Position numbers and translations under genes: made by a program
The notes under the pieces: model-generated
Seen by the model: the letters and a program-made list of their open reading frames with translations, nothing else
Database searches by the model: none
What the model was told of the DNA's origin: nothing
DNA from: a virus
Strand: one strand, 5' to 3'
Length of the DNA stretch: 64,000 nt
IMG/VR virus record: IMGVR_UViG_3300021354_000450
Span: 32,001 to 96,000 of that record
In this document: positions 1 to 64,000 of the stretch, one piece after another
How positions within the stretch are numbered: the first letter of the stretch is position 1
Layout of the letters: the number at the start of each line of letters is the position of its first letter

Positions 1-53
1 TTATCCGTTACTTAACGCAATACGTGAAAACATTGAAGAATATACTTTAATGA

Positions 54-308
54 ATGAACAAGAAAGATTATCTTGGATTCAAAATTATTTTGAAAAAGGT
101 TAGTATGACTGAATTAGAAATAGCAACTGAGAAAGTAAGATTAATATACAAAGCAATTGATTCAGTTAAAGATTGTGCTAAACAAGCTCAACAAATTAGT
201 CACGATAAACATATTGAAGAACATTATACTACTGCACTTTATCATTTAGATATTTGTCGTACTAGAACAGAAATATTATTAACTAGAATTAAATTGATTG
301 GAAAGTAA
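54..308 (+). CDS. hypothetical phage protein
   Basis: ORF in a tightly packed co-directional gene run; true start may be the ATG at 105. Confidence 0.6.
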   Translation: MNKKDYLGFKIILKKVSMTELEIATEKVRLIYKAIDSVKDCAKQAQQISHDKHIEEHYTTALYHLDICRTRTEILLTRIKLIGK

Positions 309-690
309 TATGTCATATGAAGAACAAGAAAAGTTAAATCAAGAAGCACTAGAATCTCCCAAAGCTGGTGATTATTGGCAAGAAATGTTTTGTCCGTATT
401 TTATTGTTGTTAGAGTTAACGGTGACGAAATAACAGTAATTGATCAAAAATTAAAAGTTGATGAAAACTATTGGACTTGGGATTTATCTGCACATAAGAT
501 TGTAAGTCGTAGTTGGGTTAAATCACAAGTAAATTATAATCAAGGTAAATCCGATAAATTTGTTGCTGATGTAGTTCGTAATGATAAACATCGACAGTTT
601 GCTGAAGAATGGCGAGTTCATGAAGTAACACGGTTAAGAAAAGAGTGGGAAGAATTATCAGGTTGGACTTTACTTAAGGAAGAAGCTTAA
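298..690 (+). CDS. hypothetical phage protein
   Basis: 130-aa ORF whose stop overlaps the next start (TAATG). Confidence 0.7.
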   Translation: MESNMSYEEQEKLNQEALESPKAGDYWQEMFCPYFIVVRVNGDEITVIDQKLKVDENYWTWDLSAHKIVSRSWVKSQVNYNQGKSDKFVADVVRNDKHRQFAEEWRVHEVTRLRKEWEELSGWTLLKEEA

Positions 691-1154
691 TGCCAAAAGT
701 TTATATATTAGTAGGTATTCCCGGAAGTGGAAAATCAACATGGGTGGAAGGACAACAGTGGGCAAAGAAGTGTGCTTATATATCTACAGATAAACATATT
801 ACAGAATATGCAAAATCTCAAGGAAAAACATATTCGGAAGTATTTGACGAATATATGCCCGAAGCAATTAATTTAATGACTGCAGAAGTTGTTAAAGCAC
901 GTAAAGCAGGAAAAGATATAATTTGGGATCAAACTAGCACAACTGTAAAAAGTCGTGCTAGAAAATTTAAAATGTTGCCTGATTATTATGCGATTGCAGT
1001 TGTATTTAAAACACCAGATCGAGAAGAATTAAATATTAGATTAAAAAGTCGTCCTGATAAGATTATTCCTCAACGTGTTATTATTCAAATGATAGAAGAT
1101 TGGCAAAATCCAACAACTGAAGAAGGATTTAAAGAAATTTGGTTTGGTTCATGA
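690..1154 (+). CDS. P-loop kinase, AAA_33 / polynucleotide-kinase-like
   Basis: Walker A GIPGSGKST, ISTD, IIWDQT, R-x-x-x-R lid, C-terminal PTTEEGF. Confidence 0.85.
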   Translation: MPKVYILVGIPGSGKSTWVEGQQWAKKCAYISTDKHITEYAKSQGKTYSEVFDEYMPEAINLMTAEVVKARKAGKDIIWDQTSTTVKSRARKFKMLPDYYAIAVVFKTPDREELNIRLKSRPDKIIPQRVIIQMIEDWQNPTTEEGFKEIWFGS

Positions 1155-1375
1155 TCGAACATTACGATAAATTTAAAAGATTAATTAAAGTAGGTGATTG
1201 TATTGCATTTGCAAATCACAATACAATAGAATGTGGAATAGTTAAAAAACTTACCGCTAAAATGGTAAGATTTAGTTTAATTGGACGAACTTCATTACAT
1301 TATAGATATCCAAATGATATGATAGTAATAGATGGTCCTGAAATTACAATGTATATACTTAAACAAAAAACATGA
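1151..1375 (+). CDS. hypothetical protein
   Basis: ATGA overlap with the kinase stop; ORF track start 1139. Confidence 0.6.
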   Translation: MIEHYDKFKRLIKVGDCIAFANHNTIECGIVKKLTAKMVRFSLIGRTSLHYRYPNDMIVIDGPEITMYILKQKT

Positions 1376-1530
1376 CAAGATTAGATAAAGTAGCAGTAAT
1401 AATTTTTGGGTTAGTAGCAATAACTTTGTTTATTGGAATTGGTGTAGAACAATACATGTTATATTCATGTAAACAAACAGCCATTAAACAACATTTTTCA
1501 ATAATTGCAATACAGGAAATCTGTAAATGA
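1372..1530 (+). CDS. small membrane protein (52 aa, not in ORF track)
   Basis: Hand-translated MTRLDKVAVIIFGLVAITLFIGIGVEQ...; ATGA coupling; one hydrophobic helix. Confidence 0.6.
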   Translation: MTRLDKVAVIIFGLVAITLFIGIGVEQYMLYSCKQTAIKQHFSIIAIQEICK

Positions 1531-1615
1531 AAAAATATTTAATTATAGCGGCAATCTTATGTATTCTTTTAATATTACCGTTTTGTGCAGTTACTGGTTT
1601 CCCACAATAAAAAGG

Positions 1616-1644
1616 TTGACATAAAATTTTAAAGACTATATAAT
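1616..1644 (+). promoter_or_regulatory. sigma70-type promoter of the tRNA island
   Basis: TTGACA-17 nt-TATAAT, perfect consensus. Confidence 0.85.
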
Positions 1645-1674
1645 ATACACTTAAATAGTTAGAAAATAAATTTT

Positions 1675-1749
1675 GCGGATGTAACTCAGTGGTAGAGTTT
1701 TTGACTTCCAATCAAGATGTCGTGGGTTCAAATCCCATCGTCCGCTCCA
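1675..1749 (+). tRNA. tRNA-Gly(TCC)
   Basis: Cloverleaf: acceptor GCGGATG/CGTCCGC, anticodon loop CTTCCAA, GGTTCAAATCC T arm, encoded CCA. Confidence 0.93.
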
Positions 1750-1755
1750 AACAAT

Positions 1756-1831
1756 TGCGGGGTATATCAGAGGCAGATGGCCGGGCTCATAACCCGGAGG
1801 TCGTTGGTTCGAGTCCAACCCACCGCTACCA
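1756..1831 (+). tRNA. initiator tRNA-fMet(CAT)
   Basis: Anticodon arm CCGGG-CTCATAA-CCCGG with three G-C pairs, unpaired 1:72, TTCGAGT T loop, CCA end; one bulged A in the acceptor stem. Confidence 0.88.
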
Positions 1832-1835
1832 AAAA

Positions 1836-2030
1836 CCCGCTTACACTTTAGCGTATAAAAAGTGAGGCAAGACTAGGCCAGATTAGTCGGGTGCATGTGA
1901 TCTACCTTTTAGACCTTTTATAAAGGAAACTATAGAAATCATAGGACGGAATTAGAACCGTCCAAAGAAAAATACTAACGGACAGGGCAACACCTCAGTT
2001 TAGGGCTCGTGTGGTGCGTGTAGCTAAACC
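1836..2030 (+). ncRNA. candidate structured ncRNA 1 (multi-hairpin)
   Basis: No credible ORF, GC above background; stems CCCG/CGGG, CACTTT/AAAGTG, GACTAG/TTAGTC, TGTGAT/ATCATA, GGACGG/CCGTCC, GTTTAG/CTAAAC. Confidence 0.6.
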
Positions 2031-2042
2031 CTTTAAGGTTTT

Positions 2043-2066
2043 GAAAACTAGTTTAATCTAGTTTTC
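2043..2066 (+). other. perfect 9-bp hairpin between the two structured elements
   Basis: GAAAACTAG-TTTAAT-CTAGTTTTC. Confidence 0.6.
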
Positions 2067-2293
2067 CAGTAAAGTAACAGAGATGAAAGATAGCTCCAAT
2101 ATAAGATCTTAACAATCTTATGCCATGGCTAATCGTAACTTAGTGCTCTGGGATTAAATGCAGTGAAATGCGATGTCTATTGTCCCCAGTAATAATAAGT
2201 TCTCTGTTTTTTGTTTGTTGAATGCGGCTAATTAAAATAGCCCTGTTGTTTTTTGCATATTGTCCTGCTATCAACTTTCTGTTATTTTTACTG
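2067..2293 (+). ncRNA. candidate structured ncRNA 2 (ends paired into a long closing stem, UG-rich interior)
   Basis: CAGTAAA/TTTACTG, GTAACAGAGA/TTTCTGTTAT, GATAGC/GCTATC, CAATAT/ATATTG, plus internal hairpins. Confidence 0.6.
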
Positions 2294-2323
2294 TTTTTAT
2301 TTTTTTGTTTAGGAGACACACAT

Positions 2324-2890
2324 ATGAAAATTACATTACGAAAAGCAAATGCTTTACAGCAAAACATACAAGACGCAATTCGTCAAATTGATGTTGTAGT
2401 TAAAGTAGATCTTAACGAATTTGAAGATCCAGAAACGCTTTTAATACGAGCAAATGAACAACTCATTAAAAATGATAAACGCAGATTTGAGTTAACACAA
2501 GCATTGTATGATATCCGTACTTTAATTGGGCAAGCAAACGATCAAGTTGGAATTAATGTTCGCTTATCAAAAGCAGCTTTTATTGATAAAAGAATTTCAC
2601 AACTTTCTAATTTAATTCTACCTGTAGCTTTACAAGAAAGTCAAGTTGTTATTACAGGTAAACTTCAAAAGTTAAAAGATCAAGATAATCGAAGTTATGG
2701 ATTTGGTAGTAATTCAGTTACAACTGGTGTTTTAACTCAAGATCAAATTGATAATTTTAAATCTCATCAACTGTCTTTAAAAAAGGATAAACAAAAATTA
2801 AATGATGAAATTCTTGAACTTAATGTTCGAACTGAAATTTCATTAAGTAATGAAATTGAAGAAATTTTATTAGTTGAAAATTTATTATAA
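2324..2890 (+). CDS. long coiled-coil protein, DIP1984-like
   Basis: SD AGGAG then ATG at 2324 (not 2222); helical heptads, IGQAN mid motif and C-terminal ILELNVRTEI resemble DIP1984-family proteins. Confidence 0.6.
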   Translation: MKITLRKANALQQNIQDAIRQIDVVVKVDLNEFEDPETLLIRANEQLIKNDKRRFELTQALYDIRTLIGQANDQVGINVRLSKAAFIDKRISQLSNLILPVALQESQVVITGKLQKLKDQDNRSYGFGSNSVTTGVLTQDQIDNFKSHQLSLKKDKQKLNDEILELNVRTEISLSNEIEEILLVENLL

Positions 2891-2933
2891 TTCAAAATAA
2901 TTCTTACAGTCATGTAAATATGTAAATAGATAT

Positions 2934-3036
2934 GTGACTGTAAGCAAATCAGGCAAAGCTCTTAACTCAAATGGTTAAGGAACAGGCAACGTTATAAACA
3001 ACGCCTTTGTAGGTTCAACTCCTACCAGTCATACCA
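2934..3036 (+). tRNA. atypical class II tRNA, probably tRNA-Leu(CAA)
   Basis: Acceptor GTGACTG/CAGTCAT, discriminator A plus CCA, Leu-type D loop GGCAAAGC, GTAGG-TTCAACT-CCTAC T arm, long variable arm; anticodon loop non-canonical. Confidence 0.7.
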
Positions 3037-3068
3037 AAAATTCCCCTTATAATTATTTTTAAAATCAA

Positions 3069-3097
3069 TTGACATAGTAATAGATTTATGGTATAAT
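3069..3097 (+). promoter_or_regulatory. sigma70-type promoter
   Basis: TTGACA-17-TATAAT. Confidence 0.85.
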
Positions 3098-3102
3098 ACA
3101 TT

Positions 3103-3270
3103 ATGAATACAGATTTTTCTAATACACAAACAGTTGTCATTGTAGAACCAAATTTTGCAATTGAGACCGTTTTAGACGATAAATTAGACTATACAGGTGC
3201 AAAACTGTTATCACATAGTCAAAAAAAGCTCATTTCAACATTAAAGGAAAAAAATGAAAAACAAAGGTAA
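3103..3270 (+). CDS. small hypothetical protein (55 aa, possibly leaderless)
   Basis: ATG 5 nt after the -10 box; hand-translated MNTDFSNTQTVVIVEPNF... Confidence 0.45.
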   Translation: MNTDFSNTQTVVIVEPNFAIETVLDDKLDYTGAKLLSHSQKKLISTLKEKNEKQR

Positions 3271-3991
3271 ACTTCAAATTCCAATTCGTACTACACCACC
3301 TCAACCAAAATTAAACATTCCACAACAACCGCAAAGTCAACCAGTTCCTGCTCCTGCAACTGGTAAAACACCAAGTGTTATGATTTTAGTTCCAGCAATG
3401 GAAATGGTAAATGCAGAATTTGCACAACATCTAGCTATGGCGTGTGCGAATTTAGTTGCAAATGGTATTAAAATTAACTGCGCATTTAACATTGGTTCTG
3501 TTATAACTATTGCAAGACGAAATTTAACTGATATTTTTATGAACAGTGATTTTGATTATGCATGGTGGATTGATTCAGATATGAAATTTCCAATTGATAC
3601 TCCGATGAGATTATTACAAAGAGGAGTTCCATTAGTTGGTGCAAATTATCGTAGACGTCGTTTTCCAAATCCAGGATTTACTGGAATGAAGGGACAACCT
3701 GGAAATTTTACAGAATTGGTAACTGATGATAATAGTCCAGCAATGGAAGATGTTGATGTTTTACCACATGGTTGTGTAATGGTACACCGTTCAGTTTATG
3801 AGAAAACTCCTCAACCGCATTACTTACAAGATTTTGTTAAAGATTTAAACCTTGAAATTGGTGAAGATATTTACTTTTGTCGTAAAGCAAGAGATTCGGG
3901 ATTTCAAGTTTGGTGTGATCACGAATTAAGTAGAGAAATATCACACATTGGTATTTTTCATTTTAATTACAATCTTTCTGTTCCTCAGTAA
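3254..3991 (+). CDS. GT-A fold (GT2-like) glycosyltransferase
   Basis: ARRNL, WWIDSDM (DxD), GCVMVHRSV, GEDIYFC, HIG motifs; Pro/Gln-rich N-terminus. Confidence 0.8.
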   Translation: MKNKGKLQIPIRTTPPQPKLNIPQQPQSQPVPAPATGKTPSVMILVPAMEMVNAEFAQHLAMACANLVANGIKINCAFNIGSVITIARRNLTDIFMNSDFDYAWWIDSDMKFPIDTPMRLLQRGVPLVGANYRRRRFPNPGFTGMKGQPGNFTELVTDDNSPAMEDVDVLPHGCVMVHRSVYEKTPQPHYLQDFVKDLNLEIGEDIYFCRKARDSGFQVWCDHELSREISHIGIFHFNYNLSVPQ

Positions 3992-4009
3992 TTTAAACAA
4001 GGTATCGTA

Positions 4010-4174
4010 ATGAATTTTGAATCAGTAGAAGTACGCAAAGTTAAAAATGGTGTTGTAGTTGCATTACGCACCGAAGATGAAGATTCAGAGTATGTTTTTG
4101 ATACAAATCGTAAAGCTTTACGATTTGTTAAAGACTTACTTGATGGAAAACATAAAGTTGAAGATTTTGAATAA
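4010..4174 (+). CDS. small hypothetical protein (54 aa)
   Basis: Hand-translated MNFESVEVRKVKNGVVVALR...; SD AAGG. Confidence 0.65.
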   Translation: MNFESVEVRKVKNGVVVALRTEDEDSEYVFDTNRKALRFVKDLLDGKHKVEDFE

Positions 4175-4219
4175 TTAATCTTTTTGTTTATTTTACTGAT
4201 TTAATTTTAGGATTTAAAA

Positions 4220-4459
4220 ATGGCAGATGTAATAACTTATAACGATACATGTAAGATACGAATGAGTCAAAAATCAAGAGAATCGGATGCAGTAGTAACT
4301 GGTTTTAAAGAACATGATTACTTACATGTTATTGTTAATAAGTCTGTTAAAATTAGTTTAAAATGGAATGGCTCAGCATATGAAGGTCGTTCAGCAGGTA
4401 TGGACTTTGAAAGTGATGGTCCAACAATATCAAAAATAGTAACAGGATCGAGAAGATGA
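4220..4459 (+). CDS. hypothetical protein
   Basis: ORF with SD, coupled to the next gene. Confidence 0.7.
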   Translation: MADVITYNDTCKIRMSQKSRESDAVVTGFKEHDYLHVIVNKSVKISLKWNGSAYEGRSAGMDFESDGPTISKIVTGSRR

Positions 4460-4695
4460 CAAAGAAGAAAATTGAAATAAAAGTTGAATTCATTCCTGGA
4501 TGTTTTGATGACTTTGAAGGTACTCCGGAAGAATTAGAAAATTTAATTGCTGAAATTAATCGTATGGCTCAAAGCGGTGAACTTCAAAAAAAAGCTCGTC
4601 CTATTGACATGAGAGATCCAGATCAGTTTGATATTGAAGTAATGACTCGTTTGATCAATCATGAACTTCAAGAAACTCAAAAGAAATTTGAGTAA
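4456..4695 (+). CDS. hypothetical protein
   Basis: ATGA overlap. Confidence 0.7.
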   Translation: MTKKKIEIKVEFIPGCFDDFEGTPEELENLIAEINRMAQSGELQKKARPIDMRDPDQFDIEVMTRLINHELQETQKKFE

Positions 4696-4862
4696 TGCAT
4701 AGTTTAACAGAGCTTAAAAAACTCTTAGAACAAAAGTTTGAAATAATAAAATTTGATGGCATGTATATGTATACAATACATGGAAAATGGAGCATGACAT
4801 TAGATGAATATCGATTAAATGGTTTTGTTATTTCACGTGAAGATATTAAAAAATTACTATAA
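4695..4862 (+). CDS. small hypothetical protein (55 aa)
   Basis: TAATG coupling; hand-translated MHSLTELKKLLEQKF... Confidence 0.55.
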   Translation: MHSLTELKKLLEQKFEIIKFDGMYMYTIHGKWSMTLDEYRLNGFVISREDIKKLL

Positions 4863-4879
4863 ATTTAATTAGAGGAATA

Positions 4880-5677
4880 ATGGCTTATCACATCAATTAT
4901 TGGTCATGCTCAACGTTTGCAGACTGTCTTAGAGGTACAAAAAAACTTAGTTATGGAACTTCTGAAGAATGGGAAAAATGGAGAATCTCTGCAAAAATTT
5001 CACATCCATTTAGATATTGGATTTCTGAAACAGGATTAGACAAATTACAAGATTTTGTAACATGGCCTGTAAGAACAATTTATGGTATTAAATATTATAT
5101 TATAAATCGTTGGTTTATACAAACTCATAATCTAACTGCAAGTTCAAAACATTTACCACGTGGTAAATGGCGTGATGTCGGTGATCGTTTTCTTCCTTGT
5201 TTGTTTAACGAATTAGTTGATTTTGTTGAAATTGAATTAGCTTCACATGAAATTGCATGGAATAAAAAGTTTAATAAAAAATATAAAGTTTCTTTTTGGT
5301 CAAACAGATGTAAACAGGCAGGATTAGATAGTTTAGAATGGCAACGTAAACTTGTTTGGGATGAAGATAAAGAAACGGGAAAACTTTCACCACAAGCTGT
5401 TGATGCACAAGAAATATTTGATCTTTATACATGGTGGACTGAAAATTATCCACGTCGACCTGATCCTATGGAAGAAAGTGGGTGGAGTGATTACTGTGAT
5501 AAGATGAGAAAAAAATACGGTGAGAATCTTTCATGGTTTAATAAAAATACACCTGAAGAAAAAATTATCTCAGATAATGCAACCAAACTTATGCATATTA
5601 TAGAAGATGATTACAGACAAGAAGATGAAGATATGTTAATTCGATTGATTCGTATTAGAGAAAGACTTTGGACATAA
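4880..5677 (+). CDS. Trp-rich hypothetical phage protein
   Basis: 265-aa ORF, SD GAGG. Confidence 0.8.
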   Translation: MAYHINYWSCSTFADCLRGTKKLSYGTSEEWEKWRISAKISHPFRYWISETGLDKLQDFVTWPVRTIYGIKYYIINRWFIQTHNLTASSKHLPRGKWRDVGDRFLPCLFNELVDFVEIELASHEIAWNKKFNKKYKVSFWSNRCKQAGLDSLEWQRKLVWDEDKETGKLSPQAVDAQEIFDLYTWWTENYPRRPDPMEESGWSDYCDKMRKKYGENLSWFNKNTPEEKIISDNATKLMHIIEDDYRQEDEDMLIRLIRIRERLWT

Positions 5678-5690
5678 CTAGGAAAATAAC

Positions 5691-5876
5691 ATGTTAATAA
5701 AATTATCAAAAGTAAATGATTCTTTTACCATTAATCGATACGATAATGGTTGGATGGTTGAAATCGGCGGGCGAGATAAAAGTGGTGAATGGGCAACTAC
5801 TAAACTATTGTGTAACACAGAAAACGACTTAATTGAAATAATTAAAGAATACAACCAAACACCTATTGATTCGTAA
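5691..5876 (+). CDS. hypothetical protein
   Basis: SD AGGA, co-directional. Confidence 0.7.
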   Translation: MLIKLSKVNDSFTINRYDNGWMVEIGGRDKSGEWATTKLLCNTENDLIEIIKEYNQTPIDS

Positions 5877-5879
5877 ATT

Positions 5880-6407
5880 ATGACAGAAATAAGTAAAAGT
5901 GAAAAAATAAACACCTTCCTTAAAGAATCATTTATTAAACGTGCAGAAGAAGCAGGACAACAACCTGCTAGTGAATATATCGAAATGTGGGATGATTGGG
6001 ATTCACTTCTAAATGAAAAAGAAAATGATCCTAAATGGAAAGAAAATAACTTAGAACATGATCTGCGAAGCACAAATTGGATTTTAGAAAAAGTTCGTGC
6101 TAGTGAAGGTTATGCTCAAAATCTTTATGCGGCAATGTGTAATATGCGTTTTTGCAAATTATCAAAAGACAATACATTTAATATCCTAAAAGATGAATTA
6201 TGGTCTTGCAGTTGGAGAAGTTCAGGCGGTATTATTGCTAATATGCGTCAAGAAGGCGATTATATTGATTGGTATTGTAGCGGAATGGGCGAAAAAACAG
6301 AAGGTGATATGTCAGTTTCAGAAGGAATTATAACTGACGAAATTAAGGAAGATCTTTTAAAACTTGGATGGATGCCAGTTCCTTGGCCGGAAGATAATTT
6401 AATTTAA
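5880..6407 (+). CDS. hypothetical phage protein
   Basis: 175-aa ORF with YAQNLYAAMCN...GDYIDWYCSG block. Confidence 0.8.
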   Translation: MTEISKSEKINTFLKESFIKRAEEAGQQPASEYIEMWDDWDSLLNEKENDPKWKENNLEHDLRSTNWILEKVRASEGYAQNLYAAMCNMRFCKLSKDNTFNILKDELWSCSWRSSGGIIANMRQEGDYIDWYCSGMGEKTEGDMSVSEGIITDEIKEDLLKLGWMPVPWPEDNLI

Positions 6408-6409
6408 GG

Positions 6410-6438
6410 TTGACAAAACCATCAAGTGACTGTATAAT
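6410..6438 (+). promoter_or_regulatory. sigma70-type promoter
   Basis: TTGACA-17-TATAAT with extended TG. Confidence 0.85.
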
Positions 6439-6468
6439 AACTACATACACTAAAAGAAAGGAGTTAAT

Positions 6469-7668
6469 ATGGCAGTTTTAAAAGCAAAAGCAAAAAAATC
6501 CCCTGCAAAACGCATCACAAGTCAAACTATCCGTGAAAACAGAACAAAAGATAACAGTCCAAAATGGGATGATATAGAAAATCTTTCTGAATTTGACTTT
6601 AACAAAAAGTTTCGAGATGCAATGGACTGGTATCGTTTAGACTGTCCTGATAAATCATTAAAACCAAAAGTTATCGAATGGATGGAAAAAGTTGAATACG
6701 AAAAATCAACAATTCAAACATTTAAAGAAACAAAAGACAACCGTTGCAGTCAAACAATTGGTGCTGTTGCGGCATGTTTATTAAAAGGTATGCCAGCACA
6801 ACGTCAAGGATTTAATCAAGGACGAAATTCAGAAGATTGGCTGAAAGAAAAAATTGAAGAAATTATCAAAGACGGAAAAAATGATATTAATGATTCTGAA
6901 GAAGAAACTACAAAAAAGAAAATTGATGCTCCGGTTGTAACAATTCAAGATCGTGTACGTGAATCAGCATGTCAAATGACTGAAGACATTGAAAATGTTA
7001 TCGATCAATGGATCATTGATAAAGAAAAGTTTGATCCAAAAGCATTTAAGATTGCAGGTTTATTACGTGGCAAAAGTGTTAAAGCTGCTCATGCACGTAT
7101 TATTAAAGGGTTTTATGAAACTTCACTTGCGGAATTTACAGAAGTTTTAACTAAAGAATGTGAAGAACAACTTGCTGAAGCATATAATCATGTGAGTAAG
7201 AAAAATCTCAAAAAGATGCATGATTTTTTAATTAGTTTAATGGCAGCTTGTGACCAAATTATTGACGAAGCAAAATTAACTAAAAAGAAAAAAGTTGTTC
7301 CTGCAGATAAACTTGTTGCTAAACTTAAATTTAAAGTAACAGATGATAAGTTAAATGTTGCTTCAGTACCTCCTGTACAACTTATCGGTGCTCAGGCTTG
7401 TGTAGTTTATAACACAAAAACACGAAAGATCGGGTTTTATTACTCGTCAAATATTTCAGGACTTACTGTTAAAGGTTCAAGTATTTCAAACTTTACAGAA
7501 ATGTCAAAACAAAAGACATTACGTAAACCAGAAATACAATTACGCGATTTTAAAGAACAAAATACACAGAAAAAAGCTGAAACATGGATTAAGAATATTA
7601 AATCAACTGAAATTTTACTTACTGGTCGATTAAACGAAGATACTATGATATTAAAGGTGTTTAAATGA
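6469..7668 (+). CDS. Lys-rich hypothetical phage protein
   Basis: 399-aa ORF, SD AAGGAG, own promoter. Confidence 0.85.
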   Translation: MAVLKAKAKKSPAKRITSQTIRENRTKDNSPKWDDIENLSEFDFNKKFRDAMDWYRLDCPDKSLKPKVIEWMEKVEYEKSTIQTFKETKDNRCSQTIGAVAACLLKGMPAQRQGFNQGRNSEDWLKEKIEEIIKDGKNDINDSEEETTKKKIDAPVVTIQDRVRESACQMTEDIENVIDQWIIDKEKFDPKAFKIAGLLRGKSVKAAHARIIKGFYETSLAEFTEVLTKECEEQLAEAYNHVSKKNLKKMHDFLISLMAACDQIIDEAKLTKKKKVVPADKLVAKLKFKVTDDKLNVASVPPVQLIGAQACVVYNTKTRKIGFYYSSNISGLTVKGSSISNFTEMSKQKTLRKPEIQLRDFKEQNTQKKAETWIKNIKSTEILLTGRLNEDTMILKVFK

Positions 7669-7828
7669 GTTTAAAACAACGATGGATTAACTTTAATAAC
7701 TGGTTAGATCCAAGATGTGGTGTTCATATTTTGTGGTTAATGCCTGTGTTTTACATAATTGTAGTTTTTGAGTTTTTTGAAGAAATTGTTTTTAGATTTG
7801 TAAAACGTAAAACACAAGATAATATTGA

Positions 7829-8083
7829 ATGGTAAAAATGAATAAACAGATTAAAGAGCTTGCAAGACAAGCAGGAATGAAACCACAAGCCGATCTTAAT
7901 AATAAATTTGGATTAGATGAAAATTTAAACCCATTTAATGCTCAAGGGTTTATGTTAGAAGAATTTGCAAATTTAATAGTTCGAGAATGTATCGGAACAA
8001 TATCTAAAAGATATTCTGGACCAATTCCAGATGAAGTTAGACAAGCATTACATAACTTACAAGCTCAGTTTGGAGTAAATTAA
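7829..8083 (+). CDS. hypothetical protein (MNKQIKELARQAG...FANLIVREC type)
   Basis: Typical small phage early ORF. Confidence 0.7.
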   Translation: MVKMNKQIKELARQAGMKPQADLNNKFGLDENLNPFNAQGFMLEEFANLIVRECIGTISKRYSGPIPDEVRQALHNLQAQFGVN

Positions 8084-8343
8084 TGAAATTATGGTATTTT
8101 ATAAAATGGTGTTTTGTTAATGTCGCATATTCAATACTAAAGTTTAAATTTTGGCAATGGGCAAATATTGTTTCTGGGTTTTGGTTTGGTTGGGCAATTT
8201 TTGGGGATAAAGAAGATACTAAACATTGGTTAATAGCTATGTTGGTATTTTGGGGGTGTGCGGCAATCTTTACCGGAATAAGATATTTTTGGCGTAAATT
8301 TAACGAAGAACAACAATCGATTATTAACACTTTGAAAAAGTAA
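8083..8343 (+). CDS. small membrane protein
   Basis: Hydrophobic segments; TAATG coupling. Confidence 0.65.
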   Translation: MKLWYFIKWCFVNVAYSILKFKFWQWANIVSGFWFGWAIFGDKEDTKHWLIAMLVFWGCAAIFTGIRYFWRKFNEEQQSIINTLKK

Positions 8344-8811
8344 ATGAAAAAAACATATTACGAAAAAATTGGAAGAAAATATGTTCCTATCAGTGAATAT
8401 GACAGCGATTTTATGAATAGTTTTCCAGATGGATCTCATCTTGTTATAGTTAGACCCGGATGTACTTCACGCAAATATAAAATCGATCCTGACTATGCTT
8501 CTTTAGTTGCTGCCGGAGTTGTTGCAGAGGATGCTATTTGTAAAGCACTTATTAATGGAAGTAGTATCCGAAGAAAGAATTCAAATACTCCACTTACTGA
8601 TGAACAGAAAGAAGCTTGGGAAAGATTAATTGACCTATTTGGAGATGAAGCAAAATCATTAGAATGGCCAAGTGCAAAAGATATTGCTGAAACAGCAATT
8701 TTTTCAATGATTAAAGAATCTGAAAAATTGTACGCAAATCCTATTGTTAAAAAAGCATACGACCATTTTTTATTAATGTGTAAACTAACTAAAGAAGAAT
8801 CACTTGATTAA
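8344..8811 (+). CDS. hypothetical phage protein
   Basis: 155-aa ORF abutting the previous stop. Confidence 0.75.
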   Translation: MKKTYYEKIGRKYVPISEYDSDFMNSFPDGSHLVIVRPGCTSRKYKIDPDYASLVAAGVVAEDAICKALINGSSIRRKNSNTPLTDEQKEAWERLIDLFGDEAKSLEWPSAKDIAETAIFSMIKESEKLYANPIVKKAYDHFLLMCKLTKEESLD

Positions 8812-8974
8812 ATATCGCACAATTATAATAATGTTATTTACTTACTTGATAAGTGTATATTTTGGATTTTATTATTTTTTTCAAACGCATCATTTGGATT
8901 TAATGTCGATTGTATTTGGCATTGTTTCTATGTTATACTTACTTTCAGTTGTACTTTTTTAATAGGAAAATAAA

Positions 8975-9259
8975 GTGTTTTGGAACAAAGACAAAGATAA
9001 AGAAAAAGTTAAAAAAGAAGATAATGTTATTCCTTTTAAACCTAAACTTGTTAAATTACCTAAACCTACTGATAATTTTAAAGAAGATATTAAACAAGAT
9101 CCTCCAGTTTACCAAATTGGTAAAACAGAAGATGGACGAACATCATTTGTGATTGGTAATCCTTATTATAATGCAACACTTTACTTAACAGATTATGGTG
9201 TTAGAAGTCTTATACGGTTATTAGAAGCATCAATTGATCCTAATGAGGATGATGAATGA
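8975..9259 (+). CDS. hypothetical protein
   Basis: SD AGGA and GTG start. Confidence 0.7.
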   Translation: MFWNKDKDKEKVKKEDNVIPFKPKLVKLPKPTDNFKEDIKQDPPVYQIGKTEDGRTSFVIGNPYYNATLYLTDYGVRSLIRLLEASIDPNEDDE

Positions 9260-9477
9260 TAACAGCTAAAGATCTCGAAGAAATGGAACAAGATCTTATT
9301 GAAATTGATCGTGATAATTTAATTGAACTTTTTCAACTTAGAGATGAACTTAATCAAATTAACGAAGGAACACGTATTGTTTTACCAAAAAGTAGTGATC
9401 ATGCTAAGTTTATGCTACTTGTTGCAATGAATTATCTAGGACTTAGCACATCAAATGAACCAGTTACTTATCATTAA
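9256..9477 (+). CDS. hypothetical protein
   Basis: ATGA overlap. Confidence 0.65.
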   Translation: MITAKDLEEMEQDLIEIDRDNLIELFQLRDELNQINEGTRIVLPKSSDHAKFMLLVAMNYLGLSTSNEPVTYH

Positions 9478-9488
9478 AAGAGGAAATT

Positions 9489-9674
9489 ATGTCATTAAAA
9501 GTTAGTAATAAAAATAGAAAGAAAAAAGTTAAGTATGATACTATTTTAAATCCTGTTCAATCAAACGTAACCTTTGACTTTAGTGAAAAACCAAAATATC
9601 CGCCACTTCTTTCTTTTCAAGTTATTTTACCATTAATTGGTTTTTTATTCGTTTTAAGTTTGTTTTTTGTTTAA
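9489..9674 (+). CDS. small protein with C-terminal TM helix
   Basis: SD GAGG; hydrophobic C-terminus. Confidence 0.6.
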   Translation: MSLKVSNKNRKKKVKYDTILNPVQSNVTFDFSEKPKYPPLLSFQVILPLIGFLFVLSLFFV

Positions 9675-9676
9675 AT

Positions 9677-9859
9677 ATGAGTGGACGTGGGATAATTGCA
9701 ACAGAACCAGAGCAGTTTTGTGAAGTTTGTGGTATTCTTGCAGAATGTCGTCCGTATGGGCCAAACGATGAACAAATTTGCTTTGACTGTGCAATGAAAG
9801 ACGAAGAAACAACTCATCGTAAAATGGTCAAATATATTTTTGGAGATAACGATGATTGA
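9677..9859 (+). CDS. small Zn-ribbon protein
   Basis: CEVC ... CFDC. Confidence 0.7.
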   Translation: MSGRGIIATEPEQFCEVCGILAECRPYGPNDEQICFDCAMKDEETTHRKMVKYIFGDNDD

Positions 9860-10091
9860 AAGTATTATAGGGTTAATGTTTGTTTTTTTTGTACCTACAA
9901 TGGTAATGTTGTTTTTTGTTTATGAAAATTACATTGTTTATAAACATAATAAGCATTATAAAGAAATTGATGAAAAACGTAAAAAAGAACGAGATGAATG
10001 GTTTGATCACATTCAAGATCATGTTGAACAAAGAATTATCAATTTTGAACGTTTGAAAGAAATGTCAACTCACACTTCGGTAACAAAATAG
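9852..10091 (+). CDS. small membrane protein
   Basis: SD GGAG before ATG 9852; N-terminal TM helix. Confidence 0.6.
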   Translation: MIESIIGLMFVFFVPTMVMLFFVYENYIVYKHNKHYKEIDEKRKKERDEWFDHIQDHVEQRIINFERLKEMSTHTSVTK

Positions 10092-10120
10092 TTGCACTAT
10101 TCCTTATATAGTGTTATAAT
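10092..10120 (+). promoter_or_regulatory. sigma70-type promoter
   Basis: TTGCAC-17-TATAAT. Confidence 0.65.
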
Positions 10121-10146
10121 ATTAATTTTACAACAATTGAAACAAT

Positions 10147-10551
10147 ATGAAAATAGGTTTATCATATTCACGATGCGTTAGAGACATTGTTTTAGGTGTA
10201 GTTGATATTAAAGATGTTTTGGTTATTATAGGCCGCACTAATTTTAATCCAAAAATTTTAGAAGAATGGGAAGATATTTGGACTTATTATACCTCAAGAC
10301 ATATCGAATGGGGTGATCTTTTAATTTATAAAGACGATGTTAGACAAGTTAGTATTGCATTGTGGGAACAAGGTAAATTTCACCAACCTCGTAAATATGG
10401 TTCACATTCTCATCGCCGACCTGAAATTTGGCTAGAAACGGTATTGCCAAATAGTGAACTGGAAAATAATACAGCCGCTAAGAAAGCATGGGATGATTTT
10501 CAAATAATTGCTGGACTTACCAGTGTAACCCTCGATAAGGAGTACCAATGA
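10147..10551 (+). CDS. hypothetical phage protein
   Basis: 134-aa ORF downstream of a promoter. Confidence 0.8.
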   Translation: MKIGLSYSRCVRDIVLGVVDIKDVLVIIGRTNFNPKILEEWEDIWTYYTSRHIEWGDLLIYKDDVRQVSIALWEQGKFHQPRKYGSHSHRRPEIWLETVLPNSELENNTAAKKAWDDFQIIAGLTSVTLDKEYQ

Positions 10552-11060
10552 TTAGTTTAAAAGAATGGATGGAACTTGTTGACTTTCGTATTACTGACGG
10601 TAGTGACTTTTGTTGGCATTGTTTTGGCGATGATGCTTATACATTAGATAGCTGGAATGGTGATAATGAAACAGGACATAGTTTAAGCATCTGTTTTGAT
10701 ACCAAAACACAAGAAGTTTATCAAGTTGATATCAATGATTATAAAAATCAACGTGCATATCGTTTAATAAATCCAAAATATGTTTCAAAATATCAACAAG
10801 AAGCTACTAATCGTAATATCCGAGTGAATGGAGCTTGGGATGATATTGACTATGTTGATCTTGAAATCGATGCTGATTTAATTGAAAAAGGTAAAGCAGT
10901 TATTGCTGGAAAAGAGTATGATACAAATGTGCAAATTCAAATTGAATTTACAGATGAAGAGTTATTAACATATATGAAAATGGCACATTCAATGAACATT
11001 ACTTTTAATAATTTTGTTGAAAATGCATTACAACACGCAATAAAAGAAGGAAAAATTTAA
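10548..11060 (+). CDS. hypothetical protein, possible C-terminal ribbon-helix-helix
   Basis: SD AAGGAG; C-terminal IQIEF...[17 protein letters not shown]. Confidence 0.75.
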
Positions 11061-11659
11061 TGCTAGTACCTATGGTGGTTGAAAAAACAAGTGGTGGAGA
11101 ACGTGCTTATGACATATATTCAAGATTACTTAAAGAACGAATTGTATTTTTAAATGGACCGGTTGATGATAACTCTGCAAATTTAATTGTAGCACAATTA
11201 TTATTTTTAGAATCAGAAGATTCTGACAAGGATATTAACTTTTATATAAACAGTCCTGGCGGTGTTATTACATCTGGTATGAGCATTTATGATGTAATGC
11301 AGTTTGTTAAATGTGATGTTGCAACTTATGTTATGGGACAGGCTTGTAGTATGGGGAGTTTCTTAGCACAAGCAGGTACTCCAGGAAAACGCTTTATGCT
11401 TCCATATGCACGTCATATGATTCATCAACCTAGTGGCGGTGCTGGTGGTAAACAAAGCGATATTGAGATTCAATATAAAGAAATTACTAAAATGAAAACA
11501 ATGCTTACTGAATTGTATGTTCATCACAACACCGCAGGCAAAACATATGAAGACTTTGCCCGAGATATGGATCGTGATACTTTTATGAGTGCTCAAGAGG
11601 CACTTGAATATGGTTTAGTTGATATTATAGTTGATAAACGCCCAACAGAACTATTGTAG
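11060..11659 (+). CDS. clpP: ATP-dependent Clp protease proteolytic subunit
   Basis: [31 protein letters not shown] (Ser), MIHQP (His), DRD. Confidence 0.97.
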
Positions 11660-11730
11660 TATAGCTTAATTTGTACCTTTGAGGTGATAATTACATATGT
11701 TGTTGCTTAATCAACATCTCAAAGGTTCCA

Positions 11731-12060
11731 ATGAATTCGAATAAATTAAAAATACATATTGAAAAATTAAATGAGATAAGCAATCAAAGGAAAGGATGGT
11801 TATTCTTTAGTTTTTTTGTATCTATTTCAATAATAGGAATTATTTTTGGTTGGAATTTAATTCACGAAAATCAATTTTTTTGGATTCTTACTTGTTTAGG
11901 TTTATTAATTTCAATGATTTGGTGGTATTGGACTATAAAGGTACTTCGTCATTTACTTGAACACAAGAAAATGGAATCTGAGATCTTAGGAGAAATAATT
12001 GAAGAAATCCGTAAGATTAAAGATGATGTTAGAAAACCTCCTTATATAAAACTTGACTAA
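11731..12060 (+). CDS. two-TM membrane protein (holin/antiholin-like topology)
   Basis: Two hydrophobic helices and a charged C-terminal coil. Confidence 0.65.
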   Translation: MNSNKLKIHIEKLNEISNQRKGWLFFSFFVSISIIGIIFGWNLIHENQFFWILTCLGLLISMIWWYWTIKVLRHLLEHKKMESEILGEIIEEIRKIKDDVRKPPYIKLD

Positions 12061-12081
12061 ATGAATAATCCCTGCTATACT
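12053..12081 (+). promoter_or_regulatory. sigma70-type promoter of queD
   Basis: TTGACT-17-TATACT with extended TG. Confidence 0.7.
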
Positions 12082-12122
12082 ATTCGTTTAGTATTTCTTT
12101 TTTAAATTTATAGGTAAACAAA

Positions 12123-12674
12123 ATGACTTGGATCATTGACAAAACTTTTGAATTTTGTTATGGACACAGAGTTCATACACAGACGCTTAATGGTGAATAT
12201 GCTGACGATTTAAAATGTGCATGTCGTCATCTTCACGGGCACGAAGGAAAAATGCAGGTGTTTTTATCTGCACCTATTTTAGACAATACAGGAATGGTTA
12301 CTGACTTTAGACATTTAGAATGGCTAAAGCAATGGATTAACAAATATATTGATCATCAATTCGTAATTGACAAAAATGATCCGTTATATCCTCAATTAAT
12401 TGGTAATAGAAATTTAATTCCTGTACTTGTACCAGGTACTGAGCATGTTGCAGGTTATCACTTAGATTTGAGCGATCTGCAAGAAAAGACTCCTGAATAC
12501 GAATATTTTGAAGGATTTTTAATTGTTGATTTTGTTCCAACAAGTGAACAATTATCAAAATGGATGGCTGAACTTGTGCAAGTAAAAATGTCTAAGTTAG
12601 GCGTAACTGTTCAACGAATTGAATGGTGGGAAACTCCAAAATCAAGAGCTGTTTATTACAGAAATGGTTTATAA
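12123..12674 (+). CDS. queD: 6-carboxy-5,6,7,8-tetrahydropterin synthase (long QueD type)
   Basis: FCYGHRV, CRHLHGH, GMVTDF, DHQF, PTSE, WETP. Confidence 0.92.
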   Translation: MTWIIDKTFEFCYGHRVHTQTLNGEYADDLKCACRHLHGHEGKMQVFLSAPILDNTGMVTDFRHLEWLKQWINKYIDHQFVIDKNDPLYPQLIGNRNLIPVLVPGTEHVAGYHLDLSDLQEKTPEYEYFEGFLIVDFVPTSEQLSKWMAELVQVKMSKLGVTVQRIEWWETPKSRAVYYRNGL

Positions 12675-12722
12675 ATTACAAATTGTAGTTGTAAATTTTT
12701 ACCAGTAGTGTTATAATATCTT

Positions 12723-12890
12723 ATGAAAACATATACTTCAACGTTAGAAACAGATCCTAATACAGGTGAATTAATGTTGCCTATTCCATCTGAACTTTTA
12801 GAAAATTTAGGATGGAATGAAGGTGATACAATAATTTTTTCTTTTTTAGATAACGAAACTATAACACTACGTAAAAAAACTAATGAATAA
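12723..12890 (+). CDS. AbrB/MazE/SpoVT-like small DNA-binding protein (not in ORF track)
   Basis: Hand-translated ...GELMLPIPSELLENLGWNEGDTIIF...; ATG 5 nt after a TTGTAA-17-TATAAT promoter (12689-12717). Confidence 0.75.
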   Translation: MKTYTSTLETDPNTGELMLPIPSELLENLGWNEGDTIIFSFLDNETITLRKKTNE

Positions 12891-13917
12891 TATTAAACGC
12901 CTCGGATTTGCATGTAAATGGATTGATGGACCAAGTCAAATTAACGGAATAAAACAAACTGATACTGCAAAAAAATACAATACCGGTACTACAACTGTTG
13001 CATGGCTTAAACGTCAATCTAAAGATGTTGCAGAACAAAAGCTTTGGGATTTAATAACTGATAATGTTGAAGCAACTCGTAAATTAATTGAAAAAGTTGG
13101 TAAATTAGATGATCATCTCCGTATGGTTCGCATTAGTAGCGACATTCTTCCTGTTTACACTCATAATGATTGGTCTTATTTTTATCGTAAGACAGATGTG
13201 TTGGCATTACTTCAACAAAAATTCAACACTGTTGGAGATATTGCTCGCAATAGTAACGTCCGTTTGTCTTTTCACCCTGGTCAATTTTGTGTATTGGCAA
13301 GTGATCGCCCTGAAGTAGTTGAACGTTCGATTGAAGAATTTGAATATCATGTTGATATGGCCCGCTGGATGGGATATGGAAAAACTTTTCAAGATATGAA
13401 AATAAATGTGCATATTGCCGGAAAAGCTGGTCCTCAAGGTTTTCTTAATACTTTAAAAAGACTATCTCCAGAAGCAAGAAATACAATTACTATCGAAAAT
13501 GAAGAAATGAAACACGGTTTAGATGATTGCCTAAGCATCGCTGATCATATACCAGTTGTACTTGATATTCATCATCATTGGATAAGAGAAGGAGAATATA
13601 TTTCTCCAGAAGATGATCGTGTTAAACGTGTTATAGAAAGTTGGCGTGGTGTTAGACCTACATGCCATTTTAGTGTTTCACGTGAAGACATTCTTGTTGG
13701 GCATGATCCTTATACTGCACCAAATCATTCGCAACTGTTGTTAGACGGATATAAAAAAGGAAAACTTAGAGCACATTCAAATTTTTACTGGAATAAACCA
13801 GTTAATAAATGGGCACTAAGTTTTCTTAAAACACATGATATTATGTGTGAGTCAAAAGCAAAAAATCTTGCTAGTTTTGCTCTTGCTGAACAAGCAAAAG
13901 TTCTTACTTTGCTTTAG
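12883..13917 (+). CDS. uvsE: UV damage endonuclease
   Basis: RLGFAC, VRISSDILP, RLSFHPGQF, INVH, TIENEE, LDIHHH, RAHS, MCESK. Confidence 0.93.
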   Translation: MNNIKRLGFACKWIDGPSQINGIKQTDTAKKYNTGTTTVAWLKRQSKDVAEQKLWDLITDNVEATRKLIEKVGKLDDHLRMVRISSDILPVYTHNDWSYFYRKTDVLALLQQKFNTVGDIARNSNVRLSFHPGQFCVLASDRPEVVERSIEEFEYHVDMARWMGYGKTFQDMKINVHIAGKAGPQGFLNTLKRLSPEARNTITIENEEMKHGLDDCLSIADHIPVVLDIHHHWIREGEYISPEDDRVKRVIESWRGVRPTCHFSVSREDILVGHDPYTAPNHSQLLLDGYKKGKLRAHSNFYWNKPVNKWALSFLKTHDIMCESKAKNLASFALAEQAKVLTLL

Positions 13918-14200
13918 GTTTTCTTCCGCGAGTTTTTTTAACAACAGGTTCAGCTGTTTCTTTTAAAACTTCTAATTTAACAGCTTCTTTTTTAACACTT
14001 GGTTTTCTACCACGTGGTTTACTTGAAGGTTTTTCAGTTTGAACAGCTTCTTCAATTGTTTCAATAATTGCAGGCTCTACAATTGAAATAACTTCTTTAA
14101 TAATTGTTTCAACAACAGGGATAACATCATCAACCTTAGGAGTTTCTACCACAGGCTTAGATGATTTAATTCTAAATAATTTCTTTAAAAACTTAATCAT
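13904..14200 (-). CDS. basic low-complexity protein with two RGRKP (AT-hook-like) motifs
   Basis: SD AAGGA and late TAAATA on the minus strand; KPRGRKP, TRGRKPK. Confidence 0.7.
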   Translation of the reverse strand: MIKFLKKLFRIKSSKPVVETPKVDDVIPVVETIIKEVISIVEPAIIETIEEAVQTEKPSSKPRGRKPSVKKEAVKLEVLKETAEPVVKKTRGRKPKAK

Positions 14201-14302
14201 GATTTTTTCCTTTTAAAAGTATGCAGACTATTTAAGCCAATAAATACTACGAGATACAAAAAAAGAATTGATTTATTTAAACAAATGTAGTATACTTTAT
14301 AT

Positions 14303-15019
14303 ATGATAAAACTTAAAAAAATAACAGCAGTATCAGAAATACAACCATTAATTAAAAATATTAATTTAGAAATTAATCCTGGAGAAATACATGCTGTTAT
14401 GGGGGCAAAACACAGTGGAAAATCTGCATTGGCCCATATTATTGCAGGACATCCGAGTATTCAACTTACTGAAGGAATAATTCGGTGGAACAATAAGAAA
14501 TTTCCATCTGAAGCTGAACAAAGAGCTAAATTAGGAATTTTTGTAAGTTTTCAATATCCGCCTGAATTTGAATCAATTACAAATTTTGATTTAATAAAAG
14601 AGTGTTTAGGAACACAAGAAAAAGATATTGCTGAACTTTTTTTTAAATATAATGAATACTGTGAATTATTAGATCTTTCTCCGTATCATGGAGATTGTAC
14701 TCCAAGTTTAGGCTCGATGAATATGAGCCAGGCAAAACGCAATGAACTTTTATATATGTTTTTGTCAAATCCAAAACTAATTATTTTAGATGAAATTGAT
14801 ACAGGTTTATCAGAAGAAGAAGTTGTATTAGTTGGTTCATTATTAAAAGATTTCTTAACCACTAAAAAAGGTTGTCTTGTTATTACACATAATAAAACAT
14901 TATTATCAATTCTAAACCCAACACATGTACACGTAATGGTAGATGGAGAAATAAAACTGTCGGGCGAAACAGAACTTTACACAAGGATCATTGAAGATGG
15001 GTATTCAGAGTTTTCTTAA
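14303..15019 (+). CDS. sufC: SufC-like ABC ATPase (degenerate motifs)
   Basis: GEIHAVMG..SGKS, GIFVSFQYPPE, KRNE, IILDEIDTGL, VITH, PTHVHVM. Confidence 0.85.
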   Translation: MIKLKKITAVSEIQPLIKNINLEINPGEIHAVMGAKHSGKSALAHIIAGHPSIQLTEGIIRWNNKKFPSEAEQRAKLGIFVSFQYPPEFESITNFDLIKECLGTQEKDIAELFFKYNEYCELLDLSPYHGDCTPSLGSMNMSQAKRNELLYMFLSNPKLIILDEIDTGLSEEEVVLVGSLLKDFLTTKKGCLVITHNKTLLSILNPTHVHVMVDGEIKLSGETELYTRIIEDGYSEFS

Positions 15020-15821
15020 AGCACAAAAAGGTGATCCTGATTGGGCATTTACACCAGAAGAGTATTTTGACAAAGAATTTAAAATTATTGATGCGAGTTT
15101 AATTGAATTAGGTCAAGGAAAAACAGATAGTGTTATTCTTCGTCAAACTCCAACAGAAAAAGAAATGTTGGCTAAACATCTACATATAGATGTTCGTGAG
15201 AATGCTATTTTAGATTTAGCAATTATAAATGAAGCGACTGATAAACTTCGACAGGTTTTTATATATGATATCCGTGTAAGAGACGGTGCCCATATAAATA
15301 TGGGTGTGTTTATCAAAGGCGGTAAGTTAAATAAGCATATTATTCAAGTTACACTTGACGAAGGTGCTAATTTTAATGCATATGGTCATGCAATAAACAC
15401 TGTCGGTGGGGATTGCGAAATTGTTACAAAAGTTGATCATCAAGGTGCTTATAGTATAAGCAATCAATTCTTTACATGCGAAGCTGGAAAAAATAGTCAA
15501 ACAGTATTTCAAGGTATGGCAAATGTTTCTGCTGAATCAATTTATTCGCAAGTTGGTATTGAAAATATAAATTTAGTAACAAGCATTAGCGGTATTTGCT
15601 ATAGTATGCCTGAAGTGTTTAATCAGGTCGGATCTGTAAGAGTAAACACCGGTTCGACTACTGAAATGTTAGATTTAGAAAGAATTTATTACTTGCAAAC
15701 TAGAGGACTAACTGAATCCGCTGCTGAAGCATTATTAATTACAAATCACAGGGAACAGGTACTGGATATAATTCATAGTCCTGAGATTAAAGAAGAAATT
15801 GAACAAATTTTACTCGGTTAA
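14991..15821 (+). CDS. SufB/SufD-like beta-helix protein
   Basis: VDHQG, TVFQG, YYLQTRGLTESAAEALL; adjacent to sufC. Confidence 0.8.
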   Translation: MKMGIQSFLKAQKGDPDWAFTPEEYFDKEFKIIDASLIELGQGKTDSVILRQTPTEKEMLAKHLHIDVRENAILDLAIINEATDKLRQVFIYDIRVRDGAHINMGVFIKGGKLNKHIIQVTLDEGANFNAYGHAINTVGGDCEIVTKVDHQGAYSISNQFFTCEAGKNSQTVFQGMANVSAESIYSQVGIENINLVTSISGICYSMPEVFNQVGSVRVNTGSTTEMLDLERIYYLQTRGLTESAAEALLITNHREQVLDIIHSPEIKEEIEQILLG

Positions 15822-16108
15822 AGTTTGCTAATATCATCATTACTAGAAGCAGGGCGATCCCATATTGTCCTGCGTTCTACGCCTTTACGTTGAGCAAAAC
15901 GTTTTTGATCACATTTATTACAAACGTGAAAATAATTGTTACTTAGTCGATTTGGTGACATTTGTTCTTTTGCACGTTCGAATACCTCCCCACAATTATC
16001 ACATCTTAATATTGCAATAGTTTTTACCCTTGTATACTCATGTACGTTTCCTAACTTACTTTGTCTCGAAAAACAAGTTAAAATATTTTTAATAGTTATT
16101 AGCATCAA
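15818..16108 (-). CDS. Zn-binding hypothetical protein
   Basis: CDNC ... HVCNKC; late TAAATA upstream on the minus strand. Confidence 0.75.
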   Translation of the reverse strand: MMLITIKNILTCFSRQSKLGNVHEYTRVKTIAILRCDNCGEVFERAKEQMSPNRLSNNYFHVCNKCDQKRFAQRKGVERRTIWDRPASSNDDISKL

Positions 16109-16139
16109 GTATTTACATTAAGGTTACAAAATAATTTGG

Positions 16140-16145
16140 TAAATA
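16140..16145 (+). promoter_or_regulatory. T4-like late promoter core TAAATA
   Basis: Precedes the structural operon; same core at 27779, 30868, 34927, 43304, 43813, 53903 (+) and 14229, 16110, 34863 (-). Confidence 0.6.
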
Positions 16146-16175
16146 CTCCAAACAGCAGCCTGTTCAGGAGATACT

Positions 16176-19100
16176 ATGGCAAATAAACAAAATATTAATA
16201 TCGGAATTCAATCAAACGACGGAACTGGAGATAGTATCCGCGATGCTTTTAGAAAAACTAATGAAAACTTTGATGCATTATTTGATGCATTAGTAAGTCC
16301 TCAAGGATTTAGATTTTTCGGAACATTAGAAGACACACCACAATCAGCATTACCAAAGAAAATGCTTGTCACAGATGCACTTGGTCAACGTGTAACACAA
16401 GTTGCATTAACAAGTGGAACTGGAATTTCTATAGATTTTAATTATGGATCAAGTGAATGGGTTATTAATAATAGTGCAAGTTCGTTATTAACAGATCCAA
16501 ACCCAACTTTAGGTGCAGATTTAATTGGTTCTTCAGGAACAAGTTCATGGAGAGCAAAAGAATTTGCAAATCCTATAGCAGATCAAGATTTAGTAACTAG
16601 AAAATTTCTATATGATAACTTTTTAAATCGAGATGGTGTAACAAAATATGGAAACGAATTAAACACTACAACTAATATTGCTGGAAGTGTTTTTAGAGAA
16701 AATGTTAGTATTATTCCAAATGGTATTTTTACAGCAACTGTAACTAATAATTCTGGAAAGTATATTACTGTTCGCAATGCAAATGGGTCAACTAGCACTA
16801 TTGACTTGACTTTACAAGCAACAGAAAGCAGTCATATTACACGTAAAGATTATGTTGATTCTAAAATAAGTTTACAAGGGGTTGATACAATTGATCCTGC
16901 GACAGGCGAAATAAATTCCGGATTCGGTAAAATGACCGGTCCGTTAATACTTTCTCGTAATCCTGTAACACAAGATGATTACGATTTTAACGGTTTTATT
17001 GCAGCAACAAAACAATATGTTGATAAAAATGACTTTTATAGCGACAATAACTTGTTTATTACAAAAAAAGGTCGAGATTATCAACCAGATATTCCGCCAG
17101 ATCGACGAGGAAGAAGTCCTGCTTATGCATTTGCAAGTCTTAACAAAGCTGCACAATATGCTGAAAAACTTCAAGCTGCTGCACAAATCGAAGTAGGTGA
17201 TTATGCTAGGCTTATTACTCATACAAATGGAATTTCAGCTACTGTTATTGATTCCACTAAAAATCAGTATGGAAATAATATTTCACGTTTGCGTTTATCA
17301 GTTGGATCATATGGGTCGGATCAATTTGGAGCCGCAGCAATTGGAAAATTTACAATTTTTCCAGGACAATATGTTCAAGGGGTATCAAGTGGTGCAATTG
17401 CATTAATTGAAAACATTGAAAAAGGAACAAATAGCGGCGATCCTGAAATTTACAAAATTTCATACGTTGATTATGGTGATGATTTTAATACAAGTATCAA
17501 AACTTCAACTCCTGATTTTTCAAAACCAAATCAAATTAAAATGAGTTTTGCAAGTGAGCCTCAGCAAATTGCTCCTGTTCCAAAATTTTGGGTTGGATAT
17601 AAATTTTATACAGATACTGGAATACCAAATGGTACAATTCTTAGTGTCGGGTACGATGTTGATAACAACGGAATATATCATAATTATTTTATAGTTGAAT
17701 TTGAATCATTAAAACCTGGTAATGACATAACATTTACAGAAAAACAATGGCATGTTTATTCTGGAGATTTTTCACCTGGCGAAACTATTGTTTATAATAC
17801 AAATGTAAGTGCATTACAAATAACTTTTGTAATCGAATCAGGCGAATATTTTGAACAATATCCAATAAAACTTAGTGCAAATACATCAATTCGTGGTGAT
17901 GAATTTAGACGTGTTATTATTCGTCCTGCTCCTGGAGTATCATCAAGTAAATGGGCAAATATCTACTTCCGAAGAGATGCACAAGTTGATGGTTTACAAA
18001 CAACTGAATTAGATTATAGCACTGATTATGCTCACGGTGGAACTTTAAATAATTCAAATGCACAACCGAGTGGGTTGTCAGGATTAATTTCTGTTTCTAT
18101 TAATACCGGAAAAGTTCCGAGTGAAATCAAAGGTTATATGTTTGTCGGAAACGGCGGACAAGGTATAATTGAAACAGTTGCTTTAGATGGTAGTGGTTTT
18201 ACAGTTAATGTCGGAACTACGTTAACTTCATCTTCTCCGATTCCTTATGGAAGCTGGCATGTTTATAAACCAATCACATTTGGATACCATTATTTAAGAA
18301 ATCCTAAAAAACCAATGAACTTATTGGTAACTGAAAATAATCCAGGTGGACTGGAAAATGCAGCAACCTTATTAAAATTAAACCGAAATTTCATCAAAAG
18401 TGAAGTTATTCAATATTTAGATAATAACTATGTTATAGGACAAACATTTACATACAATACAAGTACATGTTCACGTGATGTTGGATTATTTGTTGATAGT
18501 TTTGCACATGATTTAATTTATGGTGGTTCAGAGAGATCAATATATGCCGGTGATATTTATAAAAATATTCCATTAGTACAAACAAGTGAATCAACACAAA
18601 CCGCTGCCGCAGTAACTTATTTAGGAAGTATCGCACAACAAATTATTTTAAATACGACTGTAACCTCATTAACAAGTGCTGAACAAATTTTTGATATTTC
18701 GTTAGTTGCAGAACCGACTGCTGGTATAATTTTAGCAGATTTAGTACAAGCAACTACTAGAATTATTTCAAATGATCTTGATTTTAATCCTCCAAAAGAA
18801 AATAATGAGTTAGATGTTTTCTTAATGAATGATGCAAATGTTATCCGGTATGTAAGTTGTCAAAATCATGGCGGGTTCATGCAAGTGTTGGATCCTGAAG
18901 GACAGATTAAAAATAAATCACCTTACACACAAACTGCATCATCATTTTCACAAAGTATAAGTAAACACGCTTTCCGTGGTGGTATGTTAGTTGACGGGTT
19001 TTCTGGGAATGTCCAAGCAACTACTAATAATTGGAATATTACTAATCCGTTAGAATTAGATATCACTGGATTATTAAGAAGACCACAAGTACCAACATTT

Positions 19101-22100
19101 TTTACAAATAATGGTATTAGATATGAAGTTGATTTTTTTACTAATTTTACACAAGATGGTGTTAATGAAAATAATGTTCCGTTATATTCTGCAACATTGA
19201 ACTTAAATCCGTTAAGTCCTGGTGGTATTTTAAACGAAATTTTATCTGAGGATCGTGCTTCAAATGGAAATTTTAAAGCAAACTTAACAAATATTCCAAT
19301 AACACTAGATCAACCTCAAGGAATTGGTGGAATTCCTGCAACAGGTCATGCAATATCAGATGGAACTGGTCATATCACTGGAATTGTTATTGATTTTCCA
19401 GGAATAGGTTACACCACGACTCCAAATATCAGTGTTGGAGGGGCTTTTTTAAATAATTTAAACATTGTAGATGGTAAAATAACAAGTGCGTCGATTGTTT
19501 ATGGCGGGTTAGGTTATACTAATATTACTTTAATAAAAATCATTGCAATAGGTGCATTCGGAGTTGAAACTGCACAAGGTCAAGTAACTCAAGTTGATGA
19601 AAACGGTTCAATTACTGCAATTTCGATCACAAATCAAGGAGCAAATTGGACTTCAAATACTATGTATAGAGTCGAATTTGGAAATTTATCGATTACTGTA
19701 CCGCCTCCTCAAGCAGGTTTTATTGATGTTCCTCCAACTAATATCGAACTTGTAACTGCTGGTAACCGTTCAATGTTAGCAAACGATTTTACACAGGTAA
19801 ATGACTTAGGATATGGAATTTTTGTAACAAATGGCGGTTTTATGGAAAACGTTTCTATGTTTACATATTATTGTTATCGTTCATACTTTTCGTTAAATGG
19901 TTCACAGGTTCGTTCAACTACAGGGTCATCTGCTTATGGTGAATGGGGATTAATTGCTGATGGTGTTGATCCAACTGAAGTTCCACTATCAATTACAACA
20001 GTATTTCCAATGATTCAAATTGCAACAGCATATGTTGCTAATCCATTGTTTCCTGCACAGGCAAATCAATCGTTCATTTATGTAACAATAGATCCTGATA
20101 ACGGCGGATTTCCTCCTCTTAATGCAAGCACTATTGAACTAAATCACGGAGGCATTCGTCGACAATATTCAATCGGAACAGCAAGTCCTGCTGTTAATTC
20201 AAATAATGAAATAATTCCAAATAGATATTTGCTTTCATTTAATTCAGGAAGTGTTTCTGCAAGTTCAAACGGAATTGGATTACTTGTTGAAGTAAACAAT
20301 GGTGATCCGGTTATTATTCGAACCGGAAGTTTGTTTAAAATTAAAGGGTTTGATCCTGCATCAATTTCAAGACCAATTACTTCATTAACTTGGAATGATG
20401 ATCCAACAACTGTTTATCATATAACTGATTTTTCATCCGTTCAACCAGATGGTGCTGTATTTGGTTATTCATCGGAAGAATATAATTATATTTCTTTTCG
20501 TTCAGCAGAACAAGGTCTTACACAACCAGCAATGGTTTTAGATCAAAATGGTAGTAATTATACAACTGCAACTATTGTTATTGGAACAGCAACAAATGTT
20601 ATTACTAATAATATTTTACAAACTGTATCTGGTACACAAGGAAACGGAACAATTGGAATACAAACTATCTCATTAAATAATATTTCAAATATTATTGTAG
20701 GTCATAAAGTATCAACAAGTACATATATTATCGATAATACATTTGTTACATATGTTAATACAACAACAAAACAAATCTGTATTAGTAATCCAACTGTTGG
20801 TGAAATTCTTAATGGAACAACATTAACGTTTAATGCAGTTTATCCAACGGCACATGCAAACATCTCAAGTGGCACTATTGCAAGCATTACTGTTGATAAC
20901 GGTGGGGCTGGGTGGAAATCAAGTTCTACTACTATTACAATTTCAGGTGACGGAATTAACGCGCGCGTTGAATCGCCATTAAAAATTGCAGGTATTATAG
21001 GTTCAAAAGTTGTTAAAATTTCAACATTAAATTTAATTGATCAAAATAGAATACAACAAGGATTAATATTAAATCCTCAACGTTTATATCAATTTGCTCA
21101 TGGAAACTCAATTTATAAGATAACTGGATATCGTGCACCTATTGACGAACATTCGTTGGCCGAAATTGATATCGATAAACCGTTAGTTGAAGCTATATCT
21201 TTAGGAACCTCGTTTAATGCAGGTCTTCCTGTTTATTCATATGGTGCATTAACAACAAGAATTTCAATTTTACGTGCATCAGGTCATGATTTTGTTGATA
21301 TAGGTACAGGTGGTTATGCAACAACACGTATTCCAAATGACTTATATGGACCGCCAATTCAACAACCAAATTCGAGTCATGAAGTTCTTGAACAAAATCG
21401 AGGTCGTGTTTTTTATGTATCAACTGACCAAGATGGAAATTTCCGTGTTGGAACTGCATTTGCTGTTAACCAAGCACAAGGTTCTGTAACAATATCAGCA
21501 CCAGTTGATCTTAGTAATTTAACTTCGATAGGATTACGTCGTGATTTAGGTCCGTCGATTAATGAATTTTCAATCGACAGTATGATGAATTCAGAAGCTG
21601 ATTATAAAGTTCCAACTGAACAAGCAGTTGTTAACTATATAAATCGTCGGTTAGGTATCGATCGAAATGGAAATATTTACCCTGGATCACCATTAGGTCC
21701 TCAGTTCTTATCACTTGATGGCCAATTATCAATGAAGGCTGATTTAGATATGTCCGATGATATTAATGGACCTCATCGTATTATAAATTTAAAAAATCCA
21801 ATAAATTCATCAGATGCATCAACTAAAGGTTATACTGATTCAAAATTATCAACCGATGGAACACGAGCACTTGATGCTAATGGAATAACAATTCAACCTG
21901 AATGGGGCAATATGAATGGTCCGTTGCAACTATTTGATGATCCTAAAACAAAAATTGCAACAGTTGCTAATCTTGCAGCACAGGGAGCAAATCATATTGA
22001 ATTTACAGTTGAAACAGTACAAACTTCAGAAGTGCAAGCCGGTGATTTCTTTTCAAATCAAGTTATCGGTCAAGGAATTAAAACTGGCACTATTGTAACA

Positions 22101-24815
22101 TCAATTAGTTCTTCAACATATGGATATGATTTTATTCTAAGTGATACACTTGATTCTGCAATTTCTTCTGGTACTCCGATTACTTTTGAACCGGTAAGAC
22201 AAGCAGTTACAAAAGGTTATGTTGATTTCCATGACAAATATATTACTGCAACAACTTTAACAGTTAGTGGTCAATCGATATTACATGCATTAACTGCGAC
22301 TGATGTTACTGCAACAACTTTAACAGTTAGTGGTCAATCGATATTACATGCATTAACTGCGACTGATGTTACTGCTACTACTTTAAAAGTTAGTGGTCAA
22401 TCGATATTACATGCATTAACTGCGACTGATGTTACTGCTACTACTTTAAAAGTTAGTGGTCAATCAATATTAGCAACACTTAAACTTGATTCAACTGAAA
22501 TTGCACTTGGTAAAAATGCTGGACTAACATCTCAAGGTACCAATGCAGTTGCAATCGGTGCAAGTGCTGGAAATGATACTCAAGGTACCAATGCAGTTGC
22601 AATCGGTGTATATGCTGGATATACTACTCAAAGTGATTATGCAGTTGCAATCGGTCAAAATGCTGGAGCAACAGATCAAGGTAGTAGTGCAGTTGCAATC
22701 GGTCAAAGTGCTGGACTAACAACTCAAAGTAATTATGCAGTTGCAATCGGTCAAAATGCTGGACTAACAACTCAAGGAGCAAACGCAGTTGCAATCGGTG
22801 CAAATGCTGGAGCAACAAATCAAACAGCAAATTCGATCATAATAAATGCAACTGGTGCTGCATTAAATTCATCAAATGCCGGAACATATATTGCTCCAAT
22901 ACGTGCAGATAGTTCAAATGCGGCAACTGATTGGGCTGTTCATTATAATCCAACAACTAGCGAATTAACTACTGCTACAGCAATGCATTTAACAGGTACT
23001 GCAAATGAAGTTACAGTTAGTGGTTCAACTGGTAGAGTTACTATCGGATTACCTGATTATGTTACTGTAACTAATTTAACGGTAAAAAATGAAATTAGAG
23101 GTGAAAAATATAGCTATCAACTTGCAAATGCAACTGATGGTGGTCAATATAATGCAATTGATCAAGGTTCTAATTTAGCGTATTACAACGCAATGTTTAG
23201 AAATGACGGTGACAATGTATATTTGTTAAGTTCATCTTCAGCAACTTCTCAACTTAATGCACTTAATGCAGGATGGAATTATTATAGACCATTTGCATGG
23301 AATCTTGAATCAGGAAATGTATCGATTGCAAATAATTCTAACGGAGTAGACACTAACGTTTTAATCGGTGGAGCTACAACTTTTTCTAAACAAGTTACTG
23401 CTAATACTACACTTACTGCTGCAATTTTAAGAACAACAGATACTGAAATTGCACTTGGTGATCAAGCTGGATATACTTCTCAAGGTACAAGTGCAGTTGC
23501 TATCGGAAATTCAGCTGGTACTAATTCTCAAGGTACAAGTGCAGTTGCAATCGGTTTAAGTGCTGGACTAACTTCTCAAGGTAGTAGTGCAGTTGCTATC
23601 GGAACTTCAGCTGGTACTACTTCTCAAGGTCAACAATCAGTTGCAATCGGTTATAATGCTGGATATACTACTCAAGGTATGCAAGCCGTTGCAATCGGAA
23701 ATTCAGCTGGACAAAATACTCAAAGTAATTATGCAGTTGCAATCGGTCAAAATGCTGGAGCAACAGATCAAGGTCGTAGTGCAGTTGCTATCGGAAATTC
23801 AGCTGGACAAAATACTCAAAGTAATTATGCAGTTGCAATCGGTGTAGATGCTGGATATACTTCTCAAGGCCGTAGTGCAGTTGCTATCGGAACTTCAGCT
23901 GGTACTAATTCTCAAGGTACAAGTGCAGTTGCTATCGGTTTAAGTGCTGGACTAACTTCTCAAGGTCAACAATCAGTTGCAATCGGAGCAAGTGCAGGGT
24001 ATAGCAATCAAGGAGATGACGCAGTAGCGATTGGTAATCAAGCTGGAGCAACAAATCAAACAGCAAATTCAATCATAATAAATGCAACTGGTGCTGAATT
24101 AAATTCATCAAATGCTGGAACATATATTGCTCCAATACGTGCAGATAGTTCATCTGCGGCAACTGATTGGGCTGTTCATTATAATCCAGATACAAGTGAA
24201 TTAACTACTGCTACAGCAATGCATTTATCAGGTACTACAAATGAAGTTACAGTTAGTGGTTCAACTGGTAGCGTTACTATCGGATTACCAAACTATGTTT
24301 CAATTCAATATTTAAATGTAATAACAAAATCAACAGCAACAGATTTAACTGTTAATAATTCATTGCGTTCAGATTCAAGTGGTACAATAGTATATGGAAC
24401 TTGGACATTAGCAACAGGTGCAACATTCCAAGCAACATATGCTGACTTAGCTGAATGGTATTCATCAGATGTTGAATATGAACCAGGAACTGTTCTTGTA
24501 TTTGGTGGTTCTGCTGAAGTTACAACAACAACAGAACTTGATGATATAAGAGTTGCTGGACCAGTAACTTCACATCCTGCATATGTATTAAATCAAGGAT
24601 TAACAGGAACAAGATCATGCATTGCATTAATTGGTCGTGTGCCGGTTAAAGTTAGTGGATTTGTTAAAAAAGGTGATTTATTAACAACTTCAAATACTCC
24701 AGGTTATGCTAAAAAAGCAACTTTTCCAATTTTAGGTTCGATAATTGGTAAAGCATTAGAGGATAAAACAGATCCAGGACAAGGTATAATCGAAGTAGCA
24801 GTAGGTAGACTGTAA
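16176..24815 (+). CDS. very large baseplate/tail-fibre protein
   Basis: N-terminal NIG...NDGTGDSIRDAFRKTNENF (T4 gp9/gp10-like), TKxYVD repeats, GxGY repeats, YadA-head-like AVAIG repeats, C-terminal ADLAEWY...GIIEVAVGR chaperone-like domain. Confidence 0.88.
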   Translation: MANKQNINIGIQSNDGTGDSIRDAFRKTNENFDALFDALVSPQGFRFFGTLEDTPQSALPKKMLVTDALGQRVTQVALTSGTGISIDFNYGSSEWVINNSASSLLTDPNPTLGADLIGSSGTSSWRAKEFANPIADQDLVTRKFLYDNFLNRDGVTKYGNELNTTTNIAGSVFRENVSIIPNGIFTATVTNNSGKYITVRNANGSTSTIDLTLQATESSHITRKDYVDSKISLQGVDTIDPATGEINSGFGKMTGPLILSRNPVTQDDYDFNGFIAATKQYVDKNDFYSDNNLFITKKGRDYQPDIPPDRRGRSPAYAFASLNKAAQYAEKLQAAAQIEVGDYARLITHTNGISATVIDSTKNQYGNNISRLRLSVGSYGSDQFGAAAIGKFTIFPGQYVQGVSSGAIALIENIEKGTNSGDPEIYKISYVDYGDDFNTSIKTSTPDFSKPNQIKMSFASEPQQIAPVPKFWVGYKFYTDTGIPNGTILSVGYDVDNNGIYHNYFIVEFESLKPGNDITFTEKQWHVYSGDFSPGETIVYNTNVSALQITFVIESGEYFEQYPIKLSANTSIRGDEFRRVIIRPAPGVSSSKWANIYFRRDAQVDGLQTTELDYSTDYAHGGTLNNSNAQPSGLSGLISVSINTGKVPSEIKGYMFVGNGGQGIIETVALDGSGFTVNVGTTLTSSSPIPYGSWHVYKPITFGYHYLRNPKKPMNLLVTENNPGGLENAATLLKLNRNFIKSEVIQYLDNNYVIGQTFTYNTSTCSRDVGLFVDSFAHDLIYGGSERSIYAGDIYKNIPLVQTSESTQTAAAVTYLGSIAQQIILNTTVTSLTSAEQIFDISLVAEPTAGIILADLVQATTRIISNDLDFNPPKENNELDVFLMNDANVIRYVSCQNHGGFMQVLDPEGQIKNKSPYTQTASSFSQSISKHAFRGGMLVDGFSGNVQATTNNWNITNPLELDITGLLRRPQVPTFFTNNGIRYEVDFFTNFTQDGVNENNVPLYSATLNLNPLSPGGILNEILSEDRASNGNFKANLTNIPITLDQPQGIGGIPATGHAISDGTGHITGIVIDFPGIGYTTTPNISVGGAFLNNLNIVDGKITSASIVYGGLGYTNITLIKIIAIGAFGVETAQGQVTQVDENGSITAISITNQGANWTSNTMYRVEFGNLSITVPPPQAGFIDVPPTNIELVTAGNRSMLANDFTQVNDLGYGIFVTNGGFMENVSMFTYYCYRSYFSLNGSQVRSTTGSSAYGEWGLIADGVDPTEVPLSITTVFPMIQIATAYVANPLFPAQANQSFIYVTIDPDNGGFPPLNASTIELNHGGIRRQYSIGTASPAVNSNNEIIPNRYLLSFNSGSVSASSNGIGLLVEVNNGDPVIIRTGSLFKIKGFDPASISRPITSLTWNDDPTTVYHITDFSSVQPDGAVFGYSSEEYNYISFRSAEQGLTQPAMVLDQNGSNYTTATIVIGTATNVITNNILQTVSGTQGNGTIGIQTISLNNISNIIVGHKVSTSTYIIDNTFVTYVNTTTKQICISNPTVGEILNGTTLTFNAVYPTAHANISSGTIASITVDNGGAGWKSSSTTITISGDGINARVESPLKIAGIIGSKVVKISTLNLIDQNRIQQGLILNPQRLYQFAHGNSIYKITGYRAPIDEHSLAEIDIDKPLVEAISLGTSFNAGLPVYSYGALTTRISILRASGHDFVDIGTGGYATTRIPNDLYGPPIQQPNSSHEVLEQNRGRVFYVSTDQDGNFRVGTAFAVNQAQGSVTISAPVDLSNLTSIGLRRDLGPSINEFSIDSMMNSEADYKVPTEQAVVNYINRRLGIDRNGNIYPGSPLGPQFLSLDGQLSMKADLDMSDDINGPHRIINLKNPINSSDASTKGYTDSKLSTDGTRALDANGITIQPEWGNMNGPLQLFDDPKTKIATVANLAAQGANHIEFTVETVQTSEVQAGDFFSNQVIGQGIKTGTIVTSISSSTYGYDFILSDTLDSAISSGTPITFEPVRQAVTKGYVDFHDKYITATTLTVSGQSILHALTATDVTATTLTVSGQSILHALTATDVTATTLKVSGQSILHALTATDVTATTLKVSGQSILATLKLDSTEIALGKNAGLTSQGTNAVAIGASAGNDTQGTNAVAIGVYAGYTTQSDYAVAIGQNAGATDQGSSAVAIGQSAGLTTQSNYAVAIGQNAGLTTQGANAVAIGANAGATNQTANSIIINATGAALNSSNAGTYIAPIRADSSNAATDWAVHYNPTTSELTTATAMHLTGTANEVTVSGSTGRVTIGLPDYVTVTNLTVKNEIRGEKYSYQLANATDGGQYNAIDQGSNLAYYNAMFRNDGDNVYLLSSSSATSQLNALNAGWNYYRPFAWNLESGNVSIANNSNGVDTNVLIGGATTFSKQVTANTTLTAAILRTTDTEIALGDQAGYTSQGTSAVAIGNSAGTNSQGTSAVAIGLSAGLTSQGSSAVAIGTSAGTTSQGQQSVAIGYNAGYTTQGMQAVAIGNSAGQNTQSNYAVAIGQNAGATDQGRSAVAIGNSAGQNTQSNYAVAIGVDAGYTSQGRSAVAIGTSAGTNSQGTSAVAIGLSAGLTSQGQQSVAIGASAGYSNQGDDAVAIGNQAGATNQTANSIIINATGAELNSSNAGTYIAPIRADSSSAATDWAVHYNPDTSELTTATAMHLSGTTNEVTVSGSTGSVTIGLPNYVSIQYLNVITKSTATDLTVNNSLRSDSSGTIVYGTWTLATGATFQATYADLAEWYSSDVEYEPGTVLVFGGSAEVTTTTELDDIRVAGPVTSHPAYVLNQGLTGTRSCIALIGRVPVKVSGFVKKGDLLTTSNTPGYAKKATFPILGSIIGKALEDKTDPGQGIIEVAVGRL
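22243..22472 (+). repeat. 63-bp tandem repeat, about 3.6 copies (TATTLTVSGQSILHALTATDV)
   Basis: Units start at 22243, 22306, 22369, 22432; near-identical. Confidence 0.95.
22495..24060 (+). repeat. two arrays of 42-bp (14-aa) AVAIG repeats
   Basis: GCAGTTGCAATCGG core at 42-nt period, about 22495-22830 and 23445-24060. Confidence 0.9.
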
Positions 24816-27778
24816 TGACAAAACCTATATGGCAAACAACATCAGGGTTCTTAGGAACCCTGTCTGAAAGAATAACAATGTCTATTAATTTAACTGCAAC
24901 AAATGCTAGTTCATATTCAATAATTAGTGGACAATTACCAACTGGACTTTATCTTAACAACTCTACAGGTGTTATTTTAGGAACACCATGTTCTGTTCCA
25001 GTAGATATAGAATCAACTTTTGTTATAAGAGCAACAAATACACAAGGTGTAAGTGATAGAACTTTTAGTTTTGATGTAACCGGTCCAAGTAATCCAGTTT
25101 GGATTACTTCAAGTGGGCTACTGCCTGTTGGTCTAAATGGTGAGTTTTATTCAATTAATAAAGAATATGTTGATTATCAACTTAGAGCAGAAACTGATAT
25201 TTTAAGTAAGGGTAATACTCTTAAATATTATATAGGTGATAATGAAGGAAATTTACCCCCAAATTTAAAATTATCAACTGATGGACGAATTACAGGATAT
25301 ATTAACGATAGTTTAAAAATAGATAAAACAGTTACATTAAATGGAGGTTATGATACAGAATATTATGATGCATTTCCATATGAACACAGCTCAATTAACC
25401 AATCATTAGCTAATTCTTCAACTTATATTAAATCTTATCAAATAAATTATGTTGCAAAAGAACGTCCGGCACGTGTGATCCTTACCGAGTCACACGACAT
25501 AAAAGATAAAGATCAAATTTTTATTCAAAACATTAAAGGTATGACAACTCTTAATGGAAATTTTTATTATTGTAAAGTTATTGATATAAGAAGTATTAGT
25601 CTTTATACTAACGAAGCTCTTTCAACTCCTGTTGATGCTTTAGGATTTACTTCGTATATTTCAGATGGAAAAGTATATTGGGGAAGTACTCAACAACTTC
25701 AACCAGAGGTTATTAACCGAATTTATCAATTTTATGTAACAGTAACTGATGGAATTCAAAGTTCACGTAGATTATTTGACATTAAAGTACTCGATCACGA
25801 AAGTTTAAGAGTTGACACAACATATATGAGTGTTGATGATGCAGATCTTAATGCAAGTGCTGGTTATATATTGGCACCGATATGGCAAAGTAAATATGGT
25901 GAAAAACTTCCAAAAGTACAAAATCTCGGAACAGTTCGTGCAGGAAAACCTCAAATTTTTAGTATATATGACTACGATCCTTACCCGTTAGATGGTCCTG
26001 TACTGTATGATTGGAACACAGTTGGAGTAAATCCAGATATTAAATTGTATGTTGATAGTCAAATTAACCTTGCGCATTTACCAACAAAAAATTTAAAAGG
26101 TCAAAATGCTGTTTATTATAAAAATGCAGAAATTTTACCTGTTAAAGGGATGAAAATTCAATTTAATGAATTTATTCCTAATACAGATTCGACCATTTAC
26201 ACAATAACTGGTGTTATTAAATTAACTGAAACCACAGGTATCCTTAATATTGACCAACCATTATCTCAGCAATTGCCTGATTCGAGAATTTTTTATGTCG
26301 GAACGGTGAATCAACACCCTCCAGGTCTAACCTTAGATCCAATGAATGGTAATTTATATGGTCAATTAATGTATCAACCAGCATTTGCGTTAGGATATCG
26401 ATTTACTGTTAAAGTTATAAAAATTGATCAAGCAACAGGAGATGATACTTTATATAATGCTGTCGGTAGTAACAATGCAAGGATTGTAGGTAAAGTTTAT
26501 ACAGAAACAAACAATTCATTTCCAAGTAATGTTCTTAATGCAGAAACTTATACCGGATCAATTGGAGATATTGTGTTAGTTAGTATGACTCCAGCAGTAA
26601 ATGCTGATTTACTTCTCCCTTTAATGGACGGAACCGTACGAGCTTACGTTTTCACCGGCAATAGTTGGGTTTATCTTGGTGAAACAGTGGCATCAAATCA
26701 AATTTATCTGTTAAATGTGTTAGGTGATGTACAAAGTTCGATTCAATTTGTTAGTACAAGTTCATTAGGAACACTAATTCCAGGTGAAATTAGTGAAATT
26801 GCAATTAAGGCTATAAATCTAAATACAAATTATGCAATTGAATATGAAATAATACAAGGTCAATTACCACAAGGATTGATATTAAATCAAGATGGTACCA
26901 TTCAAGGTAAAATTGTAAACACCGGACAAACTTATTTTGATTTTACTTCAACTTCACATTCATTTGGCTCGTTATCAATCGATGGAGGACAAACTTCAGT
27001 TGATAAAAATTTAAAATTTACTGTACGTGCAAGTGATGTATATAGATTAAGTTCAATTGATAAAGAATTCTTTATTACTGTAAACACTGACACACTAACC
27101 GATTACACAAGAATATATGTGAAACCATTTTTATCAAAAGAACAACGTTTTTCATATTCAACGTTTGTTACTGATCCGATAATTTTTGATCCTGTGTTAA
27201 TATATAGACCAAACGATCCGGAATTTGGTATTCAAAAACAAATTAAAATGTTATTAGAAACCGGTATTGAACAAGTTGATATAAATTTATATGCCGAAGC
27301 AATGCAAGAATATTTTCATCGTAAAAGTTTTTATTTTGGTGAAGTTAAAAGTGTGTTGGCGCAAGATCAACACGGAAATGATATTTACGAAATAATTTAT
27401 GTTGACATTATTGATAATCAAATGATTGGAAATATTGCATCTCCACTATATGCAACATCTGTTGAAAATATGCGATATGCAATTGAATCGATTCAAATAA
27501 CTCCAAATTCAATCATTAGTGTAGATGAAAGATTATATCCAAAATATATGACAACAGTACAACAAGACACTGGTGTTCCGTTAGGGTTCATTAAAGCGGT
27601 TCCTCTTTGTTATACAATTCCTGGCGGGTCAATTAAGATACTTTCAAGAATAAAAAATGCATTAGATACTAACGCATTTGATTTTAAACAATATCATTTT
27701 GATACTGATCGTATTATTATTGAAAATGTTAAAGATACAGAAAAACCTGGGTGGTTAATGAATCCAACCGACCGCTAA
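24815..27778 (+). CDS. virion structural protein with putative Ig (He_PIG-like) domains, baseplate wedge-like
   Basis: Repeated G-x-LP-x-GL-x-L...G-x-I-x-G motifs; coupled to the fibre gene. Confidence 0.8.
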   Translation: MTKPIWQTTSGFLGTLSERITMSINLTATNASSYSIISGQLPTGLYLNNSTGVILGTPCSVPVDIESTFVIRATNTQGVSDRTFSFDVTGPSNPVWITSSGLLPVGLNGEFYSINKEYVDYQLRAETDILSKGNTLKYYIGDNEGNLPPNLKLSTDGRITGYINDSLKIDKTVTLNGGYDTEYYDAFPYEHSSINQSLANSSTYIKSYQINYVAKERPARVILTESHDIKDKDQIFIQNIKGMTTLNGNFYYCKVIDIRSISLYTNEALSTPVDALGFTSYISDGKVYWGSTQQLQPEVINRIYQFYVTVTDGIQSSRRLFDIKVLDHESLRVDTTYMSVDDADLNASAGYILAPIWQSKYGEKLPKVQNLGTVRAGKPQIFSIYDYDPYPLDGPVLYDWNTVGVNPDIKLYVDSQINLAHLPTKNLKGQNAVYYKNAEILPVKGMKIQFNEFIPNTDSTIYTITGVIKLTETTGILNIDQPLSQQLPDSRIFYVGTVNQHPPGLTLDPMNGNLYGQLMYQPAFALGYRFTVKVIKIDQATGDDTLYNAVGSNNARIVGKVYTETNNSFPSNVLNAETYTGSIGDIVLVSMTPAVNADLLLPLMDGTVRAYVFTGNSWVYLGETVASNQIYLLNVLGDVQSSIQFVSTSSLGTLIPGEISEIAIKAINLNTNYAIEYEIIQGQLPQGLILNQDGTIQGKIVNTGQTYFDFTSTSHSFGSLSIDGGQTSVDKNLKFTVRASDVYRLSSIDKEFFITVNTDTLTDYTRIYVKPFLSKEQRFSYSTFVTDPIIFDPVLIYRPNDPEFGIQKQIKMLLETGIEQVDINLYAEAMQEYFHRKSFYFGEVKSVLAQDQHGNDIYEIIYVDIIDNQMIGNIASPLYATSVENMRYAIESIQITPNSIISVDERLYPKYMTTVQQDTGVPLGFIKAVPLCYTIPGGSIKILSRIKNALDTNAFDFKQYHFDTDRIIIENVKDTEKPGWLMNPTDR

Positions 27779-27807
27779 TAAATATAAGTTTAAGGACAGA
27801 AAAAATT

Positions 27808-29184
27808 ATGGCAAGTAACGTAACTAACTATTCACAAAATATAGACACAAATTTTCCCGTTCAAGGTCAAGATAATCCTAGTCAAGGATTTCGAGATAAT
27901 TTTGCACAAATAAGATTAGCACTTAATACCGCGGCAGAAGAAATTTCAACGGTACAAACACTTCATTCATCATCAAATTATACGTTACTTCCTGCAACAA
28001 ATACAATACTCGGTGGTGTTATTCCTGATAATGCTACAACTTTTGTTGATTCAAATGGAAGGATACGTGCTCAAACATCTTATGTTTTACCTGTAGCAAG
28101 TCCTATAATTTTAGGTGGTGTTAAAATTGGCAGTAACATAACATATAGCTTAGATGGAACAATTAGTGTAGCAAATTTATCAACTGCTACAACAAATATT
28201 CTCGGTGGAGTTAAAATTGGTACAGGTATTTCGATTACTAGTGATGGAACTATTAGTGCAACAACTGCTTCACAATTTACATTAACAACTGCAACAGCAA
28301 GTCAATTAGGTGGGGTAAAGATTGGTACAGGTGTTTCTATTTCACAAGATGGAACTATTAGTGTAACAACTGCTTCACAATTTACATTAACAACTGCAAC
28401 AGCAAGTCAATTAGGTGGGGTAAAGATTGGTACAGGTGTTTCTATTTCACAAGATGGAACTATTTCGGTCACAACAGGAAGTTTTGCTTTACAAACTGCA
28501 ACATCGGTAATATTAGGTGGTGTTAAAATTGGTACAGGTATTTCAATTACTAGTGATGGAACTATTAGTGCAACAACTGCTTCACAATTTACATTAACAA
28601 CTGCAACAATAAATTCACTCGGCGGAGTTAAAATTGGATCAGGTGTTTCTATTTCACAAGATGGAACTATTTCAGTCACAACAGGAAGTTTTACTTTACA
28701 AACTGCAACATCAGTAATATTAGGCGGAGTTAAAATTGGATCAGGTATTTCAATTACTGGTGATGGAACTATTAGTGCATCAGTTAGTAGTTCGTTACCA
28801 TCTCGTGTACAAGTAATCGGAACATCATCATCTATTGCTAGCGGAGCAACTGGAAATTTAACAATTGTCGGATATAAAGGATATGTTTTATATAATGTAG
28901 GAGTTGTATCAGCAGTCGGCGGAGCTTGGGTAAGAATATATAGTGATACTGCTTCAAGAACAGCAGATAGCAGTCGTAGTATGTTAGTTGATCCAACTAC
29001 AACTGGAATTATTGCTGAAATAGTTACTACTAGTAGTAGCACTACAGTACCAGTTACACCAGGTGTAATAGGATTTAATAATGAATCTCCCCCAACTTCA
29101 AATATCGAGTTAGCAATTACAAATAATAATGGTTCAGCTGGTACATTTGCAATAACATTAACTTTATTACCATTGGAATCTTAA
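27808..29184 (+). CDS. fibre-like structural protein with about 40-aa LGGVKIG repeats
   Basis: ATG 27808 after SD and late promoter; N-terminal FPVQGQDNPSQGFRDNF shared with 30898..31224. Confidence 0.82.
   Translation: MASNVTNYSQNIDTNFPVQGQDNPSQGFRDNFAQIRLALNTAAEEISTVQTLHSSSNYTLLPATNTILGGVIPDNATTFVDSNGRIRAQTSYVLPVASPIILGGVKIGSNITYSLDGTISVANLSTATTNILGGVKIGTGISITSDGTISATTASQFTLTTATASQLGGVKIGTGVSISQDGTISVTTASQFTLTTATASQLGGVKIGTGVSISQDGTISVTTGSFALQTATSVILGGVKIGTGISITSDGTISATTASQFTLTTATINSLGGVKIGSGVSISQDGTISVTTGSFTLQTATSVILGGVKIGSGISITGDGTISASVSSSLPSRVQVIGTSSSIASGATGNLTIVGYKGYVLYNVGVVSAVGGAWVRIYSDTASRTADSSRSMLVDPTTTGIIAEIVTTSSSTTVPVTPGVIGFNNESPPTSNIELAITNNNGSAGTFAITLTLLPLES
28080..28790 (+). repeat. 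about 120-bp coding tandem repeats
   Basis: TATxxxLGGVKIGTGxSIxxDGTIS repeated about 6 times, partly identical DNA. Confidence 0.9.
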
Positions 29185-29185
29185 T

Positions 29186-30856
29186 ATGTCAACTATCGCA
29201 GAATATATCGTTACATTAAAATCTTTTGATGACCTTGATCAATTTTATATTGATATGGAAACAGTTGGAGGAACAACTGAAATTCCAGAACGAGCTGTTT
29301 CAGTTTATCGTCGAAGACCGATTAGCCGAAACACGCATTATTGTTTAACGATCGACGAAGCAAATCGACTGATGCAAGATCCAAGAGTTGAAGGTGTGGA
29401 ATTAGCAGAGTTATTATTAAACTCAATAACTCCATTATGGACACAGACTGGAAATTTTGAGAAATATGCACTAAGCAGCACGGGTAAAAACTGGGGATTG
29501 TATAGATGTATCAATGGACAACAAGTACCAAATTGGGGATGGGAAGGTGTTACCGCAATTAATAATAGTGTAACTTCGGGCCTGAGCGGTAAGAATGTTG
29601 ATGTTTTAATTGTTGATGGTCATTTTGATCCAGCACATCCAGAATTTAGTGTTAACCCAGACGGCACTGGTGGATCTCGTGTGGTACAGTTAGATTGGTA
29701 TACATTAAACTCAGTTGCTGCATCAGTTGATGATGATAATGCAACATTGTTATCAGGTACATATTTGTACACTCCTTATCATTACGGCATCGGAGAAGTA
29801 GCAGATGAAAATAATCACGGTTGCCATGTTGCCGGAATAACTGCAGGTAACTCAAACGGATGGGCAAGAAGTGCAACTATTTACAATATTAACCCATATC
29901 AAAATATTCAACGTACAATGTCAGTATTAACAATGTGGGATTATATTAGAGCATTTCATCGAACAAAATCTAAAAATCCTGCGACAGGAACACGTAATCC
30001 TACAATTTGTAATTGTAGTTATGGATCATCGATTACATTTCCAACTACAGGCCAATCTGGATCTATTACTAAAACAAATTATAGAGGAACAATCCTCGGA
30101 GATGGCACAACTCCGTTGAACGCTGGACAATTACATGCAAGCGGTATATACAGTGGAGTAGTGCCTTACTTTTCAACTTCGATAGCTGCAGATATCCAAC
30201 AAGCAATTGATGATGGTATTATTGTAGTAGCAGCAGCAGGAAATGAATCTTCATTAATTGATACAGTTGGCGGGTTAGATTATAATAATACATTTGAAGC
30301 AACTTATTTCGGAATACCTAGTACATGGTATAGTAATAGAGGAACTACTCCGAGTGCAGCATCTAATGTAATATGCGTAGGATCAATAAATAATTCTGTA
30401 ATCGAACAGAAAGCAAGTTATAGTAACACAGGTCCTCGAATTTCAATTTTTGCACCTGGAACTAAGATTACAAGTTCAATAAATAATTCTTATACGACTT
30501 GGGGGGCCATTAATGATAGAAGAAATAACACATATTTTATAACGTCAATTTCAGGTACTTCAATGGCATCTCCACAAGTGTGCGGGATATTAGCATGTGT
30601 TTTAGAATTATATCCAAGAATGACGCAAGCTGATGCATTAGCATACATTCAAAAATATGCAAAACAAGGACAGATAACATCGACTTCAGGTGGAGTAGGA
30701 GATGTAACTGATATTCTTAATGCAGGTAATCGATATTTGTATTTTAATCAAGAAAGAGGTTCAATAAACACAGTATTTCCAAAAGTTAATAATTTTTTAA
30801 GACCATCTTCTGGTCTTTTGTTTCCAAGAACTTCACGTAATATTAGATTCAAATAA
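29186..30856 (+). CDS. subtilisin-like S8 serine protease
   Basis: Catalytic triad motifs IVDG, HGCHVAG, SGTSMASP; oxyanion AAGN. Confidence 0.93.
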   Translation: MSTIAEYIVTLKSFDDLDQFYIDMETVGGTTEIPERAVSVYRRRPISRNTHYCLTIDEANRLMQDPRVEGVELAELLLNSITPLWTQTGNFEKYALSSTGKNWGLYRCINGQQVPNWGWEGVTAINNSVTSGLSGKNVDVLIVDGHFDPAHPEFSVNPDGTGGSRVVQLDWYTLNSVAASVDDDNATLLSGTYLYTPYHYGIGEVADENNHGCHVAGITAGNSNGWARSATIYNINPYQNIQRTMSVLTMWDYIRAFHRTKSKNPATGTRNPTICNCSYGSSITFPTTGQSGSITKTNYRGTILGDGTTPLNAGQLHASGIYSGVVPYFSTSIAADIQQAIDDGIIVVAAAGNESSLIDTVGGLDYNNTFEATYFGIPSTWYSNRGTTPSAASNVICVGSINNSVIEQKASYSNTGPRISIFAPGTKITSSINNSYTTWGAINDRRNNTYFITSISGTSMASPQVCGILACVLELYPRMTQADALAYIQKYAKQGQITSTSGGVGDVTDILNAGNRYLYFNQERGSINTVFPKVNNFLRPSSGLLFPRTSRNIRFK

Positions 30857-30897
30857 TAAATCACAATTAAATAATTTTATAAAATAGGTAAATTAAA

Positions 30898-31224
30898 ATG
30901 ACAAGTTCAATAACAAATTATAGTTCAACTATAGATGTGCAATTTCCAGTTCCTGGAGTAGATAATGATACTCAAGGTTTTAGAGATAATTTTGGTAATA
31001 TTAAAAATGCATTAGATGCTGCTTCATCAGAAATATCTGATCTGCAAATCATTCAATCCGCATTAGTTTCATTAGTTTCAACTGAACCTTTATATTCATA
31101 CGGACAACCTGGTGATTTACAAGGTCAGATTTATGCAACAACACAAACTGTTTACATTTGTACCCAATCATATGTAAATACTTCAACAAAAATTTGGGCA
31201 AAAATTAATTGTATTAATTGGTAA
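30898..31224 (+). CDS. small structural protein, paralogue of the 27808 N-terminus
   Basis: FPVPGVDNDTQGFRDNF. Confidence 0.8.
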   Translation: MTSSITNYSSTIDVQFPVPGVDNDTQGFRDNFGNIKNALDAASSEISDLQIIQSALVSLVSTEPLYSYGQPGDLQGQIYATTQTVYICTQSYVNTSTKIWAKINCINW

Positions 31225-31230
31225 CAATAT

Positions 31231-31473
31231 ATGTTTAATCCTTTGATAGAAGATTTTACGCATCTAAAAGATAATGAACTTGATGCTAAAATTACAGATT
31301 TAAATAAAAAATATAGTATTTCTTTAAGAACAGGAAATAGTGCCCTTGCAATGCAAATAGCCATCATCCTCGAATCATTGAAAGAAGAAATTCAAAGACG
31401 TCAATACGAAGCTTCTAAGAAACTCATGCAAAAACAAAATAAAGACCTTGATGGTCTAATCAATGTCGGTTGA
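31231..31473 (+). CDS. hypothetical protein
   Basis: 80-aa helical ORF. Confidence 0.7.
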   Translation: MFNPLIEDFTHLKDNELDAKITDLNKKYSISLRTGNSALAMQIAIILESLKEEIQRRQYEASKKLMQKQNKDLDGLINVG

Positions 31474-31504
31474 TCTTTCTTAAAAAATATGCTATACTTA
31501 GACA

Positions 31505-32023
31505 ATGAAATCAACAGAATTTGGCGAAATTATTTTATCAGAACAGGATATAGTCCAAGGCCTATATTCTGGTAAAATTACAGATTTAAACAATCTAAAT
31601 ATTGACAATCTGAAATTAATTGAACAATTTAATTTTGCACGTAAACAAAATGCAGATGTATTTCAAGATTTAAAAAGTTTTCAAAATTTATATACTTCAG
31701 TTAAATTGTTTGATAAATCAAACCAATCAAATTGGTTCATGCCAGAAGATTATTGTACAAATTTAGTAGAATTTTTATACGATCAATGTACGACCAAAGA
31801 ACAACAAACAAGAGTAGACCAAGAATTAACTTTGTTTATTCAACATAACATGTTTGATCTATTATTTTATCTTAAATACCTAGTTGACACAATGCGAGAA
31901 CATAATGTTGTTTGGGGTGTTGGTCGAGGAAGTAGTGTTGCAAGTTATGTATTATACTTAATCGGAATACATAAAGTTGACAGCATTAAGTATGATTTAG
32001 ACATACATGAATTTTTAAAATAA
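31505..32023 (+). CDS. DNA polymerase III alpha (DnaE)-like fragment
   Basis: RVDQEL...YLKYLVD...WGVGRGSSVASYVLYLIGIHKVDSIKYDL; own promoter TTGATC-17-TATACT at 31470-31498. Confidence 0.85.
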   Translation: MKSTEFGEIILSEQDIVQGLYSGKITDLNNLNIDNLKLIEQFNFARKQNADVFQDLKSFQNLYTSVKLFDKSNQSNWFMPEDYCTNLVEFLYDQCTTKEQQTRVDQELTLFIQHNMFDLLFYLKYLVDTMREHNVVWGVGRGSSVASYVLYLIGIHKVDSIKYDLDIHEFLK

Positions 32024-32034
32024 GGAGAAGTAAA

Positions 32035-32238
32035 ATGAGTGAACGTAAAGTATATCGTAGTATGCAAGGTAAAGAAGTTGATATGGAAGCATTAGCACAA
32101 CGCAACGAAACAATGCCAGCAGTTGGCAATGTTCGAATGAACGCTCGAGGTGATGAGTTAGGACCCGGCGGTATCATTGCTCGTAAACGTGAAGATATTG
32201 TAAACGACCACTATAATCAACAAAATCCTAACAAATAA
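32035..32238 (+). CDS. hypothetical phage protein
   Basis: SD AAGGAG; AVGNVRMNARGDELGPGG. Confidence 0.8.
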   Translation: MSERKVYRSMQGKEVDMEALAQRNETMPAVGNVRMNARGDELGPGGIIARKREDIVNDHYNQQNPNK

Positions 32239-32246
32239 GGAAAAAA

Positions 32247-32627
32247 ATGAGTAAAATTTTCGGTAAATTACTACCATTAAAGAAAAATGTTTTTGTAAGT
32301 GATATTAACTTTGATGAAGAAATTACTTCAAGTGGAATAGTATTACTAAGTGATAACGGTAAAGGTCATGGTGTTAAACCTCGGTGGGCAAAAGTTTGGG
32401 CCATAGGTCCCGATCAAACTGATGTTAAAGTTGGCGAATGGGTCTTATTAGAGCACGGTCGATGGACACGCGAGGTTGATTATCAAAATGAAGATGGCAC
32501 AATTACTAAACTTCATATGGCAGATCTCAACGGTATAATGCTAGTTGCAGACGAAAAACCAAGTGATATACAAATAGGTATAGCTGCAAAAGCTGGTTCA
32601 AATTTTAACTTTAACATTCCGGGATAA
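32247..32627 (+). CDS. groES: GroES-like co-chaperonin
   Basis: LLPL...TSSGIVL...KVWAIGP...VKVGEWVL. Confidence 0.85.
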   Translation: MSKIFGKLLPLKKNVFVSDINFDEEITSSGIVLLSDNGKGHGVKPRWAKVWAIGPDQTDVKVGEWVLLEHGRWTREVDYQNEDGTITKLHMADLNGIMLVADEKPSDIQIGIAAKAGSNFNFNIPG

Positions 32628-32628
32628 T

Positions 32629-33003
32629 ATGTCAGTTTTTAAAGATCAAGAAAAATTTATGGTTGCATGTGATCAATCTGTTGATAAATTCAACAATGAT
32701 CAATTTACGATGTATGTAAAATTAATTGCTGAAGAGTCACAAGAACTTATTGATGCTATCACAGCAAGTGATAAAGTTGAAACATTAGATGCATTAATTG
32801 ATATACTTGTTGTAACAATCGGTGCAATTCATTCAATGGGCGCAGATGCTGAAGGTGCATGGGATGAAGTAATGCGTACAAACTTTGCAAAAATTGATTT
32901 AGACACAGGCAAAGTAAACAAACGTGAAGATGGAAAGGTATTAAAGCCCGAAGGATGGAAAGCTCCTGAATTAGCACAATTTGTTGAAAAAATAAATCTT
33001 TAA
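32629..33003 (+). CDS. all-alpha NTP pyrophosphohydrolase (MazG/PRA-PH-like)
   Basis: LIAEESQEL, DALID, EVMRTNFAK, REDGKVLKPEGW. Confidence 0.88.
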   Translation: MSVFKDQEKFMVACDQSVDKFNNDQFTMYVKLIAEESQELIDAITASDKVETLDALIDILVVTIGAIHSMGADAEGAWDEVMRTNFAKIDLDTGKVNKREDGKVLKPEGWKAPELAQFVEKINL

Positions 33004-33010
33004 TAATATC

Positions 33011-33049
33011 GAAAAGGGTATTGACATGCCCTTTTCTTCCCAATATACT
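33011..33049 (+). promoter_or_regulatory. terminator-like hairpin overlapping a sigma70 promoter
   Basis: GAAAAGGGTA-TTGACA-TGCCCTTTTC; the -35 box is the loop; TATACT at 33044. Confidence 0.75.
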
Positions 33050-33081
33050 AGCACAAATTAACACACAAAGAGAGAAAAAAT

Positions 33082-34005
33082 ATGGCAAAAGCATTATGGG
33101 TTGAACAATACCGTCCAAATACCGTTGATGGGTATGTATTTCGAGATGACAATCAAAAGAAACAAATTTTATCTTGGATTAAAGATAGATCAATCCCGCA
33201 CTTGATGTTAAGTGGAGCACCTGGTATCGGTAAAACAACTTTAGCAAAATTATTGCTTCATGAAATTGATATTCCTGATTTTGATGTTCTTGAAATGAAC
33301 GCTTCGAGAGAACGTGGTATTAAAGAAGTTCAAGAACGAATTACAAACTTTATTAGTATGATTCCTTTTGGACCATTTAAAGTTGTATTATTAGATGAAG
33401 CAGATTACTTAACTCCAGATGCACAGGCTGCGTTAAGAGGAGTAATGGAGGAGTTTTCAGGTACTAGTCGTTTTATTTTAACATGTAATCATCCTAATAA
33501 AATTATTCCAGCAATTCATAGTCGTTGTCAACAAATGCATTTTACAAGCATTGATCAAACAGAATTTACTGCTCGTGTTGCAACAATTTTAGTTGAAGAA
33601 AATGTTGAGTTCGATCTCGATACTTTAGATACTTATGTAAAAGTTACATTTCCAGATTTACGTAAATGTATTAATTTTGTTCAACAAAATACACAAGATG
33701 GTCATTTGCTTGGAGCAAAACAATCAGATGCAGGACAAGCTGATTGGAAAATACAAATGGTTCAATTATTTAAAGATGGTAAGATCAAAGAAGCACGAAA
33801 ACTTATATGTGGAAGTGCTCGTCCAGAAGAAATGGAAGACGTTTATCGCTGGATGTATGATAATTTAGATTTATTTGGACAAGATGATGATACTAAAGAT
33901 TCTGCATTATTAATTATTAAACAAGGATTAGTTGATCATGCATTAATTGCTGATCCTGAAATAAATCTTGCCGCAGTTTGTGTCAAATTAGCTAGATTAC
34001 AATAA
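33082..34005 (+). CDS. clamp loader ATPase subunit (RFC/gp44-like)
   Basis: LWVEQYRP, GAPGIGKTT, MNAS, LLDEAD, AQAALR, SRC, DLRK. Confidence 0.95.
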   Translation: MAKALWVEQYRPNTVDGYVFRDDNQKKQILSWIKDRSIPHLMLSGAPGIGKTTLAKLLLHEIDIPDFDVLEMNASRERGIKEVQERITNFISMIPFGPFKVVLLDEADYLTPDAQAALRGVMEEFSGTSRFILTCNHPNKIIPAIHSRCQQMHFTSIDQTEFTARVATILVEENVEFDLDTLDTYVKVTFPDLRKCINFVQQNTQDGHLLGAKQSDAGQADWKIQMVQLFKDGKIKEARKLICGSARPEEMEDVYRWMYDNLDLFGQDDDTKDSALLIIKQGLVDHALIADPEINLAAVCVKLARLQ

Positions 34006-34010
34006 AAACA

Positions 34011-34057
34011 AAAACCGCATACGTGATTTGCAGGTCGTTATGTATGCGGCTTTTTTT
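34011..34057. terminator. bidirectional intrinsic terminator
   Basis: AAAA-CCGCATACGTGAT...GTTATGTATGCGG-C-T7 between convergent genes. Confidence 0.85.
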
Positions 34058-34076
34058 AAATTGTAAGGTACTACTT

Positions 34077-34829
34077 TTAGTCTAATTCCTTGTAGATTGA
34101 TAAGATCTCTTTAACTACAGGGTGGCGCTCTATGTCTTTTGTTTCAAACTTTGCCATAGCAATCATACGGTTTTCACCTCCTTGGTCGTACAGACTGCAA
34201 AATTCTAGCAAACCATTCTCTTTTGGTCTGTCAGCTTGGTTTAAATCACCAGTGACAACCATTCTCGATCCTTCCCCAATACGTGTTAATAGCATTTTCA
34301 TCTGACTAGGTGTTGCATTCTGCATTTCATCAGCAATGATAAAAGCATGTTTGAATGTACGACCGCGCATATATGCCAATGGGCTTATTTCTAAAATCCC
34401 ATCTTCTAACAATCCTGCTACTTCTCTTGGGTGATAATACTCATGGAACACATCAAATATAGGTCTTGTCCAAGGCTCCATCTTTTGGTTTAATGTACCT
34501 GGTAAAAACCCATGTTCTTCATCAACAGAAACAGCTGGCCGGGTTACTACGATCTTTTCAATCACCCCCTCTTTTAATTGTTTAATGGCCCACTGAACCC
34601 CAAGCATCGTTTTACCAGTACCCGCAGGTCCGATAGCAAAAATAATGTGTTTCTTAGGATTTTTAAGATACTCGAGGTATTTTTCCTGGCTGGTATTGCG
34701 AGGAATTATGTTAACTTCGCGTTTCTTTTTGATGTAATGTTTGATTTCGATGAGGTTTTGTGCCTCATTTCCTCGCGGATCTGCACCATTTGTGCCGTTG
34801 CTGCGTTCGCGTCTCTTAAGTCTTGACAA
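34077..34829 (-). CDS. phoH: PhoH-like ATPase
   Basis: GPAGTGKT, TRPAV, GFLPG, YMRGRTF, DEMQN, GDLNQAD, RHPVV. Confidence 0.95.
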   Translation of the reverse strand: MSRLKRRERSNGTNGADPRGNEAQNLIEIKHYIKKKREVNIIPRNTSQEKYLEYLKNPKKHIIFAIGPAGTGKTMLGVQWAIKQLKEGVIEKIVVTRPAVSVDEEHGFLPGTLNQKMEPWTRPIFDVFHEYYHPREVAGLLEDGILEISPLAYMRGRTFKHAFIIADEMQNATPSQMKMLLTRIGEGSRMVVTGDLNQADRPKENGLLEFCSLYDQGGENRMIAMAKFETKDIERHPVVKEILSIYKELD

Positions 34830-34958
34830 GTTTGACCTCCTTTAAGGGATGACCTGCAACAATATTTAAGTTATTTTTAAAAAACCGTTTTTAAAGAGGC
34901 TTTTTTTGAATAGCTGTTTATTTGCATAAATATTGTGTCAAGAGGACACGAGAAAACT

Positions 34959-35498
34959 ATGCATGATATTGTAGATATAATTAAAAACATCGAATCACTA
35001 ACTACAAGTGATGATTCTTTTAAAATCTTGAAAGATTTTGAAAGAGTTATTGACGATCTAGACCTATACGTTTTTAAAAATTGGGAAGATGGCGAACTTA
35101 TTGTCGGACCTGAGGTTCATAGGCATTCAGTTAGTTGTAAATTTATGTGGTCAGAGGAAAAAATGCCTGATCCAGACGCTGCTTCAAGGCTTTTAGACTA
35201 CGGATGTAAGGTAACTTACCAAAAAGAAGAATTACTTGTTCCTCGTAGAGTATTTAAACCGAGTGATTTTCGTCCTGGTACTAAAAAAGGTAAAATTGAT
35301 GCTCATCCTGTATGGATTGTATCAATTACAATGCCAAAAAAATTAATGCAAGACATATTCCAAGGACAAAAACGTCAACAAAGTGAATATATCAAAGATC
35401 ACATTAGTCTTGATCCAAATAATTCAATGAATGCAGACTCATCAGCACAGGAGGCGATGCCAAATGACCCAGTTGCAGAACCAATTCAAGGACAATAA
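34959..35498 (+). CDS. hypothetical late protein
   Basis: Late TAAATA at 34927; ATG 34959 preferred over GTG 34935. Confidence 0.8.
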   Translation: MHDIVDIIKNIESLTTSDDSFKILKDFERVIDDLDLYVFKNWEDGELIVGPEVHRHSVSCKFMWSEEKMPDPDAASRLLDYGCKVTYQKEELLVPRRVFKPSDFRPGTKKGKIDAHPVWIVSITMPKKLMQDIFQGQKRQQSEYIKDHISLDPNNSMNADSSAQEAMPNDPVAEPIQGQ

Positions 35499-36234
35499 GG
35501 TTATGGAAGGCTTGCGTAGAGCTGATCTAAAAGATATGATTGATAATCTTTTCACTATCGATCAATATGCCAGCAAAATGGGTGATGATAAAGATATTAT
35601 CACATTACGATTTCGTGCAGCAAACAAAGAACCTGCGATCGATCTAATGGAATTTATTGAAAGAGGTTTCGAATTTGTTCTTGATGCAGATGTGAGTTCA
35701 GGTGAAGAACGTGACGGACAATATAGCATTTTTGTTGAACTTGAAAGAAATGATCAAGCACCTTCAAAGATAACAGAATTATTAAGCGGACTTAGTCAGT
35801 TATGTGATTGCAAATCTTGGAGATTTCGTTGGTATAAAGATATACAAGGACACGATTTTACCAAAGAAGCTATCATTAAAACCGTACCTTTATCACCAGA
35901 TGAATATGCAAATAGCATAGAAGGTGCAGATGCTGGAGAAGTTTCAACATTTTTTGATCAAGGTGCTATGGATTCAATAGAAGTTGATGAAAATAGAAAC
36001 ATTACTTTTAGAAAACCTTATGCAGAACCATTAACTGCAAAAGTTATTGCTATAGGTGAATATAATACATTAAAAAATGCACTTAAAGGTGCAATTCAAT
36101 TAGACGAATCAAGCCAAGGACAGGTTTTATATTTAAATAAGTATCTAGGAAACTACGATATTAACAAAATTGAAAATCATTTCTTAATTAGAAATAAAAA
36201 TAAAGCAGTAATTCTAGCCAAAACAATTTGGTAA
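35431..36234 (+). CDS. hypothetical late protein
   Basis: Long ORF; exact start uncertain (35464 or 35503 plausible). Confidence 0.78.
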   Translation: MQTHQHRRRCQMTQLQNQFKDNKVMEGLRRADLKDMIDNLFTIDQYASKMGDDKDIITLRFRAANKEPAIDLMEFIERGFEFVLDADVSSGEERDGQYSIFVELERNDQAPSKITELLSGLSQLCDCKSWRFRWYKDIQGHDFTKEAIIKTVPLSPDEYANSIEGADAGEVSTFFDQGAMDSIEVDENRNITFRKPYAEPLTAKVIAIGEYNTLKNALKGAIQLDESSQGQVLYLNKYLGNYDINKIENHFLIRNKNKAVILAKTIW

Positions 36235-36256
36235 ACTAATTTTAAAAGGATAAAAC

Positions 36257-36892
36257 ATGTCAGAATCATTTGATTTTAATTTTACACAGAACCAGCTTGC
36301 ACAAATTATTACAAATAATCCGGTTATTGAACATTGGTTTGAAGCATTAAACACAATTCTTCCAGATTATGAAATTAATACAATTCCACGTGTTGCGGCA
36401 TTTTTAGCACAAACTGCACACGAAAGTGGTAATTATAAATTTTTAAAGGAAAATTTAAACTATAGAGCTGTTACATTAAGAAAAGTATTTCCAAAATACT
36501 TTCCAAACGATGCAATTGCAAATGAATATGCTCAAAAACCAGAAAAAATTGCTAACAAAGTTTATGCAAATAGAATGGGAAATGGTTCGGAAGAATCAGG
36601 TGACGGATATCGTTATTGTGGTCGAGGTCTGATCCAATTAACTGGAAAAAGCAACTATACTTGGTTTGCTGAAAGTTTAGAAATCACTCCAGAAGAAGTT
36701 GCTGAATATCTAAGCACTTTTGAAGGTGCTGTACAATCAGCTTGTTGGTTTTGGGAAACAAATAACTTAAATCAATTTGCAGACAAAAGAGATATTATTA
36801 TGTTAACAAAACGTATAAATGGAGGTACAATCGGTTTAGAAGATCGTATTAAACATTATGATCATGCAATTAAAGTTTTAAAAGGACAATAA
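36257..36892 (+). CDS. GH19 (chitinase-class) endolysin
   Basis: AAFLAQTAHESG, ENLNY, GRGLIQLTGKSNY, TKRINGG. Confidence 0.93.
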   Translation: MSESFDFNFTQNQLAQIITNNPVIEHWFEALNTILPDYEINTIPRVAAFLAQTAHESGNYKFLKENLNYRAVTLRKVFPKYFPNDAIANEYAQKPEKIANKVYANRMGNGSEESGDGYRYCGRGLIQLTGKSNYTWFAESLEITPEEVAEYLSTFEGAVQSACWFWETNNLNQFADKRDIIMLTKRINGGTIGLEDRIKHYDHAIKVLKGQ

Positions 36893-36893
36893 A

Positions 36894-37373
36894 ATGTCTC
36901 AAATCTTTTGGATGTTAAGTTTACTACCAGATAACGTGTTGAATGTATCAATAAACATTGCTATCATATTAGGATTAATCTTAACATTTGCTTTATCTTT
37001 TATAAATTCTATATATATTGACTTATATAAACCGCCTTTACAACTTTTAGGAATTTTGTTGTTAATTGTAGGTATATTTTTTAAAGGGTATATCATATCC
37101 GAAATGGAATGGAAAGCAAAAATTACTGAAGAACAAGAAAAAGTTAGAATTTCTGAAGAAAAATCGAAAAAAGCAGTTGAAGATCTTGCTAACGAAATTG
37201 AAAGGAAAAAATCAGGTGTAAAAGAAGTACAAGTTGTAATTAAAGAACGAATTAAAACTGTTGAAAAACAAATTGATAAAGATTGCAACGTTGATTTTGA
37301 AGCAATTAGTATTATTAATGATGCGGCATTAAATCGTTTAGGATATATAAATCAAATAGAGGTTAAAAAATGA
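36894..37373 (+). CDS. inner-membrane spanin (Rz-like)
   Basis: N-terminal TM helices, coiled coil, late Cys; follows the endolysin. Confidence 0.7.
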   Translation: MSQIFWMLSLLPDNVLNVSINIAIILGLILTFALSFINSIYIDLYKPPLQLLGILLLIVGIFFKGYIISEMEWKAKITEEQEKVRISEEKSKKAVEDLANEIERKKSGVKEVQVVIKERIKTVEKQIDKDCNVDFEAISIINDAALNRLGYINQIEVKK

Positions 37374-37645
37374 AACATTTATTGATTTTAATTTTTACAA
37401 TGTTTTTAGTAGGGTGTGGATCTTCTAAAACTGTTTCAGTTAAACGTAAATTTCCAGATGCACCTTCAAGTTTGAAAGTTACATGCCCTACTTTAAAAGA
37501 GATCGATTCAACCACATCTAAATTAAGCGATGTTATTTCTGTAGTTACTGAAAACTACGGAATGTATCAAGAATGTAAAATTAAAGTTGTTAGTTGGAAC
37601 GAATGGTATAATACCCAGAAAGACATATTTGAGAGTGTAAAATGA
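37370..37645 (+). CDS. outer-membrane lipoprotein spanin (Rz1-like)
   Basis: Lipobox LVGC; FPDAP...CP; ENYGMYQEC. Confidence 0.75.
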   Translation: MKHLLILIFTMFLVGCGSSKTVSVKRKFPDAPSSLKVTCPTLKEIDSTTSKLSDVISVVTENYGMYQECKIKVVSWNEWYNTQKDIFESVK

Positions 37646-38040
37646 AAAAAATATTAACAGCGTTAACAGTTGTTTTATTATCAGGATGTGCTGTTGTTGA
37701 TTCGTATCTAATGAAATATGATACAAATGAATATCGAATTATTTCTGAAATACGAGAAAATGCTAATCTTTATAAAGAAAATTGCAATGATTTTGAATTG
37801 AGCAGTATAAATTCAACAGCAATTGCAAATAAAACTCATTTTTTTGTTTTCTTTACAGAATATATTCCGCACAACGAACCTGTACAAAATGCATCAGTTG
37901 ATCTTAATAAAATTGCCCAAGGTTTGAAAGAACAATATTCAAAAGGCAAAGTAAGTCCGATGTTTTGCAAAATTAAATTTGATACAATAGAAAAATCTGC
38001 AGAAAGTATGCAGAAAATTATAGGAGATAAACCACGATGA
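37642..38040 (+). CDS. lipoprotein
   Basis: Lipobox LSGC. Confidence 0.8.
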   Translation: MKKILTALTVVLLSGCAVVDSYLMKYDTNEYRIISEIRENANLYKENCNDFELSSINSTAIANKTHFFVFFTEYIPHNEPVQNASVDLNKIAQGLKEQYSKGKVSPMFCKIKFDTIEKSAESMQKIIGDKPR

Positions 38041-38294
38041 CTATTGAGTATAACCAAAGTTTGTTAGCAAGTATTAGCAGTTCAAATCCTGACATTAATG
38101 CAGCTAATGCACAAGTAAATGAATTATCTGAATTGTTAAAAACAGGTCAAATTAGTAAAGAAGAATATTCTGAACTTGTTTTAGATGTACAGCGTCAAGT
38201 TAACATTCAAGCAAACATGGCCGATTTAGCAGCTATGGAAACATTAAATACAGCTATTAACGGACTTATTACAATAGCTAAATTAATGCCGTAA
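38037..38294 (+). CDS. hypothetical protein
   Basis: ATGA overlap. Confidence 0.7.
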   Translation: MTIEYNQSLLASISSSNPDINAANAQVNELSELLKTGQISKEEYSELVLDVQRQVNIQANMADLAAMETLNTAINGLITIAKLMP

Positions 38295-38305
38295 AGGAGA
38301 AAACT

Positions 38306-38896
38306 GTGGCATTAATTGATTCAGTTTTAAATATGGTTAATAAAAAACCAAAAGTTCTAAATGAAACAAGCCATCCAGTAGGATCACGAAGTGAACGTGA
38401 AGCCAAAATTAAAGATAAGGCAGGGTTAGTTATTAATGTATTTGCATTATTGCTTGCTGTTAATACTTTTTTCGGAAATGGATACAGTAGTTTAATTTTA
38501 AATAATACTATTAAAGCAAACGATACATGGGCATTTTATCAAGCTAAAGCACTTAAACAAACCATGGCTGAAAATGCTTTATATGATGCACAAAGAATTG
38601 GCGACAAAGTACGTATTGCAGATCTGTCAGAAAAGATCAACCGTTACGAGTTTGAACCAAGTGATGGTAAAAAAGCATTAATGGAAAAAGCTCAAAAGTT
38701 AGAATACGATCGTGATGTAGCAAAATCAAAAAGTCCTTGGACAAGTTATGCATCAACTGCATTTCAATTATCAATTGTATTACTATCAGCAAGTATTTTA
38801 GCAGTTAGTATGACGTTGTTTTGGGGCAGTTTTATAGTAGCAGGATTAGGAACATTATTAATGAGTCAAGGCATTTGTCTTTGGATTCCATTATAA
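38306..38896 (+). CDS. DUF4337-like membrane protein
   Basis: TM-ANDTWAFYQAK-coiled coil-two TM. Confidence 0.75.
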   Translation: MALIDSVLNMVNKKPKVLNETSHPVGSRSEREAKIKDKAGLVINVFALLLAVNTFFGNGYSSLILNNTIKANDTWAFYQAKALKQTMAENALYDAQRIGDKVRIADLSEKINRYEFEPSDGKKALMEKAQKLEYDRDVAKSKSPWTSYASTAFQLSIVLLSASILAVSMTLFWGSFIVAGLGTLLMSQGICLWIPL

Positions 38897-38916
38897 CAAA
38901 TTTTTAGGAGAAAATT

Positions 38917-39408
38917 ATGGCAACAAAAGTAGCAAAACAAAAAGGGGACGACTTTATGAAAAACAATTGGAGACCGATGATGGCGATAACTTACATGTTA
39001 ACATGTTTGTTTGATTTCGTTGTTGGACCGGTTTTATATAACATTTTACAATTCTATAATCCAGGACAACATTTAGATATGTGGCAACCGTTGACACTTC
39101 AGGGTGGTGGATTATATCATATTGCAATGGGTGTAGTTTTAGGTATTACTGCACATGGTAGAACACAAGAAAAAATTAATAGTGCTTCATCTTTACCAGG
39201 ATTAGGTAATTTTATGCCACAACCTGCGGCACCATCGTATGCACCGGCTCCAGTAGCTCATGCACCTGCTCCAGTAGCTCCTGCACCAGCTTATCATGCA
39301 CCGGCTCCGGTAGCTCCTTCATTTGGTACACCGGCTCCAGTAGTTGCTGCAGTTGATGCAAACAAATTTGGTAAAGTTGTTCCACAACATGAAGAACCGG
39401 TTCTCTAA
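38917..39408 (+). CDS. holin-like protein (3TM GTA-holin type) with Pro/Ala-rich tail
   Basis: WRPMMAITY, GGLYHIAMGVVLG, GRTQEK; located in the lysis region. Confidence 0.75.
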   Translation: MATKVAKQKGDDFMKNNWRPMMAITYMLTCLFDFVVGPVLYNILQFYNPGQHLDMWQPLTLQGGGLYHIAMGVVLGITAHGRTQEKINSASSLPGLGNFMPQPAAPSYAPAPVAHAPAPVAPAPAYHAPAPVAPSFGTPAPVVAAVDANKFGKVVPQHEEPVL

Positions 39409-39419
39409 GGAAAAGTAAA

Positions 39420-39620
39420 ATGAAATTATTTTTAGCAATTTTATTTGCAAGTACAATTAGTTTTTCAGCACTTGCGGTAGAAAAAAAAGAAGTATGTAAA
39501 GATGTTTTAGATAATAAAGGTCAAGTAGTTAAGAATAAAAATGGTTCTGTTAAAAAAGAATGCAAAATTATTAAAATTCACAAAAAGTTTAAAGGAACAA
39601 AAGTTCCAGAGAAAAAATAA
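39420..39620 (+). CDS. small secreted Lys-rich protein
   Basis: Signal peptide ending ALA; two Cys. Confidence 0.7.
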   Translation: MKLFLAILFASTISFSALAVEKKEVCKDVLDNKGQVVKNKNGSVKKECKIIKIHKKFKGTKVPEKK

Positions 39621-39629
39621 TTCAGTTTC

Positions 39630-39681
39630 TTGACAACACAAGGTTTATAGTGTATAATTAACACTATAAACCTTTCTTTTT
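39630..39681 (+). promoter_or_regulatory. sigma70 promoter overlapped by a 14-bp inverted repeat/terminator
   Basis: TTGACA-17-TATAAT; AAGGTTTATAGTGT/ACACTATAAACCTT followed by a T tract. Confidence 0.8.
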
Positions 39682-39689
39682 ATAGACTT

Positions 39690-40511
39690 ATGAATATGGA
39701 CTACTATCAAATATTAAACGTTGATCGCAACGCATCACAAGACGAAATCAAAAAGGCTTATCGTGCCTTAGCAATGAAACATCATCCTGATCGTGGCGGT
39801 GATGATAACAAATTTAAAGAAATACAAGAAGCATACGCAATCTTAGGGGACGAACAAAAGAAATCGCAATATGATAATCCTCAACCACAATTTCACGGCG
39901 GCCCAGGTGGTTTTGAATTCCACTTTGGAGGTGGAGGACCTGCAGGATTTGAACACATGTTTGGTGATATTTTTGGATTTAGACAAAGGGCTCCTGTAAA
40001 TAGAAATATTCAACTCCAAACTCAAATATCTTTAGAAGATGCGTTTTATGGAAAAGAAGTTATCGCAAATATTTCACTTCCGAGTGGACGTGAACAAACA
40101 ATTAATGTAAAAATTCCTCCAGGAGTGCATGAAGGTACTAATTTACGGTTAAGTGGAATGGGCGATGATAGCATATCTGGAATACCACGTGGAGATATTT
40201 TATTATCAGTTCATATTACAGAACATCCAAAATTCAAACGTCAAGGTGATGATCTTGTTATCGAACATGAAATTTCATGTATCGAAGCAATGACTGGTTC
40301 TACGATTAACATTACAGGTATTGATAATAAACGATTAGAAACCACAGTTCCTGCAGGCATACAACATGATTCGATTTTAAGTTTAGCTGGAAACGGAATG
40401 CCAAACTTTAATGATCCTTCACGTAAAGGAAGATTATTGATTAGAATTAAAATTAGTATTCCTTCACTAACAGAAGATCAAAAAAGTTATTTAAGGAATT
40501 TGAATATATGA
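39690..40511 (+). CDS. dnaJ: DnaJ/CbpA-class chaperone (no Zn finger)
   Basis: J domain with HPD, G/F linker, DnaJ C-terminal domains. Confidence 0.93.
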
Positions 40512-40996
40512 ATATCGTAAAATTTCCTGATCCAATATTAAGAGAACAAATGCCTTTATTTGATTTTGAGAATCCATCACATGATCCTGTTCAGTTAGAA
40601 CAAGATATGTTAGATTTGATGATTAAATTTGACGGTATTGGACTTGCAGCAAACCAGGTTGGTGAACGTGTTCGTATGTTTGTTATGGGAAGTAAGGCGA
40701 ATCCAACTAAAGGAATTGCATTTTTTAATCCAGAAGTGATTGCAAATACAGAAAATTTGCTTGATTTGGAAGAAGGTTGCTTGAGTTTTCCTGGAATTTA
40801 TGTTAAAATAAAACGTCCTAGCGCAATTAAAGCAAGGTGGCAAAATTCAAAAGGTGAAGTAATGGAAGGAGAGTTTACAGGTTACGATTGTAAATGTTTC
40901 CTTCACGAACTTGATCATTTAGAAGGTGTAGTTTTTCAGGATAGAGCAAGCAGTATTAAATGGGCTCTTGGTTTAAAAAAATTAAAAAGGAAATAA
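40508..40996 (+). CDS. def: peptide deformylase
   Basis: [23 protein letters not shown]. Confidence 0.96.
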
Positions 40997-40997
40997 T

Positions 40998-43271
40998 ATG
41001 TTAGATCCAGATCAAGATTTAGAAGCGATATTTGAACGTGCTATTAAGTTAGCAATTAAAAACAAACATGAGTATATCACATTAGAACACTTTTTGTATG
41101 GTATGATTACTGATGCAAAAATTGAACAACAATTAACTGAGTTTGGTGCCGATCTCAAATCATTAAAATCAAATCTTGATAAATTTATTAAGAAAGAGTT
41201 AGATGACATTGTAAACATTGAATCAAAAACTCGTCCTAAAAAAACACACAGTGTAGAACGTATGTTAAATCGTGCATTTACACAGGTATTATTTTCTGGT
41301 CGTTCAACTATTGAACCACAAGATTGTTTTATAAGTTTATTTTCAGAAAAGAAAAGTTATGCATTGCATTTTATGCGTCTTGCAAAAATTGAAAAAGATC
41401 CATACCTTGAATTTATTAGTCAAGGCTTTGTAAAAGGCGGTGACTCAGATACTGAAGAAAAAGGTAATCCACAACTTGAAAAAGTCTTAGTTCAATACTG
41501 CGTTAACCTTAATAACCAAGTTAAACAAAAGAAAATTGATCCTGTTATCGGCCGAGATAAAGAAATTGATGATATTTTATTAATACTTGCTCGTCGTCAA
41601 AAATCAAATGTTATGATGATCGGTGATCCGGGTGTAGGTAAAACTGCAATTGCTGAAGGCCTTGCACGTAAAATTGTTGAAGGAAATGTTCCAAAATATC
41701 TTCAAAATCATACAGTTTATAACTTAGATATTAGCGCAATGATTGCTGGTTCGAAATATCGTGGTGATTTTGAAGAAAGATTAAAAATGGTCATCACGGC
41801 CATGGAAAAGAAAAAGAATTCAATTATGTTTGTTGACGAAGCACATATGATGAGTGGTGCTGGAGCAACAGGTGGAAGTGCTAACGATATGTCTAATATG
41901 CTTAAACCTGCACTTAGCAAAGGTACACTTAAAGTTATTGCATCAACAACATGGGAAGAATTCCGTAAGCACTTTGAGAAAGATCGTGCATTGATGAGAC
42001 GTTTCCAACGTGTTGTTGTTGACGAACCAAGCGAAGCAATGGCAATTAAAATTATCACAGGTCTTAAAAAATATTATGAAAAACATCATAATGTTAAGAT
42101 CACAAAACAAGCAATTGCCGACTCGGTAAAATATAGTGCTAAATTCATAACTGATCGTAAGCTTCCAGATAAAGCAATTGATTTAATTGATTGTGCTTCA
42201 GCAAGATTTAAAGTACGTGATGAAGAAGGCGGTGTTGTTGATCACGATGAAATTGTTTTCGAAGTTGCTAAACAAGCAAACTTACCACTTGAACAAATTG
42301 CGGCAAAAGAAAATAAAAATCTTAAAGATCTTGATAAAAATATGCATGGTAAGGTATTTGGTCAAGACTCTGCAATTAATATCTTACTTGATAAAATCTT
42401 TATTGCACAAGCAGGTTTAAAATCTCATAATAAACCAGTTGGTAACTTTTTGTTTGTCGGACCAACAGGTTGTGGTAAAACAGAAACTGCCAAGGTACTT
42501 GCAGAATCAATGGGTGTTAAACTTGTTAGATTTGATATGAGTGAATTCCAAGAACAACATTCAGTTTCAAAGTTTATTGGTGCACCTCCAGGCTATGTAG
42601 GGTTTGAAGATAATGCTGGACAACTTATTACACAACTTCAAGAACATCCTAATTGTGTTTTATTATTAGATGAAATTGAAAAAGCTCATTCGAGTGTTAG
42701 CAATGTGTTATTAGGGTTAATGGATAACGGATTTGTAACAGGATCAAATGGGAAAAAAGCAGATGGTCGTAATGCAATCATTATTTTAACTTCAAATTTA
42801 GGTGCAAGCGATGCTGAACGTAATGCAGTAGGTTTTGGTTCACAAGAACGTGAAGGTGAAATCAATAATGCTGTTAATTCTTTCTTTAAACCAGAATTTA
42901 GAAATAGATTAGACGGTATTATTACGTTTGGCAAACTTGAACATACAACAATGATTAAAATTGTTAAAAAATTCATGGATGAACTTAATGCACAAATTAA
43001 AGACAAAAATGTGCATGTTAAACCAACTGTTGAAGCTGTTGAATTATTGATCAAAAAAGGATTTAATAAGAAAATGGGTGCTCGTCCGTTACATCGTGCA
43101 ATTGACGAACATATTAAGAAACCACTTAGTAAAGAAATACTGTTTGGTAAATTAACAAACGGTGGTGTTGTTGAGATTGACGTTATTGATAATACTTTTA
43201 CTTTTAACGTTATCGAAGTTATGTCAACTGAAAAAGTTAAAATCGAACAAGACGAAGATTTAAAAGACTAA
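40998..43271 (+). CDS. clpA: Clp protease ATP-binding subunit ClpA
   Basis: Clp N domain, two AAA+ modules (GDPGVGKT, GPTGCGKT), no ClpB middle domain, VGFG ClpP-docking loop. Confidence 0.93.
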   Translation: MLDPDQDLEAIFERAIKLAIKNKHEYITLEHFLYGMITDAKIEQQLTEFGADLKSLKSNLDKFIKKELDDIVNIESKTRPKKTHSVERMLNRAFTQVLFSGRSTIEPQDCFISLFSEKKSYALHFMRLAKIEKDPYLEFISQGFVKGGDSDTEEKGNPQLEKVLVQYCVNLNNQVKQKKIDPVIGRDKEIDDILLILARRQKSNVMMIGDPGVGKTAIAEGLARKIVEGNVPKYLQNHTVYNLDISAMIAGSKYRGDFEERLKMVITAMEKKKNSIMFVDEAHMMSGAGATGGSANDMSNMLKPALSKGTLKVIASTTWEEFRKHFEKDRALMRRFQRVVVDEPSEAMAIKIITGLKKYYEKHHNVKITKQAIADSVKYSAKFITDRKLPDKAIDLIDCASARFKVRDEEGGVVDHDEIVFEVAKQANLPLEQIAAKENKNLKDLDKNMHGKVFGQDSAINILLDKIFIAQAGLKSHNKPVGNFLFVGPTGCGKTETAKVLAESMGVKLVRFDMSEFQEQHSVSKFIGAPPGYVGFEDNAGQLITQLQEHPNCVLLLDEIEKAHSSVSNVLLGLMDNGFVTGSNGKKADGRNAIIILTSNLGASDAERNAVGFGSQEREGEINNAVNSFFKPEFRNRLDGIITFGKLEHTTMIKIVKKFMDELNAQIKDKNVHVKPTVEAVELLIKKGFNKKMGARPLHRAIDEHIKKPLSKEILFGKLTNGGVVEIDVIDNTFTFNVIEVMSTEKVKIEQDEDLKD

Positions 43272-43281
43272 GGTTTGATAC

Positions 43282-43324
43282 TGTTCTCAGATATACATTA
43301 GGTTAAATAGTATATCTGAGGACA
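43282..43324 (+). promoter_or_regulatory. SD-sequestering hairpin with a late promoter in its loop
   Basis: CTCAGATATAC/GTATATCTGAG; TAAATA at 43304; SD GAGGA at 43318. Confidence 0.8.
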
Positions 43325-43328
43325 AACA

Positions 43329-43793
43329 ATGACACAATTAAGTAAAACATTTGAATTTTATAATCAATATTCAACAAACAATGCCCATACCACTCAGGCA
43401 ATCATTCAAATGCCACAGATGGTCAACGGCCGCACACCTCCTCCTGTTTTAACTTTTTTCAGTAATAAATTACCAGGTTCAGCTTATTACAAATTAGGTG
43501 AACGAATTCACACTGTAACGTATACAATTGAAGGTTCTTTTAGAGGAACATGTTCAATACAAGTAAGCAATAGCCCAAGTCCAATTGATCAAGATTGGGA
43601 AACACTTACATCAACACAAAAACAATATCTCGGTTTAGAAACAACGGGTGCTCCTGGAATAAGCGGGTTTGGTGGCGCAATAAGTCATCCTACTCAAACT
43701 GATATGTTTAATTTTACCGGTGATTATGCATGGATACGTGTGCAATTAGACATAAGTCGTGGAACATTGCAAGCCGCAAAGCTTAACTTTTAA
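43329..43793 (+). CDS. late hypothetical protein (beta-rich, probably structural)
   Basis: FNFTGDYAWIRV C-terminus; late promoter. Confidence 0.75.
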   Translation: MTQLSKTFEFYNQYSTNNAHTTQAIIQMPQMVNGRTPPPVLTFFSNKLPGSAYYKLGERIHTVTYTIEGSFRGTCSIQVSNSPSPIDQDWETLTSTQKQYLGLETTGAPGISGFGGAISHPTQTDMFNFTGDYAWIRVQLDISRGTLQAAKLNF

Positions 43794-43847
43794 AAAGTTA
43801 TCTAAAATACGCTAAATACTGGATAATTTACTAGGACTGTAATCAAT

Positions 43848-44243
43848 ATGAAACTATTTGAATTTTTTGGAAATATTAACCACGATGTTGATCGTGACAA
43901 AGATCGAGATTCTCAGGCTTTAACAAAAGAAGAAGAACAAGAATTTAGTGATAACGTTTTTTGGTATATTATTGATGAAGATGATCTACATAAAAAATAC
44001 TTTTTGCCAATAGCTAAAGATCTAAAAAAGAAATATGATGATACAACTGATGATGATTCAGTCGATTGGAAAGTTTGGCTTCCGATAGTTAATGCAGGAT
44101 GTACAAAGTACTATAAAGATCATAAAATCGATAAACATCCCAAAGATGCATTCCAACAAAAGTTTCGTATGGAATTGTGTAAACGTTTAGAAGACCACTT
44201 TCATCAAGATATCGCAAAAGGCGAATATAATTTAGGCAATTAA
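43848..44243 (+). CDS. late hypothetical protein, possibly head-packaged
   Basis: MKLFEF start; late promoter at 43813. Confidence 0.75.
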   Translation: MKLFEFFGNINHDVDRDKDRDSQALTKEEEQEFSDNVFWYIIDEDDLHKKYFLPIAKDLKKKYDDTTDDDSVDWKVWLPIVNAGCTKYYKDHKIDKHPKDAFQQKFRMELCKRLEDHFHQDIAKGEYNLGN

Positions 44244-44244
44244 T

Positions 44245-47200
44245 ATGAAATTATTTGATTTAATCCACAAACCTGAGATTTTTTCTGAAACAATTGAACC
44301 AACGGATTTTAAAGACATACTTAAAGTATTTTTACCAATAGCAAAGACGATTATTAAATTAGATAAACTTCCAACTATTATACTTAAAAAAACTCTTTCT
44401 TATGAAGATCAACCAACAATGGGACGTTTTTATAACAAAGAAAACAAATTAGAACTCGCAATTGCAAATCGACAACCGGTTGATGCATTACGCACACTTG
44501 CACACGAACTTGTTCACGCAAAACAACATCAAGAACATAAAGATATCGATCCAACAACAGGTTCACCAGAAGAAAATGATGCAAATGTTGTTGCTGGTAT
44601 CGTAATGCGTGAGTTTAACAAACTTCATCCAGAATATTTAAAAGCACAACCTATAAGTGAAGGTGGAAATCTTTCAATTAACGGGCATGATGCAGAACAA
44701 ATAAATCTAAAAGTTACGCAAAGAGGATATATTGTTCCAATACTTAACAATTTATTACTTTCTATTAATAAATCATTTTCTCAACAATATCATGTTCCAT
44801 TATGGAGACCTGAACTACTTAAAAGTCAAAAGTTCTTAAGTGGTAGTTCATTACACTTTTTTAATGTAAAAGGTATATCAGATGAACAATTTGTTACTAA
44901 GAAACCTAAAGTAGGTGATATTGATACAATGGTTCCTAAAGAAAATGAAGCAGAACTTGAAGAATTCTTAAAATCTGTTCAAGGAAAACAAGTTGGACTT
45001 GCAACTTGTCTAGGATTTCAGCGTGGAAATGAACAGTTTAGCAGTTTATGGGAACTAGAAAACCCGCCAATCAAGGTTCAAATTGACCTTGAATTTGTTG
45101 AATTTGCAAACAATGAACCAACAGATTGGGCAAAATTTAGTCATTCAAGTTCTTGGGACGATTTACAAGCAGGAGTTAAAGGAGTATTCCATAAATTTCT
45201 AATTCAATCATTTGGAGTATTAAGTAAAAAAGAATTTATACTTCGAAAACTCGACGGACGAGGGGCAGCTCGTGTTGAAAAAGATTTTCCAAAGTCAGAT
45301 AGTATGCTATCTTTTGCAGTGAGCTCAAAAGAAGGCGGAGGATTACGTGCAAAATACGAACCGGTTCTTGATAAACAAGGTCTTCCATTGTTAATTGATG
45401 GGTTACAGGTAATGCGAGAATTACCTACATCAAATTATGATCACGATATTGATAAAATCTTTTTAACTTTATTTGGAGATCGTATCGGTCCTAAACAGGC
45501 AGCCGCACTTTCACAAGACTTTTGGTCGTTTACTGGTTTATTAAAAGTTATGAATCAAATTTTAAAACCTGAAGAAAAAGAACGAGTTGTTAAGAGTTTT
45601 ATTTCAAAACTTTTCAACATAGGCGCACAGTGTTTATATAAAGATGATCCTGATAGAGATTCAGTAGAAAAATCAGTTGCTGTAGATTTAATGCTCAAAA
45701 CATTACAAGTTTCTGCTCCGGATTATTTAGATGAGTTAAAACAGGATTATATTACCGATGTTAAAACTCCTAAAGTTAAAAAAACTAAAAAGGTAACTGA
45801 AGCTGATGCTCCAAATTATAAACGTCAAGGTATTCAACATATCTACAATCCAGGATCAACTGTTGAAATGAAGAACTTGGACTTTATTGATATGTGTAAA
45901 GAAATTGCTGATAATGGCGGTACATTAGATGGTATGGCAATTAACTTAAAAGCAGACGGTGCTGGGATTCGCTTTGGAAAAGATGAAGCAGGCCGCCCGT
46001 TCTTTATGACTTCAAAAGTTACTGAACCAAAATATGTAGATAATATCGGTGATTTTGAAAGATTTGGTAAAGAATCAGGTCAACCACCAGATCGTTTAGA
46101 ATTTACTAAAAAATACGATGCTGCTATGAGTTTGATCTTACATAGTAACTTTATTAAAGTATTACCACCTGATACAATTGTACAAGCAGAAATGATGTAT
46201 AATGATATGGCACAACAAACACCACAAGGATTAAAGTTTGTAAACATTCCATATGATCCTAAAAAATTAGGTAAATCAATGACACTTGTGCCGTTTATTT
46301 TTAAAAAATATAGCACTGGCGAGAATCTACCTGATGCAGATAAAATCAAAAAAATGCTGTTGTCAAAAAGCGATGCAAATATCAAAATGGTTAACAATCA
46401 ACTTGAACAAAAAGGTGTTAATGTTAGTAAGATAATTGCTCCTGTTGTAAACATGAAACCAGATCTTGTTGCTTCATTAACAGCTCGTACAAGAACTAAT
46501 CCACTTAAAGACCAAGCAATTGAAATTCTTACAAAAGCAAGAAAAGAACTTTCGGATACAATTATAAGCAGTCCAAATATTGTAGGGAAAGACCAATTAG
46601 GTAGCCACATCGAAGGATTGGTGTTTAATTTACCAAGTGGAAGACTTGCTAAAGTTACAAGTCAGTTAATGAAAGATACAATGGCTTCAAAAAAAGTGCA
46701 ACCTGCTCCAGCGAAAACAGATGGTAAGACTGCTGTTGTTGCAATCGGAAGTTTTGTTGGACATATTGGCCATGAACAATTATTTAACTACACAATTAAA
46801 AAAGCAAATCAACTAAATGCTGTTCCATATTTGTTTATTGGCAATGCAGTAGGTAAAGCTGATCCTATTCCGGTAAATGTAAAAGTTCAAACTTGGCATA
46901 AACTTTATCCTGAGTATGCAAATCATATTTCTGCTGTTACGCATGAAGGCGGAAACTTAATGCAAAAGATTAAACATGAATTAATCAATCCAATGCCAGG
47001 TCAACCACCTAAATATGATAATATCATTATTATGGTCGGTGAAGATCAAGCAAATATGCCAATTGCACAAGCTTTAATGAAAGCTGTTAACAAATTCCAA
47101 GGGTATGAACATGTTAAAGTAAGTTTAGAAGTTACTCCGCGTGGTACAGGAATAAGCTTTTCAAAATTACGTGATATTTTAAAAGATCCAAGTGCAAGTA

Positions 47201-47502
47201 CTGAACAACAATATGAAGTTTGGGCACAAGGATTTGATGAAAAGAAATTAGGTAAACCTTGGATTTTAAAATTAATGGAATTGACTAAACACGGAATGGG
47301 GATAACAAAACCTACTCCTGCTGTTACAACTCCTGATCCTATTGCTGAAGAAAATACTCGACTAGATTCTAAATGTTGGAAAGGTTATAAAAAACAAGGT
47401 ACTAAAATGAAAGGTGATACTCGTGTTAATAATTGTGTTAAAGTTGGCGAAGCATGGGAATCGGAAATTGGAAAATTAATCAGGTTGCTTGAAAACAAAT
47501 GA
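44245..47502 (+). CDS. multidomain protein: HExxH domain, Pol-beta-type nucleotidyltransferase, ligase-like KxDG domain, HIGH-type nucleotidyltransferase
   Basis: AHELVH; GSS...GDIDTM...QIDLE; NLKADG...QAEMM...IEGLV...AKV; GSFVGHIGH...MVGEDQ...ISFSKLR; CWKGYK tail. Confidence 0.75.
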   Translation: MKLFDLIHKPEIFSETIEPTDFKDILKVFLPIAKTIIKLDKLPTIILKKTLSYEDQPTMGRFYNKENKLELAIANRQPVDALRTLAHELVHAKQHQEHKDIDPTTGSPEENDANVVAGIVMREFNKLHPEYLKAQPISEGGNLSINGHDAEQINLKVTQRGYIVPILNNLLLSINKSFSQQYHVPLWRPELLKSQKFLSGSSLHFFNVKGISDEQFVTKKPKVGDIDTMVPKENEAELEEFLKSVQGKQVGLATCLGFQRGNEQFSSLWELENPPIKVQIDLEFVEFANNEPTDWAKFSHSSSWDDLQAGVKGVFHKFLIQSFGVLSKKEFILRKLDGRGAARVEKDFPKSDSMLSFAVSSKEGGGLRAKYEPVLDKQGLPLLIDGLQVMRELPTSNYDHDIDKIFLTLFGDRIGPKQAAALSQDFWSFTGLLKVMNQILKPEEKERVVKSFISKLFNIGAQCLYKDDPDRDSVEKSVAVDLMLKTLQVSAPDYLDELKQDYITDVKTPKVKKTKKVTEADAPNYKRQGIQHIYNPGSTVEMKNLDFIDMCKEIADNGGTLDGMAINLKADGAGIRFGKDEAGRPFFMTSKVTEPKYVDNIGDFERFGKESGQPPDRLEFTKKYDAAMSLILHSNFIKVLPPDTIVQAEMMYNDMAQQTPQGLKFVNIPYDPKKLGKSMTLVPFIFKKYSTGENLPDADKIKKMLLSKSDANIKMVNNQLEQKGVNVSKIIAPVVNMKPDLVASLTARTRTNPLKDQAIEILTKARKELSDTIISSPNIVGKDQLGSHIEGLVFNLPSGRLAKVTSQLMKDTMASKKVQPAPAKTDGKTAVVAIGSFVGHIGHEQLFNYTIKKANQLNAVPYLFIGNAVGKADPIPVNVKVQTWHKLYPEYANHISAVTHEGGNLMQKIKHELINPMPGQPPKYDNIIIMVGEDQANMPIAQALMKAVNKFQGYEHVKVSLEVTPRGTGISFSKLRDILKDPSASTEQQYEVWAQGFDEKKLGKPWILKLMELTKHGMGITKPTPAVTTPDPIAEENTRLDSKCWKGYKKQGTKMKGDTRVNNCVKVGEAWESEIGKLIRLLENK

Positions 47503-47816
47503 GACAGTATAATATAACAAGTGAACATATTCCTCAAGATAGTTCAGATGATGCGTACCTTGCTCCAGATGATCCTTTACAAGAATTAAAAATTGTTCAA
47601 TATCTTGCCGGATTAGGTGCAGAAGCACGTTTACAAGAGTATCGTGCAAAAAATGCACACAACAATGAAATAAATAAGGGAAGTAATGTTTCGTTAACTG
47701 GAAATGAAAAAGGTGAGTTAATGAAGAAAAACAATATTAAACCAGGTACTGATGAATGGTTTAAACTTTGGTTTAGTAGACCATATCTCACAAATGAAAA
47801 GCCTGTAGGAAAATAA
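47499..47816 (+). CDS. hypothetical late protein
   Basis: ATGA overlap; IKPGTDEWFKLWFS. Confidence 0.75.
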   Translation: MRQYNITSEHIPQDSSDDAYLAPDDPLQELKIVQYLAGLGAEARLQEYRAKNAHNNEINKGSNVSLTGNEKGELMKKNNIKPGTDEWFKLWFSRPYLTNEKPVGK

Positions 47817-48182
47817 ATGAGAGCAAGAGAATTTATAGAAGAAAGCAAACTTCGTAAAAGTGCAGTTTCAAGTATACCCGGTGCTCAACAGTATCCTGAA
47901 TTAGATAATAGCAATCCTTATCATTCTTATAGATTTGGGGTAGCAATGGCAGGGGCTCCTGACTTCATGGCAGATAAAGACGGTCCAACTGGACAACATT
48001 TGGTTACAATTGGATACACAAGTGCATGTGATGAAATTACAAATGCGGCGTCAAAACATTTAGGTTTTAAATCAAAAAAATTAACACCTAAAGATAGTAC
48101 AGAAGTAGATACTACAGGTAAACATAGTCCGGTTTCAAATTGGTTGAAACCTACAAAAAAAGAGAAGAGTAAAAAGAAATGA
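47817..48182 (+). CDS. hypothetical late protein, possibly head-packaged
   Basis: MRAREFIEES start; YRFGVAMAGAP. Confidence 0.75.
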   Translation: MRAREFIEESKLRKSAVSSIPGAQQYPELDNSNPYHSYRFGVAMAGAPDFMADKDGPTGQHLVTIGYTSACDEITNAASKHLGFKSKKLTPKDSTEVDTTGKHSPVSNWLKPTKKEKSKKK

Positions 48183-48967
48183 AAAAACCAAACGTTTATT
48201 TAGACATGGATGGCGTATTAGCAGACTTTTTTACAGAGTATGCAAAACTTGCCGGAGTTGAAAGTGGAAACTATAGAGAAATTCCACCAGCAAAAACAGA
48301 TCCTACATTAAACAAAATGATAGGAACTGATTTCTTTGCTAGATTACCAAAATGTCCAGCGGCTGATCAAGTTGTTGGTATGTCGGTTAAGTTATTTGGC
48401 AAATACTATATTTGTTCAAGTCCTTTACGAGGCGATCATGAAGGTTCAGAAAAATGGAAAAAAGTTTGGATTAAACAACACTTAAATCCACAACCTGCTG
48501 AAGTTATCATTACTCCAAACAAAGCAAAATATGCAAAACAACCAGATGGTACTCCTAACATCTTAATCGATGATAGAGGAAGTAACATCAGTGCTTGGGA
48601 AAATGCAGGTGGTATTGGTATTAAATATCAAGCAGATGAAGATAGTTTACAAGTAATTGTTGATGGATTTGCTCGTGCAAGAAAAATCCTTAAAGGTCAA
48701 GAAGAACACAAACCACAACAGTTAAAAAGTTTAGACCGTAGTTCTGGTAAACTTATTGCTAAAAGTGGTGACGAAGATGAACATCCTACTTCAGCTGCTG
48801 ATTTAACAGTTAAAGAATCTGCAAGTGCTGGTGCAAGTGGTTCAGGCGGAATTGCGTCAAATTCAGCTACAGGCGGTTATGGTAATGGTTTTGTAAATGG
48901 CGGGCCAGGTGCAGAATCAATTGCACAAAAAAAGAAAAAATCAAAACAAATTAAGAGGGTGTCATGA
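48179..48967 (+). CDS. HAD-family 5'(3')-deoxyribonucleotidase-like protein with low-complexity tail
   Basis: YLDMDGVLADF, SSP, K, ILIDDR. Confidence 0.88.
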   Translation: MKKPNVYLDMDGVLADFFTEYAKLAGVESGNYREIPPAKTDPTLNKMIGTDFFARLPKCPAADQVVGMSVKLFGKYYICSSPLRGDHEGSEKWKKVWIKQHLNPQPAEVIITPNKAKYAKQPDGTPNILIDDRGSNISAWENAGGIGIKYQADEDSLQVIVDGFARARKILKGQEEHKPQQLKSLDRSSGKLIAKSGDEDEHPTSAADLTVKESASAGASGSGGIASNSATGGYGNGFVNGGPGAESIAQKKKKSKQIKRVS

Positions 48968-49701
48968 ACGAAGGTAAAAAAGCAAAAACTGAACAACCAG
49001 ATAATCGAAATTGGGTTGCAAAAAATGCAATAGCAACAACTAAAAGTGCTGCAGGTTATCAAAAAGATCGTAAAAAAGCCGATAAACGCGGTGAAACAAA
49101 ATACAAAGAAAAGTATACCGAAAGTAATGAATACTCTGACGAAGTAGGTATGGTTAAAAGCAATTTACACACAATTATTCGTATGTGTAAAGAACTCGAT
49201 GATCATATGATTAGTGATGAAAATTTACCAGAATGGGTTGAAGAAAAAGTTAGTCAAGCAAAAGCTATGATTGTTTCTGCAGGTGACTATATTATTAGTC
49301 AACACGAAATGGGAAATATTCAAAAAACAGATGAAGGATGGAAAGATGTTGCAAAAGGAGCCGGTCGAGGTTTGGCTGCTGCGGCAATTATCGGAGGTGC
49401 TTCTGGTATCGGAAGTCATTTAGATAAAACTCATCCAAGTCAATTTAAATCTAATAACACACGATATACAATTTCACATAATCCACAAGACGCACAAGGT
49501 CGTGATGCTCAAAAAACAATGTTAAATGGTAAACCATACCTAGTTTGGCATTGGAAAGGACAAGATTTTGCTTATGCATTACCAGTAAAAGAAGGATTTT
49601 GGACACACGATACATTAGCAGATCAATTATTTGAACACGAACGCACATACGAAGAAGTGTTAGAAAATAAACTCAACAAACAACTCAAAAAATATTCTTA
49701 A
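48964..49701 (+). CDS. hypothetical protein, possibly head-packaged
   Basis: RNWVAK, ENLPEWVEEKV, DEGWKD segments. Confidence 0.75.
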   Translation: MNEGKKAKTEQPDNRNWVAKNAIATTKSAAGYQKDRKKADKRGETKYKEKYTESNEYSDEVGMVKSNLHTIIRMCKELDDHMISDENLPEWVEEKVSQAKAMIVSAGDYIISQHEMGNIQKTDEGWKDVAKGAGRGLAAAAIIGGASGIGSHLDKTHPSQFKSNNTRYTISHNPQDAQGRDAQKTMLNGKPYLVWHWKGQDFAYALPVKEGFWTHDTLADQLFEHERTYEEVLENKLNKQLKKYS

Positions 49702-49707
49702 CCTATA

Positions 49708-49736
49708 TTGACATTGTATTATTGAGATATTATAAT
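49708..49736 (+). promoter_or_regulatory. sigma70-type promoter of the replication operon
   Basis: TTGACA-17-TATAAT. Confidence 0.85.
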
Positions 49737-49768
49737 ACAATGTCAACCTAACCTGAAGGAAAATAAAA

Positions 49769-50038
49769 ATGTCAAAAGTATTTGGTGCCCCAGAACAAGC
49801 AAAAATCCGTCAATTAATCTCAGAAGGCGTAACTGTCTTACAAGAAGTTCAAGATTTAAACGAAGGGTTAAATGATACGATTAAAGCTGTAGCAGAAGAA
49901 CTCGAAGTAAAACCAAGCATTATTAAAAAAGCAATTAAAGTTGCAATGAAAGGTGATTGGGATCGTGTATTTACAGAATTTGACGATTTAGAAACTATCG
50001 TTGAAATTAGCGGTCACGCTATTCGTCCAGATGAATAA
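49769..50038 (+). CDS. small dsDNA-binding protein (T4 DsbA/GapR-like)
   Basis: Helical, DTIKAVAEELEVKPSIIKKAIK; upstream of the polymerase. Confidence 0.65.
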   Translation: MSKVFGAPEQAKIRQLISEGVTVLQEVQDLNEGLNDTIKAVAEELEVKPSIIKKAIKVAMKGDWDRVFTEFDDLETIVEISGHAIRPDE

Positions 50039-50064
50039 CAAGTTTTAAAGCAATACAAAAATTA

Positions 50065-50123
50065 AAGGTCCGGCGAGCCATAAATCGCAACTTAGAAGGT
50101 CAGTGAGCCATAAATCACGAGGA
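50065..50123 (+). promoter_or_regulatory. tandem hairpin translational operator candidate for DNA polymerase
   Basis: AAGGTC-NN-GCGA-GCCATAAA-TCGC and AAGGTC-N-GTGA-GCCATAAA-TCAC, then SD GAGGA. Confidence 0.7.
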
Positions 50124-50128
50124 TAAAA

Positions 50129-52975
50129 ATGAGTTATGTAGATGCCATCTGGAACCGTGACGAGGATATCGTCCGTGTTGTTGAAAGAGATCCAGTTAAG
50201 GGTCGAACCTATCAAGAATTTCCCGCAAAGTATATGTTTTATTACCCTGATCAAAAGGGTAAGTATAGATCAATCTATGACGATTCTTTAAGTAAAGTTG
50301 TCTGTAAAAACTGGAAAGACTTTATTAAAGAACAAAAGATTCATAGTACACACAAGTTATTTGAATCAGATATTAATCCAGTATTTCGATGTTTAGAAGA
50401 CAATTATCTTAATCAAGAAGCTCCAAAACTAAATGTAGCGTTTTGGGATATCGAGGTTGACATGCAACCATTTGCTGTTTCAGGACAACACCTGGTAAAG
50501 ATTCGAAAAATAAAAACAGTAGTGGATGAAAAAGAAATAACAGTATTTAAATTAAATGAATTACCAAATAAAGAAGAGTATCAAGTATGGGATGATATTA
50601 AAAAGGAATGGGTTGATATTTACGGATGTAGATATTTAGAAGCAGGACCTGGCTATGCAAGTCCAGAAGATGCATTTATGCCTATTACTGCAATTGCTGT
50701 ACACCTACAATGGTTAGATATGCTGGTGTGTTTAGCTGTTCCACCTAAAACTCTTAAAATGGAACAAGCACAAGAATTAATTAAAGATATTCCGAATACT
50801 TTTCTATTCGACACAGAAGCAGAAATGTTAGAAACATTTTTAAATTTAATTGAAGATGCTGATGTACTAAGTGGGTGGAATAGTGAAGGCTTTGATATGC
50901 CGTATACTGTTAATCGTGTAATAAAAACTCTAAGTAAAGAAGATACTAGACGTTTTTGTTTGTTTGACCAATTTCCAAAGAAACGTGAATACGAAAAATA
51001 CGGAAAGAAAGCAAGTACATATGATCTTGTCGGTCGCGTACATCTTGATAGTCTTGAACTTTATAGAAAATATACCTACGAAGAAAGACACACTTATCGA
51101 TTAGATGCAATTGGTGAGATGGAAGTCGGTGAAACTAAAACTGTTTATGAAGGTACACTTGATCAATTATACAATAATGATTTTCGTACATTTATTCTTT
51201 ATAATAGACAAGATACCGCACTATTAGACAAGTTAGATAAAAAACTTAAATTTATTGACCTTGCTAATACAATTGCACATGAAAATGCAGTTTTGATTGC
51301 AACAACTATGGGTGCAGTTGCAGTAACAGAACAAGCAATTATAATTGAATCACATTCAAAAGGTTTAATTGTTCCAAGTCGTCCAAGAAAAGATGATACT
51401 GCTGATAATCAAGCAGCAGGTGCTTATGTTGCTTATCCAAAAAAAGGATTGCATGATTGGATAGGGTCAATGGATATAAACTCTCTATATCCGAGTGCTA
51501 TTCGTGCATTAAACATGGGTCCAGAAACTATTATTGGTCAACTAAGACAAGATTATTCAAAAGAAGAAATTGCTACCAAGATGGCAAAGAATGGCGGTAA
51601 GTTTGCATTAGCGTGGGAAGGAAAGTTTGGCAGTAATGAATATGAATTTGTTATGGCAAAAGATAAATCACATGATATAATTGTTGATTGGGAAAACGGA
51701 TCAACTGATGTACTAAGTGGTGCTCAAATCTACGAAATGATTTTTAATAGCAATCAACCTTGGATATTAAGTGCAAACGGTACAATCTTTACTTATGAAA
51801 AAGAAGGTATTATTCCAGGTTTGTTAAAAAGATGGTATTCCGAACGTAAGTCCCTTCAAGCAAAACTTAAAGATGCAATTAAAGCAGAAAACGAAGTTGA
51901 AGAAGAATATTGGGATAAACGACAATTGGTAAAAAAGATTTTGCTAAACAGTTTATACGGTGCTATTTTAAATTCAGGATGTAGATTCTTTGATAAACGG
52001 ATCGGTCAATCAACTACATTAACTGGTAGACGTATCGCTCGTCATATGGCTGCAAAAGTAAATGAATATGTTGCAGGCGAATACGATTATATTGGAAAAA
52101 GTATTATATACGGTGATACTGACTCTGTTTATTTTAGTGCATGGCCAATTTTAAAACATGATATCCAAAAAGGACTTATTCCTTGGAACAAAGATACAGT
52201 TGTTCAATTATATGATCAAATTTCTGATGAAGTTAATGCTACATTTCCAAAGTTTATGCTTGATGATTTTCATGTGCCAAAATCACGTGGTGAAGTAATT
52301 AAAGCAGGACGAGAAATTGTTGCTATCAAAGGTTTGTTTATTACTAAGAAAAGATATGCTGTATTATATTTTGATAAAGATGGTAAGAGACAAGACCAAG
52401 ACGGAAAACCTGGAAAGATCAAAGCAATGGGTTTAGATTTAAAACGATCAGATACTCCAGAATTTATGCAAAACTTTTTGAGTGAAGTATTAGAAAAAGT
52501 TTTAAATGGTGCAGAAGAACCGGAAATTTTAGAAATGATTTGTAATTTTAGAACTGAATTTAAAGCAAGACCTGGCTGGGAAAAAGGTAGTCCAAAACGT
52601 GCCAATAAAATAACTGATTATCAAGCTAAAGAAAAGAAACAAGGTAAGGCAAATATGCCGGGTCATGTTCGTGCAAGTATTAATTGGAATACTTTAAAAA
52701 CAATGCATGGTGACAAATATAGTCAACAAATTGTCGATGGTATGAAAGTTATTGTTTGTAAGATTAAAGACAATCCACTCGGTTTTACAAGTGTTGCTTA
52801 TCCAGTTGACGAATTAAGATTACCTAAATGGTTTCAAGAATTACCATTTAATCATAGTGAAATGGAAACTGCAATTATTAATAACAAGTTAGACAATTTA
52901 ATCGGTGTACTTGATTGGGATTTAAGTTCAACAACACAAGATAATAACTTTAACAGTTTATTTTCATTCAATTAA
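50129..52975 (+). CDS. family B DNA polymerase
   Basis: ExoI DIEVD, ExoII WNSEGFD, ExoIII YNRQD, DINSLYPS, KILLNSLYG, YGDTDS. Confidence 0.97.
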   Translation: MSYVDAIWNRDEDIVRVVERDPVKGRTYQEFPAKYMFYYPDQKGKYRSIYDDSLSKVVCKNWKDFIKEQKIHSTHKLFESDINPVFRCLEDNYLNQEAPKLNVAFWDIEVDMQPFAVSGQHLVKIRKIKTVVDEKEITVFKLNELPNKEEYQVWDDIKKEWVDIYGCRYLEAGPGYASPEDAFMPITAIAVHLQWLDMLVCLAVPPKTLKMEQAQELIKDIPNTFLFDTEAEMLETFLNLIEDADVLSGWNSEGFDMPYTVNRVIKTLSKEDTRRFCLFDQFPKKREYEKYGKKASTYDLVGRVHLDSLELYRKYTYEERHTYRLDAIGEMEVGETKTVYEGTLDQLYNNDFRTFILYNRQDTALLDKLDKKLKFIDLANTIAHENAVLIATTMGAVAVTEQAIIIESHSKGLIVPSRPRKDDTADNQAAGAYVAYPKKGLHDWIGSMDINSLYPSAIRALNMGPETIIGQLRQDYSKEEIATKMAKNGGKFALAWEGKFGSNEYEFVMAKDKSHDIIVDWENGSTDVLSGAQIYEMIFNSNQPWILSANGTIFTYEKEGIIPGLLKRWYSERKSLQAKLKDAIKAENEVEEEYWDKRQLVKKILLNSLYGAILNSGCRFFDKRIGQSTTLTGRRIARHMAAKVNEYVAGEYDYIGKSIIYGDTDSVYFSAWPILKHDIQKGLIPWNKDTVVQLYDQISDEVNATFPKFMLDDFHVPKSRGEVIKAGREIVAIKGLFITKKRYAVLYFDKDGKRQDQDGKPGKIKAMGLDLKRSDTPEFMQNFLSEVLEKVLNGAEEPEILEMICNFRTEFKARPGWEKGSPKRANKITDYQAKEKKQGKANMPGHVRASINWNTLKTMHGDKYSQQIVDGMKVIVCKIKDNPLGFTSVAYPVDELRLPKWFQELPFNHSEMETAIINNKLDNLIGVLDWDLSSTTQDNNFNSLFSFN

Positions 52976-53035
52976 TGCTTGACCATAACTACTTTTGGTT
53001 GTATAATAATAAAACATTTAAAAAAAGGAAAAATA

Positions 53036-53770
53036 ATGATTGATTTACTTAAAGACATTGTATCACACACTCATAACTTAGGTTTTTTAGATACTGTTAA
53101 AATTACAGGTGACGATGAATCAACTAAAGTTGATAGTATGGCTGCTGACCGTTCAGTAATTTTATATGGAGAAGTAAACTCACCCGTGCCAGAAATGAAA
53201 GGTATTTTTGGTATGCCACAACTTAACAAATTAAAAATACATTTAGATTGTCCTGTTTATAAAGAAAATGCAAAACTTGAAATTGTTACAGCAGATCGTA
53301 ATGGTGAAACAGTTCCAGTCGGTATTCATTTTGAAAATGATCTAGGTGATTTTAAAAACGATTATCGTTTTATGAACACCGACATTATTAATGAAAAACT
53401 AAAAACTGTAACATTTAGAGGTGTTACTTGGCATGTAGAAGTTAATCCTACAATTACTTCAATTCAAAGATTTACTTTTCAAGCAAATGCAAATAATGAA
53501 CATCCAACATTCTTAACAAAAGTAGAAAATGGTAATCTAAAGTTTATATTTGGTGATCAATCAACACATGGTGGCGAGTTTGTATTTGCATCAAATGTTG
53601 TAGGTAATTTAACTAAAGCATGGACTTGGCCGGTAAGTCAAGTATTGAGCATTTTAAAAATTGCTGATGCAAACAATGCAAAATTAAGTATTAGTAATGA
53701 CGGTGCAATGCAAATTACTTTAGACAGCGGAATTGCAACTTACAAATACATTATTCCAGCTCAAGCATAA
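53036..53770 (+). CDS. probable sliding clamp
   Basis: Follows PolB, about 245 aa with clamp-like alpha/beta pattern ending YKYIIPA; promoter TTGACC-17-TATAAT at 52979-53007 puts the start at ATG 53036. Confidence 0.65.
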   Translation: MIDLLKDIVSHTHNLGFLDTVKITGDDESTKVDSMAADRSVILYGEVNSPVPEMKGIFGMPQLNKLKIHLDCPVYKENAKLEIVTADRNGETVPVGIHFENDLGDFKNDYRFMNTDIINEKLKTVTFRGVTWHVEVNPTITSIQRFTFQANANNEHPTFLTKVENGNLKFIFGDQSTHGGEFVFASNVVGNLTKAWTWPVSQVLSILKIADANNAKLSISNDGAMQITLDSGIATYKYIIPAQA

Positions 53771-53927
53771 TGGGAAGTATAAATCCTACAAACAGGTTTT
53801 CTATCTTTTACGGAACAATTCCATATGTTCTATATATTTCACAGAACCTTGCCAATCCGTTTTAAGGAATATGAACTTTAGTAAGGTGACTCTGGCGGGT
53901 AATAAATAATGAAAAAAGGAATAAAAT

Positions 53928-55436
53928 ATGACAATATCATTATGTAAAATCTGTGGTGCACCCGTTGTTAAATTTATCAAATCAACAAATAAATGGTGGG
54001 ATTGGTGCTCAAACAAATGTATGGGTGCTGATCCTTCAATTTTAGAAAAAAAGAAACAAACAAATTTAAAGAAGTTTGGAGTTGCTCATCCGATGGAATT
54101 AGTAGAAATACGAGATAAAATTAAAACAACAAATTTAGATCGTCATGGGTATGAAAATCCATTTAGTGATAAAGAAATTCAGAAAAAATTAAAACAAACT
54201 TATATTGATAAATTTGGAGTTAATAATCCATCAAAAAATAAAGAAATAATTAAAAAGATCAGTGAATCTGCAATTTTAAGATATGCCGATTCAAAAGAAG
54301 AAATTCTTAACAAACGTCAAGCTACTTCTCTTAAAACATTAGGTGTTGCTTCAAATAAGCAATTACATATTCCAAAAGAATCTATTCGTTTAATGAAAGA
54401 TTTAGAATGGTTAAAAGATCAACATTTTATTCAAAAGAAATCATGTCAACAGATTGCAAATGAATTAGGAGTGTCTGCAACTCCGATCTTAACATTTATG
54501 TCAAATAACGGAATTGAGATAATTCGCCATTCCGTTTCACAAGTTGAACATGAAATAAGAGAATTTGTTAGCACGTTAACTGATGATGAAATTATTTTTA
54601 ATGATCGATCAATTTTATATCCAAAAGAAATAGATGTATTTTTTCCAAGACAACATTTAGGAATCGAAGTAAATGGTGTTTTTTGGCATTCTGAAGAAAG
54701 AGGAAAAGACAAGTATTATCACATTAATAAGACAAAAAAATGTGAAGATAAACAAATTCAACTATTACATATATATGATACTGAATGGGCAAACCCAATT
54801 AAGCAAGAAATTATTAAATCAAAATTAAGACATAAATTTAATAAATCAATAAGAATTTTTGCAAGACAGTGTCTTATAAAAGAAGTTGATAATAAACAAG
54901 CAGAAGAATTTTTAATTGCAAATCATTTACAAGGAAATGTATCTTCGCGTTTTAAAATAGGATTATTTTATAATAATGAATTAATTTCAATTGCAACACT
55001 TGGAGTTTCTCGTTATAATAAATCATATCAATTAGAACTTTTGAGATATTGTAATAAATTAAATCACACAGTTGTTGGCGGCTTAAGCAAAATATTAAAG
55101 TATGTTGCTAATAGAAATAATATCGATTCAATAATCTCATATGCAGATAGAAGATGGACTGCTAATTTAAATCATAATTTGTATGAATCATCAGGATTTA
55201 CATTTTTACACGAGGCATTACCTAATTACAAATATTTTAAAATAACTGATATAAATTTAACACTTCTTTCAAGAAATCAGTTTCAAAAACATTTACTTGA
55301 ATCAAAATTACAAACATTTGATAGCACACTTACAGAATATGAAAATATGACCATAAATGGATATTTTAGAATTTGGGATTGCGGCAATTTAGTATATATT
55401 TGGAAAAATAACAAAAAGGAAAAACATGAAATATAA
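53928..55436 (+). CDS. Hef-like homing endonuclease (repeats, HTH, PD-(D/E)XK/Vsr nuclease, GNAT-like C-terminus)
   Basis: CxxC, three KxTxxxxxGV-type repeats, IANELGVS, EIDVF...GIEVNGVFWHS, ELLRYC...SYADRRW...IWDCG. Confidence 0.75.
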   Translation: MTISLCKICGAPVVKFIKSTNKWWDWCSNKCMGADPSILEKKKQTNLKKFGVAHPMELVEIRDKIKTTNLDRHGYENPFSDKEIQKKLKQTYIDKFGVNNPSKNKEIIKKISESAILRYADSKEEILNKRQATSLKTLGVASNKQLHIPKESIRLMKDLEWLKDQHFIQKKSCQQIANELGVSATPILTFMSNNGIEIIRHSVSQVEHEIREFVSTLTDDEIIFNDRSILYPKEIDVFFPRQHLGIEVNGVFWHSEERGKDKYYHINKTKKCEDKQIQLLHIYDTEWANPIKQEIIKSKLRHKFNKSIRIFARQCLIKEVDNKQAEEFLIANHLQGNVSSRFKIGLFYNNELISIATLGVSRYNKSYQLELLRYCNKLNHTVVGGLSKILKYVANRNNIDSIISYADRRWTANLNHNLYESSGFTFLHEALPNYKYFKITDINLTLLSRNQFQKHLLESKLQTFDSTLTEYENMTINGYFRIWDCGNLVYIWKNNKKEKHEI

Positions 55437-57060
55437 ACCACCAGTAGATCTAACTCAAGGCGTTGGCGATTCGGCTGTATTTTTGCCAGCTATCAGTTCG
55501 TTTTATTCAACATATATTGCAAAACAACGACTTGAAGAATTTGTTCCAACTGATCGAATCCCAAAAGGATTCGATCGTGGGATCGAAGGAATGAATTTTT
55601 TAAATCCAGAAGACGGATACTTTACTTACAAGTACGGGCTATATTCAGCAGGACATGCACAATTAGATCTTAATAAAAGTCTAATTCAAGAATCAATGAT
55701 TCAACAACGCGATAGAAAAAACACTATGATTCTAGGTGACTCAGGTGGTTATCAAATAGGAAAAGGTGTTCTTAAATTTGATTGGTTAAACTTCGATGGT
55801 CCTAGTGCAAATAAAACTCGTCAAAGCATTTTAGAATGGTTAGAATTAACTGCTGATTGGTCAATGATGCTTGACGTGCCGACCTGGGCTTGTGATCATA
55901 TTCATAGTCCAAAAACAGGTTTAAAAACATTTGAAGACTGTTTAGAAAAAACACGTTTTAATAATGATTACTTTTTACAAAATCGGTTAGGACAAACTAA
56001 ATGGTTAAATGTATTACAAGGTGGTGATTGGGATACTGCTGAAAAATGGTATCTTGGTGTAAAAGAGTTTAGTGATCCAACCGGTCCTTATGCTGGTAAA
56101 GAAGCAGAAGGATGGGCATTTGGAGGTGCTAACATGTGTAAAATGGATATCACTTTAAAACGTCTAATGACCATGCGTGAAGATAAGTTATTAGATGGAA
56201 AAAATTGGATTCACTTTTTAGGAACAGCACAGTTAGATTGGAGTTGTTACTTAACATCAATTCAACGTCAAATTAGAAAACATATAAATCCAGAACTTAC
56301 TATATCATTCGATTGTGCAAGTCCTTTTATCGCAACAGCACATGGTCTTGTTTATACTAATGCACAACACACAACTAAACGTTGGAGTGTTATTATGGAT
56401 AAAGCAATGGATAATAAAGGACTTGCCGGCAGTGAAATTCCATTTCCATTTGAAAGTGAATTTGGTAGACGGTTAACAGTTGGTGATATTTGTTATTATG
56501 ATTTAGGTGTTCCAAAAACACAACAAGAATTAGGCGAAGGTGTTAAATTTAATCACGTTGATCCTAATCATTATACTGTTGTTCCTAAACTTAATAAGTT
56601 GAATAAAATTCCAAATAAAACTTCTTGGGATAGCTTTGCTTATGCATTAATGATGGGACATAATGTATATTGTCATATTGTTGCTGTACAACGTGCAAAT
56701 CAATTAATGGATATCGAACGTGCAAAAGCAGAACCAGATTGGCGTTATTGGAACAAATTAAATGCAAAACAAGCAGGTCAAGATGAATATAGTGATTGGG
56801 TTCCAAGAAATATTTTATATTTTGATCGTTTTGTAACTGAATTGTTTGAAACAACTACTAAAGAAGAAGCATTTGAAATGATTGAACAAGCAATGCCATT
56901 CTTAAAATCGTTAGAAGGTGCAAGATTACAAGGTGGGCCTGCACAAAATACATTTAGTAATTTATTTGAAGTTGAAACCGTAACCAATGCAGAAGAAATC
57001 GATCTTGCGAATCCAGATGACGATGACTTACGTGCTTTAGAAGAAAGTATATCAGAATGA
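55426..57060 (+). CDS. dpdA: TGT-fold transglycosylase, DpdA-like (7-deazaguanine insertion into DNA)
   Basis: GDSGGYQ, MLDVP, NVLQG, GWAFGG, IHFLG, SFDCASP; near folE/queE and the replication genes. Confidence 0.72.
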   Translation: MKYKPPVDLTQGVGDSAVFLPAISSFYSTYIAKQRLEEFVPTDRIPKGFDRGIEGMNFLNPEDGYFTYKYGLYSAGHAQLDLNKSLIQESMIQQRDRKNTMILGDSGGYQIGKGVLKFDWLNFDGPSANKTRQSILEWLELTADWSMMLDVPTWACDHIHSPKTGLKTFEDCLEKTRFNNDYFLQNRLGQTKWLNVLQGGDWDTAEKWYLGVKEFSDPTGPYAGKEAEGWAFGGANMCKMDITLKRLMTMREDKLLDGKNWIHFLGTAQLDWSCYLTSIQRQIRKHINPELTISFDCASPFIATAHGLVYTNAQHTTKRWSVIMDKAMDNKGLAGSEIPFPFESEFGRRLTVGDICYYDLGVPKTQQELGEGVKFNHVDPNHYTVVPKLNKLNKIPNKTSWDSFAYALMMGHNVYCHIVAVQRANQLMDIERAKAEPDWRYWNKLNAKQAGQDEYSDWVPRNILYFDRFVTELFETTTKEEAFEMIEQAMPFLKSLEGARLQGGPAQNTFSNLFEVETVTNAEEIDLANPDDDDLRALEESISE

Positions 57061-57593
57061 AAAGAGATTATGAGTCAGGTTCAAAAGAAGGAGTAACGTT
57101 CTTTGTCGGTAAAGAAATTGAACAAACTCCTGCTTTTGGAAAAATAACTTTATTTGTGGTTGGAGTACAAGATGTAGAAGAAATTTTACATCTTGTAAAA
57201 AACTATCCTTATGGTCCTATCGAACACATTTATTTTGGTGCAAATCAAAGTTTTCCAAAATTAAGATATGATGATGTAGAACGTTGGTCAAAATGGGAAG
57301 TTATGATCAAACAATGTTTAGATGCAGGATATCTTTGTACATTAGATTTTGATGTTGAGCAAGTTGAGGGATTATTAGAAAGTTGTTTAGTCGAACATCA
57401 TTTGTTTATTCCGCAAATTTCGGTGAAAATTCCTTACTTGACACAGTTAGGATATAATGCTACAATTAAGATAGACGATAAGGATTTTAAAGCTACAAAT
57501 CCCGGCGTTTGGTGTTTACCAATAAATGATGTAACACAACGAAAGTATTTTACTAATTGGTTTGAATATAAAAACGATGAGATTATAAAATGA
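57057..57593 (+). CDS. hypothetical protein in the modification cluster
   Basis: Coupled to the DpdA-like gene; HIYFGANQSF, KIDDKDFKATNPGVW. Confidence 0.8.
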   Translation: MKRDYESGSKEGVTFFVGKEIEQTPAFGKITLFVVGVQDVEEILHLVKNYPYGPIEHIYFGANQSFPKLRYDDVERWSKWEVMIKQCLDAGYLCTLDFDVEQVEGLLESCLVEHHLFIPQISVKIPYLTQLGYNATIKIDDKDFKATNPGVWCLPINDVTQRKYFTNWFEYKNDEIIK

Positions 57594-58012
57594 GCATTGC
57601 GGCGACAATAAGAAATGCAAATCGACAAATTTGGGTAACTTTCAAAAAGGAAGGAATTCACTGTTTTCCAGCGGCAAAAAGCGATCCGAGGTTAAATACA
57701 AATGATGAATACGATGTTTCGTTCCTTGCGAGTCCACATCGTCACATTTTTCACTTTAGAGTGGCAATTGACGTTTTTCACAATGATCGAGATATTGAGT
57801 TTATCCAATTTAAACGCTGGCTAGAAAATTTATATGCCAGTTCTCTCAATAATTCTATTTTAGAACTTAACAACAAGAGTTGCGAAATGATTGCAGATGA
57901 CTTGTATCAGCAAATTGCACAACGATACCCTAATCGTGATGTAGTAATTGAAGTATCCGAAGATGGTGAAAATGGATGCACAATTTCATATAATGGAACA
58001 ACCGTAATTTAA
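57590..58012 (+). CDS. QueD-like T-fold protein (DpdL candidate)
   Basis: EGIHCFP, PHRHIFHF, RDIEF, SCEMIA, VSEDGENG. Confidence 0.7.
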   Translation: MSIAATIRNANRQIWVTFKKEGIHCFPAAKSDPRLNTNDEYDVSFLASPHRHIFHFRVAIDVFHNDRDIEFIQFKRWLENLYASSLNNSILELNNKSCEMIADDLYQQIAQRYPNRDVVIEVSEDGENGCTISYNGTTVI

Positions 58013-58023
58013 AGGAAAGCGAA

Positions 58024-58251
58024 ATGGCACAACCCAAATGGCTCAATAAGTATTTGGTTATGAAACCAGATGTCATCAGGATTTATAACGATCTTGAAAC
58101 TTGGCACAATCATTGTCGTATTGAATTGATTGATTTTAATCCAGCAGATTTATACAAATCTAAAGCTTATAAAGATTGGCAACGAACGCAAGAATACTTG
58201 CAACGTAAAGCTCGTCGAGAAGCAAAAGCGAGGCAAAGTAATCAGATTTAA
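58024..58251 (+). CDS. hypothetical protein
   Basis: SD AAGGA. Confidence 0.7.
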   Translation: MAQPKWLNKYLVMKPDVIRIYNDLETWHNHCRIELIDFNPADLYKSKAYKDWQRTQEYLQRKARREAKARQSNQI

Positions 58252-59078
58252 TCTGTATAGTCTCTGACCTTACATAGTTTATTAAACTCCCAGAAGCCCC
58301 TTAAATGGGGTTTCGTTGTATCAAGTGATGGGCCGATTCCTTGTTCTTTACAAAATTGTATTCGATTGCCTTTGATTATAAAAACTTCCCCAGTCGGAGA
58401 TGTTGCCTGCCATACATAGGCATTATAGTTTTGTTCAGCAAATGAATCTCGTTTAGGACGTCTACGATTAGATTCTTTAGATTTAATTTTTCCCTCTTCT
58501 AATCCTGCCTGCCTAACCGATTCTACCCATTCTTTTCCAAAGTTATTGATAAGTAAATGCCGTATAGTATATTGTGCGTGGCCTGTTTTTTCAGCAGTAG
58601 TTTTAATGGTTTTGTATTTTTCAAAAAATGATTTAATAGAAGCGACATAAGTTTGATGATCAACATAACCGATTTTCTGTGCTATTGAATCCAAATGTTT
58701 GATCTTAACTTTTGGACAACTCATCGAATTTGGAAGAGCAGCAGTTAGTTCTCTAATAGTTTGATATTGTCGGGCTGTTAAAGTCCTTTGTGTTCCAGGC
58801 TTGGTCATCTTAAAAGCATCAACAGCTCTAAGCATCTTAAACCTAAATACTCCAGAAGTCATCTTTACTAATAATAGATGACATATATAATGTTCTCGAG
58901 CAGTTAGTGAAACAAGATTACTTTGGTCATTAGATCCCCCAAGACTCTTTGGATGTATATGATGTTTCTCAAAATAGCCAGAAGGAGCATTACCAATACG
59001 GCGATTGATAATGTTGTAATACCAACGATGATATTTATTGACGATGAAGTTGTTATGACCCATACGATTATTTATCAA
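58248..59078 (-). mobile_element. free-standing HNH homing endonuclease
   Basis: EKHHIHPKSLGGSNDQSNLVSLTAREHYICHLLL; antisense insertion in an operon. Confidence 0.9.
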
Positions 59079-59094
59079 TTCGATAGAAAAATGT

Positions 59095-59135
59095 TTGACT
59101 TTAAGAAAATTGTGTTGTATAATGTGTTGTATAAT
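59095..59135 (+). promoter_or_regulatory. sigma70 promoter with duplicated -10 region
   Basis: TTGACT-17-TATAAT; TGTGTTGTATAA tandem x2. Confidence 0.75.
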
Positions 59136-59153
59136 ATAGTAAAGGAGAAAAAA

Positions 59154-60245
59154 ATGACTGTATATATTGTGGATTTAGAAAAATTAGAAACTCGCTATAC
59201 TAAGCAATGGGCCATTCATGTGCCTAATTTAATAACACAACACGGGCACGAAGTAGTAGTCATCAGTGGTCCAGATGATATTCCATCTATTCCGACTCCT
59301 GGAATGTTTTTAAACTTTTCTGCTACCAATGTATACAAAGCAGTTCAAGTAGAAAAAATCAGCAGATTATTTTGCGAAGGTAAAATTAAAGACGGTGATT
59401 ATTTTCTCTTTACCGATGCTTGGCATCCCGGTGTTATCAATCTAAAATACATGATTAACTTGTTAGGTATTAACGCAAAAATTGGAGGTCTGTGGCACGC
59501 AGGATCTTACGATAAATGGGACGGATTAGGTCGTCTTGTTGGTAATGAACCATGGGTCCGTCACGCTGAGAAAAGTTTTTTCTGGGCATTTGATCATAAC
59601 TATTTTGCAACTGATTTTCATATTAACATGTTTGTTACTAATTTACTAAATAATGGGTTTAATGTTGGTGAATGGAAACAAGAAGATGTTGATAATTTAA
59701 AAAAATCAGGAAGGATTGTAAGAACAGGTTGGCCAATGGAATATATGGAAAATGCATTAGTAGAATATAAAAATATGGAAAAACGCGACCTTATTTTATT
59801 TCCACATCGTATTGCTCCAGAAAAGCAGGTTGAAATTTTTAGAGATTTAAAAGAACACTTACCACAATATGAATTTGTTGTTTGTCAAGATCAATACTTA
59901 ACAAAAAATGAATATCATAATCTATTAGGCGAGGCTAAACTTGTGTTTAGTGCAAATTTACAAGAAACTTTAGGCATTAGTTGTTACGAAGGTGCTGTTG
60001 TAGATGCTATCCCAATGGTTCCTGATCGTTTGAGTTATTCTGAAATGTATTATAGTGCATTTAAATATCCAAGTGAATGGACCGAATCATTTGAATCATA
60101 TGAAAAAAATCGTACTGCAATTTGTCATAGAATTAACCAATATATGGACAATTACAACCAATTAAAAGCAACAGTACGTAAACAAACATCTGACCTTACT
60201 GAGCAATTTTTTAGTTGCAATGTTTTATTAAAGATGTTAAAATAA
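59154..60245 (+). CDS. GT-B fold glycosyltransferase (GT4/group 1-like)
   Basis: SD AAGGAG, ATG 59154; WHAGSYD, HRIAPEKQ, QETLGISCYEG (E-x7-E). Confidence 0.85.
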   Translation: MTVYIVDLEKLETRYTKQWAIHVPNLITQHGHEVVVISGPDDIPSIPTPGMFLNFSATNVYKAVQVEKISRLFCEGKIKDGDYFLFTDAWHPGVINLKYMINLLGINAKIGGLWHAGSYDKWDGLGRLVGNEPWVRHAEKSFFWAFDHNYFATDFHINMFVTNLLNNGFNVGEWKQEDVDNLKKSGRIVRTGWPMEYMENALVEYKNMEKRDLILFPHRIAPEKQVEIFRDLKEHLPQYEFVVCQDQYLTKNEYHNLLGEAKLVFSANLQETLGISCYEGAVVDAIPMVPDRLSYSEMYYSAFKYPSEWTESFESYEKNRTAICHRINQYMDNYNQLKATVRKQTSDLTEQFFSCNVLLKMLK

Positions 60246-60251
60246 AAACAC

Positions 60252-60280
60252 AATGTCATCCACGACATTAACTCGGAGAA
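60252..60280 (+). promoter_or_regulatory. hairpin/pseudoknot candidate in the folE leader
   Basis: AATGTC-ATCCAC-GACATT; loop TCC complementary to SD GGA. Confidence 0.45.
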
Positions 60281-60286
60281 ATATAA

Positions 60287-60979
60287 GTGTCAAATCAAAC
60301 AGTAAGCGAAAAAATTCGCACTCAATTAAAAACTAGCGGAAAACGTTTTTGGGCAGGAGATAATATCTCTGAATTTGTTAGTGAAAGCGATAAAATTAAT
60401 CTTATCATTGAAGCAACACGTGCTTTCGAACTTGTTTTAGATTCATTACTAATAGACCGTGAAACAGATCCAAACTCACAAGGTACTGCCCGCAGGCTTG
60501 CAAAAATGTACTTTAATGAAATTATGGCTGGACGGTATGATCCGGCTCCGGATGCAACAAGTTTTCCTAATGATAGCGATGACCGGTATGAAGGAATGTT
60601 GGTTGTACGAAGTGAATTAAAGTCAATGTGTTCACATCATCACCAACCTGTTAGTGGTGTAGCATATATCGGTATTATTGCTGCACAAAAACTTATTGGT
60701 TTATCAAAATATTCTAGAATTGCACAATGGTGTGCAAGACGTGGAACACTTCAAGAAGAACTATGTAACGATATTGCACGTGAAATTAGTCTAGCAACAG
60801 GCAGTGATAATATTGGTGTTTATTTAGAGGCCGAGCATGGCTGTTGCCTAAATAGAGGTATAATGGCTCACTCGAGTTTAACTCAAACAACTGTGCTTAG
60901 AGGAGCATTTAGAACTGATCCAAGTACTAAGAAAGAGTTCTTTGATAACATCAAACTTCAATCAAGAAACGGAAAATAA
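60287..60979 (+). CDS. folE: GTP cyclohydrolase I
   Basis: TARRLAKMY, SMCSHHH, GLSKYSRI, LQEEL, EHGCCLNRG. Confidence 0.96.
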   Translation: MSNQTVSEKIRTQLKTSGKRFWAGDNISEFVSESDKINLIIEATRAFELVLDSLLIDRETDPNSQGTARRLAKMYFNEIMAGRYDPAPDATSFPNDSDDRYEGMLVVRSELKSMCSHHHQPVSGVAYIGIIAAQKLIGLSKYSRIAQWCARRGTLQEELCNDIAREISLATGSDNIGVYLEAEHGCCLNRGIMAHSSLTQTTVLRGAFRTDPSTKKEFFDNIKLQSRNGK

Positions 60980-60980
60980 T

Positions 60981-61271
60981 ATGATTTTTAAAAAATGGTT
61001 TAATCGTAAAGTTAAAGAAGCAATCCAATCAATCCAATCAGATAATCAACGAACCCCTAAACCAATGGAAAATTATGTCAATCAGTCAATTGACTGTGAT
61101 AAAGGTATTCGATTTAAAGTTTTAAAAGCACAAGGTGGAACCATTATAGAAACAACTTTGTGGGATAATCGAAAATCTGACAATAATTTCGGACTTTATA
61201 TTATAAGAGATGATGAAGATCTTGGTCAAGGTATTGCAAAGATTATAACAATAGAATCATTAAAATCATGA
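60981..61271 (+). CDS. hypothetical protein
   Basis: ATG right after the folE stop (track start 60942). Confidence 0.7.
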   Translation: MIFKKWFNRKVKEAIQSIQSDNQRTPKPMENYVNQSIDCDKGIRFKVLKAQGGTIIETTLWDNRKSDNNFGLYIIRDDEDLGQGIAKIITIESLKS

Positions 61272-61453
61272 TCTGTTATATGAGTGAAGAGATTGATGAA
61301 GATTTTGGCGATCTTGACAAGCAAAATAAATGGTTTCAAACCTATAAGCTTGATCCTATTAAATTAGGATATATGTGTGAAGAATATCCAGCTTTACAAA
61401 AAAGTTGGAATGAATTTATGATAATTTATAATTTATGTAATGGTTTAAAATGA
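61268..61453 (+). CDS. hypothetical protein
   Basis: ATGA overlaps on both sides; MCEEYPALQKSW. Confidence 0.65.
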   Translation: MICYMSEEIDEDFGDLDKQNKWFQTYKLDPIKLGYMCEEYPALQKSWNEFMIIYNLCNGLK

Positions 61454-61950
61454 ACAAATTAATTTTAGATGATGCAAAATTTAAAAACTTAGTTGCAAAT
61501 CTCTGTAGAGAAATTTCACTTAGTAATTGGAAACCTGACTATGTTGTTGGGCTAACACGCGGTGGTTTATTACCTGCTGTTATGATTAGTCATTACTTTG
61601 AAATTCCGTGTGAAACTTTAAAAGTAAATTTACGAGATCATAAAACTGGATTAGAATCAAATTGTTGGATGGCAGAAGATGCATTTCATAACAAAAAAAT
61701 ACTAATTGTTGATGATATTAATGACACCGGTGCAACTATTAATTGGATTATGCAAGATTGGCCACAAGGTTGTTATCCAAATAATGAAGTTTGGGAATCA
61801 ATTTGGAACAACAATGTAAAATTTGCAGTTGTGGTTGATAATTTATCAAGCGACTGTGAAGTTAAAATAGATTATGCAGGTATGGAAATTAACAAAGCCG
61901 AAAATGATGTTTGGGTTGATTTTCCTTACGAAGAATGGTGGACAAAATAA
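61450..61950 (+). CDS. type I phosphoribosyltransferase (xanthine/guanine PRT-like)
   Basis: VVGLTRGGLLPA, ILIVDDINDTGAT, WVDFPYE. Confidence 0.92.
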   Translation: MNKLILDDAKFKNLVANLCREISLSNWKPDYVVGLTRGGLLPAVMISHYFEIPCETLKVNLRDHKTGLESNCWMAEDAFHNKKILIVDDINDTGATINWIMQDWPQGCYPNNEVWESIWNNNVKFAVVVDNLSSDCEVKIDYAGMEINKAENDVWVDFPYEEWWTK

Positions 61951-62319
61951 ATGGCAAGATTAGAAGGATTTGTTGAGAAAGGTTGGGGACACGAAATGAT
62001 CTGGTCAACTAATGACAAGTACTGTGGGAAACTTATGCACTTTAATGAAGGTGCAAAGTTTTCAATGCATTTTCATGCTGAAAAAGACGAAACTTGGTTA
62101 GTGCTAAGTGGCTGTTTTATTGTTGAATATATCGATACAACTGATGCATTAGTTCGTTCAAAAACTTTAACAAAAAATAGTGTTTGGAGGAACGAACCGT
62201 TAGTTCCTCACAGACTTATTTGTGTTGAGAAAGGTGATATTATTGAAGTATCAACTCCGGATAGTGTTGAAGACAATTATCGTATATTACCAGGTGATAG
62301 TCAAAAATTAATAAAATAG
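61951..62319 (+). CDS. cupin (sugar-isomerase-like)
   Basis: KGWGHE, SMHFHAEKDETW, PHRL, IEVST. Confidence 0.85.
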   Translation: MARLEGFVEKGWGHEMIWSTNDKYCGKLMHFNEGAKFSMHFHAEKDETWLVLSGCFIVEYIDTTDALVRSKTLTKNSVWRNEPLVPHRLICVEKGDIIEVSTPDSVEDNYRILPGDSQKLIK

Positions 62320-62368
62320 TTGATTTTATTTTAAAGTTCATGTATAATAAATTTTTTTAGGAGGTTGT

Positions 62369-62527
62369 ATGAGTTGTGGTTGCGGTCGTAGTCCAACAGG
62401 TGAGTGTTGCGGTTGGCATGGTTTATCTGAAGATGCTTATAGACAAAAATTAGCTGAGTATGATAATAAAAATGTCGAAGTTCAAACTGAAGTAAACAAC
62501 TCTGGAAATGATAGTGAGCAAGATTAA
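62369..62527 (+). CDS. small CDGSH-like iron-sulfur protein (52 aa, not in ORF track)
   Basis: SD GGAGG; MSCGCGRSPTGECCGWH; promoter TTGATT-17-TATAAT at 62320-62348. Confidence 0.75.
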   Translation: MSCGCGRSPTGECCGWHGLSEDAYRQKLAEYDNKNVEVQTEVNNSGNDSEQD

Positions 62528-63356
62528 AGTAGCGGAACTTTTCTACTCAATTCAAGGTGAAGGAAGATATATGGGAGTACCATCTATCTTCTTACGTACT
62601 TTTGGTTGTAATTTTTCTTGTAAGGGATTTGGTATGCTTCGAGGTAATATAAGTGAAGAATACTTGACTGTTAATCCAGAACTATATACAAAATACGATC
62701 AGCTGCCATTAGTTAGCACAGGATGTGATAGTTATGCAAGTTGGGATCCGAGATTTAAAAATCTTAGTCCTTTACTTGATACTGATGAAATTGCTGAAAG
62801 TATTATCGAAATGTTACCATTTAAAGAATGGCGTGATGAACATCTTGTGATTACAGGTGGTGAACCGTTATTAGGTTGGCAACGAGCTTTTCCTGATTTA
62901 CTTGACCATCCTAAAATGCAAGGATTAAAAGAAATTACATTTGAAACAAATGGTACTCAACCGTTGACTGATCAATTTAAATTGTATCTTTATAATTGGC
63001 AATTACAACAACCTGGAAGAGAAGTTACATTTAGTGTTAGTGCAAAATTAAGTGTAAGTGGTGAACATCCTGATCAAGCAATTCGTCCTGAGATTGTTTG
63101 TGGCTATGAAGATGTTGGATATACTTATCTTAAATTTGTTGTTGCATCTGAAGAAGATGCAGAAGAAGCATTAGAAGCAGTTGACATTTACCGTGCCGAA
63201 GGATTCATTGGGCCAGTTTATTTAATGCCCGTCGGTGGTGTTGAAAGTGTTTATACTTTAAATAATCGCACAGTTGCAGAATTAGCAATGAAAATAGGGT
63301 TAAGATATAGTGATAGATTACAAGTGCCGTTGTTCAAGAACGCGTGGAGTACATAA
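62508..63356 (+). CDS. queE: 7-carboxy-7-deazaguanine synthase (radical SAM)
   Basis: ELFYSIQGEG, FLRTFGCNFSC, GCDS, VITGGEP, FETNGT, SAK, LKFVV, RLQV. Confidence 0.92.
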   Translation: MIVSKIKVAELFYSIQGEGRYMGVPSIFLRTFGCNFSCKGFGMLRGNISEEYLTVNPELYTKYDQLPLVSTGCDSYASWDPRFKNLSPLLDTDEIAESIIEMLPFKEWRDEHLVITGGEPLLGWQRAFPDLLDHPKMQGLKEITFETNGTQPLTDQFKLYLYNWQLQQPGREVTFSVSAKLSVSGEHPDQAIRPEIVCGYEDVGYTYLKFVVASEEDAEEALEAVDIYRAEGFIGPVYLMPVGGVESVYTLNNRTVAELAMKIGLRYSDRLQVPLFKNAWST

Positions 63357-63758
63357 ATGATATTAGATGGAATATTTGATCTTTGGAACAATTATCGTTC
63401 TAAAAGAAAAGCAAAAAAAGAAGCAAAGAAATACAGAACAGCTAAAACAGACGAAGTTAAAGATCCGAAAACTCAAGCAACTGAGAATAACGAACCGTGG
63501 GTTACTGTTTTAAAAACACATGTTGATCCAACAAGTCCACGTAATGGGTTTTTTGAACTTGATTGGAATGAACAGTTTGTTTCAATGTTGCGTGGTAATG
63601 GTTATACTGGGGTTACTGAAGAAGAAATTGTAGACCAATGGTTTAGTGATCTTTGTAGAGAAGTAGGTAGTGAAGAAAATGTTCCTGGATTAGATCGTAG
63701 AGGATCTGGGTACATTAATGTAAACAAATTAAGCAACGGCAGAAGCGAGGTAAGTTGA
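63357..63758 (+). CDS. hypothetical phage protein
   Basis: EPWV...NGFFELDWNEQFV...IVDQWF. Confidence 0.78.
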   Translation: MILDGIFDLWNNYRSKRKAKKEAKKYRTAKTDEVKDPKTQATENNEPWVTVLKTHVDPTSPRNGFFELDWNEQFVSMLRGNGYTGVTEEEIVDQWFSDLCREVGSEENVPGLDRRGSGYINVNKLSNGRSEVS

Positions 63759-63998
63759 TTAAATAGAAACTATAATATATCCTTTATAGCTTTTTCCTAA
63801 TTTTGCATTTTTATGAATTGTGTCTTTTGATTGCGGTCCTCGTTGTCTATTACGTTCTCCAATCTGCTGTTTTTCCTCTTCAGACCACATTTGTTTACCT
63901 TTATTCCACGGAATTCTTCCTTTACCTGCTTCACTGATACGTTTTCGTACTTCTTCACTTTGGCGTCCACCGTCACCACATTCATTTATATTAAAGTT
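63759..63998 (-). mobile_element. C-terminal part of a homing endonuclease with NUMOD3-like motifs (runs off the window)
   Basis: Hand-translated open frame NFNINECGDGGRQSEEVRKRISEAGKGRIPWNKGKQMWSEEEKQQIG...; different frame from track ORF 63797..63985. Confidence 0.75.
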
Positions 63999-64000
63999 GA

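Follow-up and report, generated by a model that had tools for sequence, protein, structure and literature searches.

The segment that begins 4 nt past the ACCA behind tRNA-Met, just where the original prediction had placed its start, is almost certainly a real structured RNA gene belonging to a new family, the members of which are ~200 nt long, are present in more than 120 uncultured-phage contigs, and fold into a row of four H-type pseudoknots, behind which lies a nearly invariant 3' module made up of two hairpins. It is, in short, a conserved, intricately folded, phage-specific RNA gene within tRNA transcription units. The window (the whole 64,000-nt stretch of DNA that was analyzed) corresponds to bases 32001-96000 of the 141-kb IMG/VR virus record IMGVR_UViG_3300021354_000450, which has a CheckV completeness of 40% and an AT-rich base composition (~29% G+C), and the DNA polymerase of which has its nearest relatives, at 42-47% identity, in 350-470-kb jumbo phages (Sinorhizobium phage Phosso and the GAP32/CBB group). 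As for the role of this RNA, the explanation that seems to account best for all the observations jointly, and for which we would claim slightly better than even confidence, is that of a stable ~200-nt RNA that is co-transcribed and co-processed with tRNAs and acts in trans via its 3' module. The features on which the following argument draws are collected in the table.

Features of the four-pseudoknot RNA locus (window coordinates; RNA letters are used within the element)
Feature	Coordinates	Strand	Details
Sigma-70-type promoter-like site	1616..1644	+	TTGACA-17-TATAAT, 12/12; ~30 nt upstream of tRNA-Gly
tRNA-Gly(UCC)	1675..1749	+	ARAGORN, Rfam
tRNA-Met(CAU) with following ACCA	1757..1831	+	tRNA at 1757-1827; ARAGORN, Rfam
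Gene for the four-pseudoknot RNA	1836..2034	+	Full-length family member by CM and HMM; module A, ~1834-2034 by nhmmer
Pseudoknot a	1838..1864	+	5' tail CGCU 1838-1841 with AGCG 1850-1853 in the P2 loop
Hairpin P2	1844-1849 / 1859-1864	+	CACUUU / AAAGUG; 6/6 pairs with double changes, 93% paired
Pseudoknot b	1866..1888	+	GGC 1866-1868 with GCC 1877-1879 in the P3 loop; z -9.3
Hairpin P3	1871-1875 / 1884-1888	+	GACUA / UAGUC; covaries in 100 homologues
Pseudoknot c	1889..1943	+	GGGU 1889-1892 with ACCU 1904-1907; z -6.5
Helix crossing the pseudoknot c pairing	1896-1901 / 1938-1943	+	UGUGAU / AUCAUA; covaries
Hairpin P5	1914-1918 / 1922-1926	+	CCUUU / AAAGG; inserted in the pseudoknot c loop; covaries
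Pseudoknot d	1944..1978	+	P6 loop UUAG 1952-1955 with CUAA 1975-1978, across an A-rich linker
Hairpin P6	1944-1949 / 1958-1963	+	GGACGG / CCGUCC; covaries
GGAC and hairpin P7	1980..1995	+	GGAC nearly invariant; helix 100% paired, A-U/G-C exchange
Hairpin P8 with 3' tail CCUUU	1998..2034	+	Outer stem GUUUAG 1998-2003 / CUAAAC 2024-2029
188-aa ORF	ATG at 2324		Ends the intergenic space holding modules A and B

Taken by itself, the element is richer in G+C than its flanks (0.43-0.44 vs 0.24-0.31), harbors no ORF of at least 25 aa within 1866-2139 on either strand and no internal direct repeats, and lacks a cloverleaf (acceptor, D, anticodon and T arms), the only tRNAs that ARAGORN and Rfam RF00005 place in the window being those at 1675-1749, 1757-1827 and 2934-3033; the GC-enriched, non-coding and non-tRNA character that had been ascribed to it thus holds. 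Its ends (CCCG... and ...CCUUU) show no complementarity to each other. Single-sequence folding, on the other hand, yields nothing significant (z = -0.69, with 42 of 200 shuffles folding equally well), and therefore the hairpins that can be drawn on the sequence prove nothing alone, and the proof has to rest on homologues.

Such homologues are numerous. A pattern of 14 bases, drawn from the part of the element that is most conserved, occurs at no fewer than 120 loci in IMG/VR, and a covariance model (R1), built from a seed of 24 sequences among which is the window copy, confirmed 106 of the 120 pattern loci listed, some of them with two copies. The same model scores the window copy, itself a seed member, at 150.1 bits over model positions 1-202, and an HMM made from 99 members with the window copy left out recovers 1836-2034 end to end (model positions 1-202, E 2.3e-32) as its sole match in the 64 kb, the copy being also the single one in its own record. 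Some contigs (L118, L090, L076 and L069/L085) carry two diverged RNA copies, one scoring 100-160 bits and the other 40-53 bits. The low-scoring subfamily differs in the middle domain while keeping the 5' knots and the 3' module, and it typically lies between tRNA-Glu or tRNA-Tyr and tRNA-Asp.

The fold was evaluated as 43 pairs in nine helices on an alignment of 100 sequences (A2), in which standard pairs fill 86.9% of 4004 cells, as compared with 65.1% in shuffles and at most 45.5% in slid controls, while the covariation score reaches 0.512 against 0.164 in shuffles (none of 500 as high) and at most 0.106 in slid controls; compensatory double changes are seen in 39 of the 43 pairs. The window copy accommodates each of these helices, and all of those found are local, there being no helix that closes the 5' end upon the 3' end. 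Six hairpin helices that had been proposed from the single sequence (CACTTT/AAAGTG, GACTA/TAGTC, TGTGAT/ATCATA, CCTTT/AAAGG, GGACGG/CCGTCC and GTTTAG/CTAAAC) are real and covary in the 100 homologues. The CCCG/CGGG stem, which was to close a three-way junction, is not borne out (66% of cells paired vs 69% in shuffles, with 493 of 500 shuffles as good), and its strands are used in pseudoknots instead, i.e., 5' CGCU with the P2 loop (this 5' tail is not register-consistent in A2) and GGGU with ACCU. Likewise, the partial competition that had been suggested for an ACGGAC stretch gives way to the UUAG-CUAA pairing of pseudoknot d.

The pseudoknots are four pairings that the original prediction did not contain. 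When the partners of each pairing were permuted among members, the native duplexes were better in all four knots, with 0 of 2000 permutations as good in each case, and each knot is realized by 42-57 distinct complementary variants among 78 members. The tail-loop pairing of pseudoknot a has 42 such variants (permutation z -10.9); in pseudoknot b, it is a GGN triplet that pairs with the P3 loop across the family; the GGU/ACC pairing of pseudoknot c shows GGC/GCC and AGU/ACU compensations; and pseudoknot d, in which the P6 loop pairs with the 4-7 nt immediately 5' of the invariant GGAC, has 57 distinct complementary helix variants among the 78 members (permutation z -12.1), its second stem in the window copy being weak (4 bp, -1.4 kcal/mol).

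Four H-type pseudoknots in series inevitably bring tmRNA to mind (SsrA, RF00023, and the two-piece families), the body of which has the same count and order of them. Huge phages sometimes encode tmRNA among their tRNAs, and the family described here is likewise a single-copy gene of large phages with big tRNA sets: exactly one RNA copy is present in each of three genomes of 331 kb, 345 kb and, with terminal repeats, 172 kb, the completeness of which is rated 93-100%. A tmRNA-like or otherwise ribosome-directed RNA, interfering with or replacing host ribosome rescue or translation control, is nevertheless highly improbable, as the tRNA-like domain, with its T-arm and CCA end, is absent and the 5' and 3' ends are unpaired; ARAGORN and all the Rfam tmRNA models were negative (E <= 10); and neither a conserved reading frame nor a resume codon is present, the element holding no ORF that could serve as a tag frame and the A-rich linker varying in both length and frame among the members.

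The distribution of conservation along the molecule is uneven. Within the 5' pseudoknot body the sequence drifts freely while the pairing is kept, and the invariant columns are concentrated in the ~60 nt of the almost invariant 3' module, which consists of GGAC, P7, CAG and P8. Hairpin P7, which reads AGGGCAACACCU in the window copy and AGRGUAACNRCU as the family consensus, has a GNRA-like loop (GUAA, GCAA or GAAA) and one position that is always a purine-purine pair. P8 contains an invariant GGGC...GURGC internal loop, in which a fixed G and RG are flanked by G-C and G-U pairs, and has covarying outer and inner stems and a terminal loop with an almost invariant GG; in the window copy, it shows a single U-U mismatch (2007/2019). 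A division of labor might be read from this pattern, whereby the pseudoknot body would be a nuclease-resistant scaffold, the 5'-end pseudoknot and the 3' hairpin would guard against exonucleases, and the invariant 3' module would be the working end, binding one conserved partner in trans. That the RNA does act in trans by binding a partner through its 3' module is, judging from conservation, a tentative proposal to which we would give somewhat less than even confidence, and the partner, should there be one, would probably belong to the infected cell's machinery for translation or tRNA handling.

Several likenesses were considered for the parts of the 3' region and set aside. P7 presumably resembles helix 44 of the GTPase-associated center of 23S rRNA, a likeness short enough to be due to chance. 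A further stretch, AGCUCAGU, which we take to look like a tRNA D-arm, is also short and may be a chance match, and the covarying helices lend such a fold no support. Pairing of a UGG in the P8 loop with the CCA end of tRNA, as in T-box and RNase P RNAs, is an idea weakened by the many members carrying GGGA or GAGGA loops.

The genomic context is as uniform in one respect as it is varied in another: tRNA arrays hold 98 of 100 members, always on the tRNA strand, whereas the identity of the tRNA neighbors varies (Thr, Met, Gly, Asn, Glu, Tyr, Asp and others). Many members start 2-7 nt after a same-strand tRNA and often end 0-5 nt before the next one, which is the spacing that tRNA genes keep among themselves, and the following tRNA begins within 12 nt in 32 of the 100 contexts. 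As the RNA occupies what amounts to a tRNA slot, the enzymes trimming the neighboring tRNAs would release it. In the window, the promoter-like site upstream of tRNA-Gly is likely the start of a transcript comprising the two tRNAs and the RNA, so that the three would be transcribed together from a sigma-70 (host-type) promoter. Release by tRNA processing, as argued from the tRNA-like array spacing and the shared promoter-like site, is in our judgment likely. In the window, the RNA is not followed by a tRNA, and its 3' end is therefore not fixed by a neighbor; the transcript could continue past 2034, through the conserved module that follows, to a terminator-like hairpin at 2226-2242.

The tRNA-Met in question has an anticodon stem with the GGG/CCC run typical of initiators and an irregular acceptor stem, the Rfam alignment requiring a deletion at position 5. 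A P-loop kinase gene (AAA_33; polynucleotide kinase by PHROG) is located at 690-1154, some 0.5 kb ahead of the tRNAs.

An RNA abutting tRNAs within a few nt could also be a ribozyme, one that self-cleaves at its own end to free the neighboring tRNAs or that acts in trans on tRNA precursors, in which case the phage would depend less on host RNase P or RNase E. The size, the multiple pseudoknots and the block of invariant nucleotides fit the profile of a catalytic RNA, and there is a precedent in the HDV-like theta ribozymes, pseudoknotted RNAs found directly beside phage tRNA genes (PMC10879173). What the two have in common, however, is the tRNA-adjacent position only, as theta ribozymes are much smaller, have a nested double pseudoknot and cleave at their own 5' end; the HDV-type Rfam models gave no match, and the helix order differs from P1/P1.1/P2/P3/P4, an HDV-like nesting of P1 and P1.1 being absent. 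Among the Rfam models for ribozymes and RNase P, none matched at E <= 10, and nothing like the RNase P core (P1-P4, the long-range P4 helix, CR-I to CR-V) or any long-range helix of the P1/P4 type could be found. Moreover, the same fold is kept in members that follow an ORF or have no adjacent tRNA. Altogether, we regard catalysis as unlikely, and prefer the reading of an RNA that is released by tRNA-trimming enzymes and acts in trans.

Stable non-tRNA RNAs are known from phage tRNA clusters, and the parallel originally drawn with those of phage T4, species 1 (rnaC, 139 nt) and species 2 (rnaD, 119 nt; NC_000866 70908-71171), stands as far as position is concerned, both of them lying, like the four-pseudoknot RNA, a few nt from same-strand tRNA genes. 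It does not extend to homology: with filters off, model R1 found nothing better than 4.7 bits in NC_000866 69000-75000 and at most 1.2 bits on rnaC/rnaD. The T4 RNAs are also of smaller size, and rnaC terminates with a T-arm like that of a tRNA, whereas the four-pseudoknot RNA is without a tRNA-like part.

A closer resemblance might be sought in GOLLD (RF01998) and ROOL, phage/prophage RNAs that are often near tRNA islands and have many pseudoknots, as is the case here. Both form homo-oligomeric cages, and the family described could be a small self-assembling RNA-only particle of that kind. In GOLLD, the 3' half is conserved and the 5' half variable, a pattern it has in common with the four-pseudoknot RNA, and its env-38 member is likewise located downstream of tRNA-Met (PMC12286853). 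Contacts between molecules could be made by two GNRA-type loops (that of P7, and that of P8 in its GGGA variants), but these loops could just as well dock inside a single molecule. GOLLD and ROOL are, at ~580-800 nt vs 199 nt, three to four times larger, and their Rfam models matched neither the window copy nor eight other members. Self-assembly is, accordingly, quite improbable in our estimation. Complexity, pseudoknots and conservation per se would fit ribozymes and self-assembling RNAs as well as they would fit partner binding.

The remaining alternative is that the element is no free RNA at all and serves in cis the 188-aa gene behind it, be it as a 3'-UTR stabilizer, a terminator or a type III-style RNA antidote. 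This ORF has 67 relatives in IMG/VR, all inside tRNA arrays, and module A is present at 35 of those loci (nhmmer, CM). One clade has the 188-aa ORF so placed that no more than ~10 nt separate its stop codon from the start of the RNA; the window and one further locus (L067) have the order RNA, terminator-like hairpin, ORF; and the 3' tails are slightly U-richer where no tRNA follows (4.4 vs 3.4 T in 8 nt). Such a role is, nonetheless, very improbable, for the ORF adjoins the RNA in 32 of the 100 contexts, all of one clade, and the other 68 have no such ORF within 3 kb, most members lying directly between tRNAs. Nor does the ORF at 2324 match any Pfam or PADLOC model, or any toxin or defense model, and with no direct repeats in the RNA and no toxin-like neighbor, the features of a type III antitoxin (ToxI-like) are missing. 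P8 as an intrinsic terminator was also considered and rejected, the U excess in the tail being small.

By nhmmer against relatives, the intergenic space between tRNA-Met and 2324 is made up of two independent conserved modules, A being the four-pseudoknot RNA. Module B (~2057-2297) is a conserved non-coding stretch between it and the 188-aa ORF, has the terminator-like hairpin inside it, and was found by nhmmer in at least 10 related loci, where it usually precedes the ORF homologue by ~300 nt and stands apart from module A.

Clustering of the gene neighborhoods in the 100 contexts linked no protein family consistently to the RNA. The commonest protein neighbor, seen in 39 of them, is a small ORF (median ~76 aa) that precedes the homologue of the 188-aa ORF (e.g., L056:3595-4017); in this ORF and its counterparts in the 38 other contexts, an RNA polymerase omega/Rpb6 domain was recognized (PF01192, E 1e-12).

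As for the novelty of the family, Rfam 15 returned nothing other than tRNAs and noise for the window copy and eight other members, both at the gathering threshold and at E <= 10, which, along with the many homologues and the strong covariation, agrees with the earlier view that this is an ncRNA of a class that could not be named. When the window region and two divergent members were compared by blastn with 50,697 GenBank phage records, the outcome was tRNA matches or nothing, and the covariance model found no match in Phosso, GAP32 or CBB, to which, among cultured phages, the DNA polymerase is closest. Literature searches on tRNA-array RNAs and the invariant 12-mers retrieved no description of the four-pseudoknot family, and the accessible part of an IMG/VR-wide survey gives candidates of 29-151 nt only (PMC10690425).

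Outside of viral sequence collections, a conserved 27-base pattern looked for in 185,579 prokaryote species genomes occurs in one contig only, namely L190 (CAISPN010000008.1, 3011 bp) from a cyanobacterial MAG bin. It carries a tRNA array (Asp, Tyr, Asn) and a truncated RNA member at the contig end and, being itself little else than a 3-kb tRNA array with such a member, is most likely a mis-binned phage piece. The family is thus confined to phages and, apart from this contig, has been found in uncultured phages only.

Large, multiply pseudoknotted RNAs with invariant blocks have usually proved to be ribozymes, riboswitches or RNP cores. One might entertain the thought that the family is a new class of RNA machine, kept by large phages beside their tRNAs as a single-copy housekeeping gene, whether a tRNA-acting ribozyme or a compact self-assembling or ribosome-binding particle aiding the takeover of translation, a notion that we consider fairly unlikely. 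In any case, the family adds a well-defined and compact 200-nt class to the RNAs of phage tRNA islands, besides T4 species 1/2, GOLLD and ROOL, and its size makes it an easier subject than GOLLD/ROOL for probing, crystallography, cryo-EM and pull-downs. Its partner or activity, once found, could reveal how phages manage the tRNA supply or translation during infection.

Some of the tRNA genes met along the way are peculiar in their own right. A 100-nt tRNA-like gene at 2934-3033 of the window, scoring 31.9 bits with the Rfam tRNA model (just over the threshold) and not called by ARAGORN, has a good acceptor and T-arm and an ACCA end; its variable arm is long and its anticodon arm odd (CUUAA-CUCAAAUGG-UUAAG), and it may represent a class II tRNA similar to Leu(CAA), with 9 nt in the loop. 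Shortly behind it, at 3069-3097 and directly before an ORF at 3103, lies a second 12/12 sigma-70 promoter-like site, this one with an extended -10 TG. Many of the related arrays contain an unusually long, 92-nt "tRNA-Ile(tat)" as called by ARAGORN (L007:2937-3028, L008:4659-4750, L014, L015, L016 and L017), and the array of L190 includes a 91-nt tRNA with the amber-reading anticodon CTA.
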